A stretch of DNA of 47,457 nt from Candidatus Asbonarchaeum danakilense (GTDB lineage: Archaea > Nanohalarchaeota > Nanosalinia > Nanosalinales > Nanoanaerosalinaceae), in the NCBI GenBank assembly GCA_034190465.1, contig JAXINV010000060.1, positions 1 through 47,457 on the forward strand, read 5' to 3'. A program made the translations under genes and the position numbers. The first letter of the stretch is position 1, and every line of letters begins with the position of its first letter. Of this stretch, positions 1-47,457 are shown one piece after another. Below the pieces are notes generated by a model. The model had not been told where the DNA came from and did not search any database. It was given only the letters and a program-made list of their open reading frames with translations.

Positions 1-57
1 CATACCTGCCCCTATTCCCGCGAACACTTTTAAACGATGGACGGGTTCACGCCGCGA

Positions 58-1359
58 TCACGCCTTGTCACCGTCGTCTTCCGGTTCGTCCTCCTCCAGC
101 TCGATGTATTCCTGGCCGCCCATGTAGTCCTGCAGCGGCTCGGGGATCTTGATCCTGCCGTCCTCCTGGTTGTTCTCGACGATGGCGGTCATGACGCGCT
201 GGGTGGCGAGGGCTGTGGCGTTGAGGGTGTGGATGGTCTCGTTGTCCTCGGTGCCGCGCATCCTGACCCCGATCTTGCGGGCCTGGTAGCTGGTGCAGTT
301 GGAGCAGGAGACGACCTCGCCGTACTCCTCCAGCGGTGGCCGCCAGACCTCGATGTCGTACTTCTTCGCCGCGGTGTCGCCCAGGTCGCCGGTGCAGACG
401 TTGACGACGCGGTACGGCAGGCCGAGCTCCTGCATCAGTGTCTCGGCGTTGTCCAGCAGCTCCTCGTGCAGCTCCCAGGACTCGTCCGGCTTGGCGAAGA
501 TGAACTGCTCGACCTTCTCGAACTGGTGCAGCCGCCAGATGCCGCGCGTCTGCTTGCCGTGCTTGCCGGCTTCTCTCCGGAAGTTGGTGGAGAACCCGGC
601 GTACTTCTTCGGCAGCTCGTCGGGCTCCAGGATCTCGTCGAAGTGGTAGGCGGCCAGCGTCTGCTCGGAGGTCGCGATCAGGTACCGGTCCTCCCGCTCC
701 AGCTTGTACAGCTGCTCGTGGAAGTCCTCCAGCTCGGCGGCGGCCTCCATCGGCTCCCGATTCAGCATGAACGGAGTCTGCATCGGCCGGTAGCCCTGCT
801 CGTCAAGGAAGTCCATCGCGAACCGGATCAATGCCTGGTTGAGGTAGACAAGGTCGTCCTTCAGGTAGTAGGCGCGCTCCCCGGCGATCTCGGTCGCTTT
901 CTCGTTGTCGACCAGGTCGTGCTCGGTGAGGAGATCGGCGGCAAGCTCGCCACCATTTTTCGTGCCGTTTTCCGGCTCCCAGGTCTTGATCTCAACGTTG
1001 TCGTCTTCGTCCTCGCCCTTGGGCACGGATTCGTCCATGATGTTGCCGATCCGGTATCGGAGCTCGTCGCGCTTTTCCTTCAGCTCCTTTTCCTTCTCCT
1101 CGAGCTCCTCGATGCGCTCGTTGACCTCTTGCATGCGTTCGATCTTGTCGGAGGCGTCTTTGCCCTCTTTCTTCAGCTCGGCGATCTTTTCGGAGGTCTC
1201 GTTGCGCTCCTGCCGTAGCTCGTCGGCTTTCTGGAGTGTCTCGCGCCACTCCTCGTCGAGCTCGACGACGCGGTCGACGCGTTCAGGGTCTTTGTCGCGG
1301 CGTTTCTCGGATGCTTTAATCGTCTCCGGTTCGTTGCGGAATGTCTCGATGTCGATCAT
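58..1359 (-). CDS. serS: Seryl-tRNA synthetase
   Basis: N-terminal coiled-coil arm (MIDIETFRNEPE...), class II motif 2 FRREAG..RGIWRLHQFEKVEQF, EVVSCSNCTSYQAR, HTLNATALA; SD GGTGAT upstream. Confidence 0.97.
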   Translation of the reverse strand: MIDIETFRNEPETIKASEKRRDKDPERVDRVVELDEEWRETLQKADELRQERNETSEKIAELKKEGKDASDKIERMQEVNERIEELEEKEKELKEKRDELRYRIGNIMDESVPKGEDEDDNVEIKTWEPENGTKNGGELAADLLTEHDLVDNEKATEIAGERAYYLKDDLVYLNQALIRFAMDFLDEQGYRPMQTPFMLNREPMEAAAELEDFHEQLYKLEREDRYLIATSEQTLAAYHFDEILEPDELPKKYAGFSTNFRREAGKHGKQTRGIWRLHQFEKVEQFIFAKPDESWELHEELLDNAETLMQELGLPYRVVNVCTGDLGDTAAKKYDIEVWRPPLEEYGEVVSCSNCTSYQARKIGVRMRGTEDNETIHTLNATALATQRVMTAIVENNQEDGRIKIPEPLQDYMGGQEYIELEEDEPEDDGDKA

Positions 1360-1456
1360 TGAGGATCACCTATGCGGCAGAACGGCTGGCTGAGGCGGCC
1401 GTCAAGAAGTCGTGGACAGGGCGCAGCACAACGGCTAGGCGGGAAGAAACCGCGGC

Positions 1457-1489
1457 CTACCGTGCTGATTGGCGGGAAAACCCTGTCAT
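1457..1489 (-). CDS. Putative leaderless uORF / leader peptide MTGFSRQSAR upstream of serS
   Basis: ATG at 1489 lies 22 nt downstream of TATA-like ATTTAAAT (1511-1518), the same spacing as leaderless genes in this window; TAG at 1457-1459; two Ser codons (TCC, TCA). Confidence 0.55.
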   Translation of the reverse strand: MTGFSRQSAR

Positions 1490-1510
1490 GGGTGTGACTC
1501 TCCCAGCAGG

Positions 1511-1518
1511 ATTTAAAT
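1511..1518 (-). promoter_or_regulatory. TATA box for the uORF-serS transcript
   Basis: ATTTAAAT in a GC-rich context directly downstream of the preceding gene's stop. Confidence 0.65.
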
Positions 1519-1532
1519 ATCCTTCGTCGCTG

Positions 1533-1733
1533 TCACCGGAAGTAGTCCAGCACGATCAGCGCGAGCCCTGCCAGCAGGGCGAGGAAGCCGCTCCCGGGCG
1601 GGTTGAACCCTGGCTCGGACAGCACCGCGATCAGGCCGCCGCCCGCGACCGCGGACCCGAGCGCGCTGAACACACCGAGCTGGTCGTCGAAGTGCAGAAA
1701 GATGGATGCAAGCCGCCGCTTCAGTTCGTCCAT
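1533..1733 (-). CDS. Small membrane protein (2 predicted TM helices)
   Basis: 66 aa with two hydrophobic segments; fills the gap between aminotransferase and serS leader; AT-rich box at ~1757-1764. Confidence 0.7.
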   Translation of the reverse strand: MDELKRRLASIFLHFDDQLGVFSALGSAVAGGGLIAVLSEPGFNPPGSGFLALLAGLALIVLDYFR

Positions 1734-1771
1734 ACGCGGGTCTTTCGCCGCGGCGTTGAAATAGGTTGTCC

Positions 1772-2893
1772 CTATGCGAGGTAGTCGGCCAGCCGCTGCA
1801 TCCCGTCCCGGATCGCGTCCTGTCCAACCGAGCCGAAACAGATCCGGACGTTGGTGCTGCTGTCGCTGCCGCTCGGCGCGCCCGGAACGACCGACACGCC
1901 TGCCTCGTCCAGCAGGTCGTGCGCGAACTCCCAGGAGTCCCTGCCGACGTCGGGGAAGATGTAGATCGCGCCCTCCGGCTCCACGTAGTCCAGGCCCAGC
2001 CGGTCCAGCTCGTCCTCGATCAGCGCCTTGCGCTCGGCGTACTCCTGCCGCATCTCGTCGACGTAGTCCATACTGTTCCGCAGCGCCCCCAGCGCGGCGT
2101 GCTGTGCCGCAAAGTTGGGGCAGGCGGTGGTGGCCCGGTTGACCTTGCCCAGCTCGTGGATCAAGTCAGGATCGTCGGCGGCCACCCAGCCCAGCCGCCA
2201 GCCGGTCATCGCGAAGTTCTTCGACATGCTGTTGACGATCAGCGACCGCTCCGGCGCGACCTCGGCTACGGAGACGTGGTCTTTGCCGTAGGTGAGCCGG
2301 TCGTAGACCTCGTCGCCGATGAGGTACAGGTCGTTCCGCTCCGCGATCCCGGCAAGCTGTTCGATCTCGTCGCGGGTGTAGACCCTGCCGGTCGGGTTCT
2401 CTGGGCTGTTGACGACGAGCGCCTTCGTGTCCTCGTCGACGGCCTGTTCCACTGCCTCGACGTCGACCTCCCCGCCGTCGAAGTACGGCACCTGCCGCAG
2501 CTCGGCGGTGGAGGCGTTGGCCAGCATCGGGTAGACGGACCAGCACGGGTCGTTGAACACGATGTTCTCCCCTGGCTCGCACAGCGTGGAGAAGATGCAG
2601 TACAGTGCACCGATACCGCCGGTCGTCGCCATGATGTTGTCGTGGCTGTAGTCGGCCTTGTGGGATTCGAACGAGGCGATCTCCTCCCGCAGCTCGTCGA
2701 TGCCCCAGAGCGAGGTATATGTTATCCTGCCGCGGTCGATGGCGTCCTTCGCTGCCTGTTTCGCGGCGTCAGGCGAGTCGAAGTCCGGCTGTCCGATGTC
2801 CAGCCGCACGACGTCGTCCCTGCTTGCTGCGCGTTCGGAGATGTCTCTGACGGAGTACTGTATCTGCTGGACTGCCTGCCTGATTTCCTTCAT
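1772..2893 (-). CDS. Class I/II PLP-dependent aminotransferase (aspartate aminotransferase-like)
   Basis: Start reassigned to MKEIRQ (2893); motifs IGQPDF, NSPENPTG, GDEVYD, SMSKNFAMTGWRLG (PLP lysine). Confidence 0.93.
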   Translation of the reverse strand: MKEIRQAVQQIQYSVRDISERAASRDDVVRLDIGQPDFDSPDAAKQAAKDAIDRGRITYTSLWGIDELREEIASFESHKADYSHDNIMATTGGIGALYCIFSTLCEPGENIVFNDPCWSVYPMLANASTAELRQVPYFDGGEVDVEAVEQAVDEDTKALVVNSPENPTGRVYTRDEIEQLAGIAERNDLYLIGDEVYDRLTYGKDHVSVAEVAPERSLIVNSMSKNFAMTGWRLGWVAADDPDLIHELGKVNRATTACPNFAAQHAALGALRNSMDYVDEMRQEYAERKALIEDELDRLGLDYVEPEGAIYIFPDVGRDSWEFAHDLLDEAGVSVVPGAPSGSDSSTNVRICFGSVGQDAIRDGMQRLADYLA

Positions 2894-2935
2894 CGTACCG
2901 TAAACAATTTTTACCGGCGCGTTTAAATGCATGGT

Positions 2936-3724
2936 ATGAGGTTCTCGTTCCCGGACGGTATCAGCCCGCCCTCGGTCGAGGAGCGGGAGCGCTTCTACGA
3001 TGAGGAGTTCGACCTCCAGTCGGTCCAGGACCTGTACTACCGGTGGAAGAAGCCGGTGTTCGCGCTGGACATCGGGACGGAGACGACGCTGTACAAGGGA
3101 CGGTTCAAGAAGTACAAGGGCAAGCTGGTGTACGTCAAGGAGTACGACGACCTGGAGGAGCTGCAGGAGAAGTTCGTGACGTACGCGCCGGAGGACCTGT
3201 ACTACGACACGCGGACGTACGAGAACGATCCAAGACAGTCGAACACGGTCTGGGAGCGGCCGACCGGCAAGCAGCTGGTCTTCGACCTGGACCCGGAGCT
3301 TGTGGAGTGCCCGCGCTGCGAGAACCGGCGCCGCCACATGGACGACGAGGAACGCGCCTCGTACACGTTCTGCGAGGAATGCTTCTCTGAAGTGGCGGAG
3401 AAGACGGCGCAGCTCGTCGTGCTGCTGGACCGTCACTTCGACGCGGTCAAGGCCTACTTCTCCGGCCGCGGCTTCCACATCCACGTCAAGGACCCGGAGG
3501 GCTTCGACATGGATGACATCGAGCGGGACAAGCTCGCGTCGAAGATGGCGAAGCGGTTCCCGATAGACAAGAAGATCACGGCAGGGGAGAAGACCCTGAT
3601 CCGTTTGCCGGGCTCGCTGCATGGCCTGACCGGCCGCAAGGTCGTCGAGGTCTCGCTCGACGATCTGCAAGAGCCGCTCGACATCCTGTACGAGAAGAGC
3701 GTCCCTGAGGTGTTCGAGGAGTGA
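2936..3724 (+). CDS. Stand-alone archaeo-eukaryotic primase small-subunit (PriS)-like protein
   Basis: AEP motifs LVFDLD, YFSGRGFHIHV, IDKKIT...LIRLPGSLH; Cys pairs CPRC and CEEC (Zn); start at MRFSF, ~23 nt after a T-rich TATA-like box. Confidence 0.85.
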   Translation: MRFSFPDGISPPSVEERERFYDEEFDLQSVQDLYYRWKKPVFALDIGTETTLYKGRFKKYKGKLVYVKEYDDLEELQEKFVTYAPEDLYYDTRTYENDPRQSNTVWERPTGKQLVFDLDPELVECPRCENRRRHMDDEERASYTFCEECFSEVAEKTAQLVVLLDRHFDAVKAYFSGRGFHIHVKDPEGFDMDDIERDKLASKMAKRFPIDKKITAGEKTLIRLPGSLHGLTGRKVVEVSLDDLQEPLDILYEKSVPEVFEE

Positions 3725-4734
3725 TCGAGGTCGACGGCAGTCCCGGCGGCCAGGTGCTGCGCAACGCGCTGTCGTACGCAGTGATGGACCAGCGGTCATT
3801 CCGGATCACGGACATCCGTGGCTCCCGATCCAACCCCGGGCTGCGGAAGCAGCACTGCACCGCGGTCGAGGTCATGCAGCAGCTGTCCGACGCGGAGGTC
3901 GATGGCAACGAGGTCGGTGCGACGGAACTGGAGTTTGTGCCGCAGGGCTTCACCCCGCGGGACGTGACGGCGGACATCGAGACGGCGGGGAGCATCGCGC
4001 TGCTGTTCCAGACTGTGATGCCGCTGTGCGGCAGGACGGACGAGGCGTTCACGGTCACGGCTGAGGGCGGCACGGATGTGAAGTGGTCGCCGCCGACCGC
4101 GTACCTGGAGCACGCGGCGGTCCCGCTGCTGGAACGGTTCGGCGCTGCATTGGACGTGAAGACGGGGCGACACGGCTTCTACCCGGACGGCGGCGGCCGC
4201 GCACGGCTTGACGTCGAGCCGTCCGACCTGGATGAGACGTTCCTCGAGGACCGCGGCGAGGTCCGCGGTCTTTCCGGCGTGTCGATCGCGTCGCAGCACC
4301 TCCGGGAGTCGAACGTGGCTGAGCGGCAGCGGTCCGAGGTCCGGCGGCTGCTGGGCAACGAGTACCCGGAGCACGATATCGATGTCGAGGCGCGGTACGA
4401 GCAGAGTCTGTCGCCCGGCTCGATGATCCTGCTGGTCGCGGAGTTCGCCGACGGCCTGTTGGCGGCTGACTGCCTGGGAGAGAAGGGGAAGCGGGCGGAG
4501 CAGGTGGCGAAGGACGCGGCCGATGATTTGTTCGAGGACATCACGACCGGTGCGGCAGTCGACCGCCACATGGCGGACCAGGTCGTGCCGTTCCTCGCAC
4601 AGTCGTCCGGCGCGGTGTATGTGCCGGAGGCGACGGACCATCTCCGGACCAGCATCGGGACGGCTGAACGGTTCCTGGACGTCTCGTTCAGCCTGGAGGA
4701 ACGCGACGGGTTCCACGAGCTGCGGTGCGAGTGA
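3721..4734 (+). CDS. rtcA: RNA 3'-terminal phosphate cyclase
   Basis: GGQVLR, IRGSRSNPGLRKQH, GGTDVKWSPP, GFYPDGGG, VDRHMADQ, catalytic TDHLRT; GTGA overlap with the upstream gene. Confidence 0.92.
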   Translation: MIEVDGSPGGQVLRNALSYAVMDQRSFRITDIRGSRSNPGLRKQHCTAVEVMQQLSDAEVDGNEVGATELEFVPQGFTPRDVTADIETAGSIALLFQTVMPLCGRTDEAFTVTAEGGTDVKWSPPTAYLEHAAVPLLERFGAALDVKTGRHGFYPDGGGRARLDVEPSDLDETFLEDRGEVRGLSGVSIASQHLRESNVAERQRSEVRRLLGNEYPEHDIDVEARYEQSLSPGSMILLVAEFADGLLAADCLGEKGKRAEQVAKDAADDLFEDITTGAAVDRHMADQVVPFLAQSSGAVYVPEATDHLRTSIGTAERFLDVSFSLEERDGFHELRCE

Positions 4735-5151
4735 TCACTGGACGTCGATCTCTGTGCCACCGTCTTTCTCGAGCTTATCGAGCTCCACGCGGAGCACGCC
4801 GTCGTCGTACGTCGCCTCGGCGCTCGCCTGGTCGACCGGGGCGGGCAGGCGGACGGTGCGGGAATAGCTCCTGGTGCTGCGCTCTCGCCTGACGTAGTCC
4901 TTGCCTTCTTCCTCGACCTCGGTCTCGGATTCGGCGGCGAGGTGGAGCCGGTCGCCGCGGACCTGGACGTGGATGTTGTCCTTGGCGATGCCGGGCATGT
5001 CGGCGGTGACTACCACCTGGTCGTCGGTCTCCTCGATGTCGACAGGCAGGTTGGTGGCCTCGACGTCGAGGCCTGTTTCGGCGGAGAGGTCGCGGAACAT
5101 CCGGTTCATGCGTTCGTACATCTCGCGGAAGGGGTCGTTGCGCCGGGTCAT
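4735..5151 (-). CDS. Small heat-shock protein Hsp20
   Basis: Alpha-crystallin domain PVDIEET..ADMPG..RER..SYSRTVRLP..ATYDDGVL; C-terminal IDV motif. Confidence 0.95.
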   Translation of the reverse strand: MTRRNDPFREMYERMNRMFRDLSAETGLDVEATNLPVDIEETDDQVVVTADMPGIAKDNIHVQVRGDRLHLAAESETEVEEEGKDYVRRERSTRSYSRTVRLPAPVDQASAEATYDDGVLRVELDKLEKDGGTEIDVQ

Positions 5152-5241
5152 GGTAACCACTGTTTTTGTGCATGTGCATAAAACATTTTCAAGCTACCGG
5201 TCGCGTCCAGCTTTAAAATCCTCGCCACCCAACACTACCCT

Positions 5242-5943
5242 ATGACACAGGACGCTTCTCTCCGGTCGATCCACCAGATGACACCGACGGTCAAACAGTT
5301 CCAGCTGGAGCTGGAGGAAGGGACATGGGAGTTCCAGCCGGGCCAGCACACGGTGATCCACTTCGAGCAGGACGGCGAGGAGGTTGCACGACCGTACACG
5401 CCGACCTCCCGACCGGGGACGGATACGTTCACGCTGGCGATCAAGCGGTACGACGACGGCACGGCCTCGGTCTACATGCATGAACGGGAGCCGGGCGATG
5501 TCATCGAGGTGGAGGAGCCGGACGGCAACCTGTACGTCCGCGACTACGACAGCGATGTGGTGTTCGTCTCGACGGGGACGGGCATCACGCCGATGGTGGC
5601 GATGCTGAAGGACTATCTGGACAACGGGACCGGCGACGCGTACTTTTTCTTCGGTGAGAAGACGCAGGACCACCTGATGTACCGCGAGACACTGGACCAG
5701 CTTGAGGCGGAGCACGACAATCTGACGGTCGTCTACAGTCTATCCGACGAGGATTGGAGCGGACGTGAAGGATTCGTCCAGGAGCACATCGATGACGTGC
5801 TTACGGAGATCACGTCCTACGACTACTACATCTCAGGCGTTCCGAAAATGGTGGTCCAGACAGAGAATCTGCTTGCTGAGAACGACGTGCCGGACGACCG
5901 GATCTACAGCGAGGGCTGGGAGTCGGACGTCGTCGGGGACTAG
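5242..5943 (+). CDS. FNR-like FAD/NAD(P)-binding oxidoreductase
   Basis: FQPGQH, RPYT (RxYS/T), G.AS, STGTGITPMVAM, YISGVPKMV, C-terminal EGW; TATA TTTAAAA at ~5212-5218. Confidence 0.9.
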   Translation: MTQDASLRSIHQMTPTVKQFQLELEEGTWEFQPGQHTVIHFEQDGEEVARPYTPTSRPGTDTFTLAIKRYDDGTASVYMHEREPGDVIEVEEPDGNLYVRDYDSDVVFVSTGTGITPMVAMLKDYLDNGTGDAYFFFGEKTQDHLMYRETLDQLEAEHDNLTVVYSLSDEDWSGREGFVQEHIDDVLTEITSYDYYISGVPKMVVQTENLLAENDVPDDRIYSEGWESDVVGD

Positions 5944-7541
5944 CGGAGCAGCATGAGTCCGAGGAACAGGCCAATACCGAGTTCGCCGGCGGCGATCAGC
6001 CGCAGCACCAGATCGCTTGACAGCCCGAGCAGCGCGGTCCCGGAGACGATCAGTGCTGAGGCCAGGATGGCGCCGACGATCTTGCGTGTCCCAAGGGCGA
6101 GCGATGCTCCCGCCTGGCTGCCTTTTCCACGTCCCTTGGCGGCGTCGATTAGCTCTGCGAGCTGCTGAGGGGCGTCCTCAATTAGTTCGCGGTTTTCCAG
6201 CAGGCTCATCATGAAGTTCCGCGCCACCTCCTGTGGCCGGTTCTGCTTGAGGACGATCCGCCGCACCATCTTCTTCAGCTGTTGCTGCGGCTTGAAGCCG
6301 GGGTAGATGGTGAGGCCGACGCCCTCGACTTGGACGAATCCTTTGCCCGCGGCGACGAACTGTGTCGGGAGGACGATACCGTTCCGTGCTGCTGCCTGCA
6401 CGATATCGAGGAAAGCACGGGAGAATGAGTGCTCCTGGATGGAGGCTCCTTCCATCTCGACGAGGATGTCCTCGACCTCGTCTTCGAATGCTTCCAGGTC
6501 GGCACTGTCCTCGACGTAGGCGATCTTTGTCAGGGAGTCGACGACCCCGCCGGCGTCAAGGTTCGCTGCGTTCAATAGCATGAGGGCGAGGTATCGGCGT
6601 TTCCGCGGGCTGATAGAACCTACGATGCCGAAGTCCACGTAGCTGATGCGTGCGTCCGGATCGACGAGGACGTTGGCGGGATGTGGGTCGGCGTGGAAGA
6701 ACCCATCGCGCAGCACCATCTTGAGCAGGGCGTTGATCCCGTTCTCTGCGACGGCCTGGACGTCGATCTCTCGCCGCTTCAGTTCTTCCGTGTTGTCTAT
6801 CTTGACGGCCTCTATGAATTCTGCGGTCAGGACGTCCTCTGATGTGTATTCGTCGTAGATATATGGGATCCGCGCTTCGTCGTCGTTCTCCAGGTTTTTC
6901 TTCAGCTTCTTTGCGTTCTTGGCCTCTTTCCGCAGGTCGAGTTCGTTCTGAGTCCAGTCTTCGAACTGGTCGAAGATGTCGGCGATGTGCCGCTTCTTGA
7001 GGTAGGTGCTGGCGAACTCTGCCTGGTTGACGAGGAAATTGAGGATCCGCAGATCGGTCTTTACCTGGTCCCGGACACCGGGTTTCATAACCTTGACGGC
7101 GACCTGTTCACCGTCAAGCAGCTCGGCGCGATGGACCTGCGCGATCGAGGCTGATGCGACAGGTTCTGTTTCGAAGTAGCGGAAAATATCGTCTTTTTCC
7201 TTTTCGAGGCTTTCTTCGACGATCCGGAGTGCTTCCTGACCGTCGATCGGTGCGACATGGTCCTCGAGCTGTTCCAGCTCCTCGACGTATTCCTGTGGGA
7301 CGATGTCCGGCCGCTGCGCCAGCATCTGTCCGAGTTTGATGAAGGTGGGGCCGAGGTCTTCCAGTGCCTTCCGCAGCCGGACGGGGGAGGGCTCACGGTC
7401 CCGGTGCTTGAGCAGACGGTTGACCAGTGGCAGGTTCTGGTCCAGCTTTGTGCGTTCGAGCAGCTCTGAGAAGCCTGCCTCGAGGAAGACGTCGATGATC
7501 TCTCTGAGCCGCCCGAGGTTCTCAATCTCCCGTTGTAGCAT
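5940..7541 (-). CDS. ABC1/UbiB-family atypical kinase with C-terminal TM helices
   Basis: LGPTFIKLGQMLAQRPD, ASASIAQVHRA, VAVKV, GFFHADPHPANV, DFG. Confidence 0.93.
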   Translation of the reverse strand: MLQREIENLGRLREIIDVFLEAGFSELLERTKLDQNLPLVNRLLKHRDREPSPVRLRKALEDLGPTFIKLGQMLAQRPDIVPQEYVEELEQLEDHVAPIDGQEALRIVEESLEKEKDDIFRYFETEPVASASIAQVHRAELLDGEQVAVKVMKPGVRDQVKTDLRILNFLVNQAEFASTYLKKRHIADIFDQFEDWTQNELDLRKEAKNAKKLKKNLENDDEARIPYIYDEYTSEDVLTAEFIEAVKIDNTEELKRREIDVQAVAENGINALLKMVLRDGFFHADPHPANVLVDPDARISYVDFGIVGSISPRKRRYLALMLLNAANLDAGGVVDSLTKIAYVEDSADLEAFEDEVEDILVEMEGASIQEHSFSRAFLDIVQAAARNGIVLPTQFVAAGKGFVQVEGVGLTIYPGFKPQQQLKKMVRRIVLKQNRPQEVARNFMMSLLENRELIEDAPQQLAELIDAAKGRGKGSQAGASLALGTRKIVGAILASALIVSGTALLGLSSDLVLRLIAAGELGIGLFLGLMLLR

Positions 7542-8876
7542 CTATCCCAGCCTGTCCTGTTCCCGTTCGAGGATTTCTCTGAGGGTTATGTTCCTTTCCT
7601 CCAGGTTGTACTGTACCCGGGCCACGGGTTTGTCGACGTCGAGGACGTTGCGAAGATCTGCAGGGGTACCAAGGATGACGGCGTCGCAGTCGACTTTGTT
7701 GATCGTCTCCTCGAGCTCTTTGATTTGCTCGTCGCCGTATCCCATCGCGGGGACGACTTTACCGAGGTGCGGGTACTCGCGGAATGTCTTTGCGATGGAG
7801 CCGACGGCCTGGTCGCGTGGATCGACGATCTCAGCGTCGTGCTTCTGCGCGGCGACGGTCCCGGCGCCGTACGAGGTTCCGCCGTGTGTCAGTGTTGGAC
7901 CGTCCTCGACGACGAGAACGCGCCTGCCCTCAATCAGATCCGGCTTGTCGACCTGGACGACGGAGTCGGCGTGGATGATCTCCGCGTCTGGGTTATAGTC
8001 CTCGACGTTCTGTTCGATGATCTCGATGCTCTTCTCCGAAGCGGTGTTCTCCTTGTTGATGATGACGTAGTCCGCGAGACGGAGATTAGCCTCGCCAGGG
8101 TGGTACTCGATCTCGTGGCCGGCCCGGTGCGGGTCGGTGAGGACGAAGTGGAGGTCTGGTCTGAAGAACGGCAGTTCGTTGTTGCCTCCGTCCCAGAGGA
8201 TGACGTCGGCCTCCTTCTGTGCCTGTTCAAGTACTTTCTGGTAGTCGACGCCGGAGTAGACGATGTGCCCTTCCTCGATGTGCTGCTCGTATTCTTCCCG
8301 CTCCTCGATGGTGGCGTCGTGCTTGTCGAGGTCGTCCAGGTCTTCGAACCGCATGACCACCTGTTCCTCCAGGTCGCCGTAGGGCATCGGCTCCCGGACG
8401 ATGACGACATCATAGCCCATGTCCTTGAGGTGGCTGGCGGTCTTCCGTGCGGTCTGGCTCTTCCCACAGCCGGTTCTGACGGCGTCGACCGCGACGACGG
8501 GGGCATCTGCCTCCAGCATGACGTTGTCGCCACCGATAAGCATGAAGTCGGGGCCGTTGGCGATGCTCCGCGAGGCCTGGTGCATGACGTGGTCATGGGA
8601 GACGTCAGAATAGCTGAGAACAATTCGATCGACGTCCTTCTCCTCGATGACCTGCTCCAGCTCGGCCTCGGGGACGATGGGGACACCGTCGTCGTAGCCT
8701 TCGCCGGCCAGTTTCGAGGGATAGACCCGTTGCTTGTCGTCGTCGAGCTCGCCGAGGTTCTGCCCCGGCAGCATCGTAAAGGCGACGACCTCGTAGTCGT
8801 CGTTGCCCCTGAAGTATGTGTTAAAGTCGTGGAAGTCTCGTCCTGCTGCGCCCATGATGACGACGTTCTCTGTCAT
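7542..8876 (-). CDS. Arginine synthetase ArcE-like protein (often annotated as cyclic 2,3-diphosphoglycerate synthetase-like or 'predicted GTPase')
   Basis: GAAGRDFH, AVRTGCGKSQT P-loop, PMPYGDL, TIEEREEYE, WDGGNN, EDGPTLTHGG, PAMGY; resembles, from recall, the Thermococcus ArcE family. Confidence 0.8.
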   Translation of the reverse strand: MTENVVIMGAAGRDFHDFNTYFRGNDDYEVVAFTMLPGQNLGELDDDKQRVYPSKLAGEGYDDGVPIVPEAELEQVIEEKDVDRIVLSYSDVSHDHVMHQASRSIANGPDFMLIGGDNVMLEADAPVVAVDAVRTGCGKSQTARKTASHLKDMGYDVVIVREPMPYGDLEEQVVMRFEDLDDLDKHDATIEEREEYEQHIEEGHIVYSGVDYQKVLEQAQKEADVILWDGGNNELPFFRPDLHFVLTDPHRAGHEIEYHPGEANLRLADYVIINKENTASEKSIEIIEQNVEDYNPDAEIIHADSVVQVDKPDLIEGRRVLVVEDGPTLTHGGTSYGAGTVAAQKHDAEIVDPRDQAVGSIAKTFREYPHLGKVVPAMGYGDEQIKELEETINKVDCDAVILGTPADLRNVLDVDKPVARVQYNLEERNITLREILEREQDRLG

Positions 8877-8975
8877 GCTACCACCATGCGGTATTTGGAG
8901 CGGCGGCCATTAATAGCTTGGTGCGCGGCGGCTGCGCCAACTCATAAAAGCCAGCCGCGCCAATATCTGGCTGTC

Positions 8976-9806
8976 ATGAAGGTCGAGGATGCGCGGGGCG
9001 GTATGCAGGAGTACAGTCCGGACAAGATCATCGATGCGGCGGTCCGTTCTGGTTTTGAACGTTCTGTGGCGGAAGAGATTGAGGACGCGGTCGAGGGCCG
9101 TGCCTGGGACGGGATAACGACGAAGAAGCTGCACGGCATCGTCTTCGATGAGATGGAGGAAAGGGATGAGTCGTACGCGATCCGGTATCGGCTCCGTGAT
9201 GCGATCGCGTCGCTGAACCCGGACTATCACGAGTTCGAGAAGTATGTGGTCCGTATCTTGGAGATGGACGGCATCGACGCCCAGTGGTCTCCACGGCCGA
9301 AGCCACAGGGAGAGTGCATCGACCATGAGATTGATGTTGTTGCGGAGACTGATGATGCGACGTATGCGGTTGAGTGCAAGCACCATTTCCATCACCACCG
9401 TTTTACAGGGCTGGATGTGCCGATGCGGCAGTGGGCGCGACTGGAGGATCTCCGGCGCGGCCACAGGCAAGGGGTGGAGAACTCGCTGGACGTGGACGGG
9501 GCATGGGTGGTGGTGAACACGAAGCTTTCCGACCATGCGAAGGAGTACGCGGAGTGCCGTGACGTGCGGATGACGGCGTGGAAGTATCCGGAGGGGGAGG
9601 GGCTGGACGCGATGGTGGAGCGGCATCAGGCCTACCCGGTGACGATCCTGGACCTGCCGCCGCACGTGAAGAAGGAGCTCTCGAAGCGCAATATCCTCAC
9701 GATTCAGGGTTTGATCGGGCTCGACGAGGAGGAGGAACAGGATCTCGGGCTGGAGGAGAAGGTGGTCGACGATATCCAGCGGCAGGCCCGAGACCTGCTT
9801 GATTAA
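8976..9806 (+). CDS. ATP-cone domain fused to an Mrr-like PD-(D/E)xK endonuclease domain
   Basis: N-terminal ATP-cone-like segment (VED..G..QEYSPDKI...GITTKKL), then FEKYV, HEIDVVA, AVECKHH; start at MKVED within the 7725-9806 ORF. Confidence 0.8.
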   Translation: MKVEDARGGMQEYSPDKIIDAAVRSGFERSVAEEIEDAVEGRAWDGITTKKLHGIVFDEMEERDESYAIRYRLRDAIASLNPDYHEFEKYVVRILEMDGIDAQWSPRPKPQGECIDHEIDVVAETDDATYAVECKHHFHHHRFTGLDVPMRQWARLEDLRRGHRQGVENSLDVDGAWVVVNTKLSDHAKEYAECRDVRMTAWKYPEGEGLDAMVERHQAYPVTILDLPPHVKKELSKRNILTIQGLIGLDEEEEQDLGLEEKVVDDIQRQARDLLD

Positions 9807-12607
9807 CGCTTCAGCTTGAAGCCCTTGACCAGGTCGCCGCCGCCCTGGACGACCTCTGCCTGTTCCTTGACCTCTGCCTCCAGGTCGTGGTCGGAGTCCT
9901 CGCCACGGGAGGCGATGACGGCGTTTTCACCTGTCAGGATGACCGCTTTGTCGCTGTCCTGCCCGGTGACGTGCTGGGCGATGCTGATCAAGGTGCCGAC
10001 GTCGTCGATACCGATCTCGTCCCGGACGACCTGGTCATCTGATTTGAGGAGTTCCTCCTTGATCTGGTCCTCGATCATGTCCTCCAGCCGTTCGATGTCT
10101 TTCTTCTGCTGCTTCCATTGCTGGAACAGTTCCTTGGGGTCGTGTGGCCGGTCGTCGTACTCGTGGTCGACCGGTTTCTCCACTTTGCCTTCGAGATCCC
10201 AGATCTCGTGTTTCTGCTCCTCCCATTCGTCGACGAACCGCTCGATGACGCCGGGCAGGTCGGCAACGTCGACGTCGAAGATCGCGGCGATCTCGTCCAA
10301 GTCCCGGTTGACGTCGATCCACGTCTCCAGCTCCTCGCGGAGCTCGGCGCGGAAGTCCCGCCAGTCCCGCGCGGCCTCGCCTGCCTTGAACTCGAGCCGG
10401 ACGACGCCGTCTTGCACGTTCTTGGTGCCGATCAGGACGACCTCCTCAATCTCGCTGGTGTTGTCGACGTGGGTGCCGCCGCAGGCCTCGACGTCAAGGT
10501 CGTCGCCGACCCTGACGACCCGTAGTTCGTTGCCGGGCGGGACGCCTCCCTGGTACAGCCGGAAGCCGTACTCCTGCTCCGCGTCGGACTTGTCCATGAC
10601 TTCTTTCTCGACGGGCAGGCCCTCCTCGATCCACTGGTTGGCCAGGTCCTGGATCTGCTGGAGCTCGTCGTCGGTGACGGATCGGTAGTGGGTGATGTCG
10701 AGCCGACCCTTGTCCTCGGTCTTCTTGGCTCCTGCCTGCCAGACATGGTTGCCGAGTACCTGCTTTGCCGCCCCGTTGACGAGGTGGGTTGCTGAGTGGT
10801 GCTGCATGAGCTGCTTTCTCCGCTCCCAGTCGATCGATCCGTGTATTTCGTCGCCCACTTCGATGTCTCCGTCTTCCAGTTCGTGGAGGATGACGCCCTC
10901 CTGCTTGAAGACGTCGGTGACCTGGTGGCCGCCGAGCTCGCCCTCGTCGTGGAGCTGGCCGCCGCTGGTCGGGTAGAAGCAGGTCCGGTCCAGGACGACG
11001 TAGGTCGTCCTGTCGCGCTGGAACGTTGCGAGGACCTCGGCGTCGAACTCGGTCTGTGTCTCGTCCTGCCTGAACAGGAACTCGGTGCCGGGCAGGTTGC
11101 CGATGTCGAACTCGTCGTCCTTCTCGGTGGCGTGCTCCTGCTCCGTGTCGTGCCGCTCCGCGACCTTGGCGTAGAAGTCGTTCGGGGTATCGATAGCGAA
11201 GCCGAGCCGCTGCAGCATCTCGGGCGAGATGCCGTGGGAGTCGTACAGTTCGACGAGCTTCTGCTCGGTGAGGTCGTCGTCGGAGAGGCCTTCGACCTCG
11301 CGCTCGGCCTGCTCCCGCATCTTGTCGTACTGCTCCCTCTCGTGCCGGATGATGCGCTGCGCCTGTTCGAGGTTCTCCGCCAGTTCGGGGAAGACGCCCT
11401 GCATCTCGTCGGCGTGCCAGGCCATGACCTCTGCCAGGTCGATGTCCCAGTCGTACCGGTCGATGAAGTCCATGCACCGCCGTGCGATGACCCGCAGGGA
11501 GTGCTTCTCGCCGGTGTTGGAAGGGAGCATGCCGTCGACGAAGGCGATGAGGAGCGTCCGCGTGTGGTCGGCGATGGAGTACAGCGCGGCGGCGGGTTTG
11601 ACCTCGTCTTTTAGCCGCTCTTTGTCGACGCCGATCTCGTCGGCGATGTGCTGCCAGGTTTCCTCGATGTCGTCGACCTCGTCCATGTTCAGCAGGCCGG
11701 AGTGCGGCAGGAACTTCCGCCAGATGTCTTTGTCGGGCTTGACACCTGTCGCGTCGTACAGCTTCTCGACGACCTGTTCCATGTTGGCCTCGTAGCTGGT
11801 CTCGCTGCCGTGCGTGATCCAGACGATCCGCTCATGCCCCATGCCCATGTCGAGGACCTTGGTGCTTTCGAGCTCGCTGTAGCCCTGTTCCGCGTCGGGG
11901 TCGACCCTGTACAGCATGTAGACCTGGTTGAAGAGTTCCAGGCCGTCGACGAAGAACTCCATGCAGGCGCCGAGGTTGCCGCCCCCGCCCCAGGAGTCCT
12001 CGTGCAGGATGATCTTGTCCTCAGGGAGCTCCATGCCGTCGGTGATCCAGGCGAGCATGTCCTCGAAGTACCGATTCTGCTCGTACTCGTCGGGCGCGGT
12101 GAAGGCGTGCTGCCCGGTCATGATGAAGCCGGTGTAGTGCCGACCGGTGATGCCGACGTTGTCGATGTCGTTGAACCTGACGCAGAACTGCGGGACGACG
12201 AGCGGGTTGGCGGGCGGGTCGACCTCGCCGGAGACGACGTACGGCTGGAAGTCGTAGATGGAGGCCCGGACGAAGTCGGTGTCGTCACGCCACCGGGCGG
12301 CGACCGGGTACCGCTGGATCGGGGTGTAGCCACGGTCGTCCATGAATTCACTGAACTCCTGCCAGGCTGAGGTGAAGTCGAACGTCTTCTCGGTCGGCGG
12401 GTCGTTGATGAAGGTGTAGCCGTCGGCGCAGGCGGGTTCGCCGCAGACTTGTCTGTCTTCGTCCTGCGCCCAGAAGTATTTGCCGCAGTTGTCGCACTGG
12501 CCTCGTGTGAAGCCGTGCTGCTTGATCTTCTCGACGGCGAAGAACTGCTCAGGTTTGTCGGACGCCTGGTCCTCGATGCGGTCCTTCAGTTCCTCCAGCG
12601 AGGGCAT
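9803..12607 (-). CDS. alaS: Alanyl-tRNA synthetase (archaeal type)
   Basis: YPVAARWRDD, ASIYDFQP, PPANPLVVPQFCVRFNDIDNVGITGRH; editing motifs QHHSATH and EACGGTH. Confidence 0.97.
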   Translation of the reverse strand: MPSLEELKDRIEDQASDKPEQFFAVEKIKQHGFTRGQCDNCGKYFWAQDEDRQVCGEPACADGYTFINDPPTEKTFDFTSAWQEFSEFMDDRGYTPIQRYPVAARWRDDTDFVRASIYDFQPYVVSGEVDPPANPLVVPQFCVRFNDIDNVGITGRHYTGFIMTGQHAFTAPDEYEQNRYFEDMLAWITDGMELPEDKIILHEDSWGGGGNLGACMEFFVDGLELFNQVYMLYRVDPDAEQGYSELESTKVLDMGMGHERIVWITHGSETSYEANMEQVVEKLYDATGVKPDKDIWRKFLPHSGLLNMDEVDDIEETWQHIADEIGVDKERLKDEVKPAAALYSIADHTRTLLIAFVDGMLPSNTGEKHSLRVIARRCMDFIDRYDWDIDLAEVMAWHADEMQGVFPELAENLEQAQRIIRHEREQYDKMREQAEREVEGLSDDDLTEQKLVELYDSHGISPEMLQRLGFAIDTPNDFYAKVAERHDTEQEHATEKDDEFDIGNLPGTEFLFRQDETQTEFDAEVLATFQRDRTTYVVLDRTCFYPTSGGQLHDEGELGGHQVTDVFKQEGVILHELEDGDIEVGDEIHGSIDWERRKQLMQHHSATHLVNGAAKQVLGNHVWQAGAKKTEDKGRLDITHYRSVTDDELQQIQDLANQWIEEGLPVEKEVMDKSDAEQEYGFRLYQGGVPPGNELRVVRVGDDLDVEACGGTHVDNTSEIEEVVLIGTKNVQDGVVRLEFKAGEAARDWRDFRAELREELETWIDVNRDLDEIAAIFDVDVADLPGVIERFVDEWEEQKHEIWDLEGKVEKPVDHEYDDRPHDPKELFQQWKQQKKDIERLEDMIEDQIKEELLKSDDQVVRDEIGIDDVGTLISIAQHVTGQDSDKAVILTGENAVIASRGEDSDHDLEAEVKEQAEVVQGGGDLVKGFKLKR

Positions 12608-12649
12608 GCCGGGTCTTTCGTCAGCAAGGTTTAAGTTCCTGCGGGGCGG

Positions 12650-13765
12650 TCAGTCCTGGGCGTCACCCTCTCCGGTGAACAGCGGCTCCAGGCCCTGATC
12701 GAGAGCGAGATGGTCGTACACGGGCTCGTGGAGTCCGTCGATGTTGTCGAGCTTCCCTGCCGTCACGTCTTCAAGCGGTATCTTGCCACGTAGCAGCTTC
12801 CGCAGGTCGCCGCCCTGTTCCACGTAGTCCTTGACCTCCCTGTAGCCCTGCAGGTAGATGTGGTCCTTCGCGAACCCGCCGCCCCGGTAGCCCCGCGCGG
12901 TGTACTGGAACGCCCGGTCTTCGTCGATTCTGTAGTCTTCGTGCAGCTCTTGGAATGTCTCGTCGAAGCTCTTCCCCTCTTGGACGTTGTTCGTGACGAT
13001 GACCCGTGCGGCGTACTTCCGCATCTCTCGCCGGTCCTGGTAACCGGTCGCCTCCTCGAGGAAGGTTGCGAGGCCTTCCTCTGTGTCTTGGTAGCCTGCG
13101 ATTCCGATTCCGAAAATTTCGTAGTCCTGCGCGTAACCGTTCGCTGACCTGACGGCGTGCAGCATCTCGTGGACGGCGAGCCGGATCGGTTCGATCGTGC
13201 CGAAGTCCCGGTCCTCGGGGACGTTGATGGTCTTGTCGGCTGGTGAGACTGAGACGGTGGTGGTGTCGGTGTACCTGGTCTCCCAGTCCGTGAGCTCCAT
13301 CCGCTCCAGGGCCGATTCGAACGTCTCTCTGGCGTCTTCAGCGCTGACGGGGGTCCGTTCATGGTCGTCAGGTTCGTGATCCTCCAGGAGCCGTCTGGCG
13401 TGGTCGAGGAGTTCGTCGCTCGGCTCGCCGTAGATCTCTCTGGCCCGGTCCCGGACGGTGCCGGGCTCGCCACGGTGTCGCACAAGCTCGTTCTTCGCCT
13501 TGAGTTCCTGGATCGTCCGCTGGTACAGGTCGCCGACCGGGCCGTCCGGCACCTCGACGGCCTCCAGCCGTTGCTCCATCCGCTCTGGGTCGTACTGCAG
13601 GTCATCGTAGTCGAAGTCTGGTTCGTCAGTCTCTCCGTTGAGGAACCGTTGTTTCTCCCGTTCAAAGCTTTCGCTTGTCGGGGTGACGTGTGCAAGAAGG
13701 TCGATCGTGCTGCTGCAGTCCTTGATCAGGCGGTCGAGCCGCGCCCAGATGCTGCCGTCGGTCAT
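12650..13765 (-). CDS. DUF1704 / MATCAP-like gluzincin metallopeptidase (Tyr/Phe carboxypeptidase-like domain)
   Basis: VHEMLH..R..NG..Q, TEEGLA, R.YRGGGFAKDHIYLQGY, L..GKI. Confidence 0.8.
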   Translation of the reverse strand: MTDGSIWARLDRLIKDCSSTIDLLAHVTPTSESFEREKQRFLNGETDEPDFDYDDLQYDPERMEQRLEAVEVPDGPVGDLYQRTIQELKAKNELVRHRGEPGTVRDRAREIYGEPSDELLDHARRLLEDHEPDDHERTPVSAEDARETFESALERMELTDWETRYTDTTTVSVSPADKTINVPEDRDFGTIEPIRLAVHEMLHAVRSANGYAQDYEIFGIGIAGYQDTEEGLATFLEEATGYQDRREMRKYAARVIVTNNVQEGKSFDETFQELHEDYRIDEDRAFQYTARGYRGGGFAKDHIYLQGYREVKDYVEQGGDLRKLLRGKIPLEDVTAGKLDNIDGLHEPVYDHLALDQGLEPLFTGEGDAQD

Positions 13766-13808
13766 ACGTTCAAACAGGCGCGAAATACAGGCTTAAAAGT
13801 CCGGGGGC

Positions 13809-13833
13809 GGAGGAAGAAAAAGAAGAGGAAAGG
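13809..13833 (-). terminator. Oligo-pyrimidine terminator after rpl12
   Basis: Minus strand reads CCTTTCCTCTTCTTTTTCTTCCTCC just after the rpl12 stop. Confidence 0.55.
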
Positions 13834-13845
13834 CGGGCTGGGACC

Positions 13846-14166
13846 TTAGAACAGGTCACCGAGCCCTTCTTCTGCGTCTTCGTCGCCTTCGTCCTCGTCG
13901 GCTTCTTCGGCTTCGTCAGCTTCCTCTTCAGCTTCTTCGTCTGCCTCGCTGCCGTCACCGCCTGACGGTGCGGGAGCAGCTGCGCCGCCTGCGACGGCGG
14001 TGTTCATCGCCTCGTCGATGTCGACGCCGTCAAGAGCGGCGACGAGCGACTTGACACGAGCGGAGTCGACGTCGACTCCAGCTGCTTCGAGGACACTGCT
14101 GACGTTTTCTTCGTTGACGTCTTTGCCTGCTGCGTGGAGCAGGAGGGCTGAGTGTACGTATTCCAT
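13846..14166 (-). CDS. rpl12: 50S ribosomal stalk protein aL12/P1
   Basis: MEYVHSALLLH, Ala-rich hinge, acidic tail ending GLGDLF. Confidence 0.97.
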   Translation of the reverse strand: MEYVHSALLLHAAGKDVNEENVSSVLEAAGVDVDSARVKSLVAALDGVDIDEAMNTAVAGGAAAPAPSGGDGSEADEEAEEEADEAEEADEDEGDEDAEEGLGDLF

Positions 14167-14198
14167 TGATGTTCACCTCCTTGTGATGTATGCGTGGT

Positions 14199-15125
14199 TT
14201 ACTCCTCCTCAGACCCGTCGTCCTCGGAGTCTTCGCTGTTTGTCTCGTCGTCCTCATCCCCGTCGTCGGCTTCGTCTGCCGCTTCGAGGTCGAGTTGTGA
14301 TTCGAGGGCCTGTGCCTCACCTGTGGCCTTCGCGAGGATGTCCTCGATGACCTCCTTCTCGGGCAGGGCTGCATTGACCGCGAGGTTGCGGACCTTGCGC
14401 AGCTCGTCCACGACGACAGATTCTGCTGTCTGCTCGGTGAGGTAGCCAGCGTTGACCGCCAGGTTGAACGCCTGGGATGCCGCGCCTTCGAGGTCCTGCC
14501 TGTACTGGTCCTCGTCGATGTCGAGGGCGTCCTTGCCGAGGATCTCGCCCTTCTCGTGGACCAGCTTGAGGTCGAGTCCGACCTCGAGCGGTTCCATGCC
14601 GAGCTGGTTGAGGATGTCGGCTGTTTCGTCGTCGATGACCTCGCCCTCCTCGACGGCGACGGCCTCCTGCATGACCTTGATGGAGCCGTCCTCGACGGAG
14701 GTCTGTGCGCCCAGCTGGTTGAGCTTGCCGATCATCGGTCCTGGGCCGATGCCGGTGTCGCCTTCTTCGATGACGACGTCGTTGGGCGCGATCTCGCCGC
14801 CTGAAGCGGCTGCGGAGGTCTTGTTCTCCTTGATGATGCTGTACAGCCGGAACGGGTTGGCGTCCGAGAAGATGAATGCTGGCTGGATTGCTTTGTTCTC
14901 CTTCAGTTCCTGGATGTTGTCCTTGTCGGACTGGTCGAGCGCGAGATACATGAGGCTCTTCCGCGCCATCCGGATGTCGGCGTCACCAGTCATCTCTTTC
15001 CGGATCTGCTGGAGCTGTTTCGCCGGCAGGGAGTGCATGTCGAGGATGCCGACGACCTGGCTCTCGTCGATCCGTTGCTGGAGGTCGTCGACGATCTGTT
15101 CCTTGTCTTCTCTGCTGAGCTTCAT
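14199..15125 (-). CDS. rpl10: 50S ribosomal protein uL10/P0
   Basis: LPAKQLQQIRK, NPFRLY, GEIAPNDV, TGIGPGP; operon context. Confidence 0.96.
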   Translation of the reverse strand: MKLSREDKEQIVDDLQQRIDESQVVGILDMHSLPAKQLQQIRKEMTGDADIRMARKSLMYLALDQSDKDNIQELKENKAIQPAFIFSDANPFRLYSIIKENKTSAAASGGEIAPNDVVIEEGDTGIGPGPMIGKLNQLGAQTSVEDGSIKVMQEAVAVEEGEVIDDETADILNQLGMEPLEVGLDLKLVHEKGEILGKDALDIDEDQYRQDLEGAASQAFNLAVNAGYLTEQTAESVVVDELRKVRNLAVNAALPEKEVIEDILAKATGEAQALESQLDLEAADEADDGDEDDETNSEDSEDDGSEEE

Positions 15126-15126
15126 C

Positions 15127-15756
15127 TTACTTCACCGCCACGACGGGGCCCATGGTGAGCTTGACGTAGATGTCCTTGATGTTGTGCTCACCGCGGGGCA
15201 TGTTGTCGGTGATGAGGTTTAGGATGGCGTCGGCGTTGGAGGCGAGTTCTTTCTCCTCCATCGCCTCGTGGCCTACCTTTGATTTGACAGAGGGCTGTTC
15301 CCGGACCTTGACGGAGACGGTCTTCCGTAGTTCCTCGATCCTGTCGGTCGGGTCGCTGCCTGGCGGCATCGGCTTCGGCATCTTGTTCCGCGGGCCCAGG
15401 ATGGGACCGAGGTGCTGGCCGATGTCCGGCATCAGCGGTGCCTCTGCGATGAAGAAGTCGACCTCTTCGGCGAGGTCCTTGGCCTCGTCCTGGTCGTCGA
15501 ACAGTTCCTCCAGTTCGTCGCCTGTAAGTGTGATGTCGGCGTTGTCGGCCTCTTTGACCAGTGTGTCACCGATCACGGCGACCGTGGTGTCCTCCGAGGC
15601 CTGGTACGGGAGGGTGATGTCCTCCGCGAACCGGTTCTCGGGGTTGTCCAGTTCGACGTTCTTCAGGTTGACGATGAGGTCGACCGACTGTGTGAAGTTA
15701 CGCGGATCGGCGGCCTCCTTGGCTTTCTTGATAGCGTCTGCCATGTCCATTGCCAT
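15127..15756 (-). CDS. rpl1: 50S ribosomal protein uL1
   Basis: RNFTQSVDLIVNLK, LGPILGPRNKMPKP, YVKLTMGP. Confidence 0.97.
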   Translation of the reverse strand: MAMDMADAIKKAKEAADPRNFTQSVDLIVNLKNVELDNPENRFAEDITLPYQASEDTTVAVIGDTLVKEADNADITLTGDELEELFDDQDEAKDLAEEVDFFIAEAPLMPDIGQHLGPILGPRNKMPKPMPPGSDPTDRIEELRKTVSVKVREQPSVKSKVGHEAMEEKELASNADAILNLITDNMPRGEHNIKDIYVKLTMGPVVAVK

Positions 15757-15759
15757 GTG

Positions 15760-16254
15760 TTATCCCTCCTCTGCGGCCGCGATCTGGTCATCGAACTCGC
15801 CGTCGTCGATGGCCTGCTGGACCTCGTAGGCGTCCCTGCCCTCGATGGTGACACCCATCGCTTGGCAGCTGCCGATGACTTCCTTGACCGCGCCACGCAG
15901 ATCGGTGGCGACGAGGTCAGGGAGCTTCATCTCCGCGACCTCGAGTGCGGTCTCGAAGTCCATGTCTGCGACCTTTGTGTTGTTCGGTTCGCCGCTGCCG
16001 GTGTCGATCCCCGTCTTCTCCTTGACGAGCTCTGCTGTCGGCGGTGTGCCGACCTCGATCTCGAACTCGCCGGTCTCGTCGTCGACGATGACGTCGACGG
16101 GGACCTCCATGCCGTCGTAGGCGGCGGTCTTTTCGTTTATCGCGCTGACAACTTCACCGATGTTGACCGGTGTCGGACCGAGCTGCGGCCCAAGGGGAGG
16201 CCCTGCGGATGCGTTGCCTCCGTCCACCAGTGCCGATATTGTCATTTCGCCCAT
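15760..16254 (-). CDS. rpl11: 50S ribosomal protein uL11
   Basis: GGNASAGPPLGPQLGP, INEKT, PPTAELV, KEVIGSC..MGV; SD AGGTGA upstream. Confidence 0.97.
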   Translation of the reverse strand: MGEMTISALVDGGNASAGPPLGPQLGPTPVNIGEVVSAINEKTAAYDGMEVPVDVIVDDETGEFEIEVGTPPTAELVKEKTGIDTGSGEPNNTKVADMDFETALEVAEMKLPDLVATDLRGAVKEVIGSCQAMGVTIEGRDAYEVQQAIDDGEFDDQIAAAEEG

Positions 16255-16268
16255 ATGCTGTATCACCT

Positions 16269-16706
16269 TCAGTCGTTGCTACGCTTCCGCAGCAGTTCCA
16301 CGCTGATCGTGACGGGGATTGGGACCGCTGCTTCGAGTAGCTTGATGGTTGCCTCCTGGTTTGATTCGTCGATACGATCGATCTCGGCCTCCTCGCCCTT
16401 GAACGGGCCGCCAGTGACCTCGACGGTGTCGCCGGCCTCGAGCTTGATCTCTTGCGGCTCCTCGGAGAGGAACTTCTCAAGGTCTTCGATCTCGACCTCG
16501 TCGTCGATGACGCCCTTGACGTGGCGGAGGCCGTTGGCCAGTTCCCGGATGTCGACCTCCTCGCCTTCGATGAAGACGTAGCCTTTGAGGTCGTGCGGGT
16601 ACAGGATGGCCTGTATCTCGTAGTCTTCGTTGTCGATCTGTGCCTTGAGGGAGTTGACAACAGTCTTCTCCCGTCCCCGTGTCGTCCTGAGTGTGAGTAT
16701 TGTCAT
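16269..16706 (-). CDS. spt5: Transcription elongation factor Spt5 (NusG)
   Basis: NGN domain (TTRGRE, LKGYVFIE) and KOW motif GDTVEVTGGPFKGE; VPIPVT. Confidence 0.96.
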   Translation of the reverse strand: MTILTLRTTRGREKTVVNSLKAQIDNEDYEIQAILYPHDLKGYVFIEGEEVDIRELANGLRHVKGVIDDEVEIEDLEKFLSEEPQEIKLEAGDTVEVTGGPFKGEEAEIDRIDESNQEATIKLLEAAVPIPVTISVELLRKRSND

Positions 16707-16722
16707 TGTTCCGCCTCCATGG

Positions 16723-16899
16723 TCAGAGCGCCAAGGTGCCGATGAGGTAGATCACGAAGCCGATGAGACCGATCAACAGGATGCCGAGCCCTGTGATCTT
16801 GGCCGACATCAGGAATTCTTCCCTGTCGGGCTTTTTTGTGATCTTGAGCACGCGGATGTACTGCTTCAGTTCGGACCGTAGCCTGCTGATGATGTTCAT
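16723..16899 (-). CDS. secE: Protein translocase SecE / Sec61-gamma
   Basis: YIRVLKITKKPDREEF...GLGILLIGLIGFVI; SD AGGTG upstream. Confidence 0.95.
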   Translation of the reverse strand: MNIISRLRSELKQYIRVLKITKKPDREEFLMSAKITGLGILLIGLIGFVIYLIGTLAL

Positions 16900-16911
16900 A
16901 GCGTGCACCTT

Positions 16912-16985
16912 GCCTCGACGTCTGAGAGAATCAGGTATAGCTGGCTGATCCTCTCCTGTCCCTGCAGGGACAGTGCTGACGAGGC
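16912..16985 (-). promoter_or_regulatory. Structured 5' leader (three-way junction) of the secE-spt5-rpl11-rpl1-rpl10-rpl12 transcript
   Basis: Closing stem GCCTCG/CGAGGC; perfect 18-bp palindrome CTGTCCCTGCAGGGACAG (16956-16973); 11-bp stem GAGAGGATCAG/CTGATTCTCTC with a G-U pair only on the minus strand; TATA TTTAAAA at 17009-17015. Confidence 0.7.
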
Positions 16986-17047
16986 TATCGTTGGTTGACC
17001 GGCAACTCTTTTAAAGGGTCTGCCGCCTTCTCCAGGCCCGACTGCTC

Positions 17048-17560
17048 TCAGATGTGGTGCGGGGTCTCTGGTTCCGGGGAGAAGTCAGGATCGTGGCGCC
17101 TGTGCTCGGGCGTGTATCCCATGTGCTGGAGCTCGTAGCTGCCGTCTTCTTCCTGCAGTGGCGCCTTCTCCAGCAGCTCTTCGTCGAGGCGGTCAGGCGC
17201 CTCGTCAAGGTCGATCTCTCCCCTGTCAGACCAGTAGTCGAGATGGTCGACGGCGGTCCGCTGATGGTCGTACCGGATTGCTGTCCTGACCTCGCCCCAG
17301 ATGTCGTCGATGACCTGCTCTTCCATGTCGTCGAGGCCGTATTCACGTGCTTCGCGAAGCGCACCGCGATACCAGCTCCTGCTGGCGCCGTAGACGGACT
17401 GTGTCGTGACTTCGCGGTCGAGGTGTGCCATGGAGAGGCGGTACCGGGTTTCGTGTTCGCCCTGCTTCCGCTCGGCCGTTTCAGCGAGTTCATCCAGTTC
17501 AGCGTATTCGAGGACGTCTGCTGCCGTGTCATAGAGCGAGGCGAGCCTGTCGTGGATCAT
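17048..17560 (-). CDS. Hypothetical acidic protein (170 aa)
   Basis: Start MIHDRL within the 17048-17938 ORF; genome-typical acidic composition; no family recognised. Confidence 0.7.
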   Translation of the reverse strand: MIHDRLASLYDTAADVLEYAELDELAETAERKQGEHETRYRLSMAHLDREVTTQSVYGASRSWYRGALREAREYGLDDMEEQVIDDIWGEVRTAIRYDHQRTAVDHLDYWSDRGEIDLDEAPDRLDEELLEKAPLQEEDGSYELQHMGYTPEHRRHDPDFSPEPETPHHI

Positions 17561-17600
17561 GGTTAGTACCTGTCGATGACAAACTAAAAAGTGTTGGGGT

Positions 17601-18002
17601 TCACTGGTCCAGTTCCTGCGCGACCTTGTACGCCTCCTCGATCGCCGCCTCGGGCTTATGCCCGGTGAACGCCAGGTGCAGTTCTCTGTCCTCCGGCTCG
17701 GTGTAGGCCGTGAACCCGCCCTCGATGTCGTCGATGTAGAAGCCGCGCGGGTCGTCGACCCCTGCGTCCCGGATGCTGTACCGCTTGGAGCCGTGCCTGT
17801 TCCGGGTGTTGCCGAGGTACGCTGCCTCGATGGCCGATTCCAGGTCGTCGACACCGAACTCCTCGCCGACGTGGAGGTCGATGGCGATGTCGTCGTTTCT
17901 CTGTTCGTACCTGACGTCGCCGGTCTGAATCCGGTCAACCGCGCCGGTTTTGAGGTGGTCGAGCGTCGCTTCGATCTGGTCGAGGTTGGCTGTGTAGGTC
18001 AT
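17601..18002 (-). CDS. Hypothetical acidic protein (133 aa)
   Basis: Start MTYTAN; TATA TTTAAA at ~18041-18046; acidic composition and typical codon usage. Confidence 0.75.
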   Translation of the reverse strand: MTYTANLDQIEATLDHLKTGAVDRIQTGDVRYEQRNDDIAIDLHVGEEFGVDDLESAIEAAYLGNTRNRHGSKRYSIRDAGVDDPRGFYIDDIEGGFTAYTEPEDRELHLAFTGHKPEAAIEEAYKVAQELDQ

Positions 18003-18069
18003 GGTTCCACCCGGGGCACTGTCCTTCCGCACCGCTGGCTTTTAAACCTGCCGATGGCAGCAACTGGGT

Positions 18070-18095
18070 GGAAGAAAAAAGAAGAGAAGAGGGGG
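18070..18095 (-). terminator. Oligo-pyrimidine terminator after ftsZ
   Basis: Minus strand CCCCCTCTTCTCTTCTTTTTTCTTCC just after the ftsZ stop. Confidence 0.55.
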
Positions 18096-18109
18096 TGGGC
18101 CGAGCCCGA

Positions 18110-19228
18110 TCAGACGAACTCGATGCCCAGCTCCTGCTCGATCTCCTTGGTGTACTCCTCCTTGTAGGTCTGGTCAGGCCCGAAGATCTGCGGGCTCTGC
18201 ACGCCGGTGACGATGATCATGGCGCGGAGGGAGTCACCAAGTTCCTTGAGGACCTGTGCGCCCCAGATGACTTTGGCTGTGTCGTCGAGCTTGTCGGAGA
18301 CGGTGTTGACGACCTCCTGTGCCTCGTTGAGGCTGAGGTCATTGCCGCCTGAGACGTTGATCAGGGCGCCGTCGCCGCCGTCGATCTCGACGTCGAGCAG
18401 CGGGTTGGTCAGTGCCTTCTGGACTGCCTCGCTGGCACGGTTCTCGGTGTCTGACTGCCCCATGCCTATCATGGCGATGCCGCCCTCGCCCATGACTGCA
18501 CGGATGTCCGCGAAGTCCAAGTTGACGAGCCCTGGCTTGGTGACGAGCTCGGTGACGCCTTTGACGGCGTTGACGAGGATCTCATCCGCGATCTTGAACG
18601 CGGTGTTGAGCGAGACGTCCGGGACGATCTCGAGCAGCTTGTCGTTCGGGATGACGATCAGTGTGTCGACGATGCCCTCCAGCTTTTCGAGGCCCTGTCG
18701 TGCGTTCTCCTCACGCTGCTGGCCCTCCATCTTGAAGGGGAGCGTGACGATGCCGACGGTAAGGGCGTCCATCTTCTTCGCGACCTCGGCGATGACGGGT
18801 GCTGAACCTGTACCTGTCCCGCCGCCGAGCCCGCATGTGACGAAGACGAGGTCTGAACCGGAGAGCGCGTCCTTGAGCTGGTCCTTGTTCTCCTTGGCTG
18901 ATTCACGGCCGACGGAGGGGTCCGCACCTGCGCCGAGGCCGTTGGTCAGTTCCTTGCCGATGAGGACTTTGTGGTCCGCGTCGGAGTAGAGGAGATCTTG
19001 GGCATCTGTATTGATTGCGACCGTCTCTGCACCTGCGATACCGACCTGCATGATGCGGGAGATAGTGTTGTTACCGGCCCCGCCGGTGCCGACGACCTTG
19101 ATGTCTGCCTTTCTGTCTTCGATGATCTGTCGGAGTTCTTCATCGACTTCGTGTTCCTCTGTTTTCTCTGATGGTAGTGTTTCTTCGTCGTCTTCTGACC
19201 GTTTAGCCTCTTGGACCATGTCTTCCAT
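18110..19228 (-). CDS. ftsZ: Cell division protein FtsZ (FtsZ1-type)
   Basis: VVGTGGAGNN, AINTDAQ, GLGGGTGTG, VNLDFAD. Confidence 0.98.
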   Translation of the reverse strand: MEDMVQEAKRSEDDEETLPSEKTEEHEVDEELRQIIEDRKADIKVVGTGGAGNNTISRIMQVGIAGAETVAINTDAQDLLYSDADHKVLIGKELTNGLGAGADPSVGRESAKENKDQLKDALSGSDLVFVTCGLGGGTGTGSAPVIAEVAKKMDALTVGIVTLPFKMEGQQREENARQGLEKLEGIVDTLIVIPNDKLLEIVPDVSLNTAFKIADEILVNAVKGVTELVTKPGLVNLDFADIRAVMGEGGIAMIGMGQSDTENRASEAVQKALTNPLLDVEIDGGDGALINVSGGNDLSLNEAQEVVNTVSDKLDDTAKVIWGAQVLKELGDSLRAMIIVTGVQSPQIFGPDQTYKEEYTKEIEQELGIEFV

Positions 19229-19313
19229 TGCTTATCTCCTTGGTGTGACGGGGTGAACGCGAATCTGTGCGGGTTTCTGACTGATGTTGTGTTTTAAATA
19301 AAGATATTTAAAG

Positions 19314-19979
19314 CTAAGCAGCGCCCTCATCTTCTTCCGCTTCGACGACGGCCTCGTTGACGGCTTCAAGCTTCTCGATCTCTTCTGCGAGCTTGTCTCT
19401 TGCCTCCTCGGGGACATCGGCATGGATCATGACGGTCGCAGTCCCGTCCTCGAACGTTACATCGAAGTCATGTCCGACGTGGAACTCAGCGATCGCCTGT
19501 ACCTGTTCGCCAGGGTCGTCGATCTTCCGGAGCACCTCAACGTCGTACTCCACGTCTTTCCCGGCGAGCGGGTGGTTGAAGTCGACCTTGACACGGCCGC
19601 TCGACACGCTCATGATGGTGCCTCGCCGACCGTCGACCTCGACAGGCATACCGCGGCGCGGTCGGACGTCATGTTCGTCGAACTCGCGCTTGGGGACGGT
19701 CTTGATATTCTCGCTCTTCCGTGAGCCGAAGGCCTTCGGGACTTCGACGGTGCGTTCCTCGTCGACGTCCATCTCCTTGACCTTCTCCTCCAGTCCTTCG
19801 AGGACGTAGCCCTCACCGAGCAGGACCTTGACGGGTCCGAGCTCCATGTCGCTGGTGTCGATGTCCTCTTCCTCTGCCACGTCCGGGTCCGTCAGGTCGA
19901 AGATTTCGCCTGTGCCCTTGACACGGCCGACGTAGCTGATCTCGACGATGTCGCCGTCCTGGAATGTCACTGCTATCAC
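19314..19979 (-). CDS. FKBP-type peptidyl-prolyl isomerase (SlyD-like, long archaeal type)
   Basis: GEIFDLT, GLEE, KAFG, VDFNHPLAGK; GTG start at 19979 or 19970. Confidence 0.92.
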   Translation of the reverse strand: MIAVTFQDGDIVEISYVGRVKGTGEIFDLTDPDVAEEEDIDTSDMELGPVKVLLGEGYVLEGLEEKVKEMDVDEERTVEVPKAFGSRKSENIKTVPKREFDEHDVRPRRGMPVEVDGRRGTIMSVSSGRVKVDFNHPLAGKDVEYDVEVLRKIDDPGEQVQAIAEFHVGHDFDVTFEDGTATVMIHADVPEEARDKLAEEIEKLEAVNEAVVEAEEDEGAA

Positions 19980-20033
19980 TCGCCCGTCCGTTCACGCACA
20001 ATCCTTTTATAGGTGACCCCGCAGTAGAGGACC

Positions 20034-20330
20034 ATGGGAATCGTTGAACGCGTGTTCTCGGACGAGGACTGGCGCGACCATCTCGATCCGGAGATCGCGC
20101 GGAAGATGGAGAAGCTTCTGAAGCGCATCAAGCCGTTCGAGGACTCGTACAAGAAGTCGAAACATGAGTCGATCGCGCAGCTCTGGGTCGCGCTGGCGGA
20201 GGTCTACATCCAGGTCGACCGCATGAACCAGCGTCTCATCCACATCGAACGCCTGCTCAGCGAGATCCATGAGAAGGAGGCTAGAGAGATGCAAGATGAT
20301 CAGCTCTCAGACTCGCTGAAGCAGTACTGA
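20034..20330 (+). CDS. Hypothetical helical/coiled-coil protein (98 aa)
   Basis: ATG ~23 nt after TTTTATA; DWR..L...AQLWVALA pattern; no function assignable. Confidence 0.75.
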   Translation: MGIVERVFSDEDWRDHLDPEIARKMEKLLKRIKPFEDSYKKSKHESIAQLWVALAEVYIQVDRMNQRLIHIERLLSEIHEKEAREMQDDQLSDSLKQY

Positions 20331-20407
20331 ATGTACTGTTACCAGGTTCCGCTGGTGTAACGACAGCTTTGATTAATCGGTACCGCCAATTCTATGGCGG
20401 TGTCTTG

Positions 20408-21772
20408 ATGGAGGAGTACGATGCAATCGTTCTTGGTGCAGGTTCAGGCCTCGACGTCGCGTCGGCGCTCGCAAACCGTGACTGGCAGGTAGCAGTGGTG
20501 GAGCCCGGCCCGCTGGGGGGCACGTGCCTCAACCGGGGCTGCATCCCGTCCAAGATGCTGATCCACCACGCGGACGTCGCGGAGACGATCCGCGGGGCCG
20601 ACGAGTTCCACATCGACGCCGAGTTCAACGACGCAGATTTCTCCACGATCGTGGACGAGGTCAACGAGACGGTCGGCGAGGACGCAGAGGCCATCGAGCG
20701 TGGTGTCCGTAAGTCCGACAACCATACACTGTACAAGACGGAGGCGGAGTTCGTCGACGAAAAGACACTCGAGGTCGATGATGAACGGATATCGTCCGAC
20801 ATGATCGTCGTGGCGGCGGGCAGCCGTCCGATGATCCCGCCGATCGACGGCCTGGACGAGGTCGACTACCTGACAAGCAAGGAGGCGCTGTCGCTGGACG
20901 AGCAGCCGGACGAGCTGGTGATTATCGGTGGCGGCTACATCGCTGTCGAGCTGGCACACTTCTACGCCGCGCTCGGCACCGAGGTCACGATCATCGAGAT
21001 GGCTGACAGCCTGGTCTCCCGCGAGGACGAGGATATTGCCGCGACGTTCACCGAGCTGGCGCAGGAACGCGACCGGTGGGACGTCAACCTCGGGCTCAAG
21101 GCCAGCCAGGTGGAGCAGGACGGCGACAGGATCACGGTCCACGCGGAGGACGAGGACGGGAACGAACACTCCTTCGCCGGCGACGAGCTGCTGGTCGCTG
21201 CCGGCCGCGTCCCGAACACGGACAAACTCAAGGTCGAGGAGGCTGGCCTGGAGACGGATGACCGCGGCTTCCTGGAGGTCGACGACCACATGAGGACCTC
21301 GCAGGACGGTGTCTACGCGCTGGGCGACATCGCCGGGGAGTGGATGTTCAAGCACTCGGCGAACCACGAGGCCCAGACCGTGCTGCGGAACATCCTCGGG
21401 ATGGACGACGCGGTTGACTACACCGCGATGCCGCACGCGATTTTCTCCGCGCCCCAGGTCGCCGGTGTCGGGAGGACCGAGCAGGAGCTGGAGGAACAGG
21501 GCGTCGACTACGCGGTCGGCACGTACGACTACGGCAAGACCGGCATGGGCCTGGCGCTGAAGGAGGATGACGGCTTCGTGAAGGTGCTGGTGGACAACGA
21601 CTCGGGCGAGATCCTGGGCTGCCACATCATCGGCCCGGAGGCCTCGACACTGATCCACGAGGTCCTGGTCGCGATGAAGGCGGGCTCGGGCACGGTTGAT
21701 GACATCCGAGACACGATCCACATCCATCCGGCGCTGAACGAGGTCGTGCAGCGGGCGTTCAACTCGGTCTAG
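20408..21772 (+). CDS. Pyridine nucleotide-disulfide oxidoreductase (dihydrolipoamide dehydrogenase / mycothione reductase-like)
   Basis: GAGSG, GGTCLNRGCIPSK, IGGGYI, GDIAG, HIHPALNE. Confidence 0.93.
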   Translation: MEEYDAIVLGAGSGLDVASALANRDWQVAVVEPGPLGGTCLNRGCIPSKMLIHHADVAETIRGADEFHIDAEFNDADFSTIVDEVNETVGEDAEAIERGVRKSDNHTLYKTEAEFVDEKTLEVDDERISSDMIVVAAGSRPMIPPIDGLDEVDYLTSKEALSLDEQPDELVIIGGGYIAVELAHFYAALGTEVTIIEMADSLVSREDEDIAATFTELAQERDRWDVNLGLKASQVEQDGDRITVHAEDEDGNEHSFAGDELLVAAGRVPNTDKLKVEEAGLETDDRGFLEVDDHMRTSQDGVYALGDIAGEWMFKHSANHEAQTVLRNILGMDDAVDYTAMPHAIFSAPQVAGVGRTEQELEEQGVDYAVGTYDYGKTGMGLALKEDDGFVKVLVDNDSGEILGCHIIGPEASTLIHEVLVAMKAGSGTVDDIRDTIHIHPALNEVVQRAFNSV

Positions 21773-22677
21773 ACGACGTGCAGCCAGTCACGGTAGTCGT
21801 CGAGCTCGCCGCGGGCGGCATCCATGAACGCGGACTGCAGCTCCTCGGTGATCGGGCCGCGGCCGTCGGAGACGTCCCGCTGGTCCAGTGAGGCGATCGG
21901 CGTGACTTCGGCGGCTGTTCCGGTGAAGAACGCTTCGTCGGCCTTGTAGATCTGGTCCCGGGTCAGCTGTTCCTCGTTGACGGTGTAGCCCCGGTCCTGC
22001 GCGATCTGGATGACCGACTTCCTGGTGATGCCTTCGAGGACGGAGGTCCGCGGCGGGGTGTACAGTTCGCCGTCACGGACGATGAACACGTTCTCGCCGG
22101 TGCCCTCGGAGACCTTGCCGTCCTCGGTCAGCATGATGGCCTCGTCGTAGCCGTCCCGGACCGCCTCGGCTTTCGCAAGGACGGAGTTGAGGTAGTTGCC
22201 GGTGGCCTTGGCCTTGGTCGGCATGGTGTCGGGACTGTGCCGGCGCCAGGAGGAGGTGGTGATATCGACGCCGTTCGTCAGCGCGTCCTCGCCGAGGTAG
22301 GCGCCCCACGGCCAGACAGCGATCATGGTGTTGACCTCGGTGCCCTCGGGGTTCAGTCCCATCTTGCCGTAGCCGCGGTAGGCCAGCGGCCGGATGTAGC
22401 AGGCGTCCAGGTCGTTCTCCGTGATGAGCGTCTCGATGGCGTCAACCAGTTCGTCCTTCTCGTAGTCGATGACCATGTCGCAGATCTCGGCGGAGTCGAG
22501 GAACCGTTCCAGGTGCTCGTCCAGCCGGAACACGGCGGGACCGTCGTCGGTGTCGTAGGCCCGGATGCCTTCGAACACCCCGGAGCCGTAGTGCAGTGCA
22601 TGTGTTAAGACGTGGACCTGGGCGTCGTCCCAGTCCACCAAGTCACCGTCCATCCAGATCGAGTCGACCGGTTCCAT
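21769..22677 (-). CDS. ilvE: Branched-chain amino acid aminotransferase
   Basis: LTHALHYGSGVFEGIRAY, YIRP, KAKATGNYLNS, EGTGENVF, LEGITR, FTGTAAEVTP. Confidence 0.96.
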   Translation of the reverse strand: MEPVDSIWMDGDLVDWDDAQVHVLTHALHYGSGVFEGIRAYDTDDGPAVFRLDEHLERFLDSAEICDMVIDYEKDELVDAIETLITENDLDACYIRPLAYRGYGKMGLNPEGTEVNTMIAVWPWGAYLGEDALTNGVDITTSSWRRHSPDTMPTKAKATGNYLNSVLAKAEAVRDGYDEAIMLTEDGKVSEGTGENVFIVRDGELYTPPRTSVLEGITRKSVIQIAQDRGYTVNEEQLTRDQIYKADEAFFTGTAAEVTPIASLDQRDVSDGRGPITEELQSAFMDAARGELDDYRDWLHVV

Positions 22678-22726
22678 GGCGAAGGTATTGCCACGCCCGG
22701 CATTTATGGGTTACCGGCAACCGTTC

Positions 22727-23242
22727 TCACTCCGGCTCCTGGAGCTCGCCGCGGAGCAGGCCGTACCGTTCGACGTCCCGGTACTCGCCCTGCTTGTACA
22801 GCTCGTTGCGGAACGTGCCTTCGTGCTGGAAGCCGAGGCGTTCCAGCATCTTCTGCGACGGGTCGTTGTGCTCGAAGGCCCTGCCGACGATCTTGTGCAT
22901 GTTCATTTCGTCGAAGCAGTACCTGATCACGCGGTGCACCGCCTCCGGGCCGTAGCCCTTGCCCTGCTCGTCGTCCCGCAGGTAGGCGAAGATCTCCTCG
23001 GTCCGCGAGACCTCGTTGTCCTGGTGCACGCCCACGTAGCCGATGAACGTGTCGTCCCGCCAGAGCCCGAACAGCAGGTCGTCGGTCTCCTCGATCCACT
23101 CCTCGACGTCGTCGACAGAAGAAGGCTTCCGCAGCCCGCCGTACTGCTGCATGCCGTCGCTGTGGTTGATCGCCGCGACCTCGGACGCCTGCTCCGTCTC
23201 CAGCGGATCGATCTCCAGCCGCTCGGTTGTCAGGAACGCCAT
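22727..23242 (-). CDS. GNAT acetyltransferase, RimJ/RimL family
   Basis: LTTERL, QGKGYGPEA, N.PS.KMLERLGFQHEG. Confidence 0.9.
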   Translation of the reverse strand: MAFLTTERLEIDPLETEQASEVAAINHSDGMQQYGGLRKPSSVDDVEEWIEETDDLLFGLWRDDTFIGYVGVHQDNEVSRTEEIFAYLRDDEQGKGYGPEAVHRVIRYCFDEMNMHKIVGRAFEHNDPSQKMLERLGFQHEGTFRNELYKQGEYRDVERYGLLRGELQEPE

Positions 23243-23246
23243 GGTC

Positions 23247-26159
23247 TCACTCCAGAATGATCGCCGGCTTGCCGGGTCTGGCGCGCTCGGCCTTGTCGTG
23301 GCTGGAGACGTCCTCCGGCTCGATCTCGATGTCGGCGTCGAACCGGTCGGCGAGGAAGCCCTGCGCCTCCTCGAACACCTCGCTCTCTGCCTGCGTCGCC
23401 AGCACCTGGCCGGGCAGTTCGCCAGGGTTCTGCTTGTAGTCCTTCACCAGGCCGGACAGCTGGTCCGCGTACTCCCGGAGCTCGCTGTCGCCTGTCAGCT
23501 CGTCCATCAGCGCGCCGATGTCGATGTCACCGTGCTCGTCGAAGTATGTCTTGATCCGCCGCACGGCTTCGCGCTTCCAGTCCGCTGCCAGCGCGACGTG
23601 CACGGTGTCGTAGTCGCCGACCATGTCCTCGATCTCCTGGATGTCGTCGATCGTCGCCTTGAGCAGTTCCTCGCCGGCCTCGACCTCGTCGTCGATCGCG
23701 TCGGGGTCAACCTCGGGCCAGTCCGCCTCGGTGACCAGGCCGCGGTGCCCGGTCTCGTCCCAGAGCTGCTCGCAGAGGTGCGGGATGAACGGCGCCATCA
23801 TCCGGATCTGGGCGTCCAGCACCTCCTCGATGACGTCCTGGTTCAGGGTGTCGGCGCGCTGCCGGTACCAGTTGATCAGGTTGTTCAGCTCGAAGAACGC
23901 GTTGATGGAGGCCTTCCGCGTCTGGAAGTCCTCGAGCGCGTCCTCGGCGTTTTGGATCATGCGGTTGAGCCGGGAGCGGACGTACCGGTCGATCCTGGTC
24001 GGTTCGCGCTGCTCCCCGCTGCCGTACAGCTCCAGTGTCCGTTTGTGGAACCGCTGCAGCTTCTTCCGGTACTCGACGACCTCGTCCTCCCGCCAGTCGA
24101 AGTCCTGCCACGGCTCGCACGACGCGAACATGAAGAACCGGACCGTGTCCGCGCCGTAGTCCGCGATCGCGTTCTCCGGCAGGATGACGTGGCCCTTGGA
24201 CGATGACATCTTCTCGCCTTCCAGCAGGCCCATGCCCCAGGTCGCGATGCCCTGCGGCCAGTGCTTCTCGTCGAAGATCGCGGCGTGGTGGAACATGAAG
24301 AACGTGAGGTGGTTCTGGATCAGTTCGTTGGCGGAGGTCCGCCAGTCCAGCGGGTACCAGTACTCGAAGCTTTCCCTGGCCTCCTTCAGCGTCTCCTCGT
24401 CGACGCCGGTGCTGTCGACGACGTCCTCGACCGGTCCCTCGCCGCGGAACACGTAGTCGAAGAAGTCCTCGTTCAGCTGCTCCGGGTCGATGTCCTCGAT
24501 CAGGTGTTTGATCGTGTAGTATGCCATATAGATCGTGGAGTCGGACAGCGGCTCGACCTTGAACCGTTCGTCGAACGGCAGCTCGGTGCCCAGCCCGTAG
24601 TTCCGGATGCAGGGCCAGGATTCGAGCCAGTTGATGGTGTGCTCGTAGTCTTCCCGGGTGTTCGCCGGGATGGTGCGGAGCTGGTTCAGCACCTTGTCCG
24701 CCTTGTCCTTCCAGCCGCGGTCGCCGTAGGTCAGGAACCAGGTGTCGGCCTCCGCGACGATCACGCGGCCGCCGCACCGGCAGACCACGTCCTCGGAGAA
24801 GTCCCACATCTCGCCGAACTTGTTCTGGTTGGCGTAAAGCCGCTTCAGCTCTTCCTTCGCCTCGCTGATCGACTGGCCGGCGAACTCCTGGCAGTTGCTC
24901 TTCAGCCGTCCGGTGTGGTGCTCCTTCTTGTAGATCTCCTCGGTCGCCTCCTCCAACGCTTCTTCGTCGTCCTGGGAGGTGACACCGAACTCCTCGCATG
25001 CCTCTTTCGCCGGGAACTCGCCGTAGCCCTCGACGTCGATGATCGAGACCGGCTCGATGTCCTGGACCGTCGCGGGGTCGATGCCGTGCTCCTCGAGCAG
25101 TGCCTCGTTCTGCTTCAGGTCCTGGAGCGAGATCCAGTCGTACGGCGCGTGCGCCGGCACGGACATGACCACGCCGGTCGCTGACTCGGTGTCGACGAAC
25201 GTCGCTGGCAGCAGCATGATCTCGTCGCCGGTGACAGGGTTCATGACTTCCTCGCCGATGATCTCGTCGCCGGTGAACTCCCGCTCGATCTCGACGTCGT
25301 GCTCCTGGTGCTCGAGCTTCTCAGCTGCCGCGGCGGACACGATCCAGGTCTCGCCGCGCACCGATCGCTCCGCGTCGGTGCTCTTAGAAGCTCCAGCGGA
25401 GCTGCGAGCTTCGCCGTCGACTTCCACCTCGACGTAGTCGCCGTCAGGGTCGACGAGCGCGTGGGTGACGCCGTAGACGGTCTCCGGCCGCAGCGTCGCC
25501 ATGGGGAAGATCTTGTCGTCCTTGCGGAACCTGACGAGGGTGTACTCCTGCATGTCCGCGTCCTCGCCCTCGAGCAGGTCGTGGGTGGTGACGGGGTTGT
25601 CGTCGTCGAGGCAGTATTTGGTCGGGTGCTTGCCCTGCTCCAGGTAGCCGGCCTGCTTCAGCTTGCGGTACTGCCACTGGATGAACTTGCTGTACCGTTC
25701 GTCGTTGGTGGTGAACTCGCGGCGCCAGTCGACGCCGAAGCCGAGGTCCTGCATGTTCTTCTTGTAGCTGTTCTCGATGAAGTATTCGGCGAAGTCCATG
25801 GGCTCCTCCATCGCGTCGAGGTCCTCCTGCGGGACGTTGTAGACATCCTTGAGGACGTGCAGCTGCTCTTCCTCGCCCTTCTTCAGGCGGTTGAGCGCGC
25901 CGATGATCGGGGTGCCGGTGACGTGCCAGGCCATCGGGAACAGGACGTTGTAGCCCTGCATCTTCTTGAACCGGGCGAAGACGTCGGGCAGCGTGTAGGT
26001 GCCGACATGGCCGAGGTGCATGCCGCCGCTGGGGTAGGGATAGGCGACGGTGATGAAGAACTTGTCGCGTTCGTCGGGATCCGGCTGGAAGACCTCCTGC
26101 TCCTCCCAGGCGGCCTGCCATCTGTCTTCGAAGTCGTGCAGCTTGTCCTCGAAGCCCAT
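23247..26159 (-). CDS. leuS: Leucyl-tRNA synthetase (archaeal) with a 20-aa in-frame insertion
   Basis: PYPSGGMHLGH (HIGH), ATLRPET, TGVVMSVPAHAPYD (CP1 editing), KMSSSKG, ARPGKPAI. Confidence 0.97.
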   Translation of the reverse strand: MGFEDKLHDFEDRWQAAWEEQEVFQPDPDERDKFFITVAYPYPSGGMHLGHVGTYTLPDVFARFKKMQGYNVLFPMAWHVTGTPIIGALNRLKKGEEEQLHVLKDVYNVPQEDLDAMEEPMDFAEYFIENSYKKNMQDLGFGVDWRREFTTNDERYSKFIQWQYRKLKQAGYLEQGKHPTKYCLDDDNPVTTHDLLEGEDADMQEYTLVRFRKDDKIFPMATLRPETVYGVTHALVDPDGDYVEVEVDGEARSSAGASKSTDAERSVRGETWIVSAAAAEKLEHQEHDVEIEREFTGDEIIGEEVMNPVTGDEIMLLPATFVDTESATGVVMSVPAHAPYDWISLQDLKQNEALLEEHGIDPATVQDIEPVSIIDVEGYGEFPAKEACEEFGVTSQDDEEALEEATEEIYKKEHHTGRLKSNCQEFAGQSISEAKEELKRLYANQNKFGEMWDFSEDVVCRCGGRVIVAEADTWFLTYGDRGWKDKADKVLNQLRTIPANTREDYEHTINWLESWPCIRNYGLGTELPFDERFKVEPLSDSTIYMAYYTIKHLIEDIDPEQLNEDFFDYVFRGEGPVEDVVDSTGVDEETLKEARESFEYWYPLDWRTSANELIQNHLTFFMFHHAAIFDEKHWPQGIATWGMGLLEGEKMSSSKGHVILPENAIADYGADTVRFFMFASCEPWQDFDWREDEVVEYRKKLQRFHKRTLELYGSGEQREPTRIDRYVRSRLNRMIQNAEDALEDFQTRKASINAFFELNNLINWYRQRADTLNQDVIEEVLDAQIRMMAPFIPHLCEQLWDETGHRGLVTEADWPEVDPDAIDDEVEAGEELLKATIDDIQEIEDMVGDYDTVHVALAADWKREAVRRIKTYFDEHGDIDIGALMDELTGDSELREYADQLSGLVKDYKQNPGELPGQVLATQAESEVFEEAQGFLADRFDADIEIEPEDVSSHDKAERARPGKPAIILE
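25351..25416. mobile_element. 60-bp REP/MITE-like palindromic element inserted in frame in leuS, with 6-bp direct repeat TCGCCG
   Basis: TCGCCG at 25351-25356 and 25411-25416; two bulged hairpins with a GGA triloop in inverted orientation; removing 60 nt restores VDGETWIVS. Confidence 0.75.
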
Positions 26160-26331
26160 GACCGTACTGTTCGTCCGGGAACATTTAAGTCACCTTCCCG
26201 CCGAGGACTGTTCATTGAGGACGAACTCTCATGGACTGGTGCGGTCGAGCACAACCGTCTTTGATTATCTCGCGGTGGTAAAAATGCTAACGTTTTAAAG
26301 GCTGGGGCCGTAAGTAACATGACAGGTAGCT

Positions 26332-27096
26332 ATGACGCGACTCATCACTGTTTCCGGTGGCAAGGGAGGAGTTGGCAAGACAACCGTGACGAGCAACGTG
26401 GGTTCCGCGCTTTCTGAGTTCGGCCTGGATACGATGGTCATCGATGCGAACCTGACGAACCCGAACCTGGGGTTCCATCTCGGTATACCGCTCTACCCCA
26501 CCACGCTGCACGACGTGCTGCGTGATGAGGCGCATATCACCGAAGCGACCTACATCCACAATTCTGGGCTACGTGTCGTCCCTGCTGGTCTCTCGGTCGA
26601 GGATCTGCGCAACACGTCGCCGGAGAAGATTGATGAGGTGCTCGAGGATGTCATCGGCGAGCCGGAGTACGTTGTCATTGACTCCGCGGCCGGCCTGGGT
26701 AATGAATCTATCAATACTATCGAAGCGAGCGATGAACTTCTCATCGTCACCAACCCGAACCTGCCTGCGGTCACGGACGCGTTGAAGACGGCGAACATCG
26801 CCGAGGAAGCTGGGACGCACGTGCTCGGTGTCGTCCTCAATAGGAAGAACGACAACGAGGACGAGCTCAGCGCTGAGGAAGTCGAGGAGATGGTTGGCCA
26901 CCCGGTCGTGTCCGAGCTACCTGAACACGACGTGTTGCGGGAATCGGTGGCGAAGAAGACGCCTCTTGTCCATTACAAGCCGGACCATCACATGGCTGAA
27001 CGGTTCAAGGAGCTCGCGGCGGATGTCGCTGGCATCGACTACGAGCCGAAGAAGCGCGGTGTCGTCAGCCGCGTCAAGGAAGCGCTCGGCCTCTAG
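26332..27096 (+). CDS. minD: MinD-family ATPase
   Basis: SGGKGGVGKTT, IDANL, DSAAG, VTNP..PAVTDA. Confidence 0.93.
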   Translation: MTRLITVSGGKGGVGKTTVTSNVGSALSEFGLDTMVIDANLTNPNLGFHLGIPLYPTTLHDVLRDEAHITEATYIHNSGLRVVPAGLSVEDLRNTSPEKIDEVLEDVIGEPEYVVIDSAAGLGNESINTIEASDELLIVTNPNLPAVTDALKTANIAEEAGTHVLGVVLNRKNDNEDELSAEEVEEMVGHPVVSELPEHDVLRESVAKKTPLVHYKPDHHMAERFKELAADVAGIDYEPKKRGVVSRVKEALGL

Positions 27097-28745
27097 ACCA
27101 GGTCGTGAATCCTGTCCAGGTTGACTTCGAAGGCGGCGACCGGCATCTCCAGCGCGACGTTGTTCAGCACCGCGGGGTTGATCTCGCCGATCGTGCCGAC
27201 GCTGATACCGTCGATCAGAATCTCTGCGGTCCTGCCCTCGATGAACGTGGAGTGGTACTCCTTCTCGAACTCAGGCTCGACGCCGAGTGACTCGAACAGG
27301 CCCTCCGCCACCTTCTTGATTGTCGTGTAGTCGACGTCCTGGCCGGCGCGGACCGCTGCAAGGTGCCGGTCGGTGTGCGTCCTGTTCGGCTGGTCCTCGT
27401 CCTTCGTGATGACGTCCGCGGCTTCGAACACCTTCTGCGGGTACTCGTTGTGCGTGTTGTCCGCCAGCGTGTGCAGCATCTGCGGGAGCAGCATGTCCCG
27501 GCCGACCGTGTACTTGTCGGAGACCGGGTTCGCCAGCCGGATGAAGTCGTCGGAGTCCCGGTTCGCGTCGTGGTTCAGCGTCTCCTCGTCGGTCAGTGTC
27601 GGGTTCATGATCTCCTGGTATCCGAACCCTGTCATCAGGTCGCGGACGCTGTGCATGAAGTCCTCGACCGGGTCCGGCTCGCCGACGGTGGAGATGTTCG
27701 GCAGCTCGGGCTCGATGTTGTTGTAGCCGTAGCCGATGGCGACGTCCTCTGCGATGTCGACCTCGTGCAGGATGTCCGCACGATACGGCGGCACGACGAC
27801 CTCGAGCGTGTCGCCCAGCTCGACGACGCCGTAGCCCATCTTCTCCAGGTAGTCCCTGGCGCTGTCACGGTCCAGCTCGATGCCGGTGACCGCCTCGATC
27901 GCGTCCAGGTCGACCTGCATCTCGTCGGTGGAGAAGTCCGGTGTCGTGTACCGGTCGCCCGACTCGTGCATCTCGACACCGTAGATCTCGCCGCCACGCT
28001 CCGCGAGCGCGGTGACGATGACGTTGAGCGCGTAGTGCAACGACGTGGGGTCGGTCCCGGTCACGTCGATGAACAGGTCGCTTGACGCGGTCGTGACCTC
28101 GGTCCGACGCGCGTTGATGATTGGTGGGAAGCTGAGGACGTCGTCGTTGTCGTCGACGATCAGTGGCCACTTGTCGTGGCTCTCAACCAGTTCGCGGTAT
28201 TTCTTACCTTTCTCGTGGTCCTCGACGATCTCCTGCAGTGTCATCTTTTCATCCTGCTCCAGCGGGATGAAGCTGTACTCGTCGGGTGCGACGGCCTTGT
28301 ACGTCAGTGGGAAGTCGACCTCGGTCATGTCGTGGATGCCGATGGAGACACGCTCCCTGTCACGGCCGAACGTGCCGTGCAGCTTCTCCTGCAGCTGGAT
28401 GAGGGATTTGACCGCTGCGGTCCCGAGATCGACGTTCCTGACGACCGCGGTGACGACATGGGGCCGGACCGGGACATCGTCCACGGTGAACTGGTACGGA
28501 CCCTCATGAATCTCGTACTTCTGCAGGCCTGACTGCGTATCGCGGTACGTGCGGACGCTGCGCGCTATGCCTTCGACGCTGAGCAGGTCGATGCGGTCGG
28601 ATGTGACCTCGACCTCGACCCTGTCGTCGACGATCTCCTCGACCTCGACCTTGACCCGTGTGAGGACTTCCTCGAGTTCGCTGTCGCTCATCTCTTCGTC
28701 GATGAGGTCAAACAGGTCGTGCTTGTTGAACTCTATCGTCGGCAT
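27093..28745 (-). CDS. pheT: Phenylalanyl-tRNA synthetase beta subunit
   Basis: DRIDLLSVEGIAR, QEKLH, SFPPIINA, PPYRADILHEVDIAEDVAI. Confidence 0.96.
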   Translation of the reverse strand: MPTIEFNKHDLFDLIDEEMSDSELEEVLTRVKVEVEEIVDDRVEVEVTSDRIDLLSVEGIARSVRTYRDTQSGLQKYEIHEGPYQFTVDDVPVRPHVVTAVVRNVDLGTAAVKSLIQLQEKLHGTFGRDRERVSIGIHDMTEVDFPLTYKAVAPDEYSFIPLEQDEKMTLQEIVEDHEKGKKYRELVESHDKWPLIVDDNDDVLSFPPIINARRTEVTTASSDLFIDVTGTDPTSLHYALNVIVTALAERGGEIYGVEMHESGDRYTTPDFSTDEMQVDLDAIEAVTGIELDRDSARDYLEKMGYGVVELGDTLEVVVPPYRADILHEVDIAEDVAIGYGYNNIEPELPNISTVGEPDPVEDFMHSVRDLMTGFGYQEIMNPTLTDEETLNHDANRDSDDFIRLANPVSDKYTVGRDMLLPQMLHTLADNTHNEYPQKVFEAADVITKDEDQPNRTHTDRHLAAVRAGQDVDYTTIKKVAEGLFESLGVEPEFEKEYHSTFIEGRTAEILIDGISVGTIGEINPAVLNNVALEMPVAAFEVNLDRIHDLV

Positions 28746-28746
28746 G

Positions 28747-30273
28747 TCACATCACGTCCACGATCGGGCTCTTCCGCAGCTCCTGGATGTCCTGTGGGAA
28801 GAGCAGCTCCCTGATATCGTCTTTGCCGAGTTTGAACATGGCGATACGGTCGATGCCCATGCCCCACGCGATGACAGGATCATCCACGTCGAGCGGGTGC
28901 CGGACCTCGGGCCTGAACAGGCCTGCGCCGCCCAGCTCCACCCAGCCGAGCTCGGGGTGGTAGGCGTCGAGCTCGACTGAGGGCTCGGTGAACGGGAAGT
29001 AGCCCGGCCTGAACCGTATCTTCTCCGCGCCGGCGATCTCCTCGCCGAACAGTTTCAGGTAGCCGAGCAGGTCCTTGAGCGAGAGGTCTTCGGCCTTGAC
29101 GATGCCCTCGGCCTGGTTGAACTCGATGAAGTGGGTGGCGTCGATCTCGTCGTACCGGAAGACCCGGTCGATGGCGAACACCTTGGCCGGGGACTCAACG
29201 CCCTCTGCCAGGTGCCGGATCGTGGTCGCGGTGGTCTGGCTCCGCAGCATCAGCTTTGATGCCTGCTCCTTGCTCCATTCGTACTCCCACCCCTTGGATT
29301 CGATGTTCCAGCCGCCTTCGTGCATCTTCTTGACGCGCTCGACGATATCGTCGTGCATCAGGTCGCCCTGTGCCGGGTCCTCGAGCTCGAACTTGTCGTG
29401 GACCTCCCGTGCCGGGTGGTCCTGGGCCTGGAACAGGACGTCGAAGTTCCAGAACTCCATCTCGACGAGGTCGGTCTTGGCCTCGCGGAAGCCCATGGCG
29501 ATGAACTCGTCCCTGACGTTGTCCAAGTAGCTGCGGTACGGCTGCTTCTTGCCGGGCCGCTCACGCTCGACGTCGGCCTCGACGTTGTACTCGCGGATGC
29601 CGCGCTTCTTCCAGTCGCCGCTCCGGATGATCTCTGGGGTGAGCTTGCCGACCTTCTGCTGTTCGAGTTCTTCCTCGCGTTCCTCCTGTTCCTTCAGTTC
29701 GTGGTATTCTTTCCCGCCCTTGTCGGTGACGGTGAGGATGCGCCAGTTCTGTTCCTTCCGTTCGATGAGTCCGCGTTCCTGCAGGCGTTCCAGCAGCTCG
29801 TCCTCCACGTCGTCGCCGTGGAACCTGTCGGCGTCGGCGACGGCTTCGAGTACGTCCTCCTCTCTGAAGCCCTCGTCGAGCTTGTCGCGACCGTCGTCTG
29901 TGATCTGCAGCTTCTTGTAGCCGCCTTCTTCGATGATTTCCGCCCAGCCATGCTGCTTGCATTCGCCGAGCGCGATGTTGAACGGCCCGATCAGGTCCTG
30001 GAGCTGGTCCATGCGTTCGGGTCCGTCCTCGATCTCGCTGAGCAGCCGCTTTTCAGGCAGGCCGTTGATGTAGGCGTCCTCGCCGTCGCCGGTGATGACG
30101 TAGTGGACTTCGCTCTCCTCACCGATGTCGACGAGCATCGCGTCCTCGAGCCATTTCGCCGGCCGGATGACGGCTGCGTGCCCCATGTCTTCCTCGAGTT
30201 CGTCGACGCGGGCCTCGCCGTCCTCCTGCATCAACCGCTTCAGAAGCCGGGCTGCCCTGGGGTGGAGTTCCAT
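28747..30273 (-). CDS. pheS: Phenylalanyl-tRNA synthetase alpha subunit
   Basis: FWNFDVLFQAQDHPARE, RVFRYDEIDATH, GYFPFTEPS, GAGLFRPE, WGMGIDR. Confidence 0.97.
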   Translation of the reverse strand: MELHPRAARLLKRLMQEDGEARVDELEEDMGHAAVIRPAKWLEDAMLVDIGEESEVHYVITGDGEDAYINGLPEKRLLSEIEDGPERMDQLQDLIGPFNIALGECKQHGWAEIIEEGGYKKLQITDDGRDKLDEGFREEDVLEAVADADRFHGDDVEDELLERLQERGLIERKEQNWRILTVTDKGGKEYHELKEQEEREEELEQQKVGKLTPEIIRSGDWKKRGIREYNVEADVERERPGKKQPYRSYLDNVRDEFIAMGFREAKTDLVEMEFWNFDVLFQAQDHPAREVHDKFELEDPAQGDLMHDDIVERVKKMHEGGWNIESKGWEYEWSKEQASKLMLRSQTTATTIRHLAEGVESPAKVFAIDRVFRYDEIDATHFIEFNQAEGIVKAEDLSLKDLLGYLKLFGEEIAGAEKIRFRPGYFPFTEPSVELDAYHPELGWVELGGAGLFRPEVRHPLDVDDPVIAWGMGIDRIAMFKLGKDDIRELLFPQDIQELRKSPIVDVM

Positions 30274-30359
30274 GTGCACACCTTTGTGAGCAGCGTGTTT
30301 TTTTGTATCTTACACCGCCCCGCGGAAACAGGTTTAAAGCCCGGCGGGCATGGTGGGGC

Positions 30360-30929
30360 ATGTCGCTCGCGTCGGTGGTGGAGTGGACGCGGCAGACGTT
30401 CATGCCGCTGGGCCCGCTGGGCCTGTTCGTGCTGGCGTTCATCGAGTCGTCGTTTTTCCCGGTGCCGCCTGACGTGCTGCTGATCCCGCTGGTGCTGGCG
30501 TCGCCGCATCAGGCGCTGCTGCTGGCAGCGATCGCGACGGCGGGGTCGGTCACGGGCGCGATGTTCGGCTACGAGCTGGGGCGGCGCGGCGGCCGGCCGG
30601 TGTTGGAGCGCATGGTGTCGCAGCGGAACATTGATAGGGTGGAGGGCTACTACGACAGGTACGGGGCGCTGGCCGTCGGGTTTGCAGGGTTCTCGCCGGT
30701 GCCGTACAAGGTGTTCGCGGTGTCGTCGGGCACGTTCGAGATGGATCTGCCGACGTTCGTGACGGTTTCGACGCTGTCACGCGGTGCACGGTTCTTCGCT
30801 GAGGCGATCCTGTTCATGCTGTACGGCGAGGAGATCATGTCGTTCTTCGAGACGTACTTCGGCCCGCTGACGCTGGTCGCGGCCGGTCTCGCTGTCGCGG
30901 GCTACGTGGTCTGGAAGCAGTGGCTCTAG
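30360..30929 (+). CDS. YqaA/DedA (VTT domain) membrane protein
   Basis: AFIESSFFPVPPDVLL, FSPVPYKVF, SRGARF; ATG 22 nt after TTTAAA. Confidence 0.92.
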   Translation: MSLASVVEWTRQTFMPLGPLGLFVLAFIESSFFPVPPDVLLIPLVLASPHQALLLAAIATAGSVTGAMFGYELGRRGGRPVLERMVSQRNIDRVEGYYDRYGALAVGFAGFSPVPYKVFAVSSGTFEMDLPTFVTVSTLSRGARFFAEAILFMLYGEEIMSFFETYFGPLTLVAAGLAVAGYVVWKQWL

Positions 30930-32023
30930 GCCAGGTATTCGTCCAGCCGGTCCTTCGCCTGCTCCCGCTTCGCCTGGTGCTCTTCGAGGAACGTGGCGAG
31001 TTCGTCCTTGGCGATCTGCTTGAGCTCGCCTGACAGCATCTCGCCGCTGTCATACTTCCTGTATATCTCCTCAAGCCGCTCGTCGTCCTCGATGAGGTGG
31101 AAGGCGAGCAGCTCGAAGACCATGTCCTCCTCGACGTCGGCACCTTTCTCCCGGTGCTCGTCCAGGCTCTGCTGGCCGCCGGTCTTCGCCCGGTCGATCT
31201 TCTCCTTGGCGTCGTCGACGGAGTCGGTCAGCGCGATGTAGGACTTGGGGTCGCTGGACGACATCTTCCCGCCCTGCAGCCCGCGCATGAACTTGTGGTA
31301 GGTGGCGGCGGGCTTGATGAAGTCCTGGGACGGGTATCTGGAGGCGATGTCCCGTGTCAGCCGGATGTGCGGGTCCTGGTCGGTGCCGATCGGAACGACG
31401 GTCGGTTTGGGACCGCCGTTCTCCTCGAACTGGGGCTGGAGGATGTCGGCGACCTGTGTCAGGGCGGAGGTGGTCTTGCCGGGTGAGACGTCGCCGTAGA
31501 TGGCCTCGACCTCGCTCTGGGTGACGTGCCGTGAGAACTGTTTGGACATGGAGTGGTAGTGCGGTGTGCCTTCGGACTGGAAGTAGAAGTACAGGTTGTC
31601 GGGTTCCAGGCCGAGGGCGATGTAGTTAATGAGGTACTGGTCCAGTGCGATCTCCCGCGCCTCCTGGAGGTCGATGCCGCGTGTGGCGTAGGCCTCGAGG
31701 TCGGCGACGGCGACGTACAGGTCTGCGCCCTGTTCCTGGTAGTATGTCATCTGGTCGGCGACCATTTTGTGGCCGAAGTGGAAGGTGCCGGACGGCATCA
31801 ATCCTGTCATCATGGCGAAGTCGTCGCCGTCCGCGATCGCGTCGGCGACCGTGCCGAAGTCGCGCTGGCCGTAGACGATGTCACGCCGCATGTAGTGGTT
31901 GAGGTTGGGCAATTTGTCCTTGTGCTCGGCGAACGGGTCGATGCCGAACTTCTCCATCTTGTCGTCGTAGTCGCCGGCCTGGACGTCGCCCCACGGGTCA
32001 ATCCCTGCCTCGGTATCAGCCAT
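30926..32023 (-). CDS. trpS: Tryptophanyl-tRNA synthetase (archaeal)
   Basis: Start MADTE; IDPWG, TGLMPSGTFHFGH, GTDQDPHIRLTRD, KMSSS, AKTGG. Confidence 0.96.
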   Translation of the reverse strand: MADTEAGIDPWGDVQAGDYDDKMEKFGIDPFAEHKDKLPNLNHYMRRDIVYGQRDFGTVADAIADGDDFAMMTGLMPSGTFHFGHKMVADQMTYYQEQGADLYVAVADLEAYATRGIDLQEAREIALDQYLINYIALGLEPDNLYFYFQSEGTPHYHSMSKQFSRHVTQSEVEAIYGDVSPGKTTSALTQVADILQPQFEENGGPKPTVVPIGTDQDPHIRLTRDIASRYPSQDFIKPAATYHKFMRGLQGGKMSSSDPKSYIALTDSVDDAKEKIDRAKTGGQQSLDEHREKGADVEEDMVFELLAFHLIEDDERLEEIYRKYDSGEMLSGELKQIAKDELATFLEEHQAKREQAKDRLDEYLA

Positions 32024-32816
32024 GGTGACCACCTTGTTCCCGGACAGTTTTATATTCTGAGAGCGTGCCGGCCCGCTCCGCCGTATAGCCGAGCCTATCC
32101 TCGTATCCGTCGGTCGCGGTGAGGACGGGGTAGAACGGTTCCTCTGCGATGATTTCCTCGCCCCCGGCCGTTGCGAAGACCTCTCCCTCGGCCACCGGTT
32201 CGAAGTCCTGGCGGAGGAACTGCATGTCTTCCCGTCGCTCGATCTCGCCTGTGATTCGGTAGACCTCGGGGTCGGATGCCGGTACAGCTCCTCCATCACT
32301 GCAGGCGTCAAGCACGTTCTGCAGGATCGCTACCCCGTTCTCGACGGCTTTGTCCGTCCCGCGGCGGCCGCATTCGACCGATATGCCCGGCACGTGCTGG
32401 ATCAGGCCGCCTGACTCGTAGCCGATGTCGATGACCCGTTCCAGCCCGGTGGCCCTGCAGAACGTGGGTGTCTGCGGGCCATCCCCTGCGATGACGCAGA
32501 AGGGCTGGTCGGTCGACGGCGTGGTGTGCAGATCGATGACAGGGGCCCTGACGGCCTTGAGGATGGCGGCGGCCAGCCGCCGTTCGTGGGCGTCCCCGCT
32601 ACGGTCGCCGGGGAACGCCCGGTTCAGATCGGTATCGATGTATCGCACGCCTTCCTCGACGGCTTCCTGGTTCGCCTCGATGTACTGGACGGTCGGATCC
32701 CTGTCGTGGTCGTTGAGAACGCTACGTGCTGCTTCCCTCCCTCCGGTCTCGTCGCCGTGCAGGCAACTGACGACACAGAGATCGGGCGCCCCGTCCCCGA
32801 TGATCTCGCTGTGCAT
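32016..32816 (-). CDS. AstE/AspA-family (M14-like) zinc deacylase, copy 1
   Basis: HGDE, DLNRAFPG, DLHTT, VECG, FYPVL; 3' end overlaps the trpS start. Confidence 0.9.
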   Translation of the reverse strand: MHSEIIGDGAPDLCVVSCLHGDETGGREAARSVLNDHDRDPTVQYIEANQEAVEEGVRYIDTDLNRAFPGDRSGDAHERRLAAAILKAVRAPVIDLHTTPSTDQPFCVIAGDGPQTPTFCRATGLERVIDIGYESGGLIQHVPGISVECGRRGTDKAVENGVAILQNVLDACSDGGAVPASDPEVYRITGEIERREDMQFLRQDFEPVAEGEVFATAGGEEIIAEEPFYPVLTATDGYEDRLGYTAERAGTLSEYKTVREQGGHHG

Positions 32817-33715
32817 CACAGTCCCTCCAGGCTCTGCCTGAACTCCTGTTTGAACGCTGCCTCGTCGATCCTGGTCACGACGGAGGTCGTTGGCTCAGCC
32901 GTGACGTAGTCACGTTCTTCCTGGACCAGCATGCCCCGGGTGTGCTCTCCCCCGGTCTCGACGACGATGTCATGTTCGTCGGTCTCAATGTGTTCGGGGT
33001 AGGCGGCAGCGAAGGCGGCGATCGCGTCGTAGACCAGCGCCCCCTCGACATCGAGATGTTCCCTGAGACGACGGATGAACGGATCGAGGAGGCTGACGAG
33101 CTCGTTTCTGATACTGCAGTCTTCAGGGATCGTTGCCGGCTTGAGGATGATGTCGTTGCATGGTCCAAGCGGGACCAGTGTCGTGTCGAGTTCCGACCCG
33201 ATCACTGTGGCGGCTGCCTCCGGATCGACGTACATGTTGAACTCGGCGACCCGGTTCTGGTTGCCCGGACTTTCGAGGGCGCCCCCCATGGAGACGATCC
33301 GATCTGCGTTCCGCATCTGGTCTGGATACGTTCCGAGGGCGCGTGCGATGTTGGTGAGGGGGCCGAGCGTGATGATGGTCGCTCCCCTATCTGCGGCGTC
33401 TGCCAGCTGGTCGATGGCATCCGCTCCGGCCGGCAACGGGTCGATCCGGCTGTCCATCCCGTCGAGACCGTCCTCACCGTGGACGGTCGCTGTCGTGAGT
33501 TCTCGTTCCATCGGCCGGTCGCTGCCCTGGTGGAGGGGGACGCCGCTGCGTCCCGCCATACGCAGCACACGGCCTGCATTCCGTGTCGTCGCCTCTACGC
33601 GGGCGTTGCCGGCAACGGTCGTCACTGATTCGACGTCGATCCTGTTGCTTCCGAGGGCGAGCAGGAGTGCGAGTGCGTCGTCATGGCCGGGGTCGGTGTC
33701 GATCACAGCGTGCAT
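32816..33715 (-). CDS. Nucleoside hydrolase (IUNH family)
   Basis: DTDPGHDD, TTVAGN, HGEDGL, LGPLTNIA, MGGA, AEFNMYVDPEAA; VYDA in place of the usual V/LHD. Confidence 0.92.
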   Translation of the reverse strand: MHAVIDTDPGHDDALALLLALGSNRIDVESVTTVAGNARVEATTRNAGRVLRMAGRSGVPLHQGSDRPMERELTTATVHGEDGLDGMDSRIDPLPAGADAIDQLADAADRGATIITLGPLTNIARALGTYPDQMRNADRIVSMGGALESPGNQNRVAEFNMYVDPEAAATVIGSELDTTLVPLGPCNDIILKPATIPEDCSIRNELVSLLDPFIRRLREHLDVEGALVYDAIAAFAAAYPEHIETDEHDIVVETGGEHTRGMLVQEERDYVTAEPTTSVVTRIDEAAFKQEFRQSLEGL

Positions 33716-34302
33716 CCGATCACCCCCGTGAGGGTCTCCGCGGCCGCATCCGCCTCGATATGGTGGGCGTCCATCCCCATCGAAGCGGCGACCGCGGTGT
33801 TCTCTTCCTCGTCGTCGACGTAGACTGCCGCTTCGGGGCTGTACGGCGCCTGCCTGATGAAGAACGTGAACGCCTCCTCCTGGGGTTTCGGGACGGGAAG
33901 GGAGGAGGCACCGATGATTGATGCTGCCTCCCGCCCCTGTCTGTCCAGGTACAGCTCCACGAGGCGCTCGCTGTTGTTGGTGAGCACGTCAACCCTGTAT
34001 CCCTCGTCCTGGAACGCATCGATGATGCGGGAGCGGTCGGTCTGTGCCGCGACCTCGCAGACTGCAGGGTAGACGGTCTCTGCGAACCTGTGCCGCGGGA
34101 TGTCTTTCGCTTCGAGGAACATCTGCGTGGTGGTGTACCGCCGGTTCCTGACGGCACGGCGCGCTTCCCTGAAGATCCTCTCCGGATTTTCTCGCCCCAT
34201 GTCCCGAAGGAGGTCGAGGACCGCCTCTTGGAAGGCCTCATAGGCTGAATCCCTGTCACGGTACAGTGTGCCATCGAAGTCCAGGACCACGGCCTCTGTC
34301 AC
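33703..34302 (-). CDS. HAD-superfamily hydrolase (putative nucleotidase)
   Basis: Motif I DFDGTL, motif II LTNN, motif III KP, motif IV VDD...N; GTGA overlap with the upstream gene. Confidence 0.88.
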   Translation of the reverse strand: MTEAVVLDFDGTLYRDRDSAYEAFQEAVLDLLRDMGRENPERIFREARRAVRNRRYTTTQMFLEAKDIPRHRFAETVYPAVCEVAAQTDRSRIIDAFQDEGYRVDVLTNNSERLVELYLDRQGREAASIIGASSLPVPKPQEEAFTFFIRQAPYSPEAAVYVDDEEENTAVAASMGMDAHHIEADAAAETLTGVIGCTL

Positions 34303-35504
34303 TGTTTCTCCCTCTGTGAGACGGCACTTGCCTGTTTTGCGTTCTCGTACGGCCTGCCGGATTCGAGGACCTCGATGGCGCGTTCCGTCCCTTCGTCGAG
34401 CGGGGTGCCGTCATCCAGGTAGTACAGCAGTGCGGCGTTGGCGGCGATCAGGTCACGGGCACCGTTTTCGACCTCGCCGCGGAGGATGGCCTCACCGAGC
34501 TCGGGCTTGGTCATCTCGTACGCGCCGGGATCGATTTCCTCGTAGTCGACGGGTTCCAGGCCAAAGTCGCCGGCCTCAAGATCGTAGGTCGTGATCTCGC
34601 CGTCCTGAAGTTCTGCTACGGTGGATCCACCCTCCATGACGGAGGCCTCATCTATCCCACTGTCCGCTCCAGGCTCGACGAAGCCGCGGACCGCGATGAG
34701 GTGGTCCGTCGCGGTAATCCCGCGTTCGTTGAGTTCCCGGTATGCCTCGGCGACGGTCTGTGGGTCCATCAGGTGGTTGACACCGACCACCCGCCTGCTG
34801 TGCGTGGCCGGATGCAGGGGGTTGGTGATGGGGCCGATGATGTCGTTCATGTGCGGCAGGTCGGCGTGTTCGTGGGTCTGCCGGTGGATGTCCTTGTAGT
34901 CGGTGTTGAGGGCCTCTGAGTAGCCGAAACCTGTCTGCTCAACACCCGCCTCCGTCAGCTCCTGATCGGTCATCAGGTCGAACCCGAGGTGTTCGAGGAA
35001 GTCGCTGCTGCCGGTGCTGTCTGTGTTGCCGGGCGAGCCGTGCTTGCACATCTTGATGCCGTCGGCCGCGACGGTGAGGGCGGCCAGTGTGGAGACGTTC
35101 GGCGTCCGGTACATGTCGCCGCCCATCCCACAGTTGTCCATGGCGTTCCCGGCGTCCGGCGCTATCGTGCTGTCCTCGCCGATGTCGTACTCGAAGATTG
35201 CTGCTGTCACACCTGCGATCTGCTCGGCCGCCCCATCATGGCTGTAGAGTTCCTGGTCATGCAGGACGGAAAGCGCAGTCAGGCTCTGGTACCGGGCCTC
35301 TTCCCGGTTCTGGTCGAAGACATCCTCGAGCTCGTTGTTCCCCAGTCCGTAGAGGGTCTGGCAGCCGAGGAGATAGGCGTCCTCGAACCCGAACGGTTCG
35401 TCGATGTAGCCGTGTTCCTTGAGAAGTGTTTTGGTCTCGTACTGGTCAGCCTTGCGGCTGAGTTCTTCCGGAGCGTACTGCCGCTCCTGTCCAAAAACAT
35501 CCAC
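34299..35504 (-). CDS. Divergent anthranilate phosphoribosyltransferase (TrpD)-like protein
   Basis: DNCGMGGD, PNVST, KHGS, GSSDFLEHLG, GPITNP, GIDE, ANAALL; GTG start uncertain (see findings). Confidence 0.85.
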   Translation of the reverse strand: MDVFGQERQYAPEELSRKADQYETKTLLKEHGYIDEPFGFEDAYLLGCQTLYGLGNNELEDVFDQNREEARYQSLTALSVLHDQELYSHDGAAEQIAGVTAAIFEYDIGEDSTIAPDAGNAMDNCGMGGDMYRTPNVSTLAALTVAADGIKMCKHGSPGNTDSTGSSDFLEHLGFDLMTDQELTEAGVEQTGFGYSEALNTDYKDIHRQTHEHADLPHMNDIIGPITNPLHPATHSRRVVGVNHLMDPQTVAEAYRELNERGITATDHLIAVRGFVEPGADSGIDEASVMEGGSTVAELQDGEITTYDLEAGDFGLEPVDYEEIDPGAYEMTKPELGEAILRGEVENGARDLIAANAALLYYLDDGTPLDEGTERAIEVLESGRPYENAKQASAVSQREKQ

Positions 35505-35841
35505 CCTTGTCAGGGTCTGGCGTAGTTGTCATCTGAAACACCGGGAAGAACAATGTTCGGCCCGATTTAAATACTTTCCGGAGCAATGAGGCTTTTAAAG
35601 CGGCATAGAAACGTCTATCGGAGCCTTTGATTCATGTGGGGTGTATAGCTGCCGGAGAAAGAACTTCGCTGCCATGCCTTCCTCATTATGGCTGCGATAC
35701 GGAACAATGCGGTGCGGGCTGTGGTATCGATCCCGCGGAGAAGAGCGACTAGGTCGATCAGGTCATGCCCGTACGGGCCAAACACGTCCACCCTGTCGCT
35801 GCATGGGAACGAGTCCGCGGCGCAGGGTTAAAAATATTGCC

Positions 35842-36618
35842 CTACAGCTCCGAGGTCCTGCCGAGCTTCTCTGCCTTGAAGCCGAGGATGTTCTCGTAGC
35901 CCTTGTTGGACATGAGGACGGGGTAGAAGGTCTCTTCGGCGGTGATCTCGTCGCCTTCGATGGTGGCGAACGATTCGCCCGGGCTGACTTTTTCGAAGTT
36001 GGTGCCGACGAACTCCATGCCGTCCAGCCGGTCGACCTGGTCGAAGACATTGAACACGACCGGGTCGCTCCGCTCTGCGTCGCCTTCCAGCGCTCCAAGG
36101 TTCCGGAGGAACGTTGTGATGACGTCGTAGGCATTCTCTGCGGCCTGTTTGGTTCCCTTCCTACCGCACTCGACGCAGGTGCCGTTGTAGTAGGCGTCCA
36201 GTGCGCCGTCGAGCAGGCTGTTGTCGACCGTGTACTCCAGCCCTGTCGCCCTGACAACGTCGGCGACCGGCCCTGTCGGGTTGGAGAAGATGGCGAACGG
36301 CACGTCGCTCGAGACGGTGGAGTGCAGGTCGAGCACAGTCGTACCGACGACCTCCTTCAGCAGCTCGGCGGCGAGCTGTTCCTCGTGGTCGCTGCTGTTG
36401 GGATCGCCGGGCGCGACACGGTTGAGGTCGCTGTCCACGTACCGCTGCCCTTTCTCGTATGCTTCCTCGTTCGCGTAGACGAACTTGACGCCTTTCTGGA
36501 AGTCCCTGTCCTCCTCTAGCAGCCTGTCAACCGCTTCCTTGCCGCAGACCTCGTCGCCGTGGACGAGGGTGATGATGGCGATCTCAGGCTGGCCTGGTCC
36601 GCGTGTCTCGACGCGCAT
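35842..36618 (-). CDS. AstE/AspA-family zinc deacylase, copy 2
   Basis: Start MRVET; HGDE, DLNRVAPG, DLHST, VECG, FYPVL. Confidence 0.9.
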   Translation of the reverse strand: MRVETRGPGQPEIAIITLVHGDEVCGKEAVDRLLEEDRDFQKGVKFVYANEEAYEKGQRYVDSDLNRVAPGDPNSSDHEEQLAAELLKEVVGTTVLDLHSTVSSDVPFAIFSNPTGPVADVVRATGLEYTVDNSLLDGALDAYYNGTCVECGRKGTKQAAENAYDVITTFLRNLGALEGDAERSDPVVFNVFDQVDRLDGMEFVGTNFEKVSPGESFATIEGDEITAEETFYPVLMSNKGYENILGFKAEKLGRTSEL

Positions 36619-36643
36619 GGTGTACCCGGCATGCCGGAGCACA

Positions 36644-36651
36644 TTTTAAAA
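36644..36651. promoter_or_regulatory. Palindromic TATA box shared by the divergent aspA-like gene and glyS
   Basis: TTTTAAAA lies ~25 nt from ATG 36618 (-) and ~24 nt from ATG 36675 (+). Confidence 0.6.
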
Positions 36652-36674
36652 ATCTCTGCCCCGGTGTGGTGCAC

Positions 36675-38180
36675 ATGTCTGACGAGTACTCGGAGCAGCT
36701 GATCTCGCACGTCGTCCAAAACGGGTTCATCTGGGGGCCGGAGCCGGAGATCTACAACGGCCTCTCGGGGTTCTACACGTACGGACCCATGGGCAAGCTG
36801 CTGAAGAACAAGGTCGAGGACGTGATGCGGGACGTGTTCCGGGGCGACCACTTCTACGAGGTCGAGGCGCCGATAATCATGCCGGAGAAGGTCTGGGACG
36901 CGTCAGGCCACCTGGAGACGTTCGTCGACCCGATGGTGCTGTGCTCGCAGTGCTCCGGGAGCTTCCGCGCGGACAAGCTGATCGAGGAGGAGACGGAGAT
37001 TGAGACCGCTGACGGCTTCAGCGATGAGAAGCTGCTCAGCGTGATCGACGAGGAGGATATCCACTGTCCGTCGTGCGGCGGCGTGTTCAAGGACGAGGTC
37101 CATGACTACAACCTGATGATGCAGACCGAGGTCGCGGGCCAGGAGTCGTACAACCGGCCGGAGACTGCGACGACGACGTATCTACCGTTCCGCCGGTACT
37201 GGCGGTTCTTCCGGAAGCAGATGCCGATCAAGGTGTTCCAGATTGGGAAGGCGTTCCGCAATGAGGTCTCGCCCAGGCAGCACGTGCTGCGCGGCCGGGA
37301 GTTCACCCAGGCGGAGGGCCAGATCTTCGTGACGCCGGAGATGAAGGATGACTGGGACGAGTACGATGATATCAAGGACAACGAGCTGCCGCTGTGGACG
37401 GCGGCGATGCAGCAGGACGATGACGACTGGGACGAGTTGACGATCGAGGAAGCCAGGCAAGATGGCATCCTGACGTCTGACGCCTATGCGTGGTGCGTCG
37501 ACGTTGCGTACGATCTTTTCACGTCGGTCGGCATCCCTGAGGACAGGATTCGGCTGCGGGAGCACACTGAGGATGAGAAGGCGCACTATGCGAAGGATGC
37601 GTGGGACGTGGAGATCCGGCTGGACAGTTTCGGCTGGACGGAGGTCTGCGGTGTCCACGACCGGACGGACTACGACCTGAAGCAGCACCAGGAGCACTCC
37701 AGTGAGAGCATGACGGTGCGGAACAGTGACGGCGAGGAGGTGATCCCGCACATCCTGGAGATCGCGTTCGGGACGGACAGACCGGTCTTCGCGCTTCTTG
37801 ATATCTTCTTCGACGCGGATGATGAGGAGCTGCACATCCCGAAGCACGTCGCCCCGCTGGACGCTGCGGTGTTCCCGCTGGTCAGCAAGGAGGGGCTGCC
37901 CGGGATCGCGGAGGAGATCTACCGCCAGCTCCATGAGCAGAAGTTCGACGTGGAGTACGACGATTCGGGCAGCATCGGGAAGCGGTACGCCCGGAACGAT
38001 GCCAAGGGCACGGCGATCTGTATCACGGTGGACTTCGACACGAAGGACGACGACACGGTGACGATGCGGGACCGGAACAGTGAGGAGCAGGTCCGGGCGG
38101 AGATCGAGGACCTCGGCGACAAACTGGAGCGGTGGCTGTACACGGACATGGAGTTCGAGGACCTTGGCGAACCGGTCTAG
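36675..38180 (+). CDS. glyS: Glycyl-tRNA synthetase (alpha2 type)
   Basis: EIYNG..GFYTYGPMG, ASGHL..FVDP, RPETA, QIGKAFRNEVSPRQ..REFTQAE, AHYA, SIGKRYAR. Confidence 0.96.
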   Translation: MSDEYSEQLISHVVQNGFIWGPEPEIYNGLSGFYTYGPMGKLLKNKVEDVMRDVFRGDHFYEVEAPIIMPEKVWDASGHLETFVDPMVLCSQCSGSFRADKLIEEETEIETADGFSDEKLLSVIDEEDIHCPSCGGVFKDEVHDYNLMMQTEVAGQESYNRPETATTTYLPFRRYWRFFRKQMPIKVFQIGKAFRNEVSPRQHVLRGREFTQAEGQIFVTPEMKDDWDEYDDIKDNELPLWTAAMQQDDDDWDELTIEEARQDGILTSDAYAWCVDVAYDLFTSVGIPEDRIRLREHTEDEKAHYAKDAWDVEIRLDSFGWTEVCGVHDRTDYDLKQHQEHSSESMTVRNSDGEEVIPHILEIAFGTDRPVFALLDIFFDADDEELHIPKHVAPLDAAVFPLVSKEGLPGIAEEIYRQLHEQKFDVEYDDSGSIGKRYARNDAKGTAICITVDFDTKDDDTVTMRDRNSEEQVRAEIEDLGDKLERWLYTDMEFEDLGEPV

Positions 38181-38223
38181 GACCCGCGTGTTTTAAAGCG
38201 TCGTTCCCGCAGGTTATATCGGT

Positions 38224-39177
38224 ATGGCTGAATGCTCGAAGTGTGGCAAGAACATCTCGATGCCGTTCACGTGCAAGTTCTGCGGTGACAGTTTCTGTTC
38301 AACACACCGGCTCCCTGAGAACCACGACTGCGATGGTCTCGATGACTACAAGCGGCGGGAGAAGGAGGAGAGCTCCGAGGTTACGTACGACATCCAGCGG
38401 AAGGAGGAGGAGCACCGGGAACAGGAAGAGCGACAGAGGAACGTCTTTGACCGTGGGAAGGCGAAGCTCCGGTCGTGGAAGCGGAAGGCAAAACGCTGGT
38501 TGAACGGCGGACGGTCGCAGCGGTCGTTTATGCCTGGGCAACAGGTGCGGCGCTCGCCGATGGCGGGGGCGATGCGGCAGGCGTTCCCGGAGGTCGCGAC
38601 GTTCACGCTGCTGGGTATGATCTTTGTGACGTTCTTGGCCCAGCAGATGATCGGTGTGCGGACGTCGATCGTACAGTACGGGCTTGTGCCGTCGATGCTG
38701 GCGGCGGAACCGTGGCGGATCGTGACATCGATGTTCATGCATGCCAACTCACTGCATCTGCTTGTCAACGCTATGGTGCTGTTCTTCTTCGGCGCTGAGC
38801 TGGAGAAACGTGTCGGGACGAAACGGTTCCTGAAGATATATTTCGCGGCAGGGCTTGTTGCGGCTCTTGGGTTCGCAGGGTTCATGCAGCTGTTTGGTAA
38901 CACTGCTATCCCAGCTGTCGGAGCTTCTGGAGCACTATACGGCGTTTTTGCAGCACTTGCTATATTAGCTCCGGAGATACGAGTTCTGGCATTCTTTATC
39001 TTCCCGATGGGTATCCGGACGGCGCTCATCGTGTTCGCGCTGCTGGATGTGTTTCTCCTGTCGACGAGCGTCCCGATTGCGTCCGCCGCCCACCTTTCTG
39101 GTCTTGTCGTGGGGCTGTACTACGGCCACAAGCTGAAGGGACGGATCAAGAAGCAGTTCAACTTCATGGGGCTCTAG
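38224..39177 (+). CDS. Rhomboid intramembrane serine protease with N-terminal AN1-type zinc finger
   Basis: CSKC..CKFC..FCSTHRLPENHDC; WR..TSMFMHA..HL..N, GASGA, AHLSG. Confidence 0.93.
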   Translation: MAECSKCGKNISMPFTCKFCGDSFCSTHRLPENHDCDGLDDYKRREKEESSEVTYDIQRKEEEHREQEERQRNVFDRGKAKLRSWKRKAKRWLNGGRSQRSFMPGQQVRRSPMAGAMRQAFPEVATFTLLGMIFVTFLAQQMIGVRTSIVQYGLVPSMLAAEPWRIVTSMFMHANSLHLLVNAMVLFFFGAELEKRVGTKRFLKIYFAAGLVAALGFAGFMQLFGNTAIPAVGASGALYGVFAALAILAPEIRVLAFFIFPMGIRTALIVFALLDVFLLSTSVPIASAAHLSGLVVGLYYGHKLKGRIKKQFNFMGL

Positions 39178-39746
39178 TTGACCCGCGTCTCCCGCCACAC
39201 GGTGCTGCCGGACCGGGCGCGCAGGCTGATGTAAGAGGTGATTTTCGTCGATGTGTAGAATGTGGAAGTGTCGTTCCGGTAGGCGAGACGGACCTGGAAG
39301 ACCTCGCTGTCTGGTGCAAAGCTGAGCGTGGTGATATTACCGGCCGGGACATCGCCAAGATCTCTTGTCGTGTTGTCGAGCGTTATGCTGACGTCTTGCA
39401 TCGTTCCATCCATGAAGTTGCCGAACGTCACGTTGTAGCCGTTGGGGATCGGTAGTCCAATGAGGAAGTTGGTCTTAAGGGTGACGCCGTGCTGGAGCGC
39501 GATGTATTTCTGGAAGTCGATATAGCGCCTGATATCTCGTTCGACTCCTTCTGACGTGTCCGCCGTGTGTGCTATCCGGGAGACGGCCCGTGGGAACTCG
39601 TTGACGCTGTCATCGAAGATCGCTTTGGTGATGCTGTCTGTGGTGAACGAGGTGGAGACGCCGGTACTGATGCTGACGATGCCCATGATCAGGCCTGCGA
39701 TGACGATGGTGCCGATGATGAAGAACTGGCCGTCCCTCACTCCCAT
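39174..39746 (-). CDS. Class III signal peptide (pilin-like) surface protein
   Basis: RDG|QFFIIGTIVIAGLIMGI N-terminus; several N-x-S/T sequons. Confidence 0.75.
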   Translation of the reverse strand: MGVRDGQFFIIGTIVIAGLIMGIVSISTGVSTSFTTDSITKAIFDDSVNEFPRAVSRIAHTADTSEGVERDIRRYIDFQKYIALQHGVTLKTNFLIGLPIPNGYNVTFGNFMDGTMQDVSITLDNTTRDLGDVPAGNITTLSFAPDSEVFQVRLAYRNDTSTFYTSTKITSYISLRARSGSTVWRETRVN

Positions 39747-40381
39747 AGGAACACCCTGATCTCCGTCGGACTGAACGTGGTGTTTATACCAGAGATGTGG
39801 TGGCTGACGCTGGTGATCTCTCCTGACTGCGGCAGCGATCGGCTTCGCTTGGTGAAGTACTGGTCCAGGGTGTAGTCGAGCACGGTGTTCTGCGCTGTGA
39901 AGTTGATTGTGTTCTGGCCCTGTGTCGTTTCGTCCTCGATGTTGATCGCTCGGTGGCCGGCGGTACTTATCGAGGCTACCTGTTGTTCGTTGACGCTGAC
40001 AGTCAATCTATCAATCTGATCTATCCAGAGGTGGAGGACCGTCCGTTCTTCCTGTTCTTCCTCATGCTGGAATGTGAACGATCCGCTCCCGCCGCTGAAT
40101 GTGCCCCGCGACGTGTTGATGTAGAGCAGGCTGACAGCGCTGTTGAGCGGCAGTGCGTAGTCGTCGAGCATCTCGTGCAGCTTCGTCACGTTGTGTGTGA
40201 CCATCGGTTCCCGCAGCTCGCCGGCCCGATCCAGTGACTGGAGGATGTCCTGCATCTGGGTGGAGCTGTAGGCTTCTGTCCCGCCGGTGCCAGCGAACGT
40301 GGGCAGCACGTTGACAAGGAAGAGGAGGAAGAGGCTGGACGCAATCACGGCCTCGAGTGTCGAGACGAATCCCTTGTTCAT
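39737..40381 (-). CDS. Class III signal peptide (pilin-like) surface protein
   Basis: MNKG|FVSTLEAVIASSLFLLFL; start overlaps the upstream stop. Confidence 0.78.
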   Translation of the reverse strand: MNKGFVSTLEAVIASSLFLLFLVNVLPTFAGTGGTEAYSSTQMQDILQSLDRAGELREPMVTHNVTKLHEMLDDYALPLNSAVSLLYINTSRGTFSGGSGSFTFQHEEEQEERTVLHLWIDQIDRLTVSVNEQQVASISTAGHRAINIEDETTQGQNTINFTAQNTVLDYTLDQYFTKRSRSLPQSGEITSVSHHISGINTTFSPTEIRVFLWE

Positions 40382-41697
40382 AGCCACACCGCCAGTCTAA
40401 GTTCTGTCTGTGTCGTGTTTGCGTACCGTCCCAGCAGGGTCGTAGGCTGCTGCTGGACGGCGACCTGCTGGCTGCCGGGGAACTCCTCCCCAAGGCTGAC
40501 GTAGGTGCCGACGCTGAGGTTGAACCCCAGCCCGCTCAGACCTAGCGTGGTCCGCAGCACCTCTTGCCCCAGCTGGCTGAACCCCCTGATCTGCTGGAGG
40601 GAGAGCCCGGTCTGCCGCTCGACGGGGTAGACGGTGACCGTCGGCGGGTCGAAGAACAGGTCGGTCTGTGTCGTGATGTCGCCTTCCTCGCCGGTATGTG
40701 GCAGGAGCAGCAGCCGTTCATCGGGTTCGTCGAGCGTGACGTCGGCGGTGAGGTCGCCGGAGTTGTTTGCCACGGTGAGCTGCATGTCTTCGTTCATCAA
40801 CGCCAGGCTGTCCGCTGTTCCGCCACTCCCCAGGTGGAAGTCGGCGATGTCGGCCTCGCCGCTGTAGATGGTGCCGCTCTGCCCTGTCGAGTTGGTCTGG
40901 CTGTCCCCGCTGTAGTTGGCGACGTAGACCTCGTCGAAACTGTCTATAAGGTCGAACGTGTAGGTGGCGTCACCGCTGTGGTCCTCCTGTGCCAGCCTGA
41001 CTCGGTTGTCCTGGCCGAAAAGCCGCAGCTCGTTCCTGTCGCTGCCGTTGTACAGGACATGGACGCGGAGCGAACCTTTTGTGTAGTTGATCGTCGGTGT
41101 GCCGGTGTTGAAAGTTGCACCGGTCAGCAGTGTCTGGCCCTGGAACGTCAGGTCCGCGATCCCGGCCGTGGCGACGGTTACGTTGACGTCCTCGTTCCAG
41201 ATCTCGCTGCCGGACTTGAAGACGTGTTTCGTGTAGTTCAGTTTCGTGAGGTCGGTGTTCCGCGTGTAGGTGGGACGGTACTCCTTACCGGTCCCCGAGA
41301 GGTTGGCGTAGAAAACGGTGGCGTTGAGCTGGTAGTCGATCTGGGAGGGGATGTGGCCGCCTTCGTGCATGACGACGGTGGAGTTCGGGTCGACGTCAGC
41401 AGGGTAGACGTACCTGATTTCAACGGGGTATCTGCTCTCGACGTAGGACGTGTTGAGCTCGACGGGAAGACTGTAGACGTTCCACTCCGTCTCCTCCCGG
41501 AACGTTTGGGAGGCCTCTGCTGTCGCGGCCTGGACGCTCTGGCTGAACGGGCTGGAGGTGACGGCGAGGGTGTTGGAGTAGAACAGGCCGATGGTGACGG
41601 TGACGACGAAGATGCTCAGCCCGATGACGAAATCGATGCCGATTGCCTGCCCGCTCCGTCCCTCGTCCCTGTCACGTGTCCGCGGGAGAGCCTTCAT
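40378..41697 (-). CDS. Large class III signal peptide (pilin/adhesin-like) glycoprotein, 439 aa
   Basis: Start MKALP; RSG|QAIGIDFVIGLSIFVVTV; 13 N-x-S/T sequons; beta-rich composition. Confidence 0.78.
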   Translation of the reverse strand: MKALPRTRDRDEGRSGQAIGIDFVIGLSIFVVTVTIGLFYSNTLAVTSSPFSQSVQAATAEASQTFREETEWNVYSLPVELNTSYVESRYPVEIRYVYPADVDPNSTVVMHEGGHIPSQIDYQLNATVFYANLSGTGKEYRPTYTRNTDLTKLNYTKHVFKSGSEIWNEDVNVTVATAGIADLTFQGQTLLTGATFNTGTPTINYTKGSLRVHVLYNGSDRNELRLFGQDNRVRLAQEDHSGDATYTFDLIDSFDEVYVANYSGDSQTNSTGQSGTIYSGEADIADFHLGSGGTADSLALMNEDMQLTVANNSGDLTADVTLDEPDERLLLLPHTGEEGDITTQTDLFFDPPTVTVYPVERQTGLSLQQIRGFSQLGQEVLRTTLGLSGLGFNLSVGTYVSLGEEFPGSQQVAVQQQPTTLLGRYANTTQTELRLAVWL

Positions 41698-41713
41698 ATC
41701 TCTTTGAAATTGT

Positions 41714-41812
41714 GGATGTTCCGGTATAAAACCATCCGGAGCCGGATGGTCTGGTATAAAACCATCCGCAGGGCGGAAGGTCAGGTATAAACCCGCTGGA
41801 GCAGGAGGGTCA
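41714..41812. repeat. Three ~30-bp tandem repeats plus a partial unit, each full unit containing a TATA box, upstream of the pilin-like operon
   Basis: GGATGTTCCGGTATAAAACCATCCGGAGCC / GGATGGTCTGGTATAAAACCATCCGCAGGGC / GGAAGGTCAGGTATAAACCCGCTGGAGCA / GGAGGGTCA, starting at 41714, 41744, 41775 and 41804. Confidence 0.85.
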
Positions 41813-42340
41813 CGGCGTGATCCGGTCGACCTTGTAGTAGGTGACGCCCTTCTCCGCGTCGACGACGGCCCACAGCATGGTGGCATGGATGTTCTGGGCC
41901 AGGCGGACGGCGCGTGACATCTCTGCGTAGCTGAGCTGGTGGTTCTCTGGCACGGCGTGGACGATCCACTTGGTGTGCTCCTTCTGGCTCTTCGGCCCCT
42001 CCTTGTACGGGTTGACGCCGCGCGGATAGACGCGGAAATGGGTGCCGAACTTGAACCCGGACTTGAGGATGTAGCCCCGCTCACGCAGGTCGCTGTAGAC
42101 TTCGTACTTCTGGGGGAACTCCTTGTCGGCCTCCGAGAAACGCTCGAACAGCTCGTCCTCGCTCAGCTCCCTGCTGTCCTCGGTCACGGTCAGTTCGTCC
42201 CGCTCGACGAGGTGCATGGCTTCAGAAAGTGCGAGGTCGAGGTGGTCGTCGAACTTTTTGCCGTAGTACAGGTCGTCGTGGATCCTCTCGTACTCCTCGA
42301 AGACCCGGACCTTGTTCTGCAGCAGCTTGCCCTCGACCAT
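41810..42340 (-). CDS. endA: tRNA-splicing endonuclease (single-unit type)
   Basis: L.LSEA.HL, YEVYSDLRERGYILKSGFKFGTHFRVY, catalytic His in EHT, VTYY. Confidence 0.92.
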   Translation of the reverse strand: MVEGKLLQNKVRVFEEYERIHDDLYYGKKFDDHLDLALSEAMHLVERDELTVTEDSRELSEDELFERFSEADKEFPQKYEVYSDLRERGYILKSGFKFGTHFRVYPRGVNPYKEGPKSQKEHTKWIVHAVPENHQLSYAEMSRAVRLAQNIHATMLWAVVDAEKGVTYYKVDRITP

Positions 42341-42382
42341 GCGTTGAGAACACCGGCCAACGTTTAAAAGGTTCTCCGCGGG

Positions 42383-42655
42383 TCACCGGTACTTCTGCTT
42401 GAGCTGCCGTATCTCCCGCAGCTGGGCGTCCAGGTCGTCGGACGCGAGTTCGTCCTTGACCGAGTCCTGTTCCTTCTCCTTCCACCCGCTCTGGAAGCTG
42501 TATGCGTATTGTTCGTCGTCCTGCTCGCCTTCCAGCCGGTCCAGCAGGAGCTCGACCAGCTCGGCGAACTCGTGGTTGACCTGTTCCAGCTCCTCGACGC
42601 GCTGGGCGTCGTCTCTGCCGTCCTGGCTGTCGCTGGTCTGCGGGATATCGTCCAT
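42383..42655 (-). CDS. Hypothetical acidic coiled-coil protein (90 aa)
   Basis: Genome-typical acidic composition; fills the gap between endA and the phosphohexomutase. Confidence 0.7.
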   Translation of the reverse strand: MDDIPQTSDSQDGRDDAQRVEELEQVNHEFAELVELLLDRLEGEQDDEQYAYSFQSGWKEKEQDSVKDELASDDLDAQLREIRQLKQKYR

Positions 42656-42744
42656 CGTCAGATTCGGCTTGGCTCCGGAGGCACATAAATCCTCCGGTGC
42701 AGGGGGTCGAACAATTAAAACCGTGCAGCGACAGGATAAGGGGT

Positions 42745-44097
42745 ATGGACCAGGAAATCCGCGCGATGTTCAGGGCGTACGATATACGGGGCAACACGGA
42801 CGAGGGACTGACACCGGAGGTGATGGAACGGATCGGGAAGGCGTACGGCACGTTCCTCCACCGGGAGGCGGACCACGACGAGGTAAGCGTCGGACGGGAT
42901 GCGAGGAACACGTCACGCGAGCTGCACCGCGCGTTCATCAACGGGCTGCGGACCACGCCGGTCGGCACGATCCACGACCTGGGCCTGCAGCCGTTCGGTG
43001 TCGTGCTGTACCATGCATGGAGTGAAGGCAACGAGGCAGCGTTCATCACCGCGTCCCACCTGTCGAAGGAGTGGAACGGTGTCAAGTTCTACCACCCGGA
43101 CGGTGTCGGCTACGAGGCCGACGAGAACGAACAGATACGCGATATCTTTGATGCGGAGGACTTCGCAGAGGGCGACGCGGAGCTGGAGGCGGCCAGTCCC
43201 CGCGAGGAGTACCTGGACTACCTGGTCGAGACGATCGACGGCGGCGATCTGGACATCGTGCTGGACTGTGGCAACGGTGTCGGCGGTCTGACCGCGCCGC
43301 ACCTTTTCAAGCGCCTGGGATTCGACGTGGACACGCTGTTCGAAGAGCCGGACGGCGACTTCCCCAACCGCGCCTCGGACATCACGGACGAGTCGATGGC
43401 GGCGATGAAGGAGGAGGTCGGCGACCACGACCTCGGGATCGCGTACGACGGCGACTCGGACCGCTGTGGCCTGATAACGCCGTCTGGACGGGTCCTCAGC
43501 GCCGACGAGACCGCCTACCTGGTGCTGGATCAGCTGCTGGAGGAGCGCCCCGGTCCGGTGATCGCGAATGTGGAGTGCTCCCGGATGGTGGAGGAGGTCG
43601 CGACGGAGCACGGCTGCGAGGTTGAACGCATCAGGGTCGGCCATCCCTACCTGTACAATGCCGTGAGGGAGCTCGACGCGGTTTTCGGCGTGGAGAAGGC
43701 AGGACACTTCGCGGTGCCGCACGTCTTCAACCTGGACGACGCGGTGGCGGCGTCCGCTGTATTCGCCTCGCTGCTCGCCGATTCTGAACGCTCCATCCAG
43801 GAGCAGGTCGACGACCTGCCGACGTACCATGGCCACCGGGAGGCGTTCGACTGCCTGGACAGCACGAAGTTCGACGTGGTCGCTGCGCTGCAGGAACGAT
43901 ACGCGGAGGAGTATGAGGACACGAACACGATCGACGGCGTCCGCGTGGATCTCGACGACGGTTGGATCCTGGTCAGGGCGTCGAACACGTCGCCGAAGAT
44001 CCGGCTGACGGTGGAGGCCGAGTCAGAGGATGCGGCGGACGAGCTTAAACAGCGGTTCGCTGACGACCTGGAGCAGGCGATCGAGGAGATGGGCTGA
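42745..44097 (+). CDS. Phosphomannomutase/phosphoglucomutase
   Basis: FRAYDIRG, ITASHL (phospho-Ser), DGDSDR metal loop, RASNTSP. Confidence 0.94.
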   Translation: MDQEIRAMFRAYDIRGNTDEGLTPEVMERIGKAYGTFLHREADHDEVSVGRDARNTSRELHRAFINGLRTTPVGTIHDLGLQPFGVVLYHAWSEGNEAAFITASHLSKEWNGVKFYHPDGVGYEADENEQIRDIFDAEDFAEGDAELEAASPREEYLDYLVETIDGGDLDIVLDCGNGVGGLTAPHLFKRLGFDVDTLFEEPDGDFPNRASDITDESMAAMKEEVGDHDLGIAYDGDSDRCGLITPSGRVLSADETAYLVLDQLLEERPGPVIANVECSRMVEEVATEHGCEVERIRVGHPYLYNAVRELDAVFGVEKAGHFAVPHVFNLDDAVAASAVFASLLADSERSIQEQVDDLPTYHGHREAFDCLDSTKFDVVAALQERYAEEYEDTNTIDGVRVDLDDGWILVRASNTSPKIRLTVEAESEDAADELKQRFADDLEQAIEEMG

Positions 44098-44930
44098 TGG
44101 ACTGGGCTGAACGACTGTTCACCGACCGGTTGGAGGAGGCGAAGAAGGGCGACTTCGGCACGGTCGGGTTTGTCGGCGGTGCGGAGGAGTACCCGAACAC
44201 GCCGGCGATCTGTGCCCTGGCGTCGCTGCGTACTGGTGCGGACCTCAACGTGATCTTTGCGCCGGAGCGGGCGGCGGACTCCTGTGCCGGCTTCGCTCCG
44301 GACCTGATGACGACGCCGCTGGACGGTGAACGGTTGAAACTGGACAATGTCGATGCTATCCTGGACGAGGTTGACCGTCTCTCCGCCTTGGTCGTGGGCA
44401 ACGGCCTGGGTGACGACGAGGCGACGATCGAGGCGGTGGAAAGGCTGGTCGCGGAGACGGAGGTGCCGCTGGTCCTGGACGGGGATGCGCTGAAGGCGGA
44501 TGTCCGCGGGATGGACCTGGAGGGGAGGAAGGCGGTTATCACCCCGCACCGCGGCGAGTTCGAGCGCCTGTACGGCGAGCCGGCGGAGGAACTGGCTGCG
44601 GTGAAGGAGCAAGTGGAGAAGGCAGCCCGGGTGCTCGGCTGTACGGTGGTGCTGAAGCGGCCGGTGGATGTTGTGTCGGACGGCAGCGATGTCTACGGCG
44701 TGTTCGCGGGCAACCCGTACATGACGAAGGGCGGGACGGGCGATGCGCTGGCAGGGATCTGTGGCGCGCTGCTCGGAAGGACGGAGCCGATCACGGCGGG
44801 TTACCTGGCGGCGAAGATCAACGGGAAAGCGGGTGACCGGGTCGCTGCTGAGTCGAAGCAGTCGTTCACGATCGAGGAGATGCTGGAGGAGATAGGGCCG
44901 GCGATCGAGGAGCTCAGGCAGGAGGACTGA
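44097..44930 (+). CDS. nnrD: NAD(P)H-hydrate dehydratase
   Basis: KGDFG, GNGLG, LDGDAL, TPHRGEF, MTKGGTGDALAG. Confidence 0.92.
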   Translation: MDWAERLFTDRLEEAKKGDFGTVGFVGGAEEYPNTPAICALASLRTGADLNVIFAPERAADSCAGFAPDLMTTPLDGERLKLDNVDAILDEVDRLSALVVGNGLGDDEATIEAVERLVAETEVPLVLDGDALKADVRGMDLEGRKAVITPHRGEFERLYGEPAEELAAVKEQVEKAARVLGCTVVLKRPVDVVSDGSDVYGVFAGNPYMTKGGTGDALAGICGALLGRTEPITAGYLAAKINGKAGDRVAAESKQSFTIEEMLEEIGPAIEELRQED

Positions 44931-45402
44931 ACCGCTGCATCCGTTCGACGAAGTTGAACTGTTCCAGTAGGTCGATGGTGTCGCCGGGGACGAGTTCTCT
45001 CCACCCGCTATCACCGTCTGCGGCCAGTGTTCTAACGTTGGTTCCGCTGTATGTTTCTTCACGGAAGGTGGATGGCTCCTCAACGGTGTAGCCCTCGTTA
45101 CGGAAGCAGTGCTGTGTGTGTTCGCTGCCGGTGACGATGACGTTGAAGCTGACGGTGTCGGCGACGTTCGCCACCCAGTCGCTGTCGTCGTCTTGGTCGG
45201 GTAAGGGGAAGGTGCGGAACCCGGGCAGGCAGGCGTTGAACAGCTGGCGGCGTTCGGAGAAGGAGAGCGGGTTGTCGAAAGTGTTCATCTTCTCGGAGCT
45301 GCCGATGCCGATGACGGGCCGGTATTTCTTCTTCAGCTGTCTGATGGCCCTGTACTGACCCTTGTGGAGGGGCTGAAACCGGCCGATGAAGAGCGCTATC
45401 AT
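44914..45402 (-). CDS. Nicotinamide-nucleotide adenylyltransferase (NadM-like)
   Basis: FIGRFQPLHKGQ, GIGSS, NPLSFSER, SGTNVR, WRELVP. Confidence 0.85.
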   Translation of the reverse strand: MIALFIGRFQPLHKGQYRAIRQLKKKYRPVIGIGSSEKMNTFDNPLSFSERRQLFNACLPGFRTFPLPDQDDDSDWVANVADTVSFNVIVTGSEHTQHCFRNEGYTVEEPSTFREETYSGTNVRTLAADGDSGWRELVPGDTIDLLEQFNFVERMQRFSPPA

Positions 45403-45403
45403 G

Positions 45404-46063
45404 TTAGAACGGTTCGACGAGGTCGCGGAGTGCCTGTTCGACGTCGTCTGCCTTGATGACTCCTGATGCGACCAAGATGCCTTCTGATCCGAGTTCGAGC
45501 GCTTTTTCTACGTCCTCGGCGGTCTTGACGCCGGCGCCGGTGAGGACGGGCGCTGCCCTGCCGACGGTGTCGACGACGCCTTCGAGGATCTCGGGTTTTG
45601 CCTGGGAGACGGAGACATCGCCGCCGATGAGTTCGGGCGGTTCGTAGGCGATGAAGTCGGGTTTGAAATCTTTGACGCTCTCGGCGAGTGTCTCCTCGTC
45701 GACGCAGACGACGCTGGTTATGTCCTGTTTCCTGCACCGTTTGACGACGGCCTCGATCGTGTCCAGGGAGACCTGGTCCTCGGAGTGGTTGATCAGCGTA
45801 CCGTCGGCGCCGTTGTGGGCGAGTGTTTCGATGATGTCGCTGCCGGTGTTGCTACCGTAACCCTCTGGGTCGGTGTGCTGTGCGATGACAGGTATCTCGA
45901 CCTTCTCTGCTATCCTTCCGATGTCAGCGTTCTGCGGGGCTATGGCGATGTTTGTATCGGTACTCTTGGCAACTCTCTCGCATTTGTAGGCGATATCAAG
46001 CGCGTGCTCGCCGGATGCAGCCTTGTAGGTCTTGAAGTTGACGATGAGGAGTGGTGTCTTCAT
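45404..46063 (-). CDS. tpiA: Triosephosphate isomerase (archaeal type)
   Basis: VNFKTY, AQH, LINHSE, AYEPPELIG, GAGV, LVASGV. Confidence 0.96.
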   Translation of the reverse strand: MKTPLLIVNFKTYKAASGEHALDIAYKCERVAKSTDTNIAIAPQNADIGRIAEKVEIPVIAQHTDPEGYGSNTGSDIIETLAHNGADGTLINHSEDQVSLDTIEAVVKRCRKQDITSVVCVDEETLAESVKDFKPDFIAYEPPELIGGDVSVSQAKPEILEGVVDTVGRAAPVLTGAGVKTAEDVEKALELGSEGILVASGVIKADDVEQALRDLVEPF

Positions 46064-46155
46064 CGCGTCCGAGTATTCCTCGTCCAGCCTTTAAAGTCCT
46101 TCGCGCGGCATCCACGCCAACTGTTTTATAGCTCGTGCTGGCAAAAGGGTACCGT

Positions 46156-46671
46156 ATGGTCACTGACCTCCAGGTGCTGTTCGCGGTCGAGCTGTTGATC
46201 CTGTTCTTGATCGTGTACGATGCGACGACGGAGCGGGACTGGCTCCCGGACCGGCAGCTGTTCCTGATCCTGCTGCTGACGGTGCTTGTCCCGGTGCTGG
46301 GCGCGGTGATCTACCTGGCGACGGTGTACCGCCACGAGCAGCGGCTGGTGGAGTGCCCGGAGTGCGGTGCCCGTGTGGACGAGGCCGCGACGACCTGTCC
46401 GGAGTGCGGGTTCGACCGGGAGGAGACGCACGAGGAGCCGGAGGAGTACGAGTGCGATGTCTGCGGTGAGACGTTCGACACCCGCCGCGGACTGCTCTCC
46501 CACCGCAAAAGGCACAGCAGTGAGGAACGCGCGTCGGCCTCGTCAGGGACGTCCGAGGCATCGGCGGAGACGACGAGCGTGAAGACGGAGACGTACGAGT
46601 GTGATGTCTGCGGCGACGAGTTCGATTCGGAGCGCGGCCTCCACATCCACCAGAGCGTGAAGCACGACTGA
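46156..46671 (+). CDS. Membrane protein with a zinc ribbon and two C2H2 zinc fingers
   Basis: Two N-terminal TM segments; CPECG...CPECG; YECDVCGETFDTRRGLLSHRKRH and YECDVCGDEFDSERGLHIHQSVKH. Confidence 0.85.
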   Translation: MVTDLQVLFAVELLILFLIVYDATTERDWLPDRQLFLILLLTVLVPVLGAVIYLATVYRHEQRLVECPECGARVDEAATTCPECGFDREETHEEPEEYECDVCGETFDTRRGLLSHRKRHSSEERASASSGTSEASAETTSVKTETYECDVCGDEFDSERGLHIHQSVKHD

Positions 46672-46732
46672 GGTCCTTGCCGTTCTCAACCACCGCGAGA
46701 TTTTTAACCCAGCGTCGCCCTTTTCTTGTGCG

Positions 46733-47457
46733 ATGGCTGAGCGCACGTTGAAGTTCGGTGACATCACCCGGGAGCCGGACATCAGGATGCTGTACGATAT
46801 GAAGGAAGTCGTCTGGGATCGTTCCTGGCTCCGTGACGCTGACAACATGCCGCTGTACTACATGTACCGCGATCTGATGCTGGAGAAGCATCGGCAGGCG
46901 ATTAAGGGGGCGAAGGCGCGGTACGACATCACGGTGATGCCACCGAACACGCTGGGCAAGGAGTACGTGAAGACGAAGGGCCACTACCATCCGGAGGCCG
47001 CACCAGGCGTTTCGTACCCGGAGATCTATGAGGTCATCCAGGGGGAGGCCCACTACCTGCTGCAGCGCAAGGAGGAGAACGAGGTCACGGATGTGATCGT
47101 TGTGGAGGCGGAGGCGGGTGACAAGGTGATCATCCCGCCGAACTACGGCCACATCACGATCAACCCGAGCGACACGGAGCTCAGGATGGCGAACTGGGTG
47201 TCGCGGAAGTTCGAATCGATCTACGAGGACATCACGGAGAAGCGCGGCGGTGTCTATTACGAGACGACGGACGGCGAGTTCGTGGAGAACGACCACTACG
47301 ACCAGGTGCCGGAACTCAGGCGCCGGAAACCGGTCCAGGTCCCCGACCTCGGCATCACCAACGACAAGCCGATGTACAAGATGATCCAGGACCCGGACAA
47401 CCTCGCGTTCCTCAACAAGCCCCAGAACTTCGGCTGGGTCTTCGAACAGGTCGTGGG
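46733..47457 (+). CDS. pgi: Cupin-type glucose-6-phosphate isomerase (3' end truncated by the window; absent from the ORF track)
   Basis: Translated by hand from ATG 46733: LYYMYRD...RYDITVMPP..LGKEYVKTKGHYHP...YPEIYEV..GEAHYLLQ...IPPNYGHITINP. Confidence 0.9.
   Translation, partial: MAERTLKFGDITREPDIRMLYDMKEVVWDRSWLRDADNMPLYYMYRDLMLEKHRQAIKGAKARYDITVMPPNTLGKEYVKTKGHYHPEAAPGVSYPEIYEVIQGEAHYLLQRKEENEVTDVIVVEAEAGDKVIIPPNYGHITINPSDTELRMANWVSRKFESIYEDITEKRGGVYYETTDGEFVENDHYDQVPELRRRKPVQVPDLGITNDKPMYKMIQDPDNLAFLNKPQNFGWVFEQVV

Follow-up and report, generated by a model that had tools for sequence, protein, structure and literature searches.

Tryptophan is the costliest amino acid, and by what means CPR and DPANN symbionts with reduced genomes acquire it is a question raised by the window analyzed here, the whole stretch of 47,457 nt of contig JAXINV010000060.1 from Candidatus Asbonarchaeum danakilense, in which a TrpD-like PRTase is encoded together with trpS.

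Organization of the Locus

An earlier note on this DNA described five minus-strand genes overlapping end to end, and all of these ORF calls were borne out (Table 1). The overlaps were 4 nt (PRTase/HAD), 13 nt (HAD/hydrolase), 4 nt (hydrolase/deacylase) and 8 nt (deacylase/trpS). The upstream AstE gene, which like the two leader elements and the lack of Trp in the enzymes had escaped the earlier note, was also part of the inserted block: it was absent at the equivalent slot in genomes G003 and G007, and glyS directly adjoins trpS in relatives without the block. The trpS gene was the sole TrpRS gene found in the genome (a single strong tblastn match). No tRNA-Trp gene was found in the Asbonarchaeum genome, which probably reflects an intron or an assembly gap.

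Table 1. Features of the PRTase block and its flanks in the window.
Feature	Position	Strand	Details
trpS	30926..32023	-	365 aa; TrpRS above NCBIfam cut-off; overlapped by the deacylase gene
AstE/AspA-family Zn deacylase, downstream copy	32016..32819	-	267 aa; no Trp; PF24827
IU-family nucleoside hydrolase	32816..33715	-	299 aa; no Trp; PF01156; stands in for BtpA/SgcQ
HAD phosphatase, candidate ribotide 5'-phosphatase	33703..34302	-	199 aa; no Trp
TrpD-derived PRTase-fold enzyme	34299..35504	-	401 aa; no Trp; PF00591
Leader 2 uORF	35446..35532	-	28 codons; motif copy 35491-35505
Candidate +1 shift site into PRTase frame	35491-35496	-	Phe-Trp codons in leader 2
TATA-like box, putative promoter	35565..35573	-	~30 nt 5' of leader 2 start codon
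Leader 1 +1 frame	35615..35791	-	58 codons; conserved Trp-ending peptide 35672-35698
Leader 1 uORF	35763..35804	-	13 codons; one Trp codon; motif copy 35778-35792
AstE/AspA-family Zn deacylase, upstream copy	35842..36618	-	258 aa; no Trp; PF24827; HGDE, LNR, DLH, ECG motifs
glyS (presumed), divergent flank	36675..38180	+	named from sequence features

The absence of other trp biosynthesis genes, first noted for the window, extended to the whole genome (92% complete), in which tblastn, together with TrpB and TrpC profiles, found no TrpA, TrpB, TrpB2, TrpC, TrpE or TrpF. Among the PRTase carriers searched, which are incomplete assemblies, TrpB was matched in two genomes of a set of 50 and in none of a set of four (no match in 52 of 54), and TrpC gave one weak partial match only among the 50. 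Locus L130 was an exception to the absence of the synthase, with trpC-trpB-trpA lying between the PRTase and BtpA genes and no trpF in the stretch examined.

The slot taken by the PRTase block holds TrpB in other genomes. In G037, the equivalent slot held a full trp operon followed by an AstE homologue and trpS; in G040 and G045, TrpB was located behind the same leader as the PRTase block; and in G090, TrpB2 was found in the rnj-trpS slot. GNAT and GCS2-type ligase genes, encoding amine-tagging enzymes, sat in the same leader-controlled slot beside AstE. Trp salvage by stand-alone TrpB or TrpB2 and chlamydial kynurenine salvage are known routes that, as proposed for the block, are shortage-induced, and they too occur in reduced organisms. 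They need TrpB, whereas the PRTase route was found without it.

The TrpD-Like Enzyme

All PRPP/Mg motifs listed in the earlier note were present in the PRTase: DNCGMGGD at residue 123, NVST at 136, KHGS at 154, GSSD at 165 and GIDE at 283. The GTGGD loop, NxST, KH, GS and DE elements were thus kept, with T changed to M in the first loop, and NTDYKDIHRQTH was found at residue 200. In AnPRT, an Arg on helix 8 and the Asn of KHGN bind the anthranilate carboxylate, according to PMC9835598. By sequence alignment, the equivalent of Arg193 was His211 and that of Asn138 was Ser157 in subfamilies A and B. The proposal that the protein is no ordinary TrpD, having lost both anthranilate ligands, was upheld. 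The PRTase family carried a fresh invariant set of Lys, His and Asn residues and was ~60 residues longer than TrpD.

The PRTase scored 153 bits against the curated TrpD family TIGR01245, below its cut-off of 199. Its model (pLDDT 92) had the two-domain AnPRT fold, with a best Foldseek E-value of 2e-21 and a TM-score of 0.85 by target, and all Foldseek matches listed were AnPRT. AnPRT was the closest family and fold. The comparison with TrpD that had been called for placed the PRTase family in a separate clade, in a quick tree whose subfamily A sample comprised 31 rows and which had no YbiB or phosphorylase outgroup. The PRTase is the founder of an unnamed family spanning DPANN archaea and CPR bacteria. 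The family was followed through 155 loci, all picked for having the PRTase; 154 PRTases formed 141 clusters at 90% and are not independent. A search at E 1e-45 found no longer fused form, a negative of little weight, and fusions came from the loci instead. Phage records gave 12 weak partial matches only.

The fold, the PRPP/Mg motifs and trp-type regulation are common to the PRTase and TrpD (AnPRT, PRT type III). The PRTase differs in its His/Ser ligand changes, in its own clade, and in that searches of nearly all carriers gave no trpE, trpC or trpB. TrpD2/YbiB also has the same fold. The PRK07394 and PRK09071 profiles, which we take to be YbiB-like, matched the PRTase with 16–18 bits. TrpD2 is a DNA-binding protein without the PRPP motif (PMC9835598), whereas the motif is retained in the PRTase family. 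The earlier note also pointed to a fold that TrpD shares with nucleoside and AMP phosphorylases. The core fold is indeed shared; membership of the NP-II family was not supported. The PRTase (401 aa) lacks the C-terminal hammerhead domain, its only Pfam match was PF00591, and the NP-II and AMP phosphorylase profiles, with cut-offs of 435 and 535, gave it ~15 bits. Among 25 PDB sequence matches, there were no nucleoside or AMP phosphorylase entries.

Link to Tryptophan

The suggested coupling to trpS recurred across the family: a TrpRS motif occurred at at least 53 of the 155 PRTase loci, with 21 further loci unclassified. A tRNA-Trp gene lay beside the PRTase at 36/155 loci; the next commonest tRNA was found at 8. 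Tandem-Trp uORFs were located 5' of 15/51 PRT genes (a count that contains at least one case of the frameshift motif described below, L010) compared with 7/227 other genes. Terminator-like hairpins accompanied these uORFs and were mostly missing in Woesearchaeota loci. A T-box core was found 5' of 27/51 subfamily B genes and 4/155 others. UGG was read in the specifier region of 42 of 49 T-boxes by anchoring on stem II, where an earlier rule had recovered 8/58 and the chance rate of the looser rule is estimated at ~0.3. With Rfam RF00230, one of 14 CPR loci passed the gathering score, and in another 14, 12 matched at E ≤1e-4, below that score. TrpR-operator-like sites were present at 3/75 loci, all among the six loci with trpR.

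The proteins themselves were also unusual. The five block enzymes contained no Trp in 1,424 residues (13.9 expected), Tyr, Phe, His, Cys and Met being normal, and no longer stretch without Trp was present among the 908 called genes. The same Trp-poor bias is found in canonical trp enzymes (PMC4209129). Three bacterial Trp sensors, an archaeal leader, the tRNA-Trp linkage and the Trp-free proteins tie the operon to Trp shortage, a link that we regard as very probable. The literature searched, with most subscription journals and supplements outside its scope, held nothing on TrpD with DPANN or on Trp attenuation in Patescibacteria.

Leader Elements and +1 Frameshifting

A conserved leader motif was found in 33/70 nanohaloarchaeal genomes, with two copies at the Asbonarchaeum block. 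The layout of leader 2, running into the PRTase frame, was repeated in L010. The leader combined a frame-0 start codon, +1 coding conservation and a slow junction codon; the frame counts were 41/47 copies compared with 6 and 2, and for long ORFs 16/47 compared with 0 and 1. The peptide motif lay within an open +1 frame at 22/47 copies, its second codon positions being fixed and its third positions varying. Val-Trp replaced Phe-Trp in some copies. From this pattern of conservation, the leader looks like a Trp-sensing +1 frameshift; a GTG inside the motif might instead serve as an initiation site. The true start of the PRTase may accordingly lie at 35532, reached through the frameshift, in which case the annotated start would be wrong. 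A tandem-Trp uORF first noted in L010 turned out to be the frameshift motif read in the wrong frame. No T-box match was found in the leader of the Asbonarchaeum block.

trpL attenuation and TnaC are related known leader systems. In prfB-type or hungry-codon +1 frameshifting, a slippery codon is followed by a slow A-site codon, as in the leader (PMC5009743). The leader differs in that it would sense Trp, is archaeal, and has in addition a conserved peptide in the +1 frame whose last residue is Trp. The archaeal trp regulators named in PMC6737238 are the DNA-binding TrpY and Tar. No literature on nanohaloarchaeal Trp frameshifting was found within the same scope as above.

Partner Genes and PRPP Supply

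The four-gene cluster was kept elsewhere, the order PRT-HAD-NH-AstE being found also in G004/L010 and at the distant locus L167. The commonest partner, though, was BtpA/SgcQ and not the HAD, hydrolase and deacylase set proposed earlier: BtpA alone accompanied the PRTase at 113 loci, the hydrolase alone at 12, both at 5 and neither at 4. HAD genes were present in 6/12 hydrolase-only loci compared with 22/113 BtpA-only loci. The fusions found were PRT-HAD (L143), BtpA-HAD and LMW-phosphatase-PRT.

In the hydrolase, the Tyr noted in place of the catalytic His (VYDA) was confirmed at residue 228, and the DxDxGxDD, HG, ExN and xD ribose/Ca motifs were all intact. Tyr replaced the general-acid His in 7/7 linked hydrolases aligned and equally in 4/4 nanohaloarchaeal hydrolases from genomes without the PRTase; its reading as the mark of a special substrate was therefore rejected. 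Both deacylase copies contained the AstE/AspA HxxE, NR, H and catalytic E motifs, presumably in their familiar roles. AstE homologues occurred in 51/70 nanohaloarchaea and hydrolases in 11/70, so that neither gene is specific to the block.

No BtpA was found in the Asbonarchaeum genome or in three other hydrolase-only carriers. A fold search with BtpA gave numerous equally ranked matches (Z 16–19) to an unspecialized TIM barrel and pointed to no function, and the sequence match of BtpA to TrpA covered the phosphate-binding end only. BtpA/SgcQ sugar-conjugate catabolic clusters have kinase, BtpA and deacylase-type neighbors, as PRTase loci do. Four BtpA/SgcQ plasmid regions carried a sugar kinase and an ABC transporter (4/4) and a deacylase or amidohydrolase (3/4); unlike PRTase loci, they list no TrpD-like gene. 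The literature searched contained no published reaction for BtpA/SgcQ.

PRPP synthetase was found in 10/38 PRTase carriers against a baseline of 63/201, that is, without enrichment, whereas it accompanied ordinary TrpD in 9/9 CPR genomes. This lack of enrichment sits badly with a forward PRTase direction, as the phosphatase fusions do with a reverse one. The earlier idea of a PRPP-making direction thus drew some support from these counts. The idea that the operon serves to salvage host bases or nucleotides was not supported. A PRPP synthetase match was present in the Asbonarchaeum genome.

Possible Function of the Operon

The explanation that we prefer, at somewhat less than even confidence, is that this Trp-shortage operon supplies Trp without tryptophan synthase by phosphoribosyl tagging and release of a compound with the Trp skeleton. 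When charged tRNA-Trp is scarce, ribosomes would slip +1 at the leader Phe-Trp codons, as conservation suggests, and the PRTase would be translated, with the HAD, hydrolase, deacylase and TrpRS following by overlap coupling. The PRTase would transfer 5-phosphoribosyl between PRPP/PPi and a nitrogen atom in Trp or in a closely related derivative. The invariant Lys204 and an acidic residue at 197 might grip the amino-acid side chain, with His211 taking the place of the anthranilate Arg. The HAD enzyme would dephosphorylate the ribotide and the hydrolase would then free the amino acid, a release that BtpA/SgcQ may perform elsewhere in one step. The AstE enzymes would release Trp from N-acyl forms, and the freed Trp would feed the co-expressed TrpRS. 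A cycle in which one molecule is first tagged and then released is futile unless its tagged form has an external origin, is transported or undergoes a change in the tagged state; the HAD and hydrolase could supply ribose instead. Storage of Trp was discarded as a purpose: an enzyme that consumes Trp and is induced when Trp is short would aggravate the shortage.

Other readings account for parts of these data. We consider it unlikely that the operon rebuilds the indole ring from kynurenine, with the PRTase ribosylating the aryl amine as TrpD does anthranilate and the deacylases stripping N-formyl or N-acyl groups; Amadori rearrangement and ketone closure, by which ribose C1 becomes indole C2, would then release Trp and 4-phosphoerythronate. 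TrpD chemistry would be kept on a substrate without the ortho-carboxylate, consistent with the changes of Arg to His and Asn to Ser (PMC9835598). TrpB would be dispensable, the equation balances arithmetically, shortage induction is natural, and BtpA belongs to a class of phosphate-binding TIM barrels that includes Amadori isomerases. However, no BtpA was found in Asbonarchaeum and three other hydrolase-only carriers, the intact ribose-binding hydrolase would reverse the first step unless it only supplied ribose, PRPP synthetase is not enriched, and several chemistries are demanded of one or two enzymes. Less probable still is a genuine, if divergent, TrpD, for which BtpA would serve as TrpF and the later steps would come from unrecognized genes or the host. 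AnPRT as closest family and fold, the PRT-trpC-trpB-trpA-BtpA arrangement of L130 and the trp-type regulation all suit it. They are opposed by the replacement of both anthranilate ligands throughout subfamilies A and B, the score below the TrpD cut-off and separate clade, the nearly constant lack of TrpB and TrpC, the contrast in PRPP synthetase with ordinary CPR TrpD and the absence of BtpA in Asbonarchaeum.

Protection of TrpRS from analogues or inhibitors, in which uncharged tRNA-Trp would induce tagging and the release enzymes would rescue mistagged Trp, seems to us as unlikely as ring rebuilding. The neighbors include GNAT (14/155), methyltransferase fusions (23), PLP decarboxylases (21) and DMT-type transporters (13), a TrpRS-type protein is fused to a tRNA-editing domain in L162, and phosphatase fusions would yield an exportable riboside. 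Yet TrpR control responds to free Trp, the slot is otherwise taken by biosynthetic or salvage genes, the release partner is nearly obligate, and two clear TrpRS copies occur at two loci only. The earlier note had favored salvage or degradation of a non-canonical base, nucleoside or nucleotide, or else the making of PRPP through pyrophosphorolysis of nucleotides of the host. A chemistry of ribotides or ribosides is supported; that purpose is not, since the Trp sensors and linkage point to tryptophan. HAD, hydrolase, PfkB and SLOG neighbors are nucleotide-type enzymes and carriers often lack PRPP synthetase, but with trpS as a chance neighbor, four Trp sensors, the tRNA-Trp linkage and the Trp-free proteins would be left unexplained. 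The low AMP phosphorylase score and the PRPP synthetase match in Asbonarchaeum also speak against generic salvage, which we judge very improbable.

Implications

The block offers a small, testable group of genes that several independent regulators tie to Trp acquisition. It is possible, if doubtful at present, that DPANN and CPR symbionts make Trp without a synthase, the PRTase ribosylating kynurenine or a different Trp-skeleton compound, BtpA/SgcQ or the hydrolase finishing the reaction, and a nanohaloarchaeal frameshift switch building the PRTase N-terminus. If true, the TrpD scaffold would support a reaction new to it, the widespread BtpA/SgcQ family would gain a first handle, and the leader would bring translation-level amino-acid sensing to archaea.

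Phosphoribosyltransferase Family and Trp Depletion

The five genes and overlaps described in the earlier note, and every motif it quoted, were present in the sequence, and its gene families were borne out by profile assignments. One more gene, coding for a second AstE-type deacylase, brought the block to six. The source genome was 1.2 Mb and 92% complete and, judged by its closest named homologue, is probably nanohaloarchaeal. In G003, of the same genus, and in G007, both lacking the block, glyS adjoined trpS; thus, the five enzymes were either inserted ahead of trpS or lost in these genomes. Co-occurrence was confirmed elsewhere: PRT-HAD-hydrolase-AstE occupied the identical slot in G004, and locus L167 repeated the exact gene order. 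In G037, a complete trp operon stood ahead of AstE-trpS, which is the slot of the block; an extra 210-aa ORF lay between its trpA and trpD. The window's cluster of aminoacyl-tRNA synthetase-like genes, which we take from sequence features to be Leu, Phe alpha/beta, Trp, and Gly, was syntenic in G003 and G007.

The structure model of the PRTase resembled AnPRT, and the protein scored below the TrpD profile cut-off. A sequence search gave 490 homologues; among the best 120, the named ones were DPANN or CPR, except one labelled "bacterium" alone. A gap in scores set the family apart from ordinary TrpD, and in a quick tree subfamilies A and B (the latter discovered via locus L083) clustered away from canonical TrpD with 99% SH-aLRT. 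Both retained the PRPP/Mg motifs. In TrpD, an Arg and an Asn hold the anthranilate carboxylate (excerpt of PMC9835598); in the alignment, these were His211 and Ser157 in A and B. Lys204, His207, Asn220, Asn243, and an acidic residue at 197 were common to both subfamilies; judged by alignment, they would face the substrate channel, where they may bind an amino-acid zwitterion. On the tests run, the PRTase falls outside TrpD, TrpD2, and NP-II, but its mode of action is probably that of a TrpD-type transferase. The family is rare: it was found in two of 70 nanohaloarchaea (a third match was canonical TrpD). Subfamily A turned up in two of the 301 sampled CPR genomes, and one of these was the genome at the centre of the search; subfamily B turned up in four of 401.

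The five window enzymes other than TrpRS contained no Trp in 1,424 residues vs. 13.9 expected (genome 0.97%), and the remaining rare residues were at normal level. Because about 15% of individual genes of similar length lack Trp, five consecutive ones have, by our own arithmetic, a probability of ~7e-5; the run was the longest among 908 called genes. Cognate bias marks Trp-pathway enzymes (excerpt of PMC4209129), and the canonical trp genes examined here were likewise Trp-poor.

Gene Neighborhood

We analyzed 155 loci, 75 of A (window included, five duplicate or control loci dropped) and 80 of B. BtpA/SgcQ occurred in 118 and TrpRS-type genes in 75; of the latter, the motif was clearly Trp in 53 and Tyr in one, and 21 were unclassified. 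Further neighbors were HAD (31), PfkB (25), M20 (23), a chorismate-mutase/methyltransferase fusion (23), PLP decarboxylase (21), Cof (19), LMW phosphatase (18), nucleoside hydrolase (17), AstE (16), APH-type kinase (15), and TrpR (11). tRNA-Trp was found in 36 loci, the next commonest tRNA in eight. Truncated loci excluded, 113 had BtpA only, 12 the hydrolase only (collapsing to 10 clusters), five both, and four neither; the two were nearly mutually exclusive. BtpA was found in none of four hydrolase-only genomes searched. PRT-HAD, BtpA-HAD, and LMW phosphatase-PRT fusions occurred.

The PLP decarboxylase and the chorismate-mutase/methyltransferase fusion repeatedly stood beside trpS and tRNA-Trp; because they were not depleted (Trp 1.1–1.5%), they may form a separate module. 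The TrpRS-type/editing fusion in L162 suggests mischarging of tRNA-Trp, and long TrpRS-type ORFs likewise occurred in L163, L164, L166, and L173. Racemase and epimerase neighbors in two loci hint at D-amino-acid handling.

Features of the window and of the comparison loci
Feature	Position	Remarks
Second AstE-type deacylase	window 35842-36618	sixth gene of block
Nanohaloarchaeal two-part Trp leader	window 35446-35804 (-); L213-L242, L094	uORF with Phe/Val-Trp junction, then +1-frame peptide
Aminoacyl-tRNA synthetase-like cluster	window 23247-38180	
VTT/DedA gene	window 30303-30929	within synthetase-like cluster
Complete trp operon of nanohaloarchaeon	L094:4400-12238 (G037:C22)	
Contrary locus	L130:5343-11983	T-box, LMW phosphatase, PRT, trpC, trpB, trpA, BtpA, HAD
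PLP decarboxylase and fusion	L035:4250-5695; L018:4355-5500; relatives	
TrpRS-type fusion	L162:8099-9967	YbaK-type tRNA-editing and tRNA-binding domains; directly 3' of PRT-BtpA
Asp/Glu-racemase-family, enolase-type epimerase genes	L043:10992-12741; L126:9093-11744	with peptidase or AstE, near PRT-BtpA
+1-frame genes of Trp leader	L236:1770-2495; L228:1502-2914; L227:630-1514; L220:1812-2183; L222:1836-2171; L230:1502-1879	GNAT, GCS2-type ligase, inositol monophosphatase family, 96-158 aa proteins

Trp Control and Absence of the Canonical Pathway

Tandem-Trp uORFs preceded 15 of 51 subfamily A genes vs. seven of 227 other genes, and four of these seven headed PRT operons. The 11 CPR leaders folded had hairpins then U-runs. 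In the CPR leaders of L017, L015, L013, L016, L037, L032, and L075, another long hairpin, whose CCAGCAC end they shared, lay 3' of the attenuator terminator and before the PRT start. T-box cores stood ahead of 27 of 51 B genes vs. four of 155 others (58 operons overall); UGG lay in the specifier region of 42 of 49 non-duplicate leaders with a recognisable stem II, and Rfam supported these T-boxes. The CPR T-boxes of L096, L100, L103, L111, L115, and L167 scored below the Rfam gathering score; in these, stem I was very short and a loop carried UGG. With what we take to be the TrpR operator consensus, operator-like sites were found in three of 75 loci, all with trpR.

Genomes of 50 of 76 subfamily A loci were searched for TrpB and TrpC, and four B genomes for TrpB, with control searches positive in 14/14. 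TrpB matched in two of the 50 A carriers and in no B genome; TrpC gave one match, weak and partial, in the A carriers. The lack of trp biosynthesis genes reported in the earlier note held genome-wide, as no TrpA, B, B2, C, E, or F was found in this genome. The only contrary locus was L130, with trpC-trpB-trpA between PRT and BtpA; the stretch covered had no trpF, trpE, or trpG. PRPP synthetase was matched in 17/50 A carriers: in 10/38 CPR-type carriers, assigned by record titles, vs. 63/201 at baseline and 9/9 ordinary-TrpD genomes (four confirmed by motif, five assigned on score and context). Its match in the window's genome had one stop within the matched stretch.

A 15-nt motif, searched as a pattern derived from the G037 and window copies, occurred three times in the G037 trp-operon leader and twice in the window, with no copy elsewhere in the window's genome. 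It was found in 33 of 70 nanohaloarchaea (reversed control, five). An ATG lay within 15 codons in the Gly-Gly-x-Phe/Val-Trp frame for 41 of 47 copies (other frames, 6 and 2), and the +1 frame held an ORF of at least 90 codons in 16 (other frames, 0 and 1). In 22 of 47 copies, a +1-frame peptide ended in Trp, with amino-acid-level conservation and variable-length linkers before it. Several short +1 ORFs ended on or beside the trpB or trpS start codon, and genes in the leader slot included trpS, TrpB, GNAT, GCS2-type ligase, and an inositol monophosphatase-family protein; the 96–158 aa +1-frame proteins had no Pfam match. A +1 shift can occur at a hungry codon (excerpt of PMC5009743), and the simplest reading of these sequences would be such a shift at a hungry Trp codon; initiation at the GTG within the motif is a possible alternative. 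The +1-frame peptide may be an arrest peptide.

Possible Function

The near-obligate partner, hydrolase or BtpA, plausibly removes ribose or ribose phosphate. Through the PRTase, a Trp-type amino acid would gain or lose a phosphoribosyl group; HAD plus hydrolase, or BtpA, would free the amino acid from this tag, and the deacylases would free N-acyl forms. We put forward this tag-and-release supply of Trp tentatively, at somewhat less than even chances. BtpA stood beside sugar kinases and ABC transporters in 4/4 regions read (free-living bacteria and a haloarchaeon), and the phosphatase and APH-kinase neighbors resemble ribulosamine deglycation; both fit amine release from a sugar phosphate. 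The phosphatase fusions favor the forward direction of the PRTase, whereas the missing PRPP synthetase favors the reverse.

Two other explanations, that the Trp ring is rebuilt from kynurenine or that a Trp analogue is detoxified, are unlikely, each to a similar degree. A divergent TrpD, with which the resemblance to AnPRT would accord, is quite improbable given the score, tree, and ligand residues. The generic salvage proposed in the earlier note is very improbable; the feature it described is real and has a narrower scope than the note suggested. No matching known system was found in the literature searched. The comparative evidence showed that the block, with no synthase found, is a Trp-shortage operon whose PRPP site is kept and whose anthranilate site is changed.
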